A DNA stretch of 33,499 bases from a virus. Its lineage: Duplodnaviria > Caudoviricetes. Below, piece after piece: positions 1-33,499 of the stretch. The translations under genes and the position numbers were made by a program. Where the stretch lies: positions 1 to 33,499 of the IMG/VR virus record IMGVR_UViG_3300011334_000408, one strand, 5' to 3'. Positions within the stretch are counted from its first letter, which is position 1; each line of letters starts with the position of its first letter. The notes under the pieces are model-generated. The model ran no database searches. It saw nothing but the letters and a program-made list of their open reading frames with translations, and had not been told where the DNA came from.

Positions 1-111
1 AACTATATCTATCAAGACAGATGTATTGAATTAGATTTAAATAATGATGAGAATGAAGCATTATTAACAGGTTGGTTGTTCAAACAAATAAATAACTTTT
101 TAAACAAATAA
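1..111 (+). CDS. 3' end of hypothetical protein (partial)
   Basis: Frame 1 is open from base 1 to TAA at 109-111 (NYIYQDRCIELDLNN...NFLNK). Confidence 0.5.
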   Translation, partial: NYIYQDRCIELDLNNDENEALLTGWLFKQINNFLNK

Positions 112-141
112 GATTATGAAAAAAGAAAAAACTAAACAAAA

Positions 142-546
142 ATGCTTAAATATTTTATTACGATGTATGAATTAAAGATAGAACAAGCACAAAAGCATTT
201 AGGATTTTCAATTGGCAAAAATCGAAAACGTGAAAATGTAGAGTTAAGAGGTGTTATTTTTAAACTTATTCGAGAAAATGACGAGTATATTCCTTTACAA
301 AAAATAGGTCAATTATTTAATAAAGACCATAGTACTGTCATTTATGCACTAAACAATATTGATAACTGGCTATTTCAAAATAAAAAACTATTTAAAGTTT
401 ATCAAGATTTAAAACCTATATTTGATACTACACCTACAAACAATCTAATTATTAGAAGAAATGGCGAAATATTAGAAAACTATCAAGGGTTGAAAAATAT
501 CAAAATGTTACGAGATAAAAATAATTTTTATATTGATTTATTATGA
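142..546 (+). CDS. DnaA domain IV-like HTH DNA-binding protein
   Basis: LQKIGQLFNKDHSTVIYALNNI resembles the DnaA C-terminal IG..F..DH(S/T)TV signature; there is no AAA+ domain. Start uncertain. Confidence 0.7.
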   Translation: MLKYFITMYELKIEQAQKHLGFSIGKNRKRENVELRGVIFKLIRENDEYIPLQKIGQLFNKDHSTVIYALNNIDNWLFQNKKLFKVYQDLKPIFDTTPTNNLIIRRNGEILENYQGLKNIKMLRDKNNFYIDLL

Positions 547-803
547 ACAGATTAGACAATAAACAAAATAGAATAAATCTTCATAAATTAGTTTGTTTAT
601 CTAATTTATTAGTTGAAAATTTAGACGATTTGAAAGTGACTACAGAGCGAATGTTAACGTTGAAAAATACGTTAACTCAATTTGTAGAGGAGTTGAACGA
701 TAGTTTAGCCGAAACAGAAACGATGCAAAAAACGACTTATTTCAACGACATATCTAATAAAATAGATACTATCTTAAGAAAAAACTTCGACGAACAATAT
801 TAA
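543..803 (+). CDS. hypothetical protein
   Basis: 86-aa ORF with an ATGA overlap with the upstream gene. Confidence 0.7.
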   Translation: MNRLDNKQNRINLHKLVCLSNLLVENLDDLKVTTERMLTLKNTLTQFVEELNDSLAETETMQKTTYFNDISNKIDTILRKNFDEQY

Positions 804-807
804 TTTG

Positions 808-815
808 TACTTTTG
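808..815 (+). promoter_or_regulatory. possible Bacteroidota -7 promoter element
   Basis: TACTTTTG matches TAnnTTTG in the intergenic gap; no clean -33 TTTG. Confidence 0.3.
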
Positions 816-831
816 ATAAAAAATATCCCTT

Positions 832-1722
832 ATGGCAAATCCAAAATTTAGGTTAAAAGATATTGAAGTTAGAAAATTAGGTTTAATTCCTACTGCAATA
901 AATCGCTTCAGATTGAATCCACAACAACAAAGGCAATTAGCTAAAATTAGAGAAGGACAAAGTGATATTAAACGTTTATTCTTTGATATTGAAACTTCAC
1001 CTAATATCGGTTATTTTTGGAGAACTGGATATAATCTATCAATTACACCTGATTGTATCATAAATGAGCGTAAAATTATATGTATAAGCTATAAATGGGA
1101 AACAGAAGATAAGATTTATACGTTAACTTGGGATAATAACCAATGCGATAAGCAAATGTTAATCGACTTTATTAAAGTAGCTAATCAATCAGATGAAATG
1201 ATAGCACACAATGGCGATAGATTTGATATAAAATGGATAAGAACACGTTGCATATTTCACAGAGTGGCGATGTTTCCAAATTATAAAACTCTTGATACAC
1301 TAAAAAAAGCTAAAAGCGGATTTAATTTTAATAGTAATAAATTAGACTACATAGCACAATTTTTAGGAGTTGGTGCAAAAGTAAAACATAGTGGCTTCGA
1401 TATGTGGAAAAATGTAATGGCTGGAGATAAAAATGCAATGGCTGAAATGGTGCATTATTGCGAGGGTGATATAATTGTTTTAGAGGATGTGTTTTTAACG
1501 ATGCAAAACTATATTAAAACTAACACGCACAACGGAGTTATAAACGGAAACTTAAAATATAGTTGTCCGAGTTGTGGAAGTGAAAATATTGAACTATTAA
1601 AAAACAATGTTACCGCTATGGGAACTATCAAAAGACAAATTAATTGTTTGGATTGTGAATATAACTATGAGATAAGCAATAGCAGTTATATGCTTTATTT
1701 AAAATTTAAAAACTTAATATAA
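832..1722 (+). CDS. DEDDy/RNase H-like 3'-5' exonuclease with C-terminal Zn ribbon
   Basis: ExoI FFDIET, ExoII HNGDRFD, ExoIII YCEGD; CPSC...CLDC. Confidence 0.8.
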   Translation: MANPKFRLKDIEVRKLGLIPTAINRFRLNPQQQRQLAKIREGQSDIKRLFFDIETSPNIGYFWRTGYNLSITPDCIINERKIICISYKWETEDKIYTLTWDNNQCDKQMLIDFIKVANQSDEMIAHNGDRFDIKWIRTRCIFHRVAMFPNYKTLDTLKKAKSGFNFNSNKLDYIAQFLGVGAKVKHSGFDMWKNVMAGDKNAMAEMVHYCEGDIIVLEDVFLTMQNYIKTNTHNGVINGNLKYSCPSCGSENIELLKNNVTAMGTIKRQINCLDCEYNYEISNSSYMLYLKFKNLI

Positions 1723-1723
1723 T

Positions 1724-1945
1724 ATGAGTAATACACCATTACACTATAACAACGGAAAAGGATATGATTTAATTGACGTAGGTATTGATTACCAATTAAA
1801 TTTTTTTAGGTTTAATGTTCTAAAATATATTTGCAGAGCTGGTAAAAAACAAAATGAACTGCAAGACCTCGAAAAAGCGTTGGATTATATTCAAAGAGAA
1901 ATTGAACACATAAGAAAACAAGAAATTGAAAAATTAGAAGAATGA
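1724..1945 (+). CDS. DUF3310-like phage protein
   Basis: PLHY...NVLKYICRAGKK...DLEKALDY pattern. Confidence 0.75.
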   Translation: MSNTPLHYNNGKGYDLIDVGIDYQLNFFRFNVLKYICRAGKKQNELQDLEKALDYIQREIEHIRKQEIEKLEE

Positions 1946-2118
1946 CACCTAAACAAAGAATATTAATAGTAATGAAATATTATTATTTGCGAGGTTATAA
2001 TTCGGAGCGAGTTAATAAAGTTTATAAAAATATATTAAACAAATGTAAATATTGCGGACAATCAAACGGAGTTCATAAATTAAGTTGCTCAAGTAAAAAA
2101 ATTATTTTGCATATTTAA
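1942..2118 (+). CDS. small putative Zn-binding protein (58 aa, not in ORF track)
   Basis: MTPKQRIL...CKYCGQSNGVHKLSC...; ATGA overlap with the upstream gene. Confidence 0.6.
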   Translation: MTPKQRILIVMKYYYLRGYNSERVNKVYKNILNKCKYCGQSNGVHKLSCSSKKIILHI

Positions 2119-2136
2119 AAAATAGTATTATATTTG
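2106..2136 (+). promoter_or_regulatory. Bacteroidota housekeeping-sigma promoter
   Basis: TTTG (2106-2109), 19-nt spacer, TATATTTG (2129-2136); matches the TTTG/TAnnTTTG consensus. Confidence 0.8.
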
Positions 2137-2145
2137 CATTTATAA

Positions 2146-2231
2146 AAAGTTCGGCTAGGAACTTTCACAAAATTATAACGCCTCTTTTAATGCTTAATTC
2201 TAGCCGATTAAGATTTTTAAAAGAGGTTTTT
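2146..2231 (+). ncRNA. structured leader 1 (two hairpins with complementary loops, then T-tract)
   Basis: AAAGTTC/GAACTTT stem with loop GGCTAG; CCTCTTTTAA/TTAAAAGAGG stem with inner CTTAAT/ATTAAG and loop TCTAGCCG. Confidence 0.6.
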
Positions 2232-2241
2232 ATTTTAAATT

Positions 2242-2679
2242 ATGTCAAAAGATTTATTTATGTTGATGCGAGAGCAAGAAATTCAAACATCAAACTTTTT
2301 ACCAAACAAAAAAGAAATTCAATTCGGAGCAAAAAAATTCATTACAGAACTTTTAGATGATGGTAATGTAAACAAATTTGAATTATTAGCACAAGCTAAA
2401 AGACTTCAAGAAGCACTTGACGTAGTTAACACCGAATTATTAAAAGTAATCCCTCAAGAAAACTTTGAGGAGTTCGGATTAAAAGGAACGTTTAGAAGTG
2501 GTGGCGATACTATTAACTATACAGAAGATGAAATCTATTGCGAGTTAAAGCGTTGTTTAGATGAGCGTACTGATTTGCTTAAATTAGCACAAAAGCAAGA
2601 AGTAGCTGATTTGTATGGTAACATAGTTCCTAAAGTTTCAACAACACCGAGAAAGTCAAGTTTGGCTATATCATTTTAA
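2242..2679 (+). CDS. hypothetical protein (first gene of recombination operon)
   Basis: 145-aa ORF downstream of the promoter and leader. Confidence 0.75.
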   Translation: MSKDLFMLMREQEIQTSNFLPNKKEIQFGAKKFITELLDDGNVNKFELLAQAKRLQEALDVVNTELLKVIPQENFEEFGLKGTFRSGGDTINYTEDEIYCELKRCLDERTDLLKLAQKQEVADLYGNIVPKVSTTPRKSSLAISF

Positions 2680-2722
2680 ATTACTATATTTACAAATCTT
2701 TAATAATTAAATATCTTATCTT

Positions 2723-3217
2723 ATGAAACAAATTGCAACCGCTTTATTAAAAGCACAATCAGAAATGAGCAATCCGAAAAAAGGCTCAACAAATCCATTC
2801 TTTAAATCAAAATACGCTGATTTAAACTCAATTCGAGAAGCAGTTATTCCAATTCTTAACGCAAATGATATAGTAATTTTACAACCTATTGTACATTTAG
2901 ATAACAAAAACTTTGTGCAAACTATTTTATTACATTCAAGCGGTGAAAAACTTGAAAGTTTAACTGAAATTATTTACAATAAAGTTAATGATGCACAAGC
3001 ACAAGGGAGCGGAATAAGCTACGCAAGACGTTATTCTTTACAATCATTTGTTTGTGTTGGTGCAGACGATGACGACGGACAAAAAGCAGTACAACCAAAA
3101 CCAAATGCAACTACAGAAATTTTAAAGAAAGCTAAATATGGTGGCTTTTCATTGGAGCAAATTAAAACTAAATACACAACTACAAAACAACAGGAACAAG
3201 AATTTATTAATCTTTAA
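2723..3217 (+). CDS. erf: ERF-family ssDNA annealing protein
   Basis: NPFFKSKYADL and AQAQGSGISYARRYSL motifs. Confidence 0.85.
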   Translation: MKQIATALLKAQSEMSNPKKGSTNPFFKSKYADLNSIREAVIPILNANDIVILQPIVHLDNKNFVQTILLHSSGEKLESLTEIIYNKVNDAQAQGSGISYARRYSLQSFVCVGADDDDGQKAVQPKPNATTEILKKAKYGGFSLEQIKTKYTTTKQQEQEFINL

Positions 3218-3228
3218 TTTATATATTT

Positions 3229-3522
3229 ATGGGAGTTAAAACTTCATTTTACGGAAGCATTGATTTTAGCAAATTGTTAGAACAAGCAAAAACAGGAAAC
3301 AAAGCATTTACTAAAAATGAAAATGGTAAAATTTATTTAAACGTTAGAGTTTGGGTAAATGATGAGTTAGATAAATATGGTAATGTAGCATCGTTTCAAT
3401 CTAATTTCAAAGGAGCAACAAAAGAAGATAGATTTTACTTTGGTAACTTAAAAGAAAGTGAGCAGATAGTTGAAGAAGTAACCGCTGAAGATATACCTGA
3501 TACAGATTTGCTTCCTTTTTAA
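3229..3522 (+). CDS. putative single-stranded DNA-binding protein
   Basis: Follows ERF; beta-rich with an acidic tail ending DLLPF. Confidence 0.6.
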   Translation: MGVKTSFYGSIDFSKLLEQAKTGNKAFTKNENGKIYLNVRVWVNDELDKYGNVASFQSNFKGATKEDRFYFGNLKESEQIVEEVTAEDIPDTDLLPF

Positions 3523-3564
3523 AGAGCAAATGCTAAATTTATTAATCGAAACATTTGATTTAAA

Positions 3565-4005
3565 ATGAAAATTGAAATTACAACGTCAATCGTTAACGGA
3601 CTATTCAAACGAAATAGAGACCTTGTTTTAAACGCCATAAAATCGTTTAATGATAAAGATGTTGTAATTACTTTTTCAAAGCCTAAAAAGTCACGTTCTA
3701 ACAATCAAAACAGATACTATTGGGGTTTAGTTCTTCCTTTAATACAAAATGGTTTATTAGAAGTTACAGGAGAATTAAGAAGCGTTGATAACATTCACTA
3801 CAAAATACTTTTGCCTTTATTTGCTCCGACAAATGAAATAGTAAATAAAGATACTGGAGAATGCATTACAGAACGTTTAACAAGTTCAGATTTAACAACT
3901 ACTCAATTTTGCGAGTATATTTTAGAAATACAAAAATGGTCAGCAGAATTTTTAGGAATAGATATTCCATCACCTAACGAAGATAATATGTTAAATTTTG
4001 AATGA
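3565..4005 (+). CDS. NinB/Orf-like recombination accessory protein
   Basis: RSNNQNRYYWG and SSDLTTTQFCEYILEI motifs. Confidence 0.6.
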   Translation: MKIEITTSIVNGLFKRNRDLVLNAIKSFNDKDVVITFSKPKKSRSNNQNRYYWGLVLPLIQNGLLEVTGELRSVDNIHYKILLPLFAPTNEIVNKDTGECITERLTSSDLTTTQFCEYILEIQKWSAEFLGIDIPSPNEDNMLNFE

Positions 4006-4039
4006 TTTGTTTTTTATATTGAAATAATTATTATATTTG
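4006..4039 (+). promoter_or_regulatory. Bacteroidota housekeeping-sigma promoter
   Basis: TATATTTG at 4032-4039 and TTTG at 4006-4009 (22-nt spacer, slightly long). Confidence 0.65.
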
Positions 4040-4042
4040 TAC

Positions 4043-4134
4043 TTGTTGGAGTGGTAACCGACAATAAAATATAAAAATATTTAATCCATAATCTGGAGGC
4101 GTTTACCACAATAGCCAAAGGATTATGGATTTTT
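4043..4134 (+). ncRNA. structured leader 2 (same architecture as leader 1)
   Basis: TTGTTGG/CCGACAA stem with loop AGTGGTAA; AATCCATAATC/GATTATGGATT stem whose loop contains TTACCAC; T-tract follows. Confidence 0.6.
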
Positions 4135-4161
4135 CATATTTATAACTTAATTTAATTTAAA

Positions 4162-4386
4162 ATGGAACACCGATTAATTGCAGAAGAAATTAGCACTGCT
4201 GATTTAAAGTATGAATTTTATGTATTAGAACTTGATTCTAATATTGTTAATTTAGGAATACAAAAAACAGATTTTTGTAATGATAGCTTAAGTAATATTT
4301 TATCTATTAACATTACAAAAAAAGAACTTCATTCTCTTATAGGCACATTATTACACGTTCAACAAAAAATGAAAGGAAGTGTATAA
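4162..4386 (+). CDS. hypothetical protein
   Basis: 74-aa ORF coupled to the next gene (TAATG). Confidence 0.65.
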   Translation: MEHRLIAEEISTADLKYEFYVLELDSNIVNLGIQKTDFCNDSLSNILSINITKKELHSLIGTLLHVQQKMKGSV

Positions 4387-5000
4387 TGGCTATAAAACTA
4401 ACTAAAAGAAAAGGTTTTAATTTCTTTCGTTCATATTACGATGTTTATAACGAACTTGAAACTGATGCAGATAAAGTAGCTTTTATAGATGCTTTATTAG
4501 ATAGACAATTTTTAGGAATTAAACCAACAGAACTTAAAGGAATGGCAAAATTTGCTTATATAAGTCAAACAAATTCTATTGATAGTCAAGTTAAAGGATT
4601 TGAGGATAAAACTGGCATAATTTTAAACCCTACGCAAGGGGGTTCGATAGGGGATTATGTAACCCCTACGCAACAAGTAGAAGTAAAAGAGAAAGTAGAA
4701 GAACAAGTAGAAGTAAAAAATATAACGGCTTTGCCTACTTTTAGTTTTTACCATTCTTTAATTAACTTAGGTTGTAATAAACAATTAGTTTCTGATTGGA
4801 TTAAGGTAAGAAAAAATAAAAGACTTACAAATACTGAAACTGCACTTAAAAAATTTATTATTCAGGTTGAAAAAAGCGGATATTCAATTGACGATGTTTT
4901 AGAAAAGTGTATTGAAAAAAGTTGGGGAGGTTTTGAAAGTGATTGGTATTGTAAAGTAAAAAAACCTATTGTTAAACCTTTTTTTGATAGTCCAGCGTAA
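4386..5000 (+). CDS. putative replication initiator (DUF6291-like N-terminus)
   Basis: KGFNFFRSYYD N-terminus, low-complexity linker with DNA repeats, directly upstream of the primase-helicase. Confidence 0.55.
   Translation: MAIKLTKRKGFNFFRSYYDVYNELETDADKVAFIDALLDRQFLGIKPTELKGMAKFAYISQTNSIDSQVKGFEDKTGIILNPTQGGSIGDYVTPTQQVEVKEKVEEQVEVKNITALPTFSFYHSLINLGCNKQLVSDWIKVRKNKRLTNTETALKKFIIQVEKSGYSIDDVLEKCIEKSWGGFESDWYCKVKKPIVKPFFDSPA
4628..4718. repeat. iteron-like direct repeats inside initiator gene (candidate origin)
   Basis: CCCTACGCAA at 4628 and 4664; AACAAGTAGAAGTAAAA at 4672 and 4702; partial AAGTAGAAG at 4693. Confidence 0.5.
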
Positions 5001-6829
5001 TGAGTAATATACAAAATTGGGATTTAATCCAAACAAATAAAGTATCAGGAACTGCAAAAATAAAATGTCCTATTTGCACAGATACACGCAGAAATAAACA
5101 AGATAAATCTTTAATGGTTTGGTTTAATAATGGAACTGCTAAATGTTTTAATGATGGTTGTAATGCTTTATTTTTTAGAGATAGTATACAAAAATCAATA
5201 GTAGAAAATAATTATACTTTACCACAACAAAATTGGAAAAACTACACAACTTTATCTGATAATTTAGTAAAGCATTGTGAAAACGAAAGGCTAATAAATC
5301 AATTTACTTTAAAACATTTTGAAGTATCAGAAGAAAAATATTATCAACCATCATTAAATAAAGAAGTTAATAATATTGTATTTAATTATTTTGAAGGGGA
5401 TATATTAGTTAATAAAAAATATCGTTCAGGTAATAAAAAATTTACTCAATCTAAAAATGGAAAGCCTATTTTTTATAACATTAATTCAATTATTGGAGAA
5501 GATGAAGTTTACATAGTTGAGGGTGAATTTGATGTTATGGCACTTTATGAAATAGGTATAAAAAACGCAATATCTATCCCAAATGGAGCAAACGACAATG
5601 ATAATTATTGGATTAATTCCGAAAAATATATAAAAGACGTTAAAAAGTTTTTAATTGCTACTGATAATGATAGTAGTGGAAATAATGTAGCTGAAAAAAT
5701 CGCACAACGTTTAGGGCGTTATAGATGTGAAAGGATTTTATTTGATGGTAAAGACGCAAACGATGACTTAAAAAGTGGTAAATTAAAAGAAACTATTTAT
5801 AATAGAAAAAAATATCCAGTTTCAGGAACTTTTACTACTGAAGATTTAATTGATAAAATGATGAGTTTATACAATGATGGTTTACCTAATTGTATTGAAA
5901 TAAAAAATACCGCTTTATCAAGTTTAAATAATATTTTTAAATTAATGTTTGGTCATTTATGTATTGGTACTGGTATACCATCACATGGAAAGTCAAATTT
6001 TACTGAATGGTTAGTTTTAAATTATCTTTTAGAAAATGATTTAAAAGCAAGTTTTTTTAGTCCTGAACATCAACCAATGGAATTACATATGTCAACTTTT
6101 GTACAAAAAGCAATAGGTAAGAATTATTTTTTTGATATAGATGGAGTTGAAAAATGTACAAAATTAGATATAATGGAATTTCATAATTGGGCAAATCAAA
6201 AATTATATTTAACAAGTCCTGAAAATGGAGAGTTTGCTAATTGGGATTGGATTTTTGAAAAGTTTAGAGAGCAAATTTATTCATTTGGAATTAATATCTT
6301 TGTAGTTGATGCTTGGAATAAAGTTGAATATACTGGAAATAAAACAGAAAGAGAAAATATAGCTTTAGTTTTATCAAGATTAACACAATTTGCTCAACAA
6401 AATAATGTATTAATTATAGTAATTGCTCACCCTACTAAAATGAAAAAAGAAGCTGGAATTTATGAAAGTCCTACTTTATATGATGTTTCAGGTAGTGCTG
6501 ATTTTAGAAACCAAACTCACGATGGATTTTGTATTTACAGATTTTTTGGAGATGAGTCTTATACCCAATTTATTAATTTAAAATCAAAATATAGTTTTCA
6601 AGGAGAAATAGGTGGTAAAATGGAATTTGATTATCATAAGCCATCAGGTCGTTATTATGAACGTGGAACCGAACCACAATTAGAAAGTTTAATAAAAGCA
6701 AATCAACAAAGAAAAGAGCCAAAAGAATTAATAGAAGAAATTGCACCTTTTCCATTAATTAAAATTGAAGAAATAAAAGGAGTTTTTGATGATATGCCAT
6801 ATGATGAAAATTTAGAAGTACCTTTTTAA
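5000..6829 (+). CDS. primase-helicase (T7 gp4/Twinkle-like)
   Basis: Zn finger CPIC...C...C; TOPRIM EGEFD and DND; Walker A GIPSHGKS; SF4 AHP and SGSADF motifs; acidic PF tail. Confidence 0.9.
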   Translation: MSNIQNWDLIQTNKVSGTAKIKCPICTDTRRNKQDKSLMVWFNNGTAKCFNDGCNALFFRDSIQKSIVENNYTLPQQNWKNYTTLSDNLVKHCENERLINQFTLKHFEVSEEKYYQPSLNKEVNNIVFNYFEGDILVNKKYRSGNKKFTQSKNGKPIFYNINSIIGEDEVYIVEGEFDVMALYEIGIKNAISIPNGANDNDNYWINSEKYIKDVKKFLIATDNDSSGNNVAEKIAQRLGRYRCERILFDGKDANDDLKSGKLKETIYNRKKYPVSGTFTTEDLIDKMMSLYNDGLPNCIEIKNTALSSLNNIFKLMFGHLCIGTGIPSHGKSNFTEWLVLNYLLENDLKASFFSPEHQPMELHMSTFVQKAIGKNYFFDIDGVEKCTKLDIMEFHNWANQKLYLTSPENGEFANWDWIFEKFREQIYSFGINIFVVDAWNKVEYTGNKTERENIALVLSRLTQFAQQNNVLIIVIAHPTKMKKEAGIYESPTLYDVSGSADFRNQTHDGFCIYRFFGDESYTQFINLKSKYSFQGEIGGKMEFDYHKPSGRYYERGTEPQLESLIKANQQRKEPKELIEEIAPFPLIKIEEIKGVFDDMPYDENLEVPF

Positions 6830-6847
6830 TAATTAAATAGTAAAAAT

Positions 6848-7027
6848 ATGAAATGTGAATATTGTAATAAAGAAACTAAAAGAAAAGTTTATGGAGAATA
6901 TTTATGCGAATATCATTATGAAATGGTTTATTTAGAAAAACCAAAAAAAAATGATAACTTCGATGTAAATAAAGATTGGCTTCCTTACGAAACAGATAAT
7001 GATAATTTAAATAATGATTGGATATGA
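6848..7027 (+). CDS. small Zn-finger protein (59 aa, not in ORF track)
   Basis: MKCEYC...CEYH; ATGA overlap with rusA. Confidence 0.6.
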   Translation: MKCEYCNKETKRKVYGEYLCEYHYEMVYLEKPKKNDNFDVNKDWLPYETDNDNLNNDWI

Positions 7028-7359
7028 GAAAAATAAATATAAAACCATTATCTGTAAATGAATGTTGGCAAGGTCGTAGATTTAAGACTAAAGAATATAA
7101 GCAATATGAAAAAGATTTACTTTTAATGCTTCCAAATATAAAATTAAAAATACAACGTGTAAACATCGATATTGTATTTGGCTTTAGTAATTCACTTTGT
7201 GATATAGATAATCCTTTAAAACCATTTTTAGACGTATTACAAAAGAAGTATAATATAAACGATAGGGATATTTACAAGTTAATTGTATCAAAAGAAGTAA
7301 TTACAAAAGGTAATGAGTTTATTAAATATAAAATAACTGAAATAGATGGCAAAAAGTAA
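7024..7359 (+). CDS. rusA: RusA-like Holliday junction resolvase
   Basis: PLSVN, DIDNPLKPFLDVL and INDRDI motifs; ATG at 7024 preferred over TTG at 7018. Confidence 0.8.
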   Translation: MRKINIKPLSVNECWQGRRFKTKEYKQYEKDLLLMLPNIKLKIQRVNIDIVFGFSNSLCDIDNPLKPFLDVLQKKYNINDRDIYKLIVSKEVITKGNEFIKYKITEIDGKK

Positions 7360-7507
7360 TCAATTTGCGTTAATTCCTGAAACTAAATTAAAATTAGTAG
7401 CAACACATAAACAAACTTTGCAAGAGTTTGAAAAGATTATAACTTTTTTTGAATGGCAAACTATGACTAAACACAAAGATTATTTATATAAAACATATCA
7501 AATCTGA
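7346..7507 (+). CDS. hypothetical protein (53 aa)
   Basis: MAKSNQFALIP...; fills the gap and is coupled to the next ORF (TGATG). Confidence 0.55.
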   Translation: MAKSNQFALIPETKLKLVATHKQTLQEFEKIITFFEWQTMTKHKDYLYKTYQI

Positions 7508-7683
7508 TGGAAAGCGTTGAATCAATGATAGCTATTGTACAAGTTTACATAAATATTCACAAAAATATACAAGTGAACGTAAAAATAGTTAACTTTGTCG
7601 AAATAAGAAAACTAAAAGAAGCTTATAATATAGCTTACAATTGGTTGAAAGAATATGAATTGAAACTTGAAAGAAATATTTAA
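7507..7683 (+). CDS. hypothetical protein (58 aa)
   Basis: MESVESMIAIVQVY...; overlaps the sigma gene start. Confidence 0.55.
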   Translation: MESVESMIAIVQVYINIHKNIQVNVKIVNFVEIRKLKEAYNIAYNWLKEYELKLERNI

Positions 7684-8101
7684 ACAACATAAACGCTGGA
7701 TTAATATTGTCAAACAATTAGGCATAGATGATTATGCAGAAGATATTGTACAAGAAGCGTACCTTAAATGTTTAGAGAAGAAATCAATTAACGAAGCATA
7801 TTTTTATTTAACTTTGCGTAGTTTGGCATTTGATTTGCATCGTAAACAAAAGAAAATAATAAAAGTACCAATAGAAGAAATAAATATATCTATTGAAATA
7901 GATAAAGAGAATGAAGTATTTGAAATAGTAAACCGATTACATTGGTTCGATAAACAAGTTTTTTATTTATATTATGATAATAAACTTTCGATGAGAAAAA
8001 TAGCAAAAGAAACAGGAATATCACTATCAACTATTTTCAATACGATTTCAAAGTGTAACGATAAAATTTTAAAAGAATGGGAAGAAAAAAGAAAGCAATA
8101 G
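7667..8101 (+). CDS. ECF-type sigma-70 factor (candidate late sigma)
   Basis: Region 2 AEDIVQEAYLK and region 4 HTH LSMRKIAKETGISLSTI; TTG start. Confidence 0.8.
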   Translation: MKEIFKQHKRWINIVKQLGIDDYAEDIVQEAYLKCLEKKSINEAYFYLTLRSLAFDLHRKQKKIIKVPIEEINISIEIDKENEVFEIVNRLHWFDKQVFYLYYDNKLSMRKIAKETGISLSTIFNTISKCNDKILKEWEEKRKQ

Positions 8102-8472
8102 GATTAGGCGATACAATCGAACAAATTACAGAAGCTACAGGAATAAAAAAAGTAGTAGATACAATTTCAAAAGTAACAGGTTGGGATTGTGGTTGCGATA
8201 AACGTAAAGAAACTTTAAACAAATTAATTCCATATAAAAAAGCAAATTGTTTAACGGAAGAAGATTATAATTATCTTACTGGTTTATTCAGTAAATACTT
8301 AAACGAACTTACAATCAACCAACAATATAAATTGATTGAGATTTACGAAAGAGTTTTTAATATAAAATTACAACATAGTAACTGCTCCAGTTGTTGGAGA
8401 GATATAGTTAACGAATTAAAAAAAGTATATGAAACATTTAATGATAATACTGATAGCACTAACACTATTTAG
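8077..8472 (+). CDS. hypothetical Cys-containing phage protein
   Basis: GLGDTIEQIT...DCGCDKRK...CSSC. Confidence 0.75.
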   Translation: MGRKKKAIGLGDTIEQITEATGIKKVVDTISKVTGWDCGCDKRKETLNKLIPYKKANCLTEEDYNYLTGLFSKYLNELTINQQYKLIEIYERVFNIKLQHSNCSSCWRDIVNELKKVYETFNDNTDSTNTI

Positions 8473-8662
8473 TTGCTCAACAGAAACAGAAAAACAATCG
8501 GATTGCAATTGCGATAGAGTAATGTCTGTGCAAACGTTTAACGTTTTAGGAACTTACAAAGCCGAGTATATTACAATAAACGAATGCAGTCAAGTACAAA
8601 AAAGTAAATCATATTCTACGACAAATTATAATACTTTGCCAAAAGTAGGAGAATGTAGATAA
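8429..8662 (+). CDS. small lipoprotein
   Basis: Signal peptide with lipobox LFSC; additional Cys residues. Confidence 0.65.
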   Translation: MKHLMIILIALTLFSCSTETEKQSDCNCDRVMSVQTFNVLGTYKAEYITINECSQVQKSKSYSTTNYNTLPKVGECR

Positions 8663-8686
8663 TTAATTAATTAATTTCTATTAATT

Positions 8687-8983
8687 ATGGAAGATAAAAG
8701 AAAAAATAACGGAGGTCATAGTACTGCTGGAAAAGCTGGTAGGCCATCACAAAGAGATGAATTGAAAGCTATTGATTTGGCAAGTCCACACGTAGAAAGT
8801 GCATTTAAAACTATTGCAAAAATAATGAATAATGTTTTAGAAAACGCAAGAGATAGAATAGCAGCATCAAAAATATTAATTGAGTATGGTTGTGGTAAAC
8901 CTGAGCAAAATGTAAATCAAAACCTTACTTTAGATAACTTCGATTTAAAAGACGTTATAAAATTTGATAACACTAAACAATAA
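8687..8983 (+). CDS. terS: terminase small subunit (putative)
   Basis: Gly-rich AGRP N-terminus and GKPEQ; overlaps the terL start. Confidence 0.6.
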   Translation: MEDKRKNNGGHSTAGKAGRPSQRDELKAIDLASPHVESAFKTIAKIMNNVLENARDRIAASKILIEYGCGKPEQNVNQNLTLDNFDLKDVIKFDNTKQ

Positions 8984-10169
8984 ATATAAGCCATTATTTG
9001 AAAACGATACACGCTATTTTATTATAACAGGTGGTAGAGGTTCAAGTAAGTCATTCGGGGTTGGTACTTTTACCAACCTTTTGTCGTTTGAACAAGGTCA
9101 TAAGATATTATTCACTCGTCAAACGATGACAAGTGCGCACCTTTCTATTATTCCAGAGTTTCAAGAGAAGATTGATTTAATGGAATTGAACGCAATTTTT
9201 GAAGTAAACAAATCAGAGATTAAAAACCTACGCTCAAAGTCTGATATTATATTTCGTGGAATTAAAACGTCAAGCGGTGACCAAACTGCAAATCTTAAAT
9301 CATTGCAAGGCGTTACAACGTGGATACTTGATGAAGCGGAAGAACTTACCGACGAACTTACATTCGATAAGATTAATTTATCTATTAGACAAAAAGGAAA
9401 ACAAAACAGGATTATATTAATTCTTAATCCAGCTACTAAAGAGCATTGGATTTATAAACGTTTCTTTGAGGATAAAGGAGTACAAGAAGGATTTAATGGA
9501 ATTAAAGATGATGTTACTTACATACACACAACCTATTTAGATAACATCGATAACTTAGATATTTCTTTTATAAACGAGGTTGAAAGGATTAAAGAAACTA
9601 ATCCAAATAAATATAAGCATCAAATATTAGGAGGTTGGTTAAACAAAGCAGAGGGCGTTATATTTAATAATTGGAAAATAGATAAGTTTCAAGATTTAGG
9701 AAACTCTATTTATGGTCAAGACTTTGGGTTTAGTATTGACCCTACTACACTTGTTCAAGTTTCAATTGATAAAGATAAAAAGATAATATATTGCAAAGAA
9801 TTATTATACAAAGTTGGATTAAATACTACAGAAATTTATAGAGAAAATGAAAGATATTGCGGTACTAAAAACTTAATTATAGCAGATAGTGCCGAGCCTC
9901 GTTTAATATCTGAATTACAAAGTAGAGGTTTGAATATAAAAGGAGTTTCTAAACCTAAAATAGTTGATAGGATTGCTTTAGTTCAAGACTATCAGTTAAT
10001 AATTGATGCAGATAGTACGAACTTAATTAAAGAGTTAAATAATTATGTTTGGCACGATAAGAAGTCAGAAACACCTATAGACGATTACAATCACTTACTC
10101 GATGCTTTAGGTTATGCAGTTTGGGATTACATTGGGCAACCAAATCAAGGCACATATTTTATTTACTAA
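8964..10169 (+). CDS. terL: terminase large subunit (PBSX/SPP1-type)
   Basis: Walker A GGRGSSKS, Walker B ILDEAEE, coupling motif LNP, nuclease DFGF, DSAEP and NHLLDALGY. Confidence 0.95.
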   Translation: MITLNNKYKPLFENDTRYFIITGGRGSSKSFGVGTFTNLLSFEQGHKILFTRQTMTSAHLSIIPEFQEKIDLMELNAIFEVNKSEIKNLRSKSDIIFRGIKTSSGDQTANLKSLQGVTTWILDEAEELTDELTFDKINLSIRQKGKQNRIILILNPATKEHWIYKRFFEDKGVQEGFNGIKDDVTYIHTTYLDNIDNLDISFINEVERIKETNPNKYKHQILGGWLNKAEGVIFNNWKIDKFQDLGNSIYGQDFGFSIDPTTLVQVSIDKDKKIIYCKELLYKVGLNTTEIYRENERYCGTKNLIIADSAEPRLISELQSRGLNIKGVSKPKIVDRIALVQDYQLIIDADSTNLIKELNNYVWHDKKSETPIDDYNHLLDALGYAVWDYIGQPNQGTYFIY

Positions 10170-10173
10170 TAGC

Positions 10174-10204
10174 AATACAAAAACAACATACAAACGTTAT
10201 ATAA
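10174..10204 (+). promoter_or_regulatory. putative late promoter 1
   Basis: AATACA-N15-CGTTATATAA; ATG at 10207. Confidence 0.7.
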
Positions 10205-10206
10205 TT

Positions 10207-10884
10207 ATGAAGTTACAAATTACAATACCAACATCATTAAAAGAGATTACTTTGGAACAATACCAAAGATTTGTATCTATTGCACAAAACAACAAAGATG
10301 GCGAATTTCTGCAACAAAAAATGATAGAGATATTTTGCGGTGTTACTTTAAATTTAGTTCCTAATATCCCGTTAAAAGACTTCAACGATATTATTAATTT
10401 ATTGAATAATATGTTTAGCGAACAACATAAATTGCAACCGATTTTTAAATTAGGTAATACTAACTTCGGATTTATTCCAAATTTAGATGAAATTAGTTTA
10501 GGGGAGTTCACAGATTTAGATTCTTATTTGGGTAATTGGGAAAATATGCATAGAGCGATGGCGGTTTTATATCGACCTATAACAGAGAAATTTAAAGATA
10601 AATATTTAATTGAGCAATACAACGGAAGTCATACTTATAGCGATGTAATGAAACATTTATCTATGGATATAGTTTTCGGCGCCAATGTTTTTTTTTACAA
10701 TTTAAGCAACGAATTACTGATTTCTACCCTGAATTATTTGGAGCAGAACAAGGAGGTACAGCACTTGATAGACAATCACAATTTGGAGCAAAATGGGGAT
10801 GGTACTCATCTTTCTATAGTATCGCTCAAGGCGATGTTAGAAGATTTGATGAAGTTTCAAGATTACCACTTACAACCTGTTTAA
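10207..10884 (+). CDS. putative tail assembly chaperone, 0-frame product (225 aa)
   Basis: Start moved from 10114 to 10207 because of the promoter position; T9 slippery run at 10688-10696. Confidence 0.6.
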   Translation: MKLQITIPTSLKEITLEQYQRFVSIAQNNKDGEFLQQKMIEIFCGVTLNLVPNIPLKDFNDIINLLNNMFSEQHKLQPIFKLGNTNFGFIPNLDEISLGEFTDLDSYLGNWENMHRAMAVLYRPITEKFKDKYLIEQYNGSHTYSDVMKHLSMDIVFGANVFFYNLSNELLISTLNYLEQNKEVQHLIDNHNLEQNGDGTHLSIVSLKAMLEDLMKFQDYHLQPV

Positions 10885-10952
10885 CTTTCCTAACATTTGA
10901 AAAGGAAAAAATAGAAATAGAAAACGAATTATTAAGAAAAAGAAATGAATAA
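10207..10952 (+). CDS. -1 frameshifted product of the same gene (about 248 aa)
   Basis: -1 frame is open from the T-run to TAA at 10950-10952 (...FGAKWGWYSSFYSIAQGDVRRFDEV...) and overlaps the next ATG. Confidence 0.65.
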
Positions 10953-11406
10953 TTACTATAAAATAACGGAAGTATTAAGAGATAGTTTACTACAAGATGA
11001 GATTGTAAATAGTGTTTCACAAGGCGATATATTTAACATCGATTTAAACAAGCGCACAATATTTCCACTTGCTCACATTGTAGTAAATAGCTACACACAA
11101 TCTGAAAGCGGTAATACTAATATTTTTAACGTTTCAGTTTTATTAATGGATGTTTGCGATATTTCTAAAAAAGAAAATACCGATTTATTTTTAGGTAATG
11201 ATAACGAAGCGGATATTTTTAATACTCAAATGCAAGTAGCAAATAGAATGATTGCATATTTAAATAGAGGTCAGTTGTATGATTTAGGGTATAGGTTAAA
11301 TGGTGGTGTAAATGCAGAGGCTTTCAGCGATAGATTTGAAAATAAGTTAGTAGGATGGACGTTAACATTTTCTATTGAAACTGCAAACGATATGACAATA
11401 TGTTAA
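10945..11406 (+). CDS. putative tail terminator/completion protein
   Basis: Size, position in the tail operon and FPLAHI beta pattern; function inferred. Confidence 0.5.
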   Translation: MNNYYKITEVLRDSLLQDEIVNSVSQGDIFNIDLNKRTIFPLAHIVVNSYTQSESGNTNIFNVSVLLMDVCDISKKENTDLFLGNDNEADIFNTQMQVANRMIAYLNRGQLYDLGYRLNGGVNAEAFSDRFENKLVGWTLTFSIETANDMTIC

Positions 11407-11945
11407 GCAATTTAGAACATACACAAAAGACTCTTGAGAAGTTTAGGGATTACGTTATTCAGCAATCGAGAAGCAATTTAACGAAAGGCAATAAGAATTC
11501 TACTAAAAATCTTTATAACGAAATTAAAGGAAACGTAAAAGTATCAAAGAATAGTTTTGAGTTGGAGTTTGAAATGCCAATGTACGGACAATTTCAAGAC
11601 AAAGGAGTAAAAGGTTCTAATCCATCAGCAGTTAAAAACGGAGTTCAAAAAGCACCTGATAGTAAGTTTAGTTTTAAAAGTAAAATGATACCTACAAAAG
11701 TGCTTGACAAATGGATGATAAGAAAAGGAATAGCACCAAGAAACAAAAAAGGAAAATTTATAAGTCGAGAGGGTATGAAATTCGCAATTGCTAAAAGTAT
11801 AGCATCGCAAGGAATAAGACCGAGTTTATTTTTTACCAAACCATTTGAAGCTGGATATAAAAAATATATTGATGATGATTTAATAAATCAATTTGCTTTA
11901 GACGTTGAAGATTTAATGAAATTTAGTTTAAAAGATATAAAATAA
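11400..11945 (+). CDS. putative neck/tail completion protein
   Basis: Basic protein with YGQFQDKG and GIRPSLFFTKPF motifs typical of virion morphogenesis proteins. Confidence 0.5.
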   Translation: MLSNLEHTQKTLEKFRDYVIQQSRSNLTKGNKNSTKNLYNEIKGNVKVSKNSFELEFEMPMYGQFQDKGVKGSNPSAVKNGVQKAPDSKFSFKSKMIPTKVLDKWMIRKGIAPRNKKGKFISREGMKFAIAKSIASQGIRPSLFFTKPFEAGYKKYIDDDLINQFALDVEDLMKFSLKDIK

Positions 11946-13024
11946 TGGAAAGATTTAATTGTAGAAGTCCATACATAATTACTATTGATGATGATGTTGA
12001 CCAAATAGCATCAAGAATGGAAATTCAAATAAAAGACCATAATAATAATATTATTAATACTTACGAAATTAGTAAGACAATGTTTAGTCCTACGCAAACT
12101 GCAAACTATTATAATATAAGTCCTTATGCTTATGACTATTTAAATAGCATTGATGTTGATATGTTTGGTTGTATTATTTTTATAAAAACTTATTATATCT
12201 TAAGTACTAAAGAAGAAATAGGAAGCACATCATATAATCTTATAGCTACAAATGGATATAGTGATTATTTAAACCCAAACTATTCAGAAACTGCTAATAT
12301 TTTTATACTTCAAAAAGAATTTGTAAAAGGATTGAACTATAAAAGAAAAGCAGAAGAAGATATTACTAACTCACCAACTATCGATGTAATTGTTGATACA
12401 GATAATGTTGAAAGTTTTAATGTAAAATATTCAAACGATGGAACGAATGAAATATTTGAAAATTATACTTTGACTGGTGATTTAGAATTTTACAGAATTA
12501 ATTTAACTAATACAGATAGTAATTATCGAGATTATAACACATTTGAAATTTATGTAAATGAATCTTCTATTTATAAAATTCAATTGAATAATTTATGTGA
12601 GCCAAAATATAACGTAAACACTTTAAAATTCATTAATCGATATGGAGGTTTACAATACCTTACTTTATTTAAAAACTCAATACAAACTTTAGAAGTAAAA
12701 AGTTCAGATTATAACACAAACACATTTACAACTTATCCAAGTTATAACACAGATTTAGGGCAAAAAAGAATATTTAATAAGAACGGAACTTATACCATAA
12801 AATGTAATACTGGTTGGGTTTACGAAATAGACAACGACGATATTCAAGACGTAATGCTATCAGAAAATTTACTATTAACTTACTATGATAATGGTGTTGA
12901 AAAAACAAATGCAGTTACTTTAAAAAATACAACTCAATTGATGAAAAATAGCGTTACAGATAAAATGATTAATTATGAGTTTGAGTTTGAAGTAGCAAGT
13001 AATGTAATTAATAATGTAGTATAA
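11945..13024 (+). CDS. putative distal tail/structural protein
   Basis: Beta-rich with FINRYGG motif; lies in the tail operon. Confidence 0.55.
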   Translation: MERFNCRSPYIITIDDDVDQIASRMEIQIKDHNNNIINTYEISKTMFSPTQTANYYNISPYAYDYLNSIDVDMFGCIIFIKTYYILSTKEEIGSTSYNLIATNGYSDYLNPNYSETANIFILQKEFVKGLNYKRKAEEDITNSPTIDVIVDTDNVESFNVKYSNDGTNEIFENYTLTGDLEFYRINLTNTDSNYRDYNTFEIYVNESSIYKIQLNNLCEPKYNVNTLKFINRYGGLQYLTLFKNSIQTLEVKSSDYNTNTFTTYPSYNTDLGQKRIFNKNGTYTIKCNTGWVYEIDNDDIQDVMLSENLLLTYYDNGVEKTNAVTLKNTTQLMKNSVTDKMINYEFEFEVASNVINNVV

Positions 13025-15276
13025 TGGTAAATTGTGAAATATACATAAAAGTTAACGATGAGTTTGAAAGAATTGATTTATTTAAAGATGAAAAAATATC
13101 TTTGACTTCTTCGGTTCAAAATATTAATGACCTTTCAAAAACATTTACAGATTATACTCAATCCTTTACTATTCCAGCATCAAAAATAAACAATCAAATA
13201 TTCAACTATTGGAATGAAAATGCAGTTGATAATGGTTTTGACCAACGAATTAGATACGATGCTATAATAGAAATAAATACTATTCCATTTCGTAGAGGTA
13301 AAATTCAAATAGAGAAAGCAAACGAAAAAAACAATCGAGTTGAAAGCTATTCAATTACTTTTTATGGAAACACTAAACAGATAAAAGATTTATTCAAAGA
13401 GGATAAGTTATCAGTTTTAGATTATACCGATTTAAATCATAGTTATACTGCAACCGAAGTAAAGAATAGAATTGAAAATAATACATACGATGTTTGTTAT
13501 CCTTTAATCGGTAATCAAAATAAGTATGAATTTTTAACAGGCGGAACAAATGATGTTTCAGTTGGTGGAACTATTGAAAAATCTATTGTATGGAATGACT
13601 TGTTTCCAGCTATTCCACTTTCAATAGTTTTTGAAAAAATACAAAGTCATTACGGAATTACTTTTAATGGTATTTTCTTTTTAACAACGTACTTTGAAAA
13701 ATTATTTTTGTATTGCAAAAACATTGAAAAAACAGATGTTTATACTGCACCAGTTAAAGTAGATTTTACTTCGGTAACACCATCACCATTTACTGAAATA
13801 GATTTCACAAACGATACTTATAAATTTAAGTGGACTCAAGACAATGGAGCAACTCCTACGACATATCAATCGGTACAATTAGAAATTACACCAACTAATT
13901 CAACAATAACTTATAGAGTAAAAGCAAAAAGACCTGATGGAACTATTTACAATGTTTATGATAATTTATTAGGTACTCAAGTATTGCAGATTTACAATGG
14001 TTCTGATACAACATTTACTGAAACTTTATATTTTGAAGTTGAAAGTTTAAGCGTTCTTACTTTTGTAGGAAAACTATATTCAACAAAAGCGCAAAAAGTA
14101 GGCGTAGTAACATCGTTCCAAAATCATATAGTTTTTGGCGCTACACAATCAACTACATCAACTATTGATATAGGTTCAAATGTTCCTGATATTAAAATAA
14201 TAGATTTCTTTACTGGAATAATTAAAATGTTCAATCTTACAATTACTCCAGTTGATGAAACAACTTTCGAAATTGAGCCTTTAGAATTCTTTTACTCCTA
14301 TGGTGATTTTATGGATATTAATAACTATGTAATCAACGATAATGTAGATATTGATAGAACAAAACTATTTAAAAAATTGTCGTTTGCACACGAAAAGAGC
14401 GAGAATGTTTTAAATAATTATTTTAGAAATACCTTTAATCGTGGTTATGATTACGGAGATTTACTTTACGAAAATCAATTATCAAACGAGAGTAACACAT
14501 ACGAAATTAAAACACCTTTTGAGGATGTAATGTGGGAGCGTTCCACAATTGGTAACTTTCAAACAACATCATTAATAGATAAAGATTTAAAACCTTATAA
14601 GCCAAAAGTTATTTTATTATATCAGAATAATGTACAATCTGTAACATCACCAATTAAGTTTTTTAATGGTTCAACTTATCAAAATATAAATAGCTATTTA
14701 AGATTTTCAAATGAGTTAGATGTGAACGGACAAATAGCATCATTAAATTTTGATGAAGAACAAAGTAGCTGGAATTTAAGTGCATTAGCAAGTCTTTCAT
14801 TATTTCAAAATTGGTACAGAAATTACATTGAGCAACTTTATAATATCAAAGCACGAATAGTAAAATTAAAAGCAATATTCCCAATTACTAAACTAACCGA
14901 TATTAAGCTAAATGATAAACTAATTTACAAGGATAAGAAGTACATTATAAATCAATTTACAACAGATTTGACAAGTGGTGAAGTAGATTTAGAATTGATT
15001 ACCGATTTTCGAGATATAAACGACAATTTCACAAATCAAAAATCATTTAGTATTAGCGGTAATTCTCAAAATGTAGAAATTATTGTAATGAAATTAAATT
15101 CAGAATACTATAACGTTAGTTACGGAGGCACTTCATTTGACAATAATAAAGAGAATGGAGTTTTCACAATGCCAATTGACTCAAACGAAACAGAAGGAAT
15201 TGTTTTAAAACAAATAGAAATAGACTATTTCAATCCAACATTTAAGAAATATATAAATATTTATCAAGATGCTTAA
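13024..15276 (+). CDS. putative tail hub/tip protein
   Basis: 750 aa; N-terminal DYTQSFTIPASKINNQIF motif; precedes the tape measure gene. Confidence 0.6.
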   Translation: MVNCEIYIKVNDEFERIDLFKDEKISLTSSVQNINDLSKTFTDYTQSFTIPASKINNQIFNYWNENAVDNGFDQRIRYDAIIEINTIPFRRGKIQIEKANEKNNRVESYSITFYGNTKQIKDLFKEDKLSVLDYTDLNHSYTATEVKNRIENNTYDVCYPLIGNQNKYEFLTGGTNDVSVGGTIEKSIVWNDLFPAIPLSIVFEKIQSHYGITFNGIFFLTTYFEKLFLYCKNIEKTDVYTAPVKVDFTSVTPSPFTEIDFTNDTYKFKWTQDNGATPTTYQSVQLEITPTNSTITYRVKAKRPDGTIYNVYDNLLGTQVLQIYNGSDTTFTETLYFEVESLSVLTFVGKLYSTKAQKVGVVTSFQNHIVFGATQSTTSTIDIGSNVPDIKIIDFFTGIIKMFNLTITPVDETTFEIEPLEFFYSYGDFMDINNYVINDNVDIDRTKLFKKLSFAHEKSENVLNNYFRNTFNRGYDYGDLLYENQLSNESNTYEIKTPFEDVMWERSTIGNFQTTSLIDKDLKPYKPKVILLYQNNVQSVTSPIKFFNGSTYQNINSYLRFSNELDVNGQIASLNFDEEQSSWNLSALASLSLFQNWYRNYIEQLYNIKARIVKLKAIFPITKLTDIKLNDKLIYKDKKYIINQFTTDLTSGEVDLELITDFRDINDNFTNQKSFSISGNSQNVEIIVMKLNSEYYNVSYGGTSFDNNKENGVFTMPIDSNETEGIVLKQIEIDYFNPTFKKYINIYQDA

Positions 15277-15421
15277 AAATATAATCGAATTACTGCAACT
15301 TACAGAACACTACGGAGTTTCTGAAAACATAGAAATTGCAAAAGGTAAATATGAATTACCAAAAACAATGAAAAAAAGCTATAATCAACTAAAAAGACTT
15401 ATAAAAAATGGCAGAAACTAA
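15269..15421 (+). CDS. small hypothetical protein (50 aa, not in ORF track)
   Basis: MLKNIIELL...IEIAKGKY...; overlaps both neighbours. Confidence 0.6.
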   Translation: MLKNIIELLQLTEHYGVSENIEIAKGKYELPKTMKKSYNQLKRLIKNGRN

Positions 15422-17285
15422 AGTAGTAACGTTAGACGTAAATAATAATATAGACGAAGCTGCTAAATCTGTAGGCAGTCTTAAATCACAATTACGAGAA
15501 GCACAAGCAGAGGTTGCTAAATTATCTGATAAGTTTGGAGCAACATCGCAAGAAGCCGTTAATGCAGCTAAAAAAGCATCCGAGTTAAAAGATAGAATAG
15601 GAGATGCAAAAGCGTTAACAGATGCATTCAATCCTGATGCAAAATTTAGGGCAGTTTCTTCTTCTTTGGCTGGTGTAGCTGGTGGATTTTCAGCAGTTAC
15701 TGGAGCGATGGGTATTTTAGGTGCAGAGTCTAAACAAACCGAAGAAATGATTTTAAAAGTTCAATCCGCTATGGCTATAGCTTCGGGATTGCAACAATTA
15801 GGAGAGAGTGCCGATGCTTTTAAACAAATGAAAGCAGTTGCTATTGATGCGTTTAAAGGAATTAAAGCAGCGATAGGAAGTACAGGAATAGGTTTATTAG
15901 TTATTGCTTTAGGAACTATTTACGCTTATTGGGATGACATTAAAGAAGCAGTAAGTGGTGTAAGTGAAGAGCAGAAAAAGTTAAACGCTGATAGCAAAAA
16001 AAATCTTGACCAAGAAAATGAAAAATTAAAAACTATTGGCGCACAAGATAATATTTTAAAACTTCAAGGTAAATCTGAAAAGGAAATATTAGCTATTAAG
16101 GTAAGACAAACCGACGAAGCTATTCAGGCCACTGAAATAAATCAGAAAAACCAAATACAAACTAATAAATTAGCTGTTGAGGGTGCAAAACGTAACTATG
16201 ATATGTTGCGTTCTTATATTGATTTTGTTTCAACACCTTTAAGATTTTTATACCAAACAGGAGCAGAGGCAATAAACGGAATTATTGATTTATTAAATAA
16301 AATTCCAGGCGTTAATATCAAAGGTAAACTTGACGAAACGTTAGGAGAAAAAGCAGCAGATTATTTGGCTAAATTAGGTTTCGACCCTGACCAAGTAAAA
16401 GCGGAAGGAGATAAGACAGTTAAAGAAAGTGCAGATGCTTTGACTAAATTAAAAAATGATAGAGCTGGTTATCAATTAGCAATAAAAGATATTGATAAAA
16501 AAGCTAGTGATGACAAAAAGAAAAATGAAGAAGATGAAACTAAAAGACAAAAAGAGGAATTAGAAAAAAGACAAAAAGCAAACGAGGAATACTGGAATAA
16601 ATATTTAGAAATAGGTGCTGAAAAAGTTAAAACAGAACAAGCTAATAAGGTTGCTTTTGATGCTTTAGATGCTGAAAATACTGCTTTTGTAAATGATAAA
16701 AATCTAACTGATTTAAAAACTAAAAATGACAAAGAAATAGAAATTGAAAAAGCTACTGCTGAAGCTAAAAAAAGTATTCAAGATGCTACATTTTCAAATA
16801 TTGAGGGCGGAATAGGATTATTAAAAGGATTATTTGAAAAAAATAAAGGCGTTCAAAAAGCATTATTAATAGCTGAAAGTGCTGTTGGTATTGCTAAAAT
16901 TGTTGTTAATACACAAGCTGCAAATGCTGCTGCAAGATTAAAATATGCATTATTGCCCGGTGGTGCTGCTTTAGCTGCTGCTGAATCAGTAATGAATAAT
17001 GTAAGTGCTGGAATTGGAATAGCTACAAACGTAGCTGCAACTGCAAAAGGTTTAAGTGCTTTAGGTGGTGGTGGAGGTGGTGGAACTGCATCGGTTGGTG
17101 GTAGCGGAACATCAGCACCAGCAGCACCGAGTTTTAATGTAGTAGGAAATGGTGGCACAAATCAAATAGCACAAGTTATGAATAAGCAAGGCGTTGCACC
17201 AGTTCAAGCGTATGTTGTGGCGAGTAATGTAACAAGCGCACAATCATTAAATCGTAATATAGTTTCTAACGCCACATTAGGTTAA
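15408..17285 (+). CDS. tail tape measure protein
   Basis: Ala/Lys-rich coiled coil with hydrophobic segments (TGIGLLVIALG) and a Gly-rich C-terminal linker. Confidence 0.8.
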   Translation: MAETKVVTLDVNNNIDEAAKSVGSLKSQLREAQAEVAKLSDKFGATSQEAVNAAKKASELKDRIGDAKALTDAFNPDAKFRAVSSSLAGVAGGFSAVTGAMGILGAESKQTEEMILKVQSAMAIASGLQQLGESADAFKQMKAVAIDAFKGIKAAIGSTGIGLLVIALGTIYAYWDDIKEAVSGVSEEQKKLNADSKKNLDQENEKLKTIGAQDNILKLQGKSEKEILAIKVRQTDEAIQATEINQKNQIQTNKLAVEGAKRNYDMLRSYIDFVSTPLRFLYQTGAEAINGIIDLLNKIPGVNIKGKLDETLGEKAADYLAKLGFDPDQVKAEGDKTVKESADALTKLKNDRAGYQLAIKDIDKKASDDKKKNEEDETKRQKEELEKRQKANEEYWNKYLEIGAEKVKTEQANKVAFDALDAENTAFVNDKNLTDLKTKNDKEIEIEKATAEAKKSIQDATFSNIEGGIGLLKGLFEKNKGVQKALLIAESAVGIAKIVVNTQAANAAARLKYALLPGGAALAAAESVMNNVSAGIGIATNVAATAKGLSALGGGGGGGTASVGGSGTSAPAAPSFNVVGNGGTNQIAQVMNKQGVAPVQAYVVASNVTSAQSLNRNIVSNATLG

Positions 17286-17310
17286 TTATCAAATAGTTAA
17301 CTCTAATTTA

Positions 17311-17341
17311 AAAACACTTTAACAATATAAACGTTATATAA
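17311..17341 (+). promoter_or_regulatory. putative late promoter 2
   Basis: AAAACA-N15-CGTTATATAA; ATG at 17344. Confidence 0.7.
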
Positions 17342-17343
17342 AT

Positions 17344-17910
17344 ATGAAAGTTTTTGAATTAATTTTAAACGAAGAAACAGACGGAGTTGACGCAATTAGT
17401 GTAGTCGATAGACCAGCAACTGAAGAAAATTTTATAGCATTAAAAGAAGAACAAGAATTACATTTAGCGGAAGTAAGCAAAGAACAAAAAATATTAATGG
17501 GTGCTGCTTTAGTTCCAAACAAAATGATTTATAGAAAAAATGGAAAAGATGAGTTTAATATTTTCTTTTCGTCTGAAACTATAAAACAAGCGAGTGAAAA
17601 ATTTTTAATGGATGGCAATCAAAACAACGCTACACTAATGCACGAAAAATCTGTAAAGGATTTATCTGTAGTTGAAAGTTGGATAATTGACAATCCCGAA
17701 ATGGATAAGTCAAAAGAGTACGGATTTAGTTTGCCAAAAGGAACGTGGATGATTTCTATGAAAGTTAATAATCCTGAAATTTGGGATAAAGTTAAAAGCG
17801 GAGAAATTAAAGGATTTTCAATTGAAGGATATTTCGCTGATAAAATGGAGATGCAAAGCGAAAAAGAAATTTTTGAACAACTTAGAAAATTATTAGAAAA
17901 TGTGAAATAA
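17344..17910 (+). CDS. prohead serine protease (XkdF-like)
   Basis: TLMH, GTWMISMKV and VKSGEIKGFSIEG motifs. Confidence 0.8.
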   Translation: MKVFELILNEETDGVDAISVVDRPATEENFIALKEEQELHLAEVSKEQKILMGAALVPNKMIYRKNGKDEFNIFFSSETIKQASEKFLMDGNQNNATLMHEKSVKDLSVVESWIIDNPEMDKSKEYGFSLPKGTWMISMKVNNPEIWDKVKSGEIKGFSIEGYFADKMEMQSEKEIFEQLRKLLENVK

Positions 17911-18079
17911 AACAACATCACCAAAAGGTGGTAAAAGAGGTTGCCTTTGTAAAGATGGAACGTATAACAAAGAATGTTGCGATGGTGAATTGCAAAGTCA
18001 AGGTATAGGTTCTTTAGTAGAAGGAGAAAACCACACAATCGTTAACACTAACGAAGAACGAGTAATTACAATTAATTAA
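17900..18079 (+). pseudogene. Cys-rich small ORF with in-frame TGA at codon 2
   Basis: ATG TGA AAT AAA..., then open: NKTTSPKGGKRGCLCKDGTYNKECCDGELQSQGIG... to a TAA ending 2 nt before the scaffold ATG. Confidence 0.55.
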
Positions 18080-18081
18080 AT

Positions 18082-18645
18082 ATGAACTACAAAAATGTTT
18101 TAAACAATGTTCGTGCTTTGCTTTCTATGGAAGTTAAATTAGCACAACAAACTTTAATGGATGGAGTTACCACCATTGAAGCAGAGGAGTTTGCTCCTGA
18201 GTTTTCAGTTGGGATTGTCACTCCCGAAGGCGTAGTACCTATGCCAATTGGTGAGTACACAATGGCTAATGGTGATATGTTAGTAGTTGAGCAAGATGGA
18301 ATTATTAAATCTATTGCGCCAGCTATGGAAGAAGAAAAAGAAGTAAAAGTAGAAGCTGAAAAGCCAGTTATGGCAGATGCTACTCCTAAAAAGGTAGTTG
18401 AATCAGTATCAAAAGAAACTTTTTTTGCAGAGATTGAAAAAATCAAAACTGAATTAATGAGTCAAGTTGAAACATTAAAAGCAGAAAATGAAAGTTTGAA
18501 AGTTGAGTTATATGAAAAAACAGAAGCGGCTAAACCAATTTCTCATAATCCTGAAAATGTAAACGAAAAAGAAAATTTCAAAATTGGAGCAAAAAGAGAA
18601 CGTACTATAGAAGATATAGTTTTCTCAAAATTATTTAAAAACTAA
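18082..18645 (+). CDS. capsid scaffolding protein (putative)
   Basis: Acidic coiled coil between the protease and the capsid gene. Confidence 0.65.
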   Translation: MNYKNVLNNVRALLSMEVKLAQQTLMDGVTTIEAEEFAPEFSVGIVTPEGVVPMPIGEYTMANGDMLVVEQDGIIKSIAPAMEEEKEVKVEAEKPVMADATPKKVVESVSKETFFAEIEKIKTELMSQVETLKAENESLKVELYEKTEAAKPISHNPENVNEKENFKIGAKRERTIEDIVFSKLFKN

Positions 18646-18662
18646 CTAACAAATATTAAAAA

Positions 18663-19616
18663 ATGGCTACTACAACAAGTTTAACAACTACTTATGCTGG
18701 AGAGTTTGCGAAGAAATACGTCGCTGCTGCTCTTTTATCTGCTCCAACTATTGAGAATGGTGGAGTTGAAGTTTTACCAAACGTAAAATACAAACAAGTT
18801 CTTCAAAAAATCGCTACTGATGGATTGATGAAAGACGCTACTTGTGATTTCTCTGCAACATCAACAGTTACTTTAACTGAAAGAATTTTACAAGTAAAAG
18901 ATTTACAAGTAAACTTACAATTATGTAAATCTACATTTCATTCAACTTGGCAAGGAATTGAGCAAGGATATTCATCTTTTGACTCTTTACCACCATCGTT
19001 TCAAGACTATTTAATCGGATATGTAGCTGCGAAAGTTGCTGCACAAAATGAAACTGCAATTTGGACTGGTGCTACAGGTACTTCTGGTCAATTTGATGGT
19101 TTTGTAACTAAAATCGCTGCTGATGCTGCTTTACCAGCTGCTCAAGAAGTTGCGGGTACAACTGTTACTGCTTCTAACGTAGTAGCTGAATTAGGTAAAT
19201 TAGTTGACGCTATCCCAGCTACACTTTACGGAAAAGATGACCTTTACTTATACGTTTCTCAAAACATCGCTAAAGCGTATGTAAGAGCGTTAGGAGGATT
19301 CGGCGCATCAGGTTTAGGTGCTAACGGAACAAACGCACAAGGAACTCAATGGTACAACAATGGAAGTTTATCTTTCGATGGTATTAAAATCTTTGTTGCT
19401 AATGGTTTAGCTGCAAATACAGCGGTTGCTGCTCAAAAATCAAACTTATTCTTTGGTTGTTCTTTGAACTCTGATTTACAAGAAGTAAGAGTAATTGATA
19501 TGTCAGAAACTGATGGCTCACAAAATGTAAGAGTAGTGATGAGAATGGCTGCCGGTGTTCAATACGCTGCAATCGAAGATATTACTACATACGGAATTAC
19601 TAACGCGGCTAACTAA
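18663..19616 (+). CDS. major capsid protein
   Basis: 317 aa, strongly biased codon usage (GCT/ACT/GGT), follows the scaffold and precedes a terminator. Confidence 0.8.
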   Translation: MATTTSLTTTYAGEFAKKYVAAALLSAPTIENGGVEVLPNVKYKQVLQKIATDGLMKDATCDFSATSTVTLTERILQVKDLQVNLQLCKSTFHSTWQGIEQGYSSFDSLPPSFQDYLIGYVAAKVAAQNETAIWTGATGTSGQFDGFVTKIAADAALPAAQEVAGTTVTASNVVAELGKLVDAIPATLYGKDDLYLYVSQNIAKAYVRALGGFGASGLGANGTNAQGTQWYNNGSLSFDGIKIFVANGLAANTAVAAQKSNLFFGCSLNSDLQEVRVIDMSETDGSQNVRVVMRMAAGVQYAAIEDITTYGITNAAN

Positions 19617-19639
19617 TAATTATCTGTAAATAATAACTT

Positions 19640-19666
19640 AAAGGTGGTGTTATCACCACCTTTTTT
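19640..19666 (+). terminator. intrinsic terminator after capsid gene
   Basis: AAAGGTGGTG-TTAT-CACCACCTTT followed by a T-tract. Confidence 0.8.
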
Positions 19667-19682
19667 AATAAATATAAAAATT

Positions 19683-20210
19683 ATGGCTTGTGATTTAACA
19701 CTAGGAAGATTAGAAGATTGTAAGACCTCTGTTGGAGGTTTGAAAGCGGTGTATTTTGTAAATTATGGAGATATGACTACTATTACTTATAACGGAACTA
19801 ATACCGATGTAATTGATGAAGTAGATGGTGCTCCTACTGCTTACAAATATGAATTGAAAGGAACAAATAGTTTTGACCAAAATATTGCAAGTTCAAGAGA
19901 AAACGGAACTACTTTTTTTGACCAAAGTTTAAAACTTCAATTAAAAAAATTAACTCCAAAAGACCACAAAGAATTGAAACTATTAACGTATGCAAGACCT
20001 CAAGTATTAATTGAGGATTACAACGGAAATATATTTTTAGCTGGTTTAGAACATGGAATGGAAGTTACAGGAGGCACTATTGTATCGGGTACTGCTATGG
20101 GAGACCTAAGCGGATATACTTTAGAGTTAAAAGGTATGGAAAGAGTACCAGCTAACTTTTTAGGAGATACACTCGCAGCAGTTGGATTTACAGTTGTTTC
20201 GGGTACTTAA
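19683..20210 (+). CDS. major tail (tube) protein, putative
   Basis: MACDLTLGRLEDCKTSVGG...; ATG at 19683 preferred because the track start lies inside the terminator. Confidence 0.6.
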   Translation: MACDLTLGRLEDCKTSVGGLKAVYFVNYGDMTTITYNGTNTDVIDEVDGAPTAYKYELKGTNSFDQNIASSRENGTTFFDQSLKLQLKKLTPKDHKELKLLTYARPQVLIEDYNGNIFLAGLEHGMEVTGGTIVSGTAMGDLSGYTLELKGMERVPANFLGDTLAAVGFTVVSGT

Positions 20211-20230
20211 TTTTAGATTAAATTAAATTT

Positions 20231-20263
20231 AAAACCTACTAATTAACTTTAGTAGGTTTTTTT
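20231..20263 (+). terminator. intrinsic terminator
   Basis: AAAACCTACTAA/TTAGTAGGTTTT followed by a T-tract. Confidence 0.8.
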
Positions 20264-20265
20264 AT

Positions 20266-20296
20266 AAAACAAAAACGCTATTAATTCGTTATATAA
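20266..20296 (+). promoter_or_regulatory. putative late promoter 3
   Basis: AAAACA-N15-CGTTATATAA; ATG at 20299. Confidence 0.7.
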
Positions 20297-20298
20297 GT

Positions 20299-20643
20299 AT
20301 GATTATATTAAAAGATAATACTTATACGCAAAATATTAAATTCATTCCAAGAAGTGAGGAAGTTTCACTTATGGTTTTCACAGATGAATTATCGAATGTA
20401 AGTTTTGAAATTAACAATCCTATTTTAGTACGAAATAGTTATTTTTTGCAATTTGAAACAGATTTAGACTTTGAATTTTTAGTTGATGGTCATACATATA
20501 CTTTTGAGTGCTTTGATGCGGATGGAATTACTTTATATCGAGATAAAATTATGTGTACCAATCAAAATATTAAAGATTATACAATTAATAATGGTGATTA
20601 TGTGGCAAATCAAACCATAAACGAATACGTTATTTATGAGTAA
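20299..20643 (+). CDS. hypothetical structural protein
   Basis: 114-aa ORF heading the portal operon. Confidence 0.7.
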   Translation: MIILKDNTYTQNIKFIPRSEEVSLMVFTDELSNVSFEINNPILVRNSYFLQFETDLDFEFLVDGHTYTFECFDADGITLYRDKIMCTNQNIKDYTINNGDYVANQTINEYVIYE

Positions 20644-22354
20644 TATACACTTTTTAGAATTAGCAGACTATAAACAACCAGTTATTAGCGAAAATAAGCG
20701 TGAAGAGTGGGTTGATTTTGGCGACGACAACAATTATTATCAGTTTTTAATTGATAGATACAACGGAAGTACTACAAATAATGCAATAATAAATAACATT
20801 TGTAAGCTAATTTATGGAAAAGGATTGACTGCAAACGATGCTCAAAGAAAGCCAAACGAATACGCCCAAATGGTTAAGCTATTTTCAAAGGAAACTTTGA
20901 GAAAAATAGTAAAAGATTTGAAGTTGTTAGGAGAGTTCAATTTACAATTAATCTATAACGATAAAAAATCAGCTATTTTAAGAGTTGAACATTTGCCTAC
21001 TAATTTAGTTCGTGCTGAAAAATGCAATAAAGAAGGAGAAATTGAAGCTATTTACTATTCTGACAATTGGGAAGACACTAAAAAATTTCAACCTAAAAGA
21101 ATACCTTTATTTGGGTTCGGAAGTAATGGAGATAAATTAGAGGTTTTAAGAGTAGGAAACTATACAATAGGACAAAAGTATTATTCTAATGTAGATTATT
21201 TAGGAGGCTTAAGCTATTCAACTTTAGAAGAAGAAATATCAAACTATTTGATTAATGAAGTTCAAAATGGATTTAGTGGAACAAAAGTTGTAAACTTTAA
21301 TAATGGAGTTCCAACGAAAGAACAACAGCAAATCATACAATCAAAAGTAAAATCCACATTAACGGGTTCAAAAGGTAAAAAGGTAATTGTTGCTTTTAAT
21401 TCTGACGAAACTAAAAAGACTACAATAGATGACATTCCTTTAAATGATGCTCCTGAACATTACAAATATTTGTCAGATGAATGTTTGGCTAAAATTATGC
21501 TTTCTCACAATGTTACAAGTCCTTTACTTTTTGGGATTGCTACAACAACAGGATTTTCAAGTAATGCTGACGAACTTAAAAACTCTTATATCTTATTTGA
21601 GAATATGGTTATCAAACCATTTCAAGAAACTATTTTCGACGGATTGGATAAAATATTAGCTTTTAACGGTATTAGTTTAGATTTATCGTTTAAGCAATTG
21701 CAACCTTTAGACTCTGATGGTGATTTAACAAAAGTAGTTGAAAATCCAACTCAATTAAGTTCACATATCGACGAAATAGATTTATCAAAATTTGGAGAAG
21801 AAATTGATTTAACAGAGTGGGAATTAGTAGATAGTAGAATTGTGAATTACGAAGATGAGCAAAGACTTGATGCCGAATTATTCGCTTTAAATAATCCTAA
21901 AAAATCATTATTAAGCAAAGTTTACGAGTTTGTAAGCACAGGAACTGCAAGACCAAACGCAAAAAGTGAGCAAGATGGAGAACTTTTTAAAAGTCGATAC
22001 AGATATACTGGTGAAGTAAGCGAAAATTCAAGAGCATTTTGTAAAAAAATGTTATCTGCTAACAAGGTATATCGTAAAGAAGATATTATAAATATGGGTT
22101 CTCAAGAAGTTAATGCTGGCTTTGGTCCTGAAGGAGCTAATACTTATGATATATTTTTATACAAAGGCGGAGGTGCTTGTTATCATTTTTGGACTCGTGA
22201 AACATACAGAAAAAAAGCGGATGTAAATAACCCTTTAGCAGAACAAATTACACCATCACAAGCGAGAAAAGCAGGAGAAATTTTACCAACAAATAACCCT
22301 TTAGTATATCAAAAACCGATTGATATGCCAAATAAAGGATTTTTACCTAAATAA
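20636..22354 (+). CDS. portal protein with C-terminal MuF/minor-head-like extension
   Basis: Portal-like core (IMLSHNVTSPLLFGI, VIKPFQ); tail SRAFC...GGGACYHFW. Confidence 0.7.
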   Translation: MSNIHFLELADYKQPVISENKREEWVDFGDDNNYYQFLIDRYNGSTTNNAIINNICKLIYGKGLTANDAQRKPNEYAQMVKLFSKETLRKIVKDLKLLGEFNLQLIYNDKKSAILRVEHLPTNLVRAEKCNKEGEIEAIYYSDNWEDTKKFQPKRIPLFGFGSNGDKLEVLRVGNYTIGQKYYSNVDYLGGLSYSTLEEEISNYLINEVQNGFSGTKVVNFNNGVPTKEQQQIIQSKVKSTLTGSKGKKVIVAFNSDETKKTTIDDIPLNDAPEHYKYLSDECLAKIMLSHNVTSPLLFGIATTTGFSSNADELKNSYILFENMVIKPFQETIFDGLDKILAFNGISLDLSFKQLQPLDSDGDLTKVVENPTQLSSHIDEIDLSKFGEEIDLTEWELVDSRIVNYEDEQRLDAELFALNNPKKSLLSKVYEFVSTGTARPNAKSEQDGELFKSRYRYTGEVSENSRAFCKKMLSANKVYRKEDIINMGSQEVNAGFGPEGANTYDIFLYKGGGACYHFWTRETYRKKADVNNPLAEQITPSQARKAGEILPTNNPLVYQKPIDMPNKGFLPK

Positions 22355-22355
22355 A

Positions 22356-22853
22356 ATGAAAGCATTATTTATAACACGAGATGATTTAGTAAAATATACC
22401 GCTTTGAATGGTAATATTGATACAGATACATTTATTCAGTACATTATCATAGCGCAAGATTTGCATATTCAAAACTATTTAGGAACAAGACTTTTCAAAA
22501 AGTTTAACGATGGGATTGTAGATAATAATTTAACTCAAACTTACAAAGACCTTTTAACAGATTATATTAAACCGATGTTAATACATTGGGCAATGGTTGA
22601 GTTTTTACCTTTCAGTGCTTATACAATAGCAAATAAAGGCGTATTCAAACATACAAGCGAAAACGCAACAAGCGTAGATAAGTCTGAAGTTGATTATTTA
22701 GTTGAGAAAGAGCGAAGTGTTGCAAATCATTATACTACAAGATTTGTAGATTATATGTGTTTTAATCAGTCAAGTTTTCCCGAATATAATTTAAATAGTA
22801 ATGGAAATATGTTTCCTGATAGTGAATCAAATTTTTACGGATGGGTACTATAA
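22356..22853 (+). CDS. putative head-tail adaptor
   Basis: Helical protein directly after the portal; ATG at 22356 preferred. Confidence 0.5.
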   Translation: MKALFITRDDLVKYTALNGNIDTDTFIQYIIIAQDLHIQNYLGTRLFKKFNDGIVDNNLTQTYKDLLTDYIKPMLIHWAMVEFLPFSAYTIANKGVFKHTSENATSVDKSEVDYLVEKERSVANHYTTRFVDYMCFNQSSFPEYNLNSNGNMFPDSESNFYGWVL

Positions 22854-22957
22854 GAAAAATGAACTTAATTTCGCAAAAACAAAACGAAGTTAAACTAAAA
22901 AAATTTTTAAAAAAATTAGAAAAAAATGAGCCTAAACTTTCAACACATAAAAGGTGA
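22841..22957 (+). CDS. small basic hypothetical protein (38 aa)
   Basis: Bridges the gap and overlaps both neighbours. Confidence 0.35.
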   Translation: MGTIRKMNLISQKQNEVKLKKFLKKLEKNEPKLSTHKR

Positions 22958-23261
22958 TACATTTGAAGCAGTTAATTTTCAAATAAATGAAAATGGTGAT
23001 GCTTTAGATTTAGCACAAGCTGTTATAAAAATGCAATTGCGTAAAGAATGCGGAGGCGTTATAGCACTTTCTTTAACCTCTGTAGATAATGATGGATTGA
23101 CAATTGTAAACACAAGTTCTGGAGAATTTAAGATTAATGAGCAAATTATTAATATAAATTCGGGCAACTATTTATACGATATAGAAATAACTTTTAGAAC
23201 AGGCGTAAAAAAAACGTGGATTAGCGGACAATTTAATGTAACTTGTGATATAACGAGATAA
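22926..23261 (+). CDS. BppU-N-like fibre attachment protein
   Basis: KGDTF...MQLR...GNYLYDIEI...TWISG pattern. Confidence 0.6.
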   Translation: MSLNFQHIKGDTFEAVNFQINENGDALDLAQAVIKMQLRKECGGVIALSLTSVDNDGLTIVNTSSGEFKINEQIININSGNYLYDIEITFRTGVKKTWISGQFNVTCDITR

Positions 23262-25117
23262 TGAGCGATACTATTGATATAAATGTTTACGAAACAACTG
23301 AAGAAGTTACTATTAATGTAACTCCTAATGTTATTGAAGTTAATATAAATAAGATTACAGGCGGTGGAGGAGGTACTCAAACACTTGCACAAACTTTAGA
23401 TTTAGGCAACCAAACAGGAGGAGAAAACATTTTAATAAACAATGCAGACGCTATTGAGTTAGAAAACACTTCTTCGCTTCAAAAAGGTACTTATAACTTC
23501 GGGGGAAATGGTGGTATTTCAAGAATATGCTCAAACAATTATGAGGATATGTGGCAAAATGGATTTCGTCACGTATTCGACCAAAGTGGATTTATTCGTA
23601 ATTCTACTAATTGTTTCGATATAGTTCCCGATACTTCTTTTGATGTTACTTTACGTTTTAAAGTTGGTTCTATTTGGACTTTAGACGACGGAACAAGTTA
23701 TATTTGTACAGATGCAACAGAGGGCGCAGCAGTTTGGGAAATTTATAATTCAATTAGTAATTTAGTACCATATACAGGAGCAAATGATGATGTTGATTTA
23801 GGAGAATTTGCATTAAAAGCTGGTCAGATAGAATTAGACACAACACCAACTGGAACTGCTGGAGTTGCAGTTACAAGATGGAACGATACAATAGGTAGTT
23901 CAGAAACTACTTTAAAAGGCGGAAACGTTATATTAAAAAATGGAATTGATTTAGTTGCAAGAGTTGTAAATAAAGTAACACCTAATACTACATTAACAAA
24001 AGCAAATTATCAAGTTGTAAGAATAAGCGGAGCGCAAGGTCAAAGATTAGCAGTAAATTTAGCACAAGCAAATAATGATAATAATTCAGCAGATACTTTA
24101 GGAATTGTTACTGAAACAATAGCTACAAATCAAGAAGGTTTTATTATTACATTTGGTCAGTTAGAAGGTATTAATACAACAGGAAGTATACAATCTGAAA
24201 CGTGGGTTGATGGTGATGTATTATATCTTTCTCCTACTACCGCTGGTAAAATTACAAATATAAAACCAACAGGAGCAACAGGACATATAGTTGTTTTAGG
24301 TTATGTAGAATATTCTCACGCAGTTAATGGAAAGATTTATGTAAAAATAATGAATGGTTGGGAATTAGACGAACTTCATAATGTATATATTACAAGCGTT
24401 GCAGATAAACAATTATTGTCTTATGATAATGCAACAAGTATTTGGAAAAATAAAAGCGTTACAACCGCTGATATTTCAGATAGCACAAATAAACGATATG
24501 TTACCGATACTAATTTAACAACTATTGGAAATACAAGCGGAACTAACACTGGTGATGAAACTGGTTCAACTATTAGAACAAAGTTAGGAATTACAACTTT
24601 GTCGGGTTCAAATACTGGCGACGAAACTAGTTCAACAATAGCATCAAAAATTGGTTTTTTACCTTTCAAGTTTGTACAAACTTCGCAAACTGCTCACACT
24701 GGAACAACTGCTGAAACAATTATAGCAACAGCAACAATAAATGGAGGAACTTTTAGCGCTTCTGATGTTATGAAAGTTTTGTATGGATTGAACAAAGGAA
24801 CTACAACATCGGGAGCAAGTTTGAGAATTAGAATAAATACATCAAACACACTTACAGGAGCGACTTTAATTGGTGGATTTAATGTAACATCAACTGCATC
24901 TGCTACTAATTTTAAACGTAATTTTATGCTAAATGGTGGTAACTTATATGGTGTTAATTTTGCTGTTACATCATCTGTTAATGATGAATCAAATATTGGG
25001 GCTGCTTATAATAATACAACTTATAACACCGCAAACACTTTATATGTTTTTTTTACAATACAACTTATAACTTCGGCTGATAGTGTAACTCCTAACTTAT
25101 TTAATATTACTAATTAA
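23261..25117 (+). CDS. tail fibre / receptor-binding protein
   Basis: Thr/Gly-rich and mosaic; ELDELHNV motif and NTGDET repeats. Confidence 0.75.
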   Translation: MSDTIDINVYETTEEVTINVTPNVIEVNINKITGGGGGTQTLAQTLDLGNQTGGENILINNADAIELENTSSLQKGTYNFGGNGGISRICSNNYEDMWQNGFRHVFDQSGFIRNSTNCFDIVPDTSFDVTLRFKVGSIWTLDDGTSYICTDATEGAAVWEIYNSISNLVPYTGANDDVDLGEFALKAGQIELDTTPTGTAGVAVTRWNDTIGSSETTLKGGNVILKNGIDLVARVVNKVTPNTTLTKANYQVVRISGAQGQRLAVNLAQANNDNNSADTLGIVTETIATNQEGFIITFGQLEGINTTGSIQSETWVDGDVLYLSPTTAGKITNIKPTGATGHIVVLGYVEYSHAVNGKIYVKIMNGWELDELHNVYITSVADKQLLSYDNATSIWKNKSVTTADISDSTNKRYVTDTNLTTIGNTSGTNTGDETGSTIRTKLGITTLSGSNTGDETSSTIASKIGFLPFKFVQTSQTAHTGTTAETIIATATINGGTFSASDVMKVLYGLNKGTTTSGASLRIRINTSNTLTGATLIGGFNVTSTASATNFKRNFMLNGGNLYGVNFAVTSSVNDESNIGAAYNNTTYNTANTLYVFFTIQLITSADSVTPNLFNITN

Positions 25118-25266
25118 TGATAACAATAATTGATAAGAACACAGAAGAAGTGCTTTATTCAACTAATTTTGAAGTTGAACTATTAGAAAACGAAGTAGCG
25201 GTTGATGGTTTAAGTGGCGATTTCACGCATTATAATTTAGTAACTAATGAATTTTATAGTTTATGA
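25117..25266 (+). CDS. small acidic protein, possible fibre chaperone (49 aa)
   Basis: MITIIDKNTEEVLYS...; coupled at both ends. Confidence 0.55.
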   Translation: MITIIDKNTEEVLYSTNFEVELLENEVAVDGLSGDFTHYNLVTNEFYSL

Positions 25267-25526
25267 AAAACTTTATAAAAAACAATTACGATAGGCACGT
25301 GCTTTACACATTTATAATATTCTTTTTTGCGCTTTTTAAAATGGATTTAAAAGATGCTGAATGGTTCGGAGTGCTATTTATTTCTACATTATTTGCTTTT
25401 ATTTTAAATTTAGGTAGAGAAATGTATTACGAGAAATTTCACGAAGCACCTTTCGATATTTATGATGCTATTTATGGCGGATTAGGTGGCGCAATAGCTG
25501 GTATAATGTTTATACTTTTTCAATAA
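25263..25526 (+). CDS. membrane protein
   Basis: Three hydrophobic segments. Confidence 0.65.
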   Translation: MKNFIKNNYDRHVLYTFIIFFFALFKMDLKDAEWFGVLFISTLFAFILNLGREMYYEKFHEAPFDIYDAIYGGLGGAIAGIMFILFQ

Positions 25527-25711
25527 TGAGTAGAGAACAATTAGACAAAATATTAAGCAAGTGGATAAGCCGAAAGCTATTAGTTTGGATATTTGCTACA
25601 ATATTTGTCGCTTTTAAAATAATAACATCAACTGATTGGTTAGTTATTTCTTCAATATATTTAGGAACAGAAACCGCTTTATCAGTAATAGAAAAATATA
25701 CGAATAAATAA
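25526..25711 (+). CDS. putative holin
   Basis: SRKLLV followed by two TM segments; lysis-region context. Confidence 0.55.
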   Translation: MSREQLDKILSKWISRKLLVWIFATIFVAFKIITSTDWLVISSIYLGTETALSVIEKYTNK

Positions 25712-25723
25712 TACCCTTACAGA

Positions 25724-26026
25724 ATGACAGAATTAAGCAAAGTTACCGCAGAAATTGAACGCATACGCCATCACCAAGATTTACAAAAGAAAGTAAACGA
25801 GGAAAACTCTAAAATATTACTTGAAATAAAAACCGCTTTAGTAGGTTCTGAAATGAATAATCATAAAGGTGTAGTTTCTCAATTAAAAGAAATAGACGAC
25901 AGAGTTGAAGATTTAGAGGAGTTTAAAGGCGAAGTAAATGTTTATGTAAAACAAGCTAAATTTGTAGTTGGTGCTTTAGTTGTTCTTTTATTAGGTATAT
26001 TTGCTAAACTATTTAATTTAAAATAA
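25724..26026 (+). CDS. coiled-coil protein with C-terminal TM (lysis accessory)
   Basis: Coiled coil followed by FVVGALVVLLLGIF. Confidence 0.6.
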   Translation: MTELSKVTAEIERIRHHQDLQKKVNEENSKILLEIKTALVGSEMNNHKGVVSQLKEIDDRVEDLEEFKGEVNVYVKQAKFVVGALVVLLLGIFAKLFNLK

Positions 26027-26027
26027 T

Positions 26028-26195
26028 ATGAAAAAACTAATTAGAGTGTATTTTTGGATAGGTGTAAATGTAATAGGAATACCTGAGTTATTTATCCATA
26101 AGTTAAAACCTACTACATTTGTAGAAAATAGTATTTTTTTAGGAGAACAAAGAACAAACGTTTATTTATTTAATCAATCTTTAGAATTGTTATGA
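26028..26195 (+). CDS. hypothetical protein (55 aa)
   Basis: ATGA overlap with the endolysin gene. Confidence 0.5.
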
Positions 26196-26656
26196 TAACA
26201 ACAACACAAGCTACTCAAAAATACGGAATACCTAGTAAAAATCCAAACTATTTAACTACTTTAAATCTACCTTATCCAATGCGTTTAAGTTGGGATAAAA
26301 ACATTAAAGTAAATAAAATACAATGTCATAAATTAGTAGCTGATAAATTAAGTAAAATATTTGAAGAAATATTACTTGTTTATGGTTATGATAAAATTTT
26401 TGAGTTAGGAATTGATTTGTTTGGTGGTTGTTTTAATTTTCGTGCAATGCGTGGCGGAACTGCACCGAGCAGACATAGTTGGGGAATAGCTATTGACCTT
26501 GACCCTGAAAGAAATCAATTAAAAGAAACTTCCTCTACTGCAAGATTTGCAAGACCAGAATATAAACCAATGATTGATATTTTCTATAAACACGGATTTA
26601 TTTCTTTAGGACGTGAAAAGAATTATGATTGGATGCATTTTGAAGTTAAAGAATAA
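26192..26656 (+). CDS. endolysin, M15-family Zn peptidase
   Basis: [10 protein letters not shown] (SxHxxGxAxD) and DWMHFE motifs. Confidence 0.88.
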
Positions 26657-26687
26657 CGCCACCTCATAATCTCAGTATTATGAACCT

Positions 26688-26709
26688 GCTCCTTATGGGA
26701 GCTTTTTTT
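26688..26709 (+). terminator. intrinsic terminator after endolysin
   Basis: GCTCC-TTATG-GGAGC followed by T7. Confidence 0.75.
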
Positions 26710-26727
26710 ATTTATAATCATTATAAA
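26708..26727. promoter_or_regulatory. palindromic operator-like site, copy 1
   Basis: TTATTTATAATCATTATAAA; 19/20 identical to the copy at 31541-31560. Confidence 0.45.
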
Positions 26728-26736
26728 CTACACTAT

Positions 26737-26770
26737 TTTGTTATTAATATCAAAATAAATATTATATTTG
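26737..26770 (+). promoter_or_regulatory. promoter reading into the cassette array (Pc-like)
   Basis: TATATTTG at 26763-26770 and TTTG at 26737-26740; ends 9 nt before the first TAAC. Confidence 0.65.
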
Positions 26771-26779
26771 TAAAAGAAT

Positions 26780-26908
26780 TAACGTTCCCGTGCTTGGCGA
26801 GGTTCAAGGAAAGTAAATCCAGATGCTTTGAGTCAAGACTGAAATTAACAAACACAAACAGAATTTTAAATTAATAACTAAACCTTGAATCTTGCCAAAC
26901 ACGTGTTA
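26780..26908 (+). repeat. attC-like hairpin E1 (129 bp)
   Basis: TAAC-gttcc-CGTGCTTGGCGAGGTTCAAGG...CCTTGAATCTTGCCAAACACG-t-GTTA. Confidence 0.85.
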
Positions 26909-26980
26909 TAAGTAGTTGCGGTTAATTAGTAGGATTTTAAATTGAAACAATAAACAAAAAATAATTAAAACAAAAAAGCG

Positions 26981-27370
26981 ATGGATATTAAAGAATTTAC
27001 ATTTACTGGCTTCATAAAAATTGATTGGAGCGAAGATTTTAAAACTATCAAACTTATTGATGACAAAAAATCAATTGACCTTGTAAAAAAGTTTAGGGCA
27101 ATTTTTGATTTGTTTGAAAGCGAAGTTTCTGTTTCGTATTTCATTTCAAACGATAAAAAGACAGAAGTAGAAATACAAGAAGGCTGGTTAAAACAAATGT
27201 TTGGCGGAATAACTGCTGAATACGAAACAAGTAGCTACAACTACTCATCTTATACTTATGGTACAGATTATGACACTTATTTAAAAATTGGCGGACACGA
27301 TTTGTTTGACGAGTTTTCAGAACTAAACGATAAATGGTGTGTACTTAAAGTAAATGTAAAATGTGCGTAG
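26981..27370 (+). CDS. cassette 1 cargo, hypothetical protein
   Basis: 129-aa ORF within the inverted repeat at 26905-26919/27425-27439. Confidence 0.75.
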   Translation: MDIKEFTFTGFIKIDWSEDFKTIKLIDDKKSIDLVKKFRAIFDLFESEVSVSYFISNDKKTEVEIQEGWLKQMFGGITAEYETSSYNYSSYTYGTDYDTYLKIGGHDLFDEFSELNDKWCVLKVNVKCA

Positions 27371-27435
27371 GCTTTTGTTTTAATTATTTTTTGAAACGAA
27401 ATGTCAATTTGAAAACGGATGGGAGCAATTACTTA

Positions 27436-27506
27436 TAACGTTTTGGTGCTTGACGATGTGGCGGTCTGGAAATAGTACGTTCCGCCATATTGCCAAACAC
27501 TTGTTA
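27436..27506 (+). repeat. attC-like hairpin E2 (71 bp)
   Basis: TAAC-gttttg-GTGCTTGACGATGTGGCGG...CCGCCATATTGCCAAACAC-tt-GTTA. Confidence 0.85.
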
Positions 27507-27542
27507 TAAGCCGTTTATTTTATAAACTTTAAAATTATAATT

Positions 27543-27719
27543 ATGAAATATATATCATTTATTTTAATAACATTATGGGCTCTTTGGATGCTTGGAACAA
27601 ATGGAAATTTAAAACCTTCCGACAATTATTTTTTATGGATTTTAGGTGTTTTATCCATAATGTATTCGGTCATTAACTTGATTATCTTTTATGTAGATAT
27701 TCGTAAAAATGGCTTATAA
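27543..27719 (+). CDS. cassette 2 cargo, 58-aa two-TM membrane protein (not in ORF track)
   Basis: MKYISFILITLWALWMLG...FLWILGVLSIMYSVINLIIFY...; its stop is the TAA of the TAAC core. Confidence 0.7.
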   Translation: MKYISFILITLWALWMLGTNGNLKPSDNYFLWILGVLSIMYSVINLIIFYVDIRKNGL

Positions 27720-27843
27720 CGTTTTGTGGCTTTGCGTTCGTTGGGGATTTCCAGCACTAAAGCCGATTGATAGTACAAATTTTAAATATAGCACAAATGA
27801 TTATAGATAGCACTAAAGCCCCAATGACGCAAAACCACTGTTA
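27717..27843 (+). repeat. attC-like hairpin E3 (127 bp)
   Basis: TAAC-gtttt-GTGGCTTTGCGTTCGTTGGGG...CCCCAATGACGCAAAACCAC-t-GTTA. Confidence 0.85.
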
Positions 27844-28480
27844 TACGCAGCCCTTTTCAGAAGTTTTCAATGATGATTGTATTACGGTTATGAAGAGTTA
27901 TCCTGACAAATTCTTTGACCTTGCAGTAGTTGACCCACCTTATGGGATTGGAGCAAACAAAATGCAACTTGGCAATGGTAAAAGAAAGATTTACAGAGGC
28001 AAAAATGATTGGGATAACTCAATCCCTACTGCTGATTATTGGCAGGAACTTTTCAGAGTATCTAAAAACCAAATTGTGTGGGGTGGCAATTATATGACAG
28101 AACACCTGAAGCCAACTTCATCTTGGTTATTTTGGGATAAGGGAACTGGAGATAATGATTTTGCAGATGGGGAATTGGCTTGGACTTCATTTGGTGGAGC
28201 ATTGCGAAAAATAACCAAGAGTTGGGTTGGTGCAAATGCTAAAGATGGACTTGAACGAATACATCCAACGCAGAAACCCATTTATTTATATGATTGGATT
28301 TTTGACCGATATTGCAAAGAAGGAGATTTGGTTTTAGATACTCATTTGGGGAGTGCCAGCAGTAGGATTTCAGCAGATAAAGCCAAGTTGCGTTTTGTTG
28401 GTTGTGAAATAGATACTAAATATTTTAATGATGGAGAAGCAAGGTTCAAAGATTTTGTTTCACAGATGCGGCTCTTTTAG
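27797..28480 (+). CDS. cassette 3 cargo, N6-adenine/N4-cytosine DNA methyltransferase (beta class)
   Basis: DPPY precedes HPTQKP and motif I LDTHLGSASS; start ATG at 27797 or 27824 lies inside E3. Confidence 0.9.
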   Translation: MIIDSTKAPMTQNHCYTQPFSEVFNDDCITVMKSYPDKFFDLAVVDPPYGIGANKMQLGNGKRKIYRGKNDWDNSIPTADYWQELFRVSKNQIVWGGNYMTEHLKPTSSWLFWDKGTGDNDFADGELAWTSFGGALRKITKSWVGANAKDGLERIHPTQKPIYLYDWIFDRYCKEGDLVLDTHLGSASSRISADKAKLRFVGCEIDTKYFNDGEARFKDFVSQMRLF

Positions 28481-28489
28481 GGTTGCGTA

Positions 28490-28547
28490 TAACGGTTGCG
28501 GGTATGGGCTGGCGGCTTTTTCTGCCGCTTGCTTATACCCGATGTTA
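28490..28547 (+). repeat. attC-like hairpin E4 (58 bp)
   Basis: TAAC-ggttg-CGGGTATGGGCTGGCGGC-tttttct-GCCGCTTGCTTATACCCG-at-GTTA. Confidence 0.85.
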
Positions 28548-28585
28548 CCAGCTGGCACGGATTATTAACAACAAAAGCTAATTAG

Positions 28586-29548
28586 ATGAATGAAACAGTT
28601 TTAAATAATTTTTTGAGGGATGGCAAAAACGGCTTGCCCGAAGAATTTAACGTACTATCATTGTTTGATGGGATGAGTTGCGGGCAAATTGCACTTAATA
28701 ACATTGGATTGAAACCTACAAAGTATTTTGCGGCCGAGATTAAAAAACACGCTATACAATGCACTTTAGATAATTTTCCTGATACAATACAGATTGGAGA
28801 TGTAACGAAAGTAAAAGGCCAAGATTTGCCAAAAATACATTTATTGATAGGTGGAAGCCCTTGTCAAGATTTTAGTAGGGCAAATAGTGTAAGAGATGGT
28901 TTAAAAGGAATGAAATCAATGTTATTTTATGAATACATAAGATTACTTGAGGAAACGAAACCTGATTACTATTTACTTGAAAATGTTATAATGGATGATT
29001 TAGGTTACAATACAATAACCGAATTATTAGGAACAGAACCAGTAAGATTGTGCGGTTCAAAAGTAAGCGGAGCTTTAAGAGATAGATTATTTTGGACTAA
29101 TATCGGGCCTGAAAGTTTTGATTTATTTGGTAATCGTAAAAGTGCAATACCACAACCGAGAGATAAAAAAATAATGTTGAATGATGTTTTAGAATACGGA
29201 TATTCAGATAAGAAAAAACACACTTGCTTAAATACAAGTTGTGGCCGAGATGCAAACCAAAGATATATGCTGCATAGATACGCTACTACTGGAATGACTA
29301 CCATTATTTACACAGATGAAACAATGGATGAAAGCAAGGGTGTAAGGTATTGCACACAAACTGAATTGGAGAAATTGCACAATATACCATTAGGATATAC
29401 GAAAAACTTAAACAAGGCACAAGCTGGCAATTTGATTGGAGATGGTTGGAGTGTTGGAATAGTTGAACATATCTTTTCTTTTTTAAAAGGGGAGGAAAAA
29501 AAATTATTTAAAACTGAACCGAAATGCTTAATCGAAGAACGTCCGTAG
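28586..29548 (+). CDS. cassette 4 cargo, C5-cytosine DNA methyltransferase
   Basis: Motif I LSLFDGMSCG, IV GGSPCQ, VI ENV, VIII RDRLFW, X GDGW. Confidence 0.92.
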   Translation: MNETVLNNFLRDGKNGLPEEFNVLSLFDGMSCGQIALNNIGLKPTKYFAAEIKKHAIQCTLDNFPDTIQIGDVTKVKGQDLPKIHLLIGGSPCQDFSRANSVRDGLKGMKSMLFYEYIRLLEETKPDYYLLENVIMDDLGYNTITELLGTEPVRLCGSKVSGALRDRLFWTNIGPESFDLFGNRKSAIPQPRDKKIMLNDVLEYGYSDKKKHTCLNTSCGRDANQRYMLHRYATTGMTTIIYTDETMDESKGVRYCTQTELEKLHNIPLGYTKNLNKAQAGNLIGDGWSVGIVEHIFSFLKGEEKKLFKTEPKCLIEERP

Positions 29549-29558
29549 TGCTTGCTGG

Positions 29559-29687
29559 TAACATTCCCGTGCTTGGCGAGGTTCAAGGAAAGTAAATCCC
29601 GATGCTTCGAGTCAAGACCAAAATTAACAAATACAAACAGATTTTTAAATTAATAACTAAACCTTGAATCTTGCCAAACACGTGTTA
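29559..29687 (+). repeat. attC-like hairpin E5 (129 bp), near copy of E1
   Basis: Seven substitutions relative to E1 by hand alignment, none in the paired stem. Confidence 0.9.
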
Positions 29688-29719
29688 TAGCTTGTGGCGG
29701 ATTTTTAAAAACGAAAATT

Positions 29720-29941
29720 ATGTCAATAGAAAAAATGGAAATGTTTACAGTTATATGCGATAACTGCAAAACAAGTGCGGATGAAGATACTGATTATTCT
29801 TGTTGGAATGATGAAAGTGCCGCTAAAGATGTTGCAATGGAAGCCGATTACATTTATGAAGACGACAAGCATTATTGTCCTAAATGTTACAGATATAATG
29901 ATGAAGATGAATTGATAATTAACACAGAAAGAACAAAATGA
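29720..29941 (+). CDS. cassette 5 cargo A, acidic Zn-ribbon protein
   Basis: CDNC...HYCPKC. Confidence 0.7.
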   Translation: MSIEKMEMFTVICDNCKTSADEDTDYSCWNDESAAKDVAMEADYIYEDDKHYCPKCYRYNDEDELIINTERTK

Positions 29942-30219
29942 AAACTCTTAAAAAAGTAGAAATAGAACCCGTTTTTGTGGAGTTTGTTCCCGATGTTTTA
30001 GAAGAAAACAAAATCTATATTTCAGAAGAATATAAATGTGCTATTCATAATTGTTTGTGCGGTTGTGGAGAAAAAACAGTAATGCCTTTATATGGCAATG
30101 GATGGAATTTGATTAAAGAAAATAACGATAAAGTTTCATTTACTCCGAGTGTAGGAAACTATAATTTTCCTTGCAAATCACATTACATAATTACGAACAA
30201 TGTTGCAAATTTCGTTTAG
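29938..30219 (+). CDS. cassette 5 cargo B, DUF6527-like Cys/His protein
   Basis: CLCGCG...W...TPSVGN...CKSHY pattern; ATGA-coupled to cargo A. Confidence 0.6.
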   Translation: MKTLKKVEIEPVFVEFVPDVLEENKIYISEEYKCAIHNCLCGCGEKTVMPLYGNGWNLIKENNDKVSFTPSVGNYNFPCKSHYIITNNVANFV

Positions 30220-30289
30220 AACCGAAATCGTAGCCATAAGCTATAACTCCTTTATACTCGTAACTAACCTATTTAAACCTTTATAAACA

Positions 30290-30568
30290 ATGGAAAAAAA
30301 CCTTGACATAATAATTTACTCTAATTTTTTTGAGTTAGAAAATAGATTATTTGCATTTAGAAAAAAGCAATTATTTGACATTACCAATTTACCAACTTTA
30401 GTAAATTTAAAAGATAATAATAATTGTTTAGGATATTGGATTAATAGAAAATGGTTTACTTTGTCAAAATTAAAACCATTGATTAAAAAAGAAGAAAAAA
30501 AAGTTGATGTAAGTAGCTTACAATGGTATCAACAAATAGAATTAGATTGTGTATTTAACTTAAATTAA
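30290..30568 (+). CDS. hypothetical protein
   Basis: 92-aa ORF just after the array end. Confidence 0.7.
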   Translation: MEKNLDIIIYSNFFELENRLFAFRKKQLFDITNLPTLVNLKDNNNCLGYWINRKWFTLSKLKPLIKKEEKKVDVSSLQWYQQIELDCVFNLN

Positions 30569-30572
30569 AAAT

Positions 30573-30725
30573 ATGCCACCACCAAAGAAAACAACAACAA
30601 GGGTAAATATAGTATTTATGCCTTATCAGAAATCATCAAAAAGTTATAGTTTTCACATTGAAGAAAACTTAACCAAAGAAGAAAAAATAAAACAAATTAA
30701 TGAATTTTTAAAAGAAGTGTTATGA
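30573..30725 (+). CDS. hypothetical protein (50 aa)
   Basis: MPPPKKTTTRV...; coupled to the next ORF. Confidence 0.5.
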   Translation: MPPPKKTTTRVNIVFMPYQKSSKSYSFHIEENLTKEEKIKQINEFLKEVL

Positions 30726-30856
30726 AAACTAATGAACAAGAAATAAAAGAATTGATTTTTAAAGAAACAAAAGCATTTGAAAGATGTTTATTTGATTTAT
30801 CAAATTATTATCAAAAAAAAATTAATAAATTAAAAAAAAGCAAACGAAATTTTTAA
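30722..30856 (+). CDS. hypothetical protein (44 aa)
   Basis: ATGA overlap with the upstream ORF. Confidence 0.45.
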   Translation: MKTNEQEIKELIFKETKAFERCLFDLSNYYQKKINKLKKSKRNF

Positions 30857-30876
30857 TAACTTAAATAAATAGAGAG

Positions 30877-31035
30877 ATGAGTAAGTTAAATAAAAGATTA
30901 CTTGAAAAAAGGAAAAGATATTTAGAAGATTTAATTACCGATATTGAATCAGATAAAAAAGAAGCTGAAAGACTTATTTTAAAATATAAAAACTCTTTAG
31001 ATTTAATTAATAAACAATTAGAAAATGAAAACTAA
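30877..31035 (+). CDS. hypothetical coiled-coil protein (52 aa)
   Basis: Overlaps the lipoprotein start. Confidence 0.5.
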   Translation: MSKLNKRLLEKRKRYLEDLITDIESDKKEAERLILKYKNSLDLINKQLENEN

Positions 31036-31492
31036 ACTAATCCTATTATCAACTATTTTACTATTTAGTTGTGGCGCAGTCAAAAAAAATAAATCAGAAA
31101 CTACCGAAAAGGTAAAAACTGAAATTACTAATAATAGTAAAACAGAAACTATTACAGATACTAATATTAAAGTAATTGATTGCACCGATACTGATGAAAT
31201 TACAATAGTTCCAGTAGATAACACAAAAGAAATTATAGTAAATGGTAAAACCTATAAAAACGTTGTTTTAAAACACCGAAAAGTTAAAAACAATATAACT
31301 ACTAATAAAGTTGAGAAAGTCGCTAAAATCGAACAGAAAGCTATTAAAACAAATGTAAAATCGAAAAAAGTGATTGAATTTAAGCAAGTGGAACGAAAAG
31401 GAATTAGTTTATTATCTTTTTGGTGGTTATGGATACTTATTATATTAATGATTTATATAGGTTATCGATATAGAAAAATATTATTTATTTAA
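31025..31492 (+). CDS. lipoprotein with C-terminal TM (u-spanin-like)
   Basis: Lipobox LFSC, extended Thr/Lys-rich middle, C-terminal FWWLWILIILMIYIGY followed by a basic tail. Confidence 0.65.
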   Translation: MKTKLILLSTILLFSCGAVKKNKSETTEKVKTEITNNSKTETITDTNIKVIDCTDTDEITIVPVDNTKEIIVNGKTYKNVVLKHRKVKNNITTNKVEKVAKIEQKAIKTNVKSKKVIEFKQVERKGISLLSFWWLWILIILMIYIGYRYRKILFI

Positions 31493-31515
31493 CTAAACTA
31501 TACAACACAACTACT

Positions 31516-31539
31516 AAACCACCTTAATCGGTGGTTTTT
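31516..31539 (+). terminator. intrinsic terminator
   Basis: AAACCACC-TTAATC-GGTGGTTT followed by a T-tract. Confidence 0.8.
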
Positions 31540-31540
31540 A

Positions 31541-31563
31541 TTATTTATAATCAATATAAATAA
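31541..31563. promoter_or_regulatory. palindromic operator-like site, copy 2
   Basis: TTATTTATA-ATCAA-TATAAATAA with perfect 9-bp arms. Confidence 0.45.
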
Positions 31564-31616
31564 ACTATATTTTATAAAATATTTTTAAAAAAGTTTTTTT
31601 ATATCAATTGTCCTTG

Positions 31617-31624
31617 TATATTTG
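31617..31624 (+). promoter_or_regulatory. early promoter -7 element
   Basis: TATATTTG in an AT-rich intergenic region before the small-ORF cluster. Confidence 0.6.
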
Positions 31625-31663
31625 TACCAGCAATAAAGCAAAACAATTTAATAAATAAAAATT

Positions 31664-31843
31664 ATGAACGCAACATTTTATATTTGGAACACAAAAACTG
31701 ACGAAAATTTTGATACTAATGAAATGAGATTTTATTCAAATAGTTGGGAAGTTGAATTAGAAGAAAAAAGTTATTTAGAAACTTTAATAAAATCAAATCC
31801 TTCTAAATTTGAAAATTGTAAAATAGTAAATAAATTAGACTAA
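31664..31843 (+). CDS. hypothetical protein (59 aa)
   Basis: MNATFYIWNTK...; TAATG-coupled to the next ORF. Confidence 0.6.
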   Translation: MNATFYIWNTKTDENFDTNEMRFYSNSWEVELEEKSYLETLIKSNPSKFENCKIVNKLD

Positions 31844-32022
31844 TGGGAAGAAAATCACTACCACCTAACGAAAAAAAACAACTAGTTAGGTTATTTGCTA
31901 AAAAATCAACTATTGATTTAATTGGAGAAGAAAAAATAAAAATAGAGTTTGAAAAAAAAATTAATCAACTCCAATCCGAAGCGCTACAGAAATGCGCTGA
32001 TGAAAGTTTAAAAAACAAATAA
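31843..32022 (+). CDS. small putative DNA-binding protein (59 aa)
   Basis: MGRKSLPPNEKKQLVRLF: basic arm plus strand-helix pattern, ribbon-helix-helix-like by inference. Confidence 0.5.
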   Translation: MGRKSLPPNEKKQLVRLFAKKSTIDLIGEEKIKIEFEKKINQLQSEALQKCADESLKNK

Positions 32023-32023
32023 T

Positions 32024-32206
32024 ATGGAAGCAGAAAAATTAATTGAAATCGTAACAAAACTAAAATCTGATAACGAGCAAATGAAACAAATGATTGAGCA
32101 TTTAACAACTTGCTTATCAGTATTTGAAGAAGAATATAAATCTGTAACACCAATAATAACAAACGTAAAAGAATTATTAACTGAAATTGAAAACGATGAC
32201 AAATAG
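32024..32206 (+). CDS. hypothetical coiled-coil protein
   Basis: 60-aa ORF in the operon. Confidence 0.6.
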   Translation: MEAEKLIEIVTKLKSDNEQMKQMIEHLTTCLSVFEEEYKSVTPIITNVKELLTEIENDDK

Positions 32207-32468
32207 AGATGACTTGGATTTTCTTAATCCTTACGAACAAGAACCAATTGAAGAAAACGAACCAACTACACTAACCGAGTGTATGGATTATGCTAAAGAT
32301 AACGACGATTTTGAACCATTAGAAAGCGTAATCTACACAACTGAAAAGAATATAGTAGAAGCTATTGAAGTGCTTAAATTCATTCATGAAGCAGCACTAG
32401 CATCAGGTAGAGGTGCATTTTATGTAAATCAGAGTAACAAAGCATTAAGAATTTTAAATAGAAAATAA
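32196..32468 (+). CDS. hypothetical acidic protein
   Basis: ATG at 32196 preferred over TTG at 32187. Confidence 0.65.
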   Translation: MTNRDDLDFLNPYEQEPIEENEPTTLTECMDYAKDNDDFEPLESVIYTTEKNIVEAIEVLKFIHEAALASGRGAFYVNQSNKALRILNRK

Positions 32469-32469
32469 G

Positions 32470-32628
32470 ATGAAAACATTTGGATTATTTATGTTGCTTT
32501 TTGTAACATTTTAAATAACTAATACCATTCTTTTAAGAAATTGGAGTACGCCTGAAATAATTATACAAAGCACTATATTAGCTTATATTATGCAACAATA
32601 TTTTATACAAAAAATAAATAAAAAGTAG
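32470..32628 (+). pseudogene. small membrane-protein ORF interrupted by TAA at codon 15
   Basis: MKTFGLFMLLFVTF*ITNTILLRNWSTPEIIIQSTILAYIMQQYF...; fills the gap between its neighbours. Confidence 0.4.
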
Positions 32629-32639
32629 AAAATAAAACT

Positions 32640-32816
32640 ATGACACTAAATTTTAAATTATCAAAAGACGTTAAAGGATTTACATTTGGAATAGGTATCG
32701 ACTTTGAAACTAAATCATTAATGATAGGTTTCTTTTATTGGTGCTTTTCAATAACAAGCGTAAAACTAAAAAAGAATATTAACAACATCGAAGTAATCGA
32801 TTTTAAACAATTATAA
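32640..32816 (+). CDS. hypothetical protein (58 aa)
   Basis: MTLNFKLSKDVKGFTFGIG... Confidence 0.55.
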   Translation: MTLNFKLSKDVKGFTFGIGIDFETKSLMIGFFYWCFSITSVKLKKNINNIEVIDFKQL

Positions 32817-32819
32817 GTT

Positions 32820-33200
32820 ATGGAAAAAATAAAAGTAAATCAAGAATGGTTATGTAAAAAAGATTACTTAATGTTTGATGAAAGAATAGCATACAAATTA
32901 AATAAAGTTTATACTATTAAAGAAATTAATCCAGATAATAGTTTTAATATGCCAAGTGAACTTTTTGACCATATTATGTATTTTGATGCTGAATTTAAAC
33001 AACATTTTGAATTAGCCGAAAAAACATACACTTTAACCGAAACATTCGTTAAAGAACTTTGCAAAGAGCCAAATATTAAAGAGGCGTTTGTTAGAGAGGG
33101 TATTGTTGACGAAATAATAGAAATAAAAAAATCAGTAATTCTAAACACTCCAAACGATTTAGAATTAGGTCAATTAATTAGAAAATTAATAAATAAATAA
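32820..33200 (+). CDS. hypothetical protein
   Basis: 126-aa ORF. Confidence 0.7.
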   Translation: MEKIKVNQEWLCKKDYLMFDERIAYKLNKVYTIKEINPDNSFNMPSELFDHIMYFDAEFKQHFELAEKTYTLTETFVKELCKEPNIKEAFVREGIVDEIIEIKKSVILNTPNDLELGQLIRKLINK

Positions 33201-33203
33201 ATT

Positions 33204-33499
33204 ATGACATTTACAGATTACACATCAGTATTAAGATACGATAGAATGGTTTTAGATAGTAAATCATTTTCAGTAGAGGAACGCTGGGCAATAGCACAAG
33301 AGCGAAGTCTAACAATTAATAGCAAGTTCAATCCGCATCATAAAGAAATGAGAAATAGCTGGATTTCAGAAAAAACTAAACAAAAATGTGAACATTGTAA
33401 ACAATTTATTAGTAAATATGGGTGTGCTTGTGGTGGACAAATAAAAGAACCTACACAAAGACTTGAAAAATATTCTGAAAGATTTGAAAATAAAGACAA
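33204..33499 (+). CDS. hypothetical protein with CxxC...CxC motif (partial)
   Basis: Open to the window end; CEHC...CACGG. Confidence 0.6.
   Translation, partial: MTFTDYTSVLRYDRMVLDSKSFSVEERWAIAQERSLTINSKFNPHHKEMRNSWISEKTKQKCEHCKQFISKYGCACGGQIKEPTQRLEKYSERFENKD

Follow-up and report, generated by a model that had tools for sequence, protein, structure and literature searches.

The lambda pR'–6S RNA–tR' region and the antisense attenuators (pT181, P4 CI) resemble the leader described in the present study in having a constitutive promoter and a short leader, and in placing a terminator ahead of the opening gene of a phage operon. The lambda region depends on Q acting at promoter DNA, and we know of no loop kiss in its 6S leader; the antisense attenuators employ a second RNA. 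The closest precedent is the guanidine-IV riboswitch (GGAM-1/mepA motif), in which, according to the available sections of PMC7736828 and PMC11611296, a kiss forms between the loops of a 5' hairpin and of the terminator hairpin, as is the case here. The rigid kiss is proposed to stretch the linker so that the outer terminator pairs cannot form (PMC7736828, in part), and growth of the terminator stem, which shortens the linker, to hinder the kiss (PMC11611296, in part). The 'tug-of-war' riboswitches (bioRxiv 2026) also antiterminate by steric competition, no bases being taken from the terminator stem, as proposed for our leader; in the available part of PMC13307975 their aptamer lies immediately upstream of the terminator, whereas our leader has no aptamer and its upstream hairpin, set off by 14 nt, pairs with the loop of the terminator. 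The HK022 put RNA is, like our leader, a phage-encoded, promoter-proximal, two-stem nascent RNA involved in early gene transcription, although the available text of PMC9378689 does not describe it as a loop–loop kiss or as carrying its own terminator.

We analysed a leader of approximately 95 nt (leader 1) upstream of the DNA-recombination genes of a phage; the window is the whole virus record of 33.5 kb (29% G+C). The phage leaders to which it belongs differ from guanidine-IV riboswitches, which have highly conserved ligand-pocket nucleotides, sugE/mepA transporter genes downstream and a known ligand, and reside mostly in Firmicutes chromosomes. The phage family has no such conserved nucleotides (40 loop cores in 46 leaders), precedes replication, recombination, endonuclease and methyltransferase genes, and is found in phages with no ligand known. 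With neither the conserved pocket nor the gene context, leader 1 is on sequence grounds not a guanidine-IV member, the sequence-level comparison being the Rfam scan. That search, which the original prediction had proposed, was run and returned no family: Rfam 15 gave 0 matches in the window at the gathering threshold, and the sole overlap at a relaxed threshold, AaHKsRNA82 (23 bits against 51 required, E 1.7), was not credible. We found no description of this leader in the literature, in which the catalogues PMC10690425 and PMC5737381 were covered in part; the available parts of these two and of PMC8040213 make no mention of the element, and a short-motif search of part of the PMC10690425 supplements found nothing. 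It is possible that one of the two catalogues holds an unnamed candidate model for the family. Judged by covariation, leader 1 is a real RNA element of a widespread phage-leader family, which is apparently uncatalogued. Kissing-loop attenuation is known, and the phage family represents a further variant of it with a putative function. In the sources available, kissing-loop antitermination is otherwise described for guanidine-IV; here the architecture recurs, with dozens of loop sequences, before the replication and recombination operons of Bacteroidota-type phages.

Architecture and gene context of leader 1

All named genes of the window lie on the + strand (46 ORFs scanned), and leader 1 occupies the gap between a DUF3310 gene (ending at 1945) and a 145-aa gene (starting at 2242). 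The operon behind it runs in the order unknown gene, ERF, unknown gene, NinB. The parts of the locus are as follows.

2106..2136, + strand: Bacteroidota housekeeping promoter, with TTTG (2106-2109), a 19-nt spacer and the TATATTTG box (2129-2136)
2146..2165, + strand: hairpin 1, 7-bp stem and 6-nt loop GGCUAG (2153-2158), from fold prediction and covariation
2166..2179, + strand: A/U-rich unpaired linker of 14 nt (family median 15 nt)
2180..2227, + strand: hairpin 2, terminator-like, 6-nt loop CUAGCC (2200-2205), from fold prediction and covariation
2153-2158 with 2200-2205, + strand: loop–loop (kissing) helix of 6 Watson–Crick pairs, from covariation
2227..2236, + strand: U-tract TTTTTATTTT of the predicted intrinsic terminator
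2242..2679, + strand: first gene behind the leader, 145 aa, without a Pfam or PHROG family
2723..3217, + strand: ERF-family ssDNA annealing protein (PF04404, E 6.5e-26; phrog_2324)
3229..4005, + strand: 97-aa phage protein with no assigned function, then a NinB/Orf-like recombination mediator (3565-4005)

The 145-aa protein shares approximately 56% identity with a hypothetical protein found in cultured Flavobacterium phages (26 records), its GenBank-phage matches being Flavobacterium phages only, and the best phage match of the ERF protein is Flavobacterium phage 11b (62%); the host is thus likely to be a flavobacterium.

Hairpin 1 begins 10 nt past the TATATTTG box, which also stands upstream of related leaders. 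This is the spacing given by the original prediction; the promoter that it called consensus is of the Bacteroidota −33/−7 type and not the sigma-70 −35/−10 type. The box is placed at −12 to −5 in Bacteroidota promoters (PMC9723704, in part), and transcription is therefore predicted to start at approximately 2141. Hairpin 2 consists of an 11-bp basal stem (2180-2190/2217-2227), a 2×4 internal loop and a 7-bp upper stem (2193-2199/2206-2212). Its CCUC/GAGG G–C base is followed by TTTTTATTTT at 2227-2236, so that the terminator-like tract previously noted behind it is present and the layout is that of an intrinsic terminator. A generic terminator scan, which demands a loop of 3–8 nt, did not call hairpin 2. 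The start ATG lies 15 nt past the last G–C pair. We ruled out GAGG (2223-2226) as a Shine–Dalgarno site because of this 15-nt distance to the ATG and because Bacteroidetes do not use such sites (PMC6847099, in part).

Folding of 2140-2240 gave the two hairpins at −23.8 kcal/mol (z −3.57), and 0 of 200 shuffles were equally stable. The exact 8-nt complementarity on which the original prediction was built is correct: TCGGCTAG (2151-2158) is the reverse complement of CTAGCCGA (2200-2207), and neither 8-mer recurs elsewhere on the window's + strand. Its placement in the loops holds for 6 nt (GGCUAG/CUAGCC), the other two being stem bases. Among 2000 dinucleotide shuffles, 30 gave an MFE fold in which two loops had 6 or more complementary bases; the match in the single sequence is thus suggestive, being moderately unlikely by chance and not decisive, and the case for a kissing helix therefore rests on covariation.

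Covariation in close relatives

We collected relatives with a hairpin-2 scaffold pattern blind to loop sequence, plus added loci. This gave 23 distinct leaders with a promoter box upstream, and 22 were aligned after one unstructured leader (L375) was dropped. Scored against the kissing structure, 99.4% of 682 cells were paired, compared with 33–59% in slid controls. All six pairs of the loop–loop helix were intact in 22/22 relatives and two of them had changed on both sides, in four loop versions (GGCUAG/CUAGCC, GGUCAG/CUGACC, GGCAAG/CUUGCC and GGAUAG/CUAUCC) that amount to approximately three independent events, the 22 leaders being related. Two-sided changes were also found in 4/7 pairs of hairpin 1 and in two basal and three upper pairs of hairpin 2, both stems of which were paired in 100% of cells, although its basal-stem columns had been chosen by the search pattern. 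Thus 11 pairs changed on both sides across all four helices. G–U swaps in the stems maintained pairing on the + strand, and RNAalifold recovered both hairpins unaided. The original prediction had called for covariation analysis and named its absence as refutation; no such absence was seen, and the kissing-loop reading is supported.

The two extra stem pairs of the 8-nt match behaved differently from the loop pairs, their cross-pairing being broken in 7/22 and 2/22 relatives. An extended 10-bp helix was rejected as the conserved form, since its outer pairs were broken in 7, 2 and 3 of 22; it may form transiently. One further locus (L331:576-712, − strand) combined the hairpin 2 scaffold with a GGUCAG hairpin 1 and lacked a TAnnTTTG box within the 70 nt inspected; this leader may work on read-through transcription.

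A wider family of phage leaders

A pattern scan for the promoter, GGYYAG and CTRRCC, with the inner bases left free, yielded 111 distinct matches from 120 loci. Both hexamers lay in hairpin loops in 50/111, and the inner bases matched in 50/50 of these, compared with 15/61 of the remaining, unstructured matches. The 50 structured leaders carried GGUCAG (45) or GGCUAG (5), with GGCCAG and GGUUAG absent (0), so the loop would seem to be constrained beyond complementarity, or by restriction-site avoidance. The GGUCAG loop sat on unrelated stems in 45/50 structured leaders; the loops were not hypervariable.

A second, loop-blind scan (promoter, 65–95 nt, GGNTTTTT) covered 6/64 parts of the viral collection and gave 120 loci. 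Its 108 distinct matches contained 58 two-hairpin leaders, in 46 of which the tip of the terminator formed a duplex of 6–10 bp with a stretch inside the first 32 nt, whereas the same criterion was reached by 4.8% of cross-paired leaders and 5.8% of shuffled tips. The 46 leaders held 40 different loop cores. On refolding, a hairpin surrounded the 5' partner in 44, and one member (L189) is probably spurious; 39/46 folded better on the + strand. Extrapolation from approximately 1500 pattern holders at 46/108 would put the family at approximately 600 stored viral stretches. Although not selected for, a U-tract was present in 47/50 family leaders (5 or more T among the 9 nt past the last G–C pair), with a median T count of 7 compared with 4 upstream of the hairpin. 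An ATG followed 13–28 nt past the last G–C pair in the 45 leaders where one was found (median hairpin-to-ATG distance ~18 nt). Linker and stem length were negatively correlated (rho −0.61), but predicted stems consume linker and the pattern selected total length.

The possibility that the match arose by chance, or acts in the DNA as an inverted repeat (operator half-sites), with no RNA tertiary pairing, is highly improbable. It could appeal to the 1.5% of single-sequence shuffles that reproduce the match and to the bases flanking the duplex, which are A–C more often than G–U on the + strand (17 compared with 6). The restriction of the match to cases with both parts in hairpin loops (50/50 against 15/61), the 40 different cores and the strand-specific G–U pairs in the stems argue against it.

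A named PHROG was assigned to 21/41 downstream ORFs of the loop-blind set. They comprised replication initiators and loaders, primases, HNH and GIY-YIG endonucleases, ParB-like proteins, methyltransferases and ERF, together with one nucleotidyltransferase-like and one phosphofructokinase-like protein; almost all belong to DNA replication, recombination or modification, and none of the 21 was a head, tail or lysis gene. The link to recombination genes proposed for leader 1 is also seen in relatives: in L309 the same scaffold immediately precedes an ERF gene, and in L395 a RecT-like gene.

Two side observations concern the loops and the range of the family. Of the 38 distinct 5' partner cores, 25 end in AG or AC (relatedness not corrected), a bias that may reflect a conserved tertiary contact where the kissing helix ends on one side. 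More G+C-rich members (L152, L192 and L265, with GGGCAG/CUGCCC), two of which precede genes for DnaD-like loaders, suggest that the family may reach beyond A+T-rich Flavobacterium phages.

A second leader, cultured phages and bacterial genomes

The window itself holds another leader.

4032..4140, + strand: second leader of the same design and unrelated sequence, in which loop AGUGGUAA pairs with UUACCAC

It precedes the replication initiator and primase/helicase genes. Matched loop changes were seen in relatives of its scaffold, namely AGUGGAGC (L016), AGUGGAAC (mumin9-1, 12701) and AGUGAGAC (L014).

Among cultured phages, an architecture search found two leaders in mumin9-1 (at 11666 and 12701) and one in 11b (at 33621), which makes the element directly testable. 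These members were not recovered by a covariance model built from the 22 close leaders, and blastn of leader 1 against 50,697 GenBank phages gave no match. Nonlabens phage P12024L (L430) had 0 leaders in the scan, though it shares head and terminase genes with the window. In bacteria, none of the 35 matches to the GGYYAG pattern in a GTDB-wide scan was structured, and the loop-blind pattern gave no genuine case in 301 genomes of one phylum (that of Bacteroidales record G001), a sample that is not proof of absence from bacteria. Its 15 distinct matches included three two-hairpin structures and one nominal 7-nt match with the partner in a stem. Among the sequencing runs listed as containing the leader, none was an RNA run.

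Proposed antitermination and alternative roles

The U-tract was kept without selection in 47/50 leaders, so hairpin 2 is likely to be a terminator between the promoter and the first gene, and the recombination operon would then likely be expressible only through read-through of it. With moderate confidence, we propose that leader 1 acts in cis and that pairing of loop 1 with the terminator tip serves as a co-transcriptional antiterminator gating the operon. The promoter box, both hairpins, the six-pair loop–loop helix, the U-tract and the place ahead of DNA-handling genes are established by sequence comparison, and the gate would use them as follows. Host polymerase would start near 2141 and hairpin 1 would fold first, its loop catching 2200-2205 as these bases emerge. 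In the kissed state the 14-nt linker would be nearly too short for the last basal G–C pairs to close, and kissed transcripts would be read through; unkissed transcripts would stop near 2236, giving an RNA of approximately 95 nt. This linker-strain logic matches that proposed for the guanidine-IV riboswitch, which is among our grounds for favouring antitermination.

Folding of growing prefixes is consistent with such a gate. For RNA ending at 2207-2222 the most stable state had loop 1 paired to the tip region, and the terminator won only from 2226. RNA polymerase covers approximately 14 nt of nascent RNA, so the competing state should keep its advantage during passage of the enzyme over the U-tract. 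Against the gate, the terminator fold (−23.8) is more stable at equilibrium than a forced long-range helix (−14.0), a comparison in which ViennaRNA cannot score the kiss itself. The geometry also weakens the case: in a rough model with generic dimensions the linker came out close to the edge of its reach, and 5/9 parameter sets left 1–4 basal pairs open while 4/9 allowed the kiss together with the full terminator; the linker reach fell below the straight stacked length in only 12/44 family members.

Coexistence of the kiss and the full hairpin in those 4/9 settings would suit a post-transcriptional role, in which a compact 5' structure would give either mRNA protection or control of first-gene translation, with weak, constitutive termination. 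Hairpin 1 at the predicted 5' end and the tight hairpin-to-ATG distance (median ~18 nt) would also fit, as would the tuning of initiation in F. johnsoniae by structure within −20 to +20 (PMC6847099, in part). We nevertheless consider this role unlikely, as leader 1 has no conserved alternative fold over the start codon and the conserved U-tract would be unnecessary.

The best candidates for tipping the balance of an antiterminator gate are the speed or pausing of polymerase and a protein that reads shape; a factor reading sequence is unlikely because of the 40 loop cores. Unrelated first genes behind the same scaffold fit a cis element, and autoregulation by the first gene was rejected on the same ground. 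The only protein shared by the window, mumin9-1 and 11b is a methyltransferase (E 1e-3), so the comparison yielded no trigger, which counts against the gate. This lack of a shared phage factor would agree with a put-like element, in which the two-hairpin RNA binds host RNA polymerase and confers long-range resistance to downstream terminators, and the two stems just behind an early phage promoter recall HK022 putL (PMC9378689, in part). Such an element is distinctly unlikely here: in the available text of PMC9378689 the put stems abut, with a triplex, a G–A pair and critical conserved bases, and bind the beta' zinc domain, whereas the present stems are separated by a 14-nt linker, joined loop to loop and very variable in sequence, the second being terminator-like.

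The original prediction had left attenuator, antiterminator and small RNA side by side, and the evidence leans towards a cis gate. Under the small-RNA alternative, which we hold to be rather unlikely, the terminated ~95-nt RNA would act in trans, for example if its free loops paired with nascent leaders, either those of its own phage (feedback) or those of a superinfecting one (exclusion), with a specificity coded in the loops, much like P4 CI RNA or Gifsy-1 IsrK. A consensus promoter and a terminator do delimit a discrete RNA, and loop-coded specificity would suit the 40 cores, the different loops on leaders within one phage and the two leaders of the window, between which cross-pairing is only 2 nt. 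Yet the 8-nt partners have no further exact site in the window, the loops are not hypervariable (GGUCAG persists across unrelated stems in 45/50), none of the 46 scanned ORFs was identified as an integrase or repressor, and the ATG lies close behind the terminator. As regards an antisense attenuator of the pT181 type, a search for minus-strand TAnnTTTG boxes within 2000-3000 found no conserved antisense promoter over hairpin 2; the only boxes were at 2047 and at 2175, the latter missing hairpin 2 and absent from several relatives, though a counter-transcript might start from another promoter type. Bolder schemes are improbable too: in a phage-wide circuit made of RNA alone, terminated leaders might decoy nascent cognate loops, the kiss counting genome copies or co-infecting kin and shutting recombination and replication genes, with the loop as the address; or dozens of sequence-unrelated leaders might be flipped at once, as a phage riboswitch class, by a metabolite linked to infection or by a host or phage factor that reads shape.

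If the antiterminator gate is correct, the leader would switch phage DNA-handling genes on and off in a manner not yet catalogued, and such gates would possibly be a common way for Bacteroidota-type phages to time genes through host polymerase. The family would also offer a natural set of orthogonal loop pairs for terminator study or engineering.

Other features of the window

A small sigma-70 region 2/4-like protein is encoded at 7667-8101, shortly upstream of the terminase genes, and is a candidate late-gene activator. Further downstream, a 149-nt direct repeat (26780-26928 and 29559-29707, 91% identical, with partial copies at 27487, 27427 and 27708) starts with TAAC and ends near GTTA. It flanks small genes and two DNA methyltransferases, and we take it to resemble attC-like gene-cassette borders.

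Follow-up and report, generated by a model that had tools for sequence, protein, structure and literature searches.

The five gene cassettes of this phage have ends that pair with each other, each cassette using a sequence of its own. We consider it probable, at roughly three chances in four, that the two paired ends of each cassette are half-sites of a single site, which would be recognized as folded single-stranded DNA by a Xer-like recombinase, with insertion and excision at AAC, and in which the T11:G pair would mark the strand and arm. The window analysed is the whole 33,499-nucleotide stretch of the virus record IMGVR_UViG_3300011334_000408. Its array (Table 1) holds cassettes at 26905–27439, 27503–27720, 27840–28493, 28544–29562 and 29684–30247. 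The order within a unit is hairpin, GTTA arm, gene and TAAC arm; there is an extra (fifth) hairpin, H0, on the 5′ side of cassette 1, and cassette 5 has no hairpin after its end. The flank 5′ of the left-boundary TAAC is not a cassette end, having A rather than T at position 11.

Table 1. Features of the cassette array and its flanks, in window coordinates
Feature	Position	Strand	Remarks
TAnnTTTG motif	26763..26770	+	10 bases 5′ of array; likely promoter element; also precedes array in related phage L003
Left boundary TAAC	26780..26783	+	L003 homology stops at 26786
Hairpin H0, 121 nt	26784..26904	+	Likely belongs to cassette 1; 91% like H4 (hairpin before cassette 5)
Left arm, cassette 1	26905..26919	+	G11 = 26915
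Cassette 1 gene, 129 aa, no assigned function	26981..27370	+	
Right arm, cassette 1	27425..27439	+	T11 = 27429
Hairpin H1, 63 nt	27440..27502	+	
Left arm, cassette 2	27503..27516	+	G11 = 27513
Cassette 2 gene, 58 aa, hydrophobic	27543..27719	+	Final codons overlap right arm
Right arm, cassette 2	27707..27720	+	T11 = 27710
Hairpin H2, 119 nt	27721..27839	+	Contains likely methyltransferase start codon (27824)
N6/N4 DNA methyltransferase (PF01555), 218 aa counted from ATG	27824..28480	+	
Left arm, cassette 3	27840..27854	+	Within reading frame; G11 = 27850, third base of Gln codon
Right arm, cassette 3	28479..28493	+	T11 = 28483
Hairpin H3, 50 nt	28494..28543	+	
Left arm, cassette 4	28544..28558	+	T:T at 10; G11 = 28554
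C5 DNA methyltransferase (PF00145), 320 aa	28586..29548	+	
Right arm, cassette 4	29548..29562	+	T11 = 29552
Hairpin H4, 121 nt	29563..29683	+	91% like H0
Left arm, cassette 5	29684..29698	+	G11 = 29694
Cassette 5 genes: 73 aa, no assigned function, and 93 aa, DUF6527	29720..30219	+	
Right arm, cassette 5	30233..30247	+	T11 = 30237
Fixed array end without hairpin	30244..30289	+	Likely attI-like insertion site; common to L003 from 30244
92-aa gene	30290..30568	+	Occupies slot of recombinase in other phages

The first-pass annotation, made from the sequence alone, had proposed that each cassette has its own terminal inverted repeat with G opposite T at position 11. Five inverted-repeat pairs of 14–15 bases were indeed found, a separate set for each cassette, and all ten arm sequences lie where it had placed them, once each. 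G faces T at position 11 in 5/5 cassettes, and the one further mismatch is the T:T of cassette 4, at position 10. The arms of cassette 2 pair to position 14 only, as had been listed, and its T11 ends an Asn codon, in which a change to a G:C pair would be silent. The sequence after GTTA was also said to change in step with the opposite end of its own cassette. Scored at positions 5–10 and 12–15, Watson–Crick pairs make up 48/50 for own ends versus 74/200 when ends of different cassettes are combined in all 20 possible ways (binomial P ~1e-18). The suggestion that the stem runs beyond the 7-bp R box of classical attC sites needs qualification: the pairing at positions 12–15 is real, but the contrast was overstated, because canonical cassette ends themselves pair over 9–11 bases. 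In a canonical Vibrio integron this was the case for 7/12 candidate intervals, and beyond it pairing is lost (2/28 pairs at positions 12–15 in seven intervals). The novelty is therefore limited to positions 12–15 and the fixed wobble.

Position 11 was then tabulated in other genomes, using a detector that is blind to positions 5–15. The comparison set comprised 220 units, of which 153 with matched ends were tabulated, while the other 67, whose ends do not match, presumably contain an overlooked internal site or have decayed. Detection by bare AAC/GTT gave too much noise (16 matches in 474 kb of shuffled DNA), and TAAC/GTTA with a score of 10.5 was therefore required. The 153 cassettes have G:T (125), C:T (17), T:T (10) or A:T (1) at position 11. 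Mismatches are thus neither random nor equal in kind, with no A:C and no T:G in the 220 units. Detection by arms alone is strand-symmetric, so units were oriented by ORF or hairpin; 28 rows did read A:C, of which 19 are G:T cassettes read on the other strand and nine have a borderline score and lack the G:T inner pair. G:T prevails in all six sample groups, including the group found via the recombinase (41/53). The mark is however not fixed in the sense first proposed, since the invariant part is the T of the TAAC arm (153/153). Its partner G sits at 11, or at 12 where a one-base bulge intervenes, and allowing for the bulge raises G:T to 145/153. The T:T at position 10 recurs in 20/153 cassettes, so that cassette 4 is no one-off.

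Covariation was also found outside the window. Among 218 other units, own ends pair at position 6 in 168 and at position 13 in 151, against 65 and 64, respectively, for pairing with the next cassette, and compensatory arm changes between homologous cassettes occur in L435 (position 7) and L479 (positions 6–7). Complementarity of this kind could be a by-product of cassette birth or repair, one end being copied from the other, with T11 and G serving as separate base-specific recombinase contacts and no wobble involved. We regard this as unlikely, although several observations fit it: L482–L489 carry homologous methyltransferase genes with arms that differ between them yet match themselves; T varies less than G; T:T does occur at position 11 (10/153, and in the gp35 cassette of P12002L); and G:T is retained in 161/218 cross pairs, by construction. 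Copying alone would however give a Watson–Crick pair at 11, which is found in 1/153, even where it would be silent (cassettes 2 and 3), and in the 21 bulged cases the outer four pairs move along with the G as it shifts to 12, which fits a structure. The wobble may be a strand selector or a mark read by the enzyme; in sequence terms, reading of a wobble is indistinguishable from base-specific reading of T11 and G.

The central spacer of the hairpins is asymmetric, with a best offset of 2–4 in 294/317 spacers and of 0–1 in seven, as against an offset of 0 in 10/16 canonical candidates used as controls. The first pair inside AAC/GTT is likewise G:T (293/317), and a C.A mismatch at stem position 5 is present in 94/317. 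Integron attC sites carry an extrahelical G and T on the L″ arm of their bottom strand. In the computed fold of H0, stem pairing probabilities are 0.93–1.0 except at one mismatch.

Wobble and bulged hairpin share one strand, whatever the direction of the gene. All 33 cassettes whose longest ORF runs against the hairpin, 29 of which come from bacterial contigs, retain G:T on the strand that forms the hairpin, as do 32/34 reversed units in bacterial contigs. In these contigs cassette genes are mostly on the strand opposite to the hairpin strand, and 34/42 oriented rows have the integron order of a top-strand gene followed by its hairpin; this window and 282/304 oriented viral rows do not have that order (some minority rows are mirror readings). 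The position of the wobble points to action in single-stranded DNA and not in RNA. A main role for the stems in RNA, as processing or stability signals round the genes containing a G:U wobble, is largely refuted. It would have agreed with the identity of wobble and coding strand in this phage and in 329/364 ORF-oriented cassettes, but against it stand the behaviour of the reversed genes, the DNA junctions on AAC and the strict linkage to a recombinase. Rfam likewise gave no match at gathering score in the window, and the weak miRNA-type hairpin matches were far below cut-off.

Cassette units are mobile and are exchanged at AAC. The related phage L003 shares both flanks, up to TAAC and again from TAAC, and has between them two unrelated cassettes, both with G:T at 11. 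TAACT is in the same column at the array end in 11/13 relatives. The cultured isolates Freya_9, Freya_5, Freya_6 and Freya_1 differ from Freya_10 by blocks with junctions on AAC beside the recombinase, the blocks missing from Freya_5 and Freya_1 being multi-gene rather than single units. Hairpins can accompany the downstream gene, as H2 does its methyltransferase gene in L480 and L481, and H3 its gene in L434, L436, L437 and L438. In L435, cassette 4 is present with another hairpin in place of H3, and the homologue L559 has the cassette 1 gene and the arm to its right but not the left arm, with divergence beyond TAAC; hairpin and gene are therefore not always inherited together. A pooled test of their joint travel comprised three homologous pairs, one of them informative. 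Among 15 of the 68 joints listed from the contigs of four sequencing runs, no excised circle or cassette-skipping joint was found at the cassette boundaries. Terminal repeats of a transposon or MITE were considered and rejected, given that the arms are private to each unit, that there is no transposase among the 49 proteins scanned, and that junctions have a single AAC.

The wobble is strand-specific. When an excised circle is modelled, the hairpin stem is lengthened by the arms, as the first-pass annotation had expected, and the + strand folds better by 3.0–4.5 kcal/mol in cassettes 2–5. The + strand here would correspond to the ‘bottom’ strand of integrons, and the cut, by analogy with IntI, would fall between A and C. 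The 15-bp arm would provide the enzyme with a full double-stranded half-site in the circle. Inside the array the outer match of each site is 4–8 bases only, so an enzyme requiring a 15-bp arm could not excise a cassette via the local fold. A tentative refinement is that the arms pair across the gene on single-stranded DNA in the array and, with the two neighbouring hairpins, form a four-way junction; a single exchange at the two AACs would free exactly that cassette, and the private arms would be its address. Such a junction would account for cassette-specific arms, and for an enzyme without the IntI insertion being sufficient. Partition-function folding of the + strand with DNA parameters gave own-end pairing of ~0.7–1.0 over the first nine pairs in 4/5 cassettes, exceeding the local fold, although equilibrium models are unreliable over 200–1000 bases and leave out single-strand binding protein. 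Cassette 2 favours the local fold (own-end pairing 0.05), the − strand pairs own ends too (0.24–1.0 in the same four cassettes), and the multi-gene blocks absent from Freya_5 and Freya_1 also count against the junction.

The enzyme of the preferred reading, a folded site worked by a Xer-like recombinase, is suggested by arrays in other phages and in hosts, which adjoin a tyrosine recombinase gene. At 80 loci, 133 sites are upstream on its own strand, none downstream and nine on the other strand, and 43/51 loci with enough DNA upstream have a site within 2.5 kb. The residues R133, K158, H218, R221, H244 and Y253 are invariant in 7/7 aligned linked recombinases; R-K-H-R-H-Y are the catalytic residues of tyrosine recombinases. 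The best profile and PDB matches are NF040815 and 4a8e and 5hxy, respectively. Scores against XerC and XerD are 152–193 bits (cut-offs 335 and 330); three phage enzymes fail to reach the XerA, XerC and XerD cut-offs, and one host enzyme is above that of NF040815 (226 vs 220). The linked enzyme resembles XerA, XerC and XerD in length and catalytic residues, but is tied to hairpin arrays and not to dif, and the cassettes share no conserved double-stranded site.

A conserved TAAC-led site lies ~46–57 bases 5′ of the recombinase start codon, and the Freya junctions are there. The array end at 30244–30289 resembles this site as it precedes the recombinase gene in other phages, and would be the fixed point of cassette entry. 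A genome search, including a scan of 49 proteins, found no recombinase in this phage; the enzyme is probably supplied in trans by the host or a co-infecting phage. The 92-aa gene next to the array end has no Pfam or PHROG match, and its atlas matches are all <0.9. It was rejected as a recombinase remnant, having no similarity to the recombinase. Four host genomes have recombinase, fixed site and cassettes in this order on the gene strand, all co-oriented; among five host genomes picked for holding the pattern, one has no site near its recombinase. ‘Reverse’ integrons of Treponema also have a co-oriented integrase. Compared by description only, they resemble the host arrays in the common orientation of recombinase, fixed site and cassettes, but the enzyme of Bacteroidota does without the IntI insertion.

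Features in common with integrons are an AAC/GTT core, a hairpin per cassette, complementary cassette ends, and a tyrosine recombinase gene next to a fixed site that has no hairpin. G after AAC, found here too, is common in attC (PMC2727003, Bouvier 2009), and G:T pairs, here on the folded strand, are enriched on the recombined strand of attC (PMC5027507, Nivina 2016). Of the integron R box (RYYYAAC/GTTRRRY), the core and the AAC junctions are present, while RRRY is not kept and positions 5–7 vary. The phage arms pair to 14–15 bases with a fixed T11:G, as against 9–11 in canonical sites; there are 2–4 extra bases on the AAC arm, where canonical attC has an unpaired central spacer of 5–6 bases on each arm (PMC5027507); and the phage genes lie 3′ of the hairpin, on the strand that folds. 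The linked enzymes (n = 4) score 140.2–207.5 bits against a TIGR02249 cut-off of 265, and have 33 residues where IntI4 (2a3v) has 80, i.e. ~47 fewer, the IntI insertion being absent. Judged by enzyme and central spacer, the system is integron-like in its working but outside integron membership.

It is very improbable that these are ordinary integron cassettes (CALIN) worked by IntI, despite the shared core, the hairpin per gene and the array layout. According to the available text of Qi et al. 2023 (PMC9892861), Polaribacter phage P12002L, which holds such sites, is listed as a CALIN, and P12002L_attC2 was recombined by IntI1. That site is the array-end stretch read on the other strand. P12002L_attC1, a true hairpin site of the present family, is in the same text the sole one of six sites without verified IntI1 recombinants. 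The asymmetric spacer and the low-scoring, shorter enzyme also argue against IntI. The P12002L array resembles the present one in its DNA methyltransferase cargo as well; the available text files the site as attC, and mentions neither arms, wobble nor linked enzyme. A literature search, with subscription papers and bioRxiv supplements outside it, found no description of the present system and no experiment with this recombinase family.

Integron finders, which search by IntI and canonical attC, yield few complete integrons in Bacteroidetes, according to a passage in 10.1101/2022.02.28.482270. Arrays of the present kind look common there: an estimated ~1200 stored stretches of viral DNA and ~6600 of genomic DNA contain one 14-base pattern, the genomic list including chance matches in other phyla. 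The T11:G mark and the self-matching ends provide a simple rule for finding and delimiting cassettes. If an enzyme without the IntI insertion does handle folded single-stranded sites, the insertion would be dispensable for cassette shuffling. More speculatively, Bacteroidota and their phages might share a second integron-like system, in which a four-way junction replaces the IntI domain, the strand is marked by the wobble-flagged T and the junction is resolved by a plain Xer-type enzyme that phages borrow from the host, and which would supply phages with methyltransferases and hosts with resistance genes such as lnu(H) and ereD. The present phage carries DNA methyltransferases, and a Riemerella contig has the Lnu(H) and EreD genes within G:T-marked units.

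A promoter at the left end was rejected as a general rule of arrays; a sigma-70 scan was at chance level. The TAnnTTTG motif, which is the Bacteroidota −7 consensus, precedes 5/43 leftmost sites elsewhere versus 9/266 internal sites, a weak contrast.

The five arm pairs of the array were all found at the positions given in the first-pass annotation, and in each cassette (5/5) G lies opposite T at position 11. The proposal that the arms covary within a cassette is also borne out: at positions 5-10 and 12-15, own ends (the two arms of one cassette) form Watson-Crick pairs at 48/50 positions, versus 74/200 for arms of different cassettes. For two of the cassettes (2 and 3), the base in the wobble occupies the third place of a codon, and Watson-Crick pairing there would leave the encoded amino acid unchanged. 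There are five hairpins (121, 63, 119, 50 and 121 bases), each 5' of a GTTA arm, and none after cassette 5. One site is also coding, a methyltransferase frame opening within the hairpin and continuing through the GTTA arm; this arrangement recurs in five comparison loci (L479-L481, L490, L491).

Coordinates of features in the window and in comparison loci (L-numbers)
Feature	Location	Strand
Cassettes 1-5	window 26905..30247	+
Coding hairpin and GTTA arm of methyltransferase	window 27824-27854	
Fixed site (array end without hairpin)	window 30244-30289	
92-aa gene	window 30290-30568	
37-base repeat, three copies	window 10174-10210, 17311-17347, 20266-20302	
Flavobacterium phage lillamy9-1 array	L001:3000-7700	minus
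Candidate split tmRNA gene	L002:7550-7760	
Units with Lnu(H) and EreD	L305:4826-5650 and L305:6912-8138	

Comparison loci were gathered via the endolysin, a hairpin-end pattern, the 92-aa neighbor, the recombinase and one cultured phage, and sites were detected with TAAC, GTTA and a hairpin stem as sole criteria. This gave 220 units outside the window, distinct by end sequence and not independent by descent, of which 153 match at positions 5-9; the other 67 are left out of the 153-unit counts. Position 11 in the 153 is G:T in 125, C:T in 17, T:T in 10 and A:T in 1. Across all 220, T is on the TAAC arm in 218, and the expectation that G:T and A:C would not be equally frequent held, with 166 G:T, 0 A:C and 0 T:G. 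If a one-base bulge is allowed on the GTTA arm, the outer four pairs are closed by G:T in 145/153. Position 10 is variable in the 153 (T:T 20, T:G 17), and pairing drops from 101/153 at position 15 to 25/153 at position 16. When an arm is paired instead with that of the next cassette, complementarity is close to chance and G:T is retained. Comparison of sequences indicates that the wobble-marked ends are real, general and functional. The cultured phage lillamy9-1 has a nine-unit array with G:T at position 11 in 9/9, and is a ready laboratory model for such arrays. A GTTG/CAAC core variant with a compensatory change at position 4 was seen in L441-L454; this variant makes up 109/945 arm-only rows.

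The control was the canonical Vibrio integron of MK672802, a small sample whose candidate list includes false sites. Ends pair over 9-11 bases in 7/12 candidate intervals, so extended complementarity itself is not new; in the same seven, 2/28 positions are paired at 12-15. G:T occurs at position 11 in three related ends, but on the top strand, which is the opposite polarity. What is new relative to canonical integron cassettes is the length of complementarity and the fixed wobble.

The units are mobile. A relative, L003, has the same left flank as the window as far as TAAC, and the same right flank beginning at TAAC; between them lie two unrelated cassettes, each with G:T at 11. Homologs of cassette 4 (L434, L436-L438) and cassette 3 (L480, L481) share the upstream hairpin and gene, and their neighbors switch at TAAC; the exceptions are L435, with a different hairpin, and L559, with no left arm. 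Compensatory arm changes were seen in L435 and L479. Cultured isolates of Polaribacter phage Freya are 99-100% identical over aligned parts, the comparison covering parts of 7/10 isolates. A 307-base unit is missing from Freya_9, Freya_6 carries an additional 472-base unit (G:T at 11), and longer blocks are missing from Freya_5 and Freya_1. Each of these junctions (4/4) falls on AAC, immediately 5' of the integrase gene. Judging from this gene, Freya could be a temperate phage, in which case a host array is a possible source of the blocks; with or without such a source, the crossover is identical. The words 'cassette' and 'integron' are absent from the available text of the source paper (PMC8776804). 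Contigs L355, L357, L364 and L400 have the fixed-site TAAC as their very first bases (position 1), and the Freya_1 record (L565) starts with its AAC, as expected if upstream content varies within the population.

The best reading, with a probability of about 0.75, is that the window + strand corresponds to an integron bottom strand, with a foldable circle site and single-strand exchange at AAC. The mobile unit would be hairpin, arm, gene and arm; the excised circle would form a folded site whose outer arm has 15 pairs. At AAC the recombinase would exchange a single strand, the partner being either the fixed site or a further hairpin site. In modeled circle junctions of cassettes 2-5 the + strand folds better by 3.0-4.5 kcal/mol, cassette 1, modeled with a truncated hairpin, being left out. 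By analogy with the extrahelical bases of attC, as described in the consulted part of PMC2727003, T11 is likely to be kept loosely paired as a recognition point. Within the array the local fold has just 4-8 outer pairs, which is a difficulty for the excision step. Own-end pairing across each cassette might instead self-assemble a four-way junction. Folding of cassettes with flanks prefers such pairing in 4/5, but cassette 2 disagrees and the folding model is rough, and we consider this unlikely.

It would also fit that the stems act in RNA, as the coding strand is the wobble strand in phages (329/364). However, in 33 cassettes (29 in bacterial contigs; two viral cases are short ORFs) the longest ORF is on the other strand, and G:T is on the hairpin strand in 33/33. 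The wobble mark goes with the site, not the transcript. Bacterial contigs have the classical orientation, gene opposite hairpin strand, in 34/42 oriented rows. One Riemerella anatipestifer contig (L305) carries Lnu(H) (577.7 vs cut-off 540) and EreD (958 vs cut-off 800) inside G:T-marked units, with a DfrA36-like gene, scoring below cut-off, nearby.

A tyrosine recombinase gene lies at the 3' end of the array in six phage loci, its ATG 46-52 bases past the last TAAC in 5/6; in L087 a non-ATG codon close by is the likely start of the frame. At 80 loci found via the recombinase, some overlapping loci collected earlier, sites on its strand number 133 upstream and 0 downstream, with 9 on the other strand. 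Catalytic residues are retained, XerA is the closest relative, the score is below the integron-integrase cut-off, and about 47 residues of the integron integrase IntI4 are absent. The portion of Smyshlyaev 2021 available describes the IntI insertion as not fully conserved inside the integron-like subgroup, yet essential for integron function. The system operates like an integron, and three tested features exclude it from membership. A longer homolog of the phage recombinase is present in 5/5 Bacteroidota genomes picked from pattern hits, and adjoins hairpin sites of the same kind in 4/5. These host enzymes (L574-L578) have open frames of about 360-630 aa, longer than the phage enzymes, and the opposite orientation to the array; in hosts, most cassette genes lie on the strand opposite to that of phage cassette genes.

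No description of the arms, wobble or linked enzyme was found in the parts of the literature searched (including Nivina 2016, Bouvier 2009, Smyshlyaev 2021, IntegronFinder 2.0 and Ghaly 2021). The sections consulted of Qi et al. 2023 (PMC9892861) list Polaribacter phage P12002L as a CALIN. Its attC1 is a hairpin of the same family as the window sites, and was the sole site of six without verified IntI1 recombinants; its attC2, which recombined, corresponds to the stretch at the array end, taken from the opposite strand.

The window is the whole virus record (33,499 bases, completeness rating 100%). A scan of 49 proteins from it matched terminase, portal, primase/helicase and endolysin, with no match to integrase or transposase, and a query of the genome with the family recombinase found no recombinase. 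The recombinase slot at the array end is taken by the unrelated 92-aa gene, preceded by a fixed site like those elsewhere; 11/13 relatives share this fixed site. The 92-aa protein, of unknown family, has hairpin sites ≤4.5 kb upstream in 12/13 relatives and weakly resembles NUMOD4 (0.79). Flavobacterium phages are the nearest annotated matches over the array (54/72 records), and the endolysin gene directly precedes it. The 37-base repeat, containing CGTTATATAA, lies immediately 5' of start codons in the structural region, and possibly acts as a translation signal or late promoter. In L002, a close relative, a stretch that follows the endolysin resembles by eye a split (two-piece) tmRNA gene.

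Follow-up and report, generated by a model that had tools for sequence, protein, structure and literature searches.

A nested chassis around gene cassettes of an integron-like phage array and its possible part in cassette genesis

How does a gene come to lie inside a mobile cassette? For integrons, the available text of PMC5371416 describes the first origin of gene cassettes as largely unknown. The stretch of viral DNA analysed here, 33,499 nt in length and called the window, raises the same question, as it carries an integron-like array of five swappable cassettes and five attC-like sites (Table 1). A first-pass annotation had described inner inverted repeats that hug the cargo genes and had offered two ideas for them: footprints of gene capture, or pairing that brings the cassette ends together in single-stranded DNA. 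Judged from sequence, cassettes 1 and 4 have inner repeats that are parts of a stereotyped chassis rather than copies made from each gene, and comparison with other phages indicates that the same nested, self-complementary casing wraps dozens of unrelated genes. The chassis may help to explain where such cassettes come from.

Table 1. Positions of the array features in the window
Feature	Positions	Strand	Remarks
attC-like site A	26784..26904	+	hairpin between TAAC and GTTA; ~120-nt class
Cassette 1 left outer arm	26905..26918	+	pairs with 27426-27439
Cassette 1 left linker	26919..26954	+	starts with CGGTT; right linker of same family
Cassette 1 left inner arm	26955..26975	+	21 nt, A-rich
Cassette 1 left G-rich word AAGCGATGG	26976..26984	+	source of ATG at 26981
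Cassette 1 cargo	26981..27370	+	129-aa protein, function not known; weak phrog_20281; 88 homologs
Cassette 1 right G-rich word GTGCGTAGG	27363..27371	+	stop codon inside
Cassette 1 right inner arm	27373..27393	+	
Cassette 1 right linker	27394..27425	+	starts with GAA(A/C)CGAAAT motif; linker profile 16.4 bits
Cassette 1 right outer arm	27426..27439	+	TAAC at end
attC-like site B	27440..27502	+	
Cassette 2	27503..27720	+	armless; 58-aa ORF
attC-like site C	27721..27839	+	loop A-rich, repeated
Cassette 3	27840..28493	+	armless; N6/N4 DNA methyltransferase
attC-like site D	28494..28543	+	moves with cassette 4 in L001, L002, L012
Cassette 4 left outer arm and linker	28544..28595	+	in-frame ATG (28586) from linker
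Cassette 4 left inner arm	28596..28614	+	19 nt, T-rich; polarity opposite to cassette 1
Cassette 4 left G-rich word GAGGGATGG	28615..28623	+	
Cassette 4 cargo, C5 DNA methyltransferase	28586..29548	+	320 aa
Cassette 4 right G-rich word GGGGAGG	29489..29495	+	
Cassette 4 right inner arm	29498..29516	+	
Cassette 4 right linker and outer arm	29517..29562	+	23.3 bits (linker in profile's training set)
attC-like site E	29563..29683	+	
Cassette 5	29684..30247	+	without true inner arm; two genes
Cassette 5 linker pieces	29698-29719 (5' part); 30220-30233 (3' part)		3' part followed by outer arm

An array of attC-like sites

The sites share with attC-type hairpins a conserved core, extrahelical bases and a strand bias. 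The extra-base offset is +3 or +4 in 374 of 405 site calls, the coding strand folds at -96.6 versus -82.4 kcal/mol, and mismatches in the outer arms are G:T in 352 cases and A:C in 7. Sites A and E are 91% identical. The classical attC consensus is GTTRRRY, which the TAAC/GTTA cores do not follow strictly. Site stem and outer arm fit one profile with a conserved G.T pair; in 191 of 248 sites its best match is at a distance of 6 or 8 nt from GTTA.

As in integron cassettes and phage CALINs, so far as the available text of PMC5371416 and PMC9892861 describes them, a cassette array lies between strand-biased TAAC/GTTA hairpins with extra bases on one arm, the site moves with one cassette, and the cargo consists of short accessory genes, many of them methylases. 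Five attC-type sites with no integrase in the replicon fit a phage CALIN. In contrast to integrons, the site lies upstream of its own gene, the genes are inverted relative to classical cassettes, the 14-bp outer arms are cassette-specific, and a linker/arm/G-word chassis is nested within, of which we found no description in the literature searched, those two papers being represented by their available text. An attC site downstream of the gene and moving with it, as in a classical integron, is not what we see: related cassettes kept the upstream site alone in 20 of 40 pairs and the downstream site alone in none (8 versus 0 of 13 clusters).

No match to a tyrosine recombinase (PF00589) was found in the genome; among 145 related loci, recombinases of 267-294 aa adjoin five. 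The enzyme of locus L004 scores 142 bits on TIGR02249, under the cut-off of 265, and has 19 residues where VchIntIA has 62; that is, it is without the IntI insertion that marks a classical integron integrase. The array-linked recombinase is closest in sequence to the XerA structures 5HXY and 4A8E. Xer sites place two similar binding arms around a spacer, and the sites here are built likewise, whereas the substrate here is apparently, by prediction, single-stranded and folded, with loops whose contents can be exchanged. The DUF1874 motif is comparable: the available text of PMC5737381 proposes it as possible attC-like single-stranded DNA of greater complexity than a hairpin, in consecutive intergenic regions with no integrase. 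The sites here have no Rfam match, and no nested gene-holding stem is reported in that text.

Inner arms, linkers and G-rich words

All strings and coordinates of the first-pass annotation are present in the sequence. Its inner pair in cassette 4 is indeed a perfect 19-nt repeat; that of cassette 1 is real, but the claimed 24/22-nt pair has a 2-nt bulge and the perfect core is 21 nt. For both cassettes, dinucleotide shuffling of the 80-nt ends, repeated 1000 times, never gave the observed length (null mean 7.3-7.9, maximum 13), and the ends of 39 native phage genes, taken as a control, gave repeats of at most 9. The 10/11 pair proposed for cassette 5 is a coincidence, with a longest perfect end-to-end match of 9 (p=0.105). 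Its right arm is the final codons (ANFV-stop) of a DUF6527 gene, an end conserved in homologs without cassette ends (for example L378-L384), and homology passes through it unchanged, the outcome that the annotation had itself named as speaking against its reading. Its left arm is a stock linker piece, to which 10 of 288 cassette clusters have a 10/11 match within their first 60 nt. Match length, coding right arm and stock-linker left arm together rule out cassette 5 as an armed cassette.

The motif GAA(A/C)CGAAAT, said to follow three right arms, occurs exactly three times in the 33.5-kb genome, each time at the place claimed, and never on the minus strand. It belongs to the linker, however, and the cassette 5 copy is a distal linker end, not an arm-proximal one. 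CGG(A/T)T directly follows all three left outer arms, as described. The idea that CGAAAT marks a hammerhead or a group II intron was rejected, with no flanking core seen by eye and no Rfam match.

The chassis follows one order: outer arm, linker of ~35 nt, AT-rich arm, G-rich word, gene, G-rich word, complementary arm, linker, outer arm. Inner-arm scores of at least 14 occur in 42 of 288 cassette clusters versus none of 1500 cross pairs, and 54 of 62 pairs at this score are in register. The G-rich word just inside both arms was absent from the first-pass annotation. It is present in 23 of 61 clusters with an inverted-repeat score of at least 12 versus 3 of 202 without, an uncurated count over loci chosen by site patterns only. 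In a set curated by hand, from which 5 of 37 in-register clusters had been taken out by eye beforehand, it is present in 29 of 32 per side, as compared with 11 of 1168 interior windows. The word pattern itself was defined after data inspection. Each large scan had full flanks for its first 80 loci only.

Linker-linker pairing is not supported as a conserved helix (-5.75 kcal/mol within a cassette, -5.42 across; p=0.064). Left and right linkers are no more alike within cassettes than between them (p=0.17), nor are left and right G-words (p=0.91), and there is therefore no duplication signature; the linker comparison rules out a fresh target-site duplication. The conserved terminal repeats and target-site duplication of an IS or MITE were likewise not found, the arms being variable and the flanking linkers no duplicates. 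Arms are missing from most cassettes (240 of 263), which need another route of origin.

Arm polarity is free, with the A-rich arm on the left in 39 of the 73 armed units examined. Both polarities would suit invertase sites that flip the cargo. We find this barely credible, as 71 of 73 units have their longest open frame on the same strand as the G-words rather than in both orientations, reverse-strand G-words number 0 of 32, and the arms vary in sequence with no fixed core in common.

Reuse of the chassis and the switch of homology

The same arms surround unrelated cargo in 55 pairs among the 73 units. One frame holds five unrelated genes (L128, L132, L142, L191, L196), an arm identical to that of cassette 4 encloses an unrelated gene in L187, and a single gene is enclosed by oppositely oriented arms in L154 and L328, the two copies sharing 89% identity between their G-words. 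These comparisons bear directly on the footprint idea, in which the arm pair is made at capture by copying one gene flank to the other end. Arms that are cassette-specific and nearly perfect would agree with it, as would L377, where the left arm of cassette 1 sits directly on ordinary intergenic DNA. Yet identical arms on unrelated genes, and different arms on one gene, largely refute it. Non-cassette and armless homologs of the cassette 4 methylase are without arms, the free ones having no arm-like flank, and L377 retains the whole right chassis end and is thus best read as a decayed cassette. We regard a footprint as very unlikely.

The annotation had asked whether homology stops at the inner repeats. 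It does end near the border of chassis and cargo, but at or inside a G-rich word and not at the arm. In cassette 4, free homologs of the C5 methyltransferase align with residues ~21-301, the two ends of the protein being translated from chassis DNA, and the left junction is ~33 nt inward of the arm instead of at the G-word. Among 64 distinct cargos, only 30 start and 24 stop at G-words; 21 have their ATG at position +5 of the left word, and in 11 the end of the stop codon precedes the right word by exactly 2 nt. In armless relatives of cassette 1, AAAAGCA is already present ahead of the ATG, so the left word of this cassette may partly derive from the gene's leader.

Armed genes also lie within the loops of attC-like sites (L450, L178, L303). 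Of 31 sites 48-74 nt long, 11 contain G-words (two words in 6), versus 0 of 236 other sites, and a 67-bp gene-less cassette (L132:5867-5933) consists of the outer arms and one linker; gene-less loops contain the chassis linker or a G-word pair. We found no empty AT-rich armed unit among the 73, whose smallest cargo is 314 nt, and for this reason the G-word-pair loops could be deletion products instead of acceptors.

Beyond these loci, contigs in two other runs (X1, X2), which look like a single data set and are contigs rather than reads, have cassette 1 and cassette 4 ends joined around other DNA; no excised circle or empty junction is among the joints listed for them. Runs with small shares permit no inference on habitat. 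Cassette 1 has no match in GenBank phages. In a search for chromosomal armed frames, the linker pattern occurred in only 2 small contigs among 185,579 genomes, and the G-word-plus-AT pattern in 15 of 401 genomes (6 in the control); in none of these did the 3-kb locus have a partner arm upstream, a result that does not prove absence.

How genes may enter the chassis

Arms are almost confined to cargo of 300 nt or more: 0 of 109 clusters are armed below 300 nt, 2 of 35 at 300-400 nt and 21 of 119 above, and for non-methylase cargo 2 of 144 below 400 nt and 7 of 70 above. Site loops of up to 378 nt are unarmed, and the genuine long ones (823 and 1274 nt, plus L450) armed, in a long-site scan of which some of the 25 rows are chance or doubled sites as judged by eye. 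Arms may therefore be a selected clamp, zipping the ends of long cassettes and site loops so that sites meet in single-stranded DNA, with genes replaced by ordinary illegitimate recombination, selection trimming the outcome, and the G-word serving as a protein-binding cap. Free polarity and mirrored changes in both arms (L133 versus L280; the window versus L450) agree with this. The proposal that pairing joins the cassette ends holds insofar as the arms are predicted to pair on the coding strand, but in the folding model a scrambled right arm made the predicted pairing of the outer arms drop in only 3 of 10 cassettes. Unarmed cassettes of 550-900 nt pair about equally (mean 0.67, n=8, versus 0.82), 98 of 119 cargos above 400 nt have no arms, methylases, of which 14 of 49 are armed, confound the effect of length, and the fixed ATG and stop positions are left without explanation. 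In classical integrons, moreover, the available text of PMC5371416 reports that excision decreased consistently only at 1,500 bp or more. A clamp alone thus seems to us unlikely, although it is compatible with an acceptor. As the arms sit where chassis and cargo meet and should by prediction pair, both ideas, of ends brought together and of a link to capture, survive in part.

The frame might instead act in RNA, either through retron-like arm pairing for copying by a host reverse transcriptase or with arm and G-word controlling termination or translation. Retrons are laid out with a1/a2 inverted repeats; there too a sequence-variable terminal repeat closes a payload, with a conserved G beside the stem. 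The G.T bias suits RNA as well as DNA, borders follow start and stop codons, the G-word may resemble ops and Chi words, and one RNA-library contig (X15) has cassette 1 ends, although this is no proof of transcription. In contrast to retrons, the payload here is a protein gene, the motif is on both sides, and no reverse transcriptase was found in the genome, nor did a crude motif scan of 145 loci reveal one next to an array. No Rfam family except tRNAs reached gathering score, free polarity is unfit for a terminator U-tract or A-rich leader, and the same parts are found in DNA recombination-site loops. We consider an RNA role improbable.

We give an even chance to the chassis being a reusable acceptor that takes up or exchanges genes while its coding strand is in the folded state. 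This reading builds on what is directly seen: the architecture, its reuse, the homology switch at or near G-words, the presence in attC-like loops and the long-cargo bias. We propose a model where the coding strand folds into nested stems, and the outer arm and site stem would act as the two equivalent binding arms of an Xer-like recombinase. The cassette body would then formally be a hairpin loop like the site's own, and the two would share loop parts, namely the linker and G-word pair. A gene would enter at the G-word pair capping the AT-rich stem, replacing the 3-4-nt spacer of gene-less loops or an older gene, by some end-joining or template-switch reaction. Selection would retain junctions with an open frame, often using the G-word's ATG, and the recombinase, here in trans, would then move the whole cassette.

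In a broader context, it is tempting to speculate, though we hold this only tentatively, that Bacteroidota phages make new cassettes by dropping genes into a ready hairpin vector, with the AT-rich stem capped by two G-rich words as the cloning site. With site stems and cassette arms acting alike, as proposed above, capture of a gene in the loop of either would turn it into a mobile cassette. The short, defined junction word, the gene-less and filled forms and the reused casings are concrete targets for mutation and assay, and Flavobacterium phage 6H, with at least two cassettes of the same family, offers a cultured host system. The chassis accounts for odd protein termini, the cassette 4 methyltransferase gaining ~20 residues per end, and also explains how phages stock anti-restriction methylases. 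If true, the hairpin-vector reading would provide a visible, sequence-defined path of cassette genesis.

Inner repeats and the casing to which they belong

Two of the three inner repeat pairs reported for the window are real and are part of a widespread, apparently undescribed casing within an integron-like system. The first-pass annotation placed such pairs against the cargo of cassettes 1, 4 and 5, and the strings it quoted are all present. Cassette 1 (a 129-aa protein) has a perfect 21-nt pair and cassette 4 (a C5 DNA methyltransferase) a perfect 19-nt pair, each reached in 0/1000 shuffles; the maximum among 39 native genes was 9. The pair claimed for cassette 5 did not survive the shuffle test (p=0.105). 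Its right arm is the last codons of the gene, common to homologs without cassette ends, its left arm is a stock sequence found in 10/288 clusters, and homology to free homologs runs out with the stop codon (query positions 535-538 of 564, the stop being at 536). Cassette 5 reads instead, from linker matches of 13.3 and 12.2 bits, as two genes splitting one linker into 5' and 3' parts.

Our family set, from four pattern scans of viral contigs, comprises 337 unique cassettes (288 clusters, 146 loci). Inner pairs scoring at least 14 occur in 42/288 clusters against 0/1500 mismatched pairs, and 54/62 share one register, set in from the cassette ends by ~50 nt on the left and ~46 nt on the right. 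Aligned, the parts run outer arm, ~36-nt linker, AT-rich arm, G-rich word (G-word), cargo, G-word, arm, ~32-nt linker, outer arm, an order we call the chassis. By a pattern devised after viewing the data, G[CG]GN1-2GG, a G-word lies inside the arm in 29/32 curated clusters per side (5/37 were removed by eye) versus 11/1168 interior windows; uncurated, at site-pattern loci only, both sides carry one in 23/61 clusters with an inner pair versus 3/202 without. A profile trained on right linkers matches 18/32 left linkers and 38/227 site loops, and seldom armless ends (2 and 7 of 211). GAA(A/C)CGAAAT does follow the right arms, as first described, where it starts the right linker; it is part of the chassis, and the original reading of the repeats as a per-gene footprint is now very improbable.

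At the left cassette ends of L127, L133, L166 and L265, a G-word pair forms a one-sided bulge between outer and inner arm. A mini-hairpin, CGGTTTT-GAA-AAAACCG, sits just inside the right G-word beside different cargos (L144, L194, L264, L376). Chromosomal modules in six loci hold 5-8 G-words between stems and AT tracts; those of L485 and L487 lead on into an attC-like site and the end of a cassette, the adjacent gene apparently facing the opposite way.

An integron geometry with inverted genes

By sequence, the array is of integron geometry with its genes inverted. Each of the five window cassettes has its own 14-bp outer repeat. Mismatches in family outer arms are G:T in 352 cases, A:C in 7 and other in 136, and family sites have 3-4 extra bases on the 5' arm; the coding strand is therefore the folding strand. 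Unlike in classical integrons, related cassettes here retain the upstream site (20/40 pairs) and never the downstream one (0/40).

The outer-arm profile recurs on the site stem, including G (91-93%) opposite T (98-99%), its best match lying 6 or 8 nt from GTTA in 191/248 sites. From this common profile we infer that stem and outer arm are two equivalent recombinase arms, each running into a loop. Linker alone, G-words, short ORFs and armed genes recur as loop contents in both sites and cassettes. Linker-only loops comprise 80-nt sites and a gene-less cassette, and G-words occur in 11 of the 31 sites that are 48-74 nt long (6 of the 11 have two) and in 0/236 others.

A tyrosine recombinase of 267-294 aa begins 40-52 nt past the last TAAC in 5/145 related loci; the one enzyme tested is closest to XerA and lacks the IntI insertion. 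The window genome has neither a tyrosine recombinase nor a reverse transcriptase. This 33,499-base whole virus record encodes terminase, primase-helicase and endolysin, and relatives of site E in Flavobacterium psychrophilum phages point to a probable Bacteroidota host. The promoter-like element upstream of the array (spacing 22 nt) resembles the Bacteroidota promoter consensus. Homologous recombination between sites A and E could delete cassettes 1-4. Many of the cargo proteins have a QxxLF-like C terminus that resembles the sliding-clamp binding motif, and in some armed cassettes (L133, L280, L302) the right linker itself encodes PQTLF. In the cultured Flavobacterium phage 6H there are at least two armless cassettes of the family, not annotated as such.

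Coordinates of features in the window and in related loci
Locus	Position	Feature
Window	26680-26772	terminator-like hairpin and T-run, then promoter-like TTTG...TATATTTG, directly upstream of array
Window	26780-30247	array: five cassettes (GTTA...TAAC) alternating with five hairpin sites (TAAC...GTTA)
Window	26780-26928	site A, 149-nt direct repeat of site E (91%)
Window	28460-28480	SQMRLF, end of cassette 3 protein
Window	29559-29707	site E
L132	5867-5933	67-bp gene-less cassette
L376	last 110 nt, minus strand	partial unit
L377	1380-1500	partial unit
L448	~280-330, ~725-780	~50-nt direct repeats
L483, L484, L485, L487, L494, L495	around 1250-1750	chromosomal G-word modules
L497 (phage 6H)	4097-4493, 5453-5669	armless family cassettes

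Frames around unrelated cargo

Scanning without regard to context, we obtained 73 distinct arm-word-cargo-word-arm units. Of these, 44 belong to called cassettes and 3 lie in the loops of sites; the other 26, judged by eye, have an arm continuous with the outer arm (17), damaged outer arms (8) or a lost left casing (1). The left arm is A-rich in 39/73. Pairs of units with similar arms hold unrelated cargo (55), protein-level homologs (38) or the same gene (14). Five unrelated genes were found in one frame, the arm of cassette 4 surrounds an unrelated 475-nt cargo in L187, and in contigs from X3 and X15, two other runs, the cassette 1 ends and the cassette 4 ends (85% likeness) enclose what appears to be different DNA. 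Conversely, one gene, 89% identical word to word, has arms of opposite polarity in L154 and L328. That the frame serves to invert its cargo is scarcely credible.

Measured from the left G-word, the start of the 64 distinct cargos is found at +5 in 21 cases, -2 in 7 and -5 in 2. Stops fall at -6 to +12 of the right G-word in 24/64 (11 ending 2 nt before it), read through in 24 and lie further upstream in 16. We consider an RNA-level role of the frame quite unlikely.

The cassette 4 methylase occurs free (L401, L409, L416-L419) and in armless cassettes (L402-L408, L410-L415), beginning MNVL and ending shortly past HIF; homology sets in ~33 nt inward from the left arm and gives out a few bases short of the right G-word. 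A variant core, GTTG...CAAC, marks cassettes with this gene in L402, L403, L405-L408 and L410-L415. The cassette 1 gene is mostly in armless cassettes. L440 has it in the same chassis with one uncompensated change, and L450 (61% identity) within a 23-nt arm in a site loop, the inner part of the arm common with cassette 1 and the outer part differing complementarily. The partial units of L377 and L376 join left inner arm, G-word and gene start to unrelated DNA; linker and outer arm are missing, with the inner arm's outer edge as the breakpoint. L448 has a free homolog of the cassette 1 gene between direct repeats, a mobility signature of another sort.

What the casing may do

From these comparisons, we see an even chance that the chassis is an acceptor for gene capture. 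Several points count against this: no duplication signature links its left and right parts, no empty AT-rich armed stem appears among the 73 units, and no reaction was seen; many cargo junctions lie off the G-word, and 240/263 clusters are unarmed. That the inner arms are a clamp is possible, if rather doubtful: armed clusters number 0/109 with cargo <300 nt and 21/119 at >=400 nt, but this strong bias is confounded with methylases, and folding predicts that arms would be needed in just 3/10 cases.

We found no description of the chassis in the literature searched, which covered non-subscription papers, nor in passages of PMC8138268, PMC9892861, PMC5737381, PMC5371416, PMC8618304 and PMC8946536; Flavobacter and Bacteroid terms are absent from those of PMC9892861. 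For classical integrons, PMC5371416 reports that length had no consistent influence below 1,500 bp and proposes that short cassettes reflect limits on genesis. That proposal fits a reading of the arms as a route for long genes.

Follow-up and report, generated by a model that had tools for sequence, protein, structure and literature searches.

A recombinase-less phage array of hairpin-first cassettes with an integron-like layout

Described cassette systems and the layout of the phage array

Classical attC sites of integrons have two arms, each with an unpaired spacer of 5-6 nt, and 2-3 extrahelical bases (PMC5027507), and the catalytic-domain insertion of the IntI integrases has been called essential (PMC8138268). 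The reverse integrons of Treponema are described as flipping intI and not the cargo genes (PMC3607928, PMC7691350), and few complete integrons were reported in Bacteroidetes with IntegronFinder 2 (PMC9024848). The rAID-1 clusters are Bacteroidales arrays in which, as the preprint describes them, a 5′ XerD-like recombinase is followed by co-directional genes, the criterion being a recombinase more than 44% identical to BF9343_RS08045 together with the same intergenic motifs (Ross et al., bioRxiv 10.1101/471110). Clusters of cassettes that include methylases but no recombinase have been reported in lytic phages as phage CALINs, including that of Polaribacter phage P12002L (Qi et al. 2023, PMC9892861). 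We found no published description of hairpin-first phage arrays in a non-exhaustive search, which rAID-1 had also escaped.

The window analysed here is a whole virus record of 33,499 bp, which encodes terminase, portal, primase/helicase, Erf-like and NinB proteins; the contig has no terminal repeat and may be incomplete. Its endolysin gene (26192-26656) shows a 74% match to Flavobacterium columnare phages. Relatives in runs X4, X5 and X6 are without ~166 bp of the window at 26025-26192, from a holin-region gene to the endolysin start. Five hairpin-plus-gene units, each on the + strand, separate the endolysin gene from a 92-aa gene (30290-30568). Unit 1 (26780-27435) consists of a 129-nt hairpin (26780-26908) and a 129-aa gene with no assigned function (26981-27370), and unit 2 (27436-27716) of a 71-nt hairpin (27436-27506) and a 58-aa hydrophobic ORF (27543-27719). 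Unit 3 (27717-28489) has a 127-nt hairpin (27717-27843) and an N6/N4 DNA methyltransferase gene ending at 28480 (PF01555, E=1.4e-13), while unit 4 (28490-29558) has a 58-nt hairpin (28490-28547) and a C5 cytosine methyltransferase gene (28586-29548; PF00145, E=1.7e-27). Unit 5 (29559-30243) opens with a 129-nt hairpin (29559-29687), followed by a 73-aa ORF (29720-29941) and a DUF6527 gene (29938-30219). Perfect inverted repeats that are apart from the terminal arms and flank or overlap gene ends were also seen in unit 1 (21 nt, 26955-26975/27373-27393) and unit 4 (19 nt, 28596-28614/29498-29516).

The likeness of this array to integrons lies in the AAC/GTT core and in cassette ends that are complementary in the circle (5 of 5 cassettes), with exact TAAC-to-TAAC indels in relatives, in one more stable, G:T-rich strand, and in gain and loss cassette by cassette. 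A main non-hairpin site located where the array gains cassettes is indicated by a related series of cultured phages, not by this array itself. In three membership features, however, the array departs from integrons. The window encodes no integrase, and array-linked recombinases do not carry the family-specific insertion in the IntI catalytic domain; the hairpin spacers of 5 versus 1-2 nt do not have classical attC geometry; and the hairpin precedes the gene in 5 of 5 units with a predicted −7 box at the far end, where integrons have the gene before attC and the promoter at attI. The strand predicted to fold is furthermore the coding strand here, unlike in integrons. The initial annotation had read the − strand as the classical integron layout, with antisense cargo and the promoter at the opposite end; we retain the integron-like layout, with sites that differ from classical attC and a matching recombinase other than IntI.

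The 5′ recombinase with co-directional genes that characterises rAID-1 is absent from the window but present in Flavobacteriaceae chromosomal loci, whose layout is that of rAID-1 when matched by its published description (10.1101/471110). In contrast to rAID-1 as described there, the array is phage-borne, its genes are reversed relative to the sites, its contig has no recombinase, its terminal site stands before and not after the recombinase slot, and its cargo comprises methylases where rAID-1 has immunity genes. We conclude that the array works like an integron array and, as far as the published description of rAID-1 allows, would best be classed with the rAID-1-type systems of Bacteroidota, as a phage variant with reversed cargo. 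A CALIN is defined by two or more attC sites and no integrase; the array has five clustered hairpins and no integrase, and its sites depart from attC geometry.

P12002L has the same array architecture as the window. Its sites were taken as ordinary attC with divergent directions by Qi et al. (PMC9892861). In our mapping of the sites described there, the one that IntI1 failed to integrate (attC1) corresponds to a hairpin-first site. Their attC2 corresponds to the opposite-strand reading of the terminal site and closes the gp35 cassette; the attC2 sequence closes two separate arrays in P12002L (L245:29165-29245 and ~37238). Integration of attC2 was reported with G|TT junctions and from one strand only (PMC9892861). 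If the forward oligonucleotide is the top strand, which we assume, the active strand of attC2 is the coding strand, as the initial annotation predicted. A strand bias of this kind is unlike a purely double-stranded attI and bears on the nature of the terminal site.

Overall, we consider it likely that the window carries a recombinase-less phage cassette array whose units move by integron-like recombination, with entry likely at 30244 and an enzyme that is probably the host's.

The probable mobile unit and its proposed folding strand

The array spans 26780-30247 and has the ends previously ascribed to it, namely a first hairpin without a preceding cassette arm and, on the right, an arm and TAAC without a sixth hairpin. 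The TAAC at 26780 is preceded by AAAAGAAT and opens a hairpin, and the TAAC at 30244-30247 is followed by TCCTTTATACTCGTAACT. The five hairpins have detector scores of 31.5-37.5 and the three other + strand matches in the window score 17-22.5, with 0 matches of at least 22 in 200,994 shuffled bases. No sixth hairpin, which the initial annotation had named as an outcome that would count against its reading, was found when 30244 was paired with each of the three GTTR at most 400 nt away (top score 11.5), and no opening arm was found upstream of 26780 (top score 10.8, null 95th percentile 11.2).

The start and end arms of all five cassette bodies match at 13-14 of the first 14-15 positions, whereas the arms either side of one in-array hairpin share a contiguous match of just 4-8 bases. 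The full stem would therefore require a body to be circularised, or looped out, together with a single hairpin. The proposed G:T bias of the + strand was recovered, with a G:T pair at arm position 11 in 5 of 5 cassettes, and the + strand fold is the more stable in all five, by 0.5-2 kcal/mol for bare hairpins and by 3.0-4.7 kcal/mol for circle-form sites. In a survey of two sets, viral/metagenomic and chromosomal, the G:T pair at arm position 11 was on the same strand in 259/303 cases of one and 257/271 of the other, and the G:T-bearing strand folded more stably in 286/303 and 264/271, counts that are partly built in because the detector rewards G:T on the scored strand and demands asymmetric spacers. 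The spacers of the array hairpins are 5 versus 1 nt in four and 5 versus 2 nt in one, and the folds have a C:A mismatch and no consistent extrahelical pair. An Rfam search returned just two sub-threshold miRNA matches, on hairpin 3.

Cassette homologues, pair counts and indels in cultured phages agree that the hairpin type co-segregates with the downstream gene and that, as proposed, the mobile unit is a hairpin plus the gene downstream of it, from TAAC to TAAC. In cassette 4 these ends are kept exactly. Four of its five full-length homologues (L095, L097, L098 and L099) match from 28490 to 29562-29565, upstream hairpin included, with flanking DNA that differs on both sides; the fifth (L096) is homologous from 28543 and has another upstream hairpin, and none of the five keeps the downstream hairpin of the window. 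Among contigs from public runs, that of X11 begins at 28490 and that of X7 at 28485, other pieces end at 27439-27440 and 29562, and cassette 4 homology in runs X4 and X6 starts at 28543 with a different upstream hairpin. For unit 1, the homologues carried by L140 and by contigs of runs X3 and X7 stop at 27439-27440.

A catalogue of 327 cassettes yielded 186 pairs that differ in both neighbours; the upstream hairpin was common to 38 of them and the downstream element to 0, against a background of 4/1486; it should be noted that these pairs are not independent, since 180 belong to one methylase family, and that 148 share neither element. Hairpins were detected downstream on both members in just 8 of the 186 pairs, with one sharing the upstream hairpin and none the downstream one. 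The clearest case comes from cultured phages, where mumin6-1 and mumin6-3 are one 506-bp unit apart, TAAC to TAAC, with the hairpin first. The converse pairing, homologues that consistently travel with their downstream hairpin, had been named beforehand as the outcome that would count against this unit, and not one of the 186 pairs displays it. Together with the exact hairpin-first indels and the right-hand arm that closes 54 of 70 arrays (compared with 8 of 83 in the null), this argues against classical polarity, in which the gene would travel with its downstream hairpin and the array would simply be truncated at both ends. We judge classical polarity most improbable, even though cassette 4 at times changes its upstream hairpin at a GTTA boundary, as such a reading would allow. 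Hairpin replacement does happen at times; by analogy with top-strand attC recombination (PMC5027507), rare use of the other strand would explain it. Near-identical duplicate cassettes, each with the same upstream hairpin, were also observed within single arrays (L181:6535-9928, L305, L312 and L314), with up to four copies of one of them in L305.

Another explanation is that the array was reshuffled by homologous or illegitimate recombination (Erf/NinB) between similar hairpins, with no site-specific enzyme. Erf-like and NinB proteins are indeed encoded in the window, hairpins 1 and 5 are 91% alike, and both the chimeric methylase cassette of L115 and the breakpoint between hemulen and stinky reach beyond TAAC into hairpin sequence that is similar. 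Against it stand breakpoints a few bases from TAAC that occur between unlike hairpins and at the non-hairpin terminal site, arms that pair in the circle form only, and arrays that adjoin one recombinase family, and we regard this explanation as very unlikely. Movement of hairpin-first units by a site-specific enzyme is the reading that we favour.

The terminal site and the likely end of cassette gain

The candidate attI equivalent is a terminal non-hairpin site on the + strand (30244-30289), composed of TAAC and 42 nt up to the next start codon, in which the crossover would fall within AAC. The flank from 30242-30244 onward is common to L002 (identical with L082), L081, L083, L229 and runs X4 and X5, and the cassettes differ. 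The 92-aa gene that follows (30290-30568, + strand) has no assigned function and fills the slot that is held by the recombinase in complete platforms. Its product has no PHROG, Pfam or NCBIfam match; the gene has 297 relatives, and in the Atlas the top protein match (0.88) is unnamed, with NUMOD4 at 0.79 as a lead only. A YAAC is positioned exactly 42 nt before the aligned start in 22 of the 26 loci with a relative of this gene, and the array closes just upstream of it in 17 of the 18 loci with a detectable upstream hairpin (8 of the 26 have no hairpin within the contig, and L090 and L240 are one contig). In recombinase-less arrays, we observed the terminal site followed by a member of the 92-aa family, by a ~60-aa ribbon-helix-helix-like gene or by a ~80-aa helix-turn-helix-like gene (small genes at L004:10748, L111:2687, L012, L014, L022, L070, L095, L405 and L418), the fold labels (ribbon-helix-helix, helix-turn-helix or winged helix) being our own reading of the sequences.

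The terminal site of the window has the invariant T6 and T8 of recombinase-adjacent phage sites. Scored with a matrix of those sites, the 12 nt that follow 30247 come only 56th among the 673 YAAC sites in the window, and with a matrix of chromosomal sites 223rd. Many chromosomal terminal sites, among them those just after the recombinase stop codon in L281, L282, L287, L292 and L296, have a short palindrome immediately beyond a TATA/GATA box, which the window site is without.

This weak match to other terminal sites, and the resemblance of terminal sites to the 5′ arm of hairpins, would also suit an account in which unit and polarity are as proposed but 30244 marks the head of a cassette that has decayed and become fixed (TAAC, spacer, half L box and then the 92-aa gene) or a secondary attG-type target, with entry at any AAC. 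The same account would accommodate internal gains and losses in cultured phages (units D, Q and F+G), the left flank of L408, which is joined to an AAC in an ORF, and the short GWT targets that integron integrases are described as using (10.1101/2022.09.11.507474). However, the constant distance of YAAC from the 92-aa gene, the closing of arrays at this very position, the absence of any 3′ arm remnant at the terminal site, the clustering of singleton units at the terminal end and the occurrence of the same position before recombinase genes all speak against it. We thus hold the decayed-head account to be unlikely and continue with 30244 as the likely site of entry.

In related cultured phages, not in this array, one-off units cluster at the terminal non-hairpin end, where the initial annotation had placed its candidate attI-like site. 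Ten cultured Baltic Flavobacterium phages, a chosen subset of the database records listed, represent seven array types of 10-15 units with one left flank and one terminal site. The three distal units are present in 7/7 array types, while the six singleton units, counted from the terminal site, have ranks 1, 1, 2, 3, 4 and 5. In filifjonk9-1, an additional unit follows precisely after the last mumin unit and directly precedes the shared terminal site. P12002L and P12002S differ mainly just upstream of common terminal sites, and FCV-3 has no such array. Such a conservation gradient is what growth at the terminal site combined with internal excision would predict, as judged from end states in a phage group other than that of the window. 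The closest relatives of the window have both flanks in common with it and no cassettes, not even the first unit, so the window's own group gives no direction of growth. Nor do duplicate cassettes give a direction: the site-adjacent slot belongs to a near-identical duplicate family in 3 of 6 arrays, with ~1.4 expected by hand count.

The predicted empty site, in which 26783 would be joined to 30248, was not recovered from viral contigs or from the matches listed for contigs of eight public runs. The 21-nt right flank had 0 exact matches in viral contigs, and the left-flank pattern occurred at 76 loci, three with true promoter context and none of them empty; neither recombination nor a circle was seen in the contigs examined, among the matches listed. 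In the nearest array-less relatives, L001 and L003, the promoter is kept and the array, the terminal site and the 92-aa gene are all absent. Since these are missing together, it does not follow that the left TAAC once formed half of a single original site. In L408 (7016-7112), the left-flank TAAC is fused at an internal AAC to the final 90 bp of an ORF, a junction whose sequence also fits an AAC crossover at the left end, as would result from recombination of the first hairpin with a secondary site. A structured non-coding stretch, tmRNA-like by eye, was seen after the endolysin gene of L001 (8520-8760).

Recombinases, proposed mechanism and expression

The window, hemulen6-1 and P12002L gave no recombinase match with a 54-sequence profile (best E 0.4, compared with 9e-68 for the Leef_1 control), and close relatives of the recombinase-less hemulen6-1 and P12002L still differ by exact units. 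In L096, a terminal-type site precedes a 273-aa tyrosine recombinase (PF00589 and PF13495), which has ~43 aa fewer than VchIntIA (2A3V), with 20 aa where 2A3V has 63, so that the IntI insertion is absent. Array-linked recombinases reach 122-204 bits on TIGR02249, the cut-off of which is 265. Such hairpins were located upstream of the recombinase in 41 and downstream in 7 of 78 recombinase loci, and in 23 loci (22 distinct) the distance from the close of the array to the recombinase ATG is 36-52 nt, a range that includes the 42 nt of the window. The cultured Polaribacter phage Leef_1 (L243:4243-8852) has hairpin-first cassettes, a terminal site and a recombinase annotated as an integrase, and is thus a complete system.

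Relatives of the recombinase were found in 93 of 121 sampled Flavobacteriaceae genomes by genome search, scans of genome contigs having given little. In chromosomal loci the same hairpins are downstream of the recombinase (18/20), with a non-hairpin site 27-126 nt after its stop codon in 17/20. Genes in 49 chromosomal cassettes were classical in 38, hairpin-first in 2 and unclear in 9, compared with 9 classical, 276 hairpin-first and 12 unclear in 297 viral/metagenomic cassettes. Judging by these sequences, the sites keep their handedness between phage and host and it is the phages that have reversed genes. The recombinase is probably supplied in trans by the host.

We propose that the + strand would fold into the recombining site, and that a Xer/IntI-like recombinase without the I2 insertion would cut within AAC. 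The excised circle would have its hairpin stem lengthened by both cassette arms; this would account for the + strand G:T at position 11, and circles would re-enter mainly at the terminal site. Methylase cargo would then tune protection against host restriction. It is possible, though in our view rather doubtful, that such arrays are a mirror-image capture platform of phages that uses host chemistry, with minimal versions consisting of a docking site, a small DNA-binding-like gene and a borrowed recombinase, and with reversed polarity as a firewall. If this were so, a cassette crossing between host and phage arrays would land antisense to the local promoter, and each methylase cassette acquired at the docking site would shift host range in one step. 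If the array works by the mechanism proposed above, single-strand hairpin recombination would not need the IntI insertion, and lytic phages would own a platform for shuffling cassettes that is probably overlooked or misinterpreted in standard integron searches. This mechanism is readily testable in the Baltic phages mumin, hemulen, filifjonk and tooticki together with their hosts, as these phages differ by exact units, several of which are methylases. Plating efficiency on LMO6 has been linked to one methyltransferase (PMC7077304), and the words 'cassette' and 'integrase' have 0 matches in the available text of that report. What we contribute here is the cultured series, with its exact indels and gradient, and the remapping of the published assay.

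Just upstream of the array, a Bacteroidota sigma-A −7 box is predicted on the + strand (TATATTTG, 26763-26770), which is the sole + strand copy of TAnnTTTG in 26600-30700; no matching −33 box was found at 17-21 nt spacing from it. Its context is the same in L001, L002, L003, L081 and L408. With the −7 box positioned at −12 to −5 (PMC9723704), transcription is predicted to start near 26775. A − strand TAnnTTTG at 30472, which points into the array, is one of six − strand matches in 4.1 kb and was set aside as a chance match. Under the proposed mechanism, the genes would be read from the far-end promoter along with the rest of the phage strand, and the newest cassette would therefore be the farthest from the promoter, the reverse of integrons. 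The reading frame of the unit 3 methyltransferase opens within the hairpin loop (an ATG in the hairpin), the one case among the five array genes, and in our survey an in-hairpin ATG was present in 110/218 long and 7/90 short hairpins. A second promoter-like stretch, which resembles 26700-26780, was observed in the window at 31540-31630.
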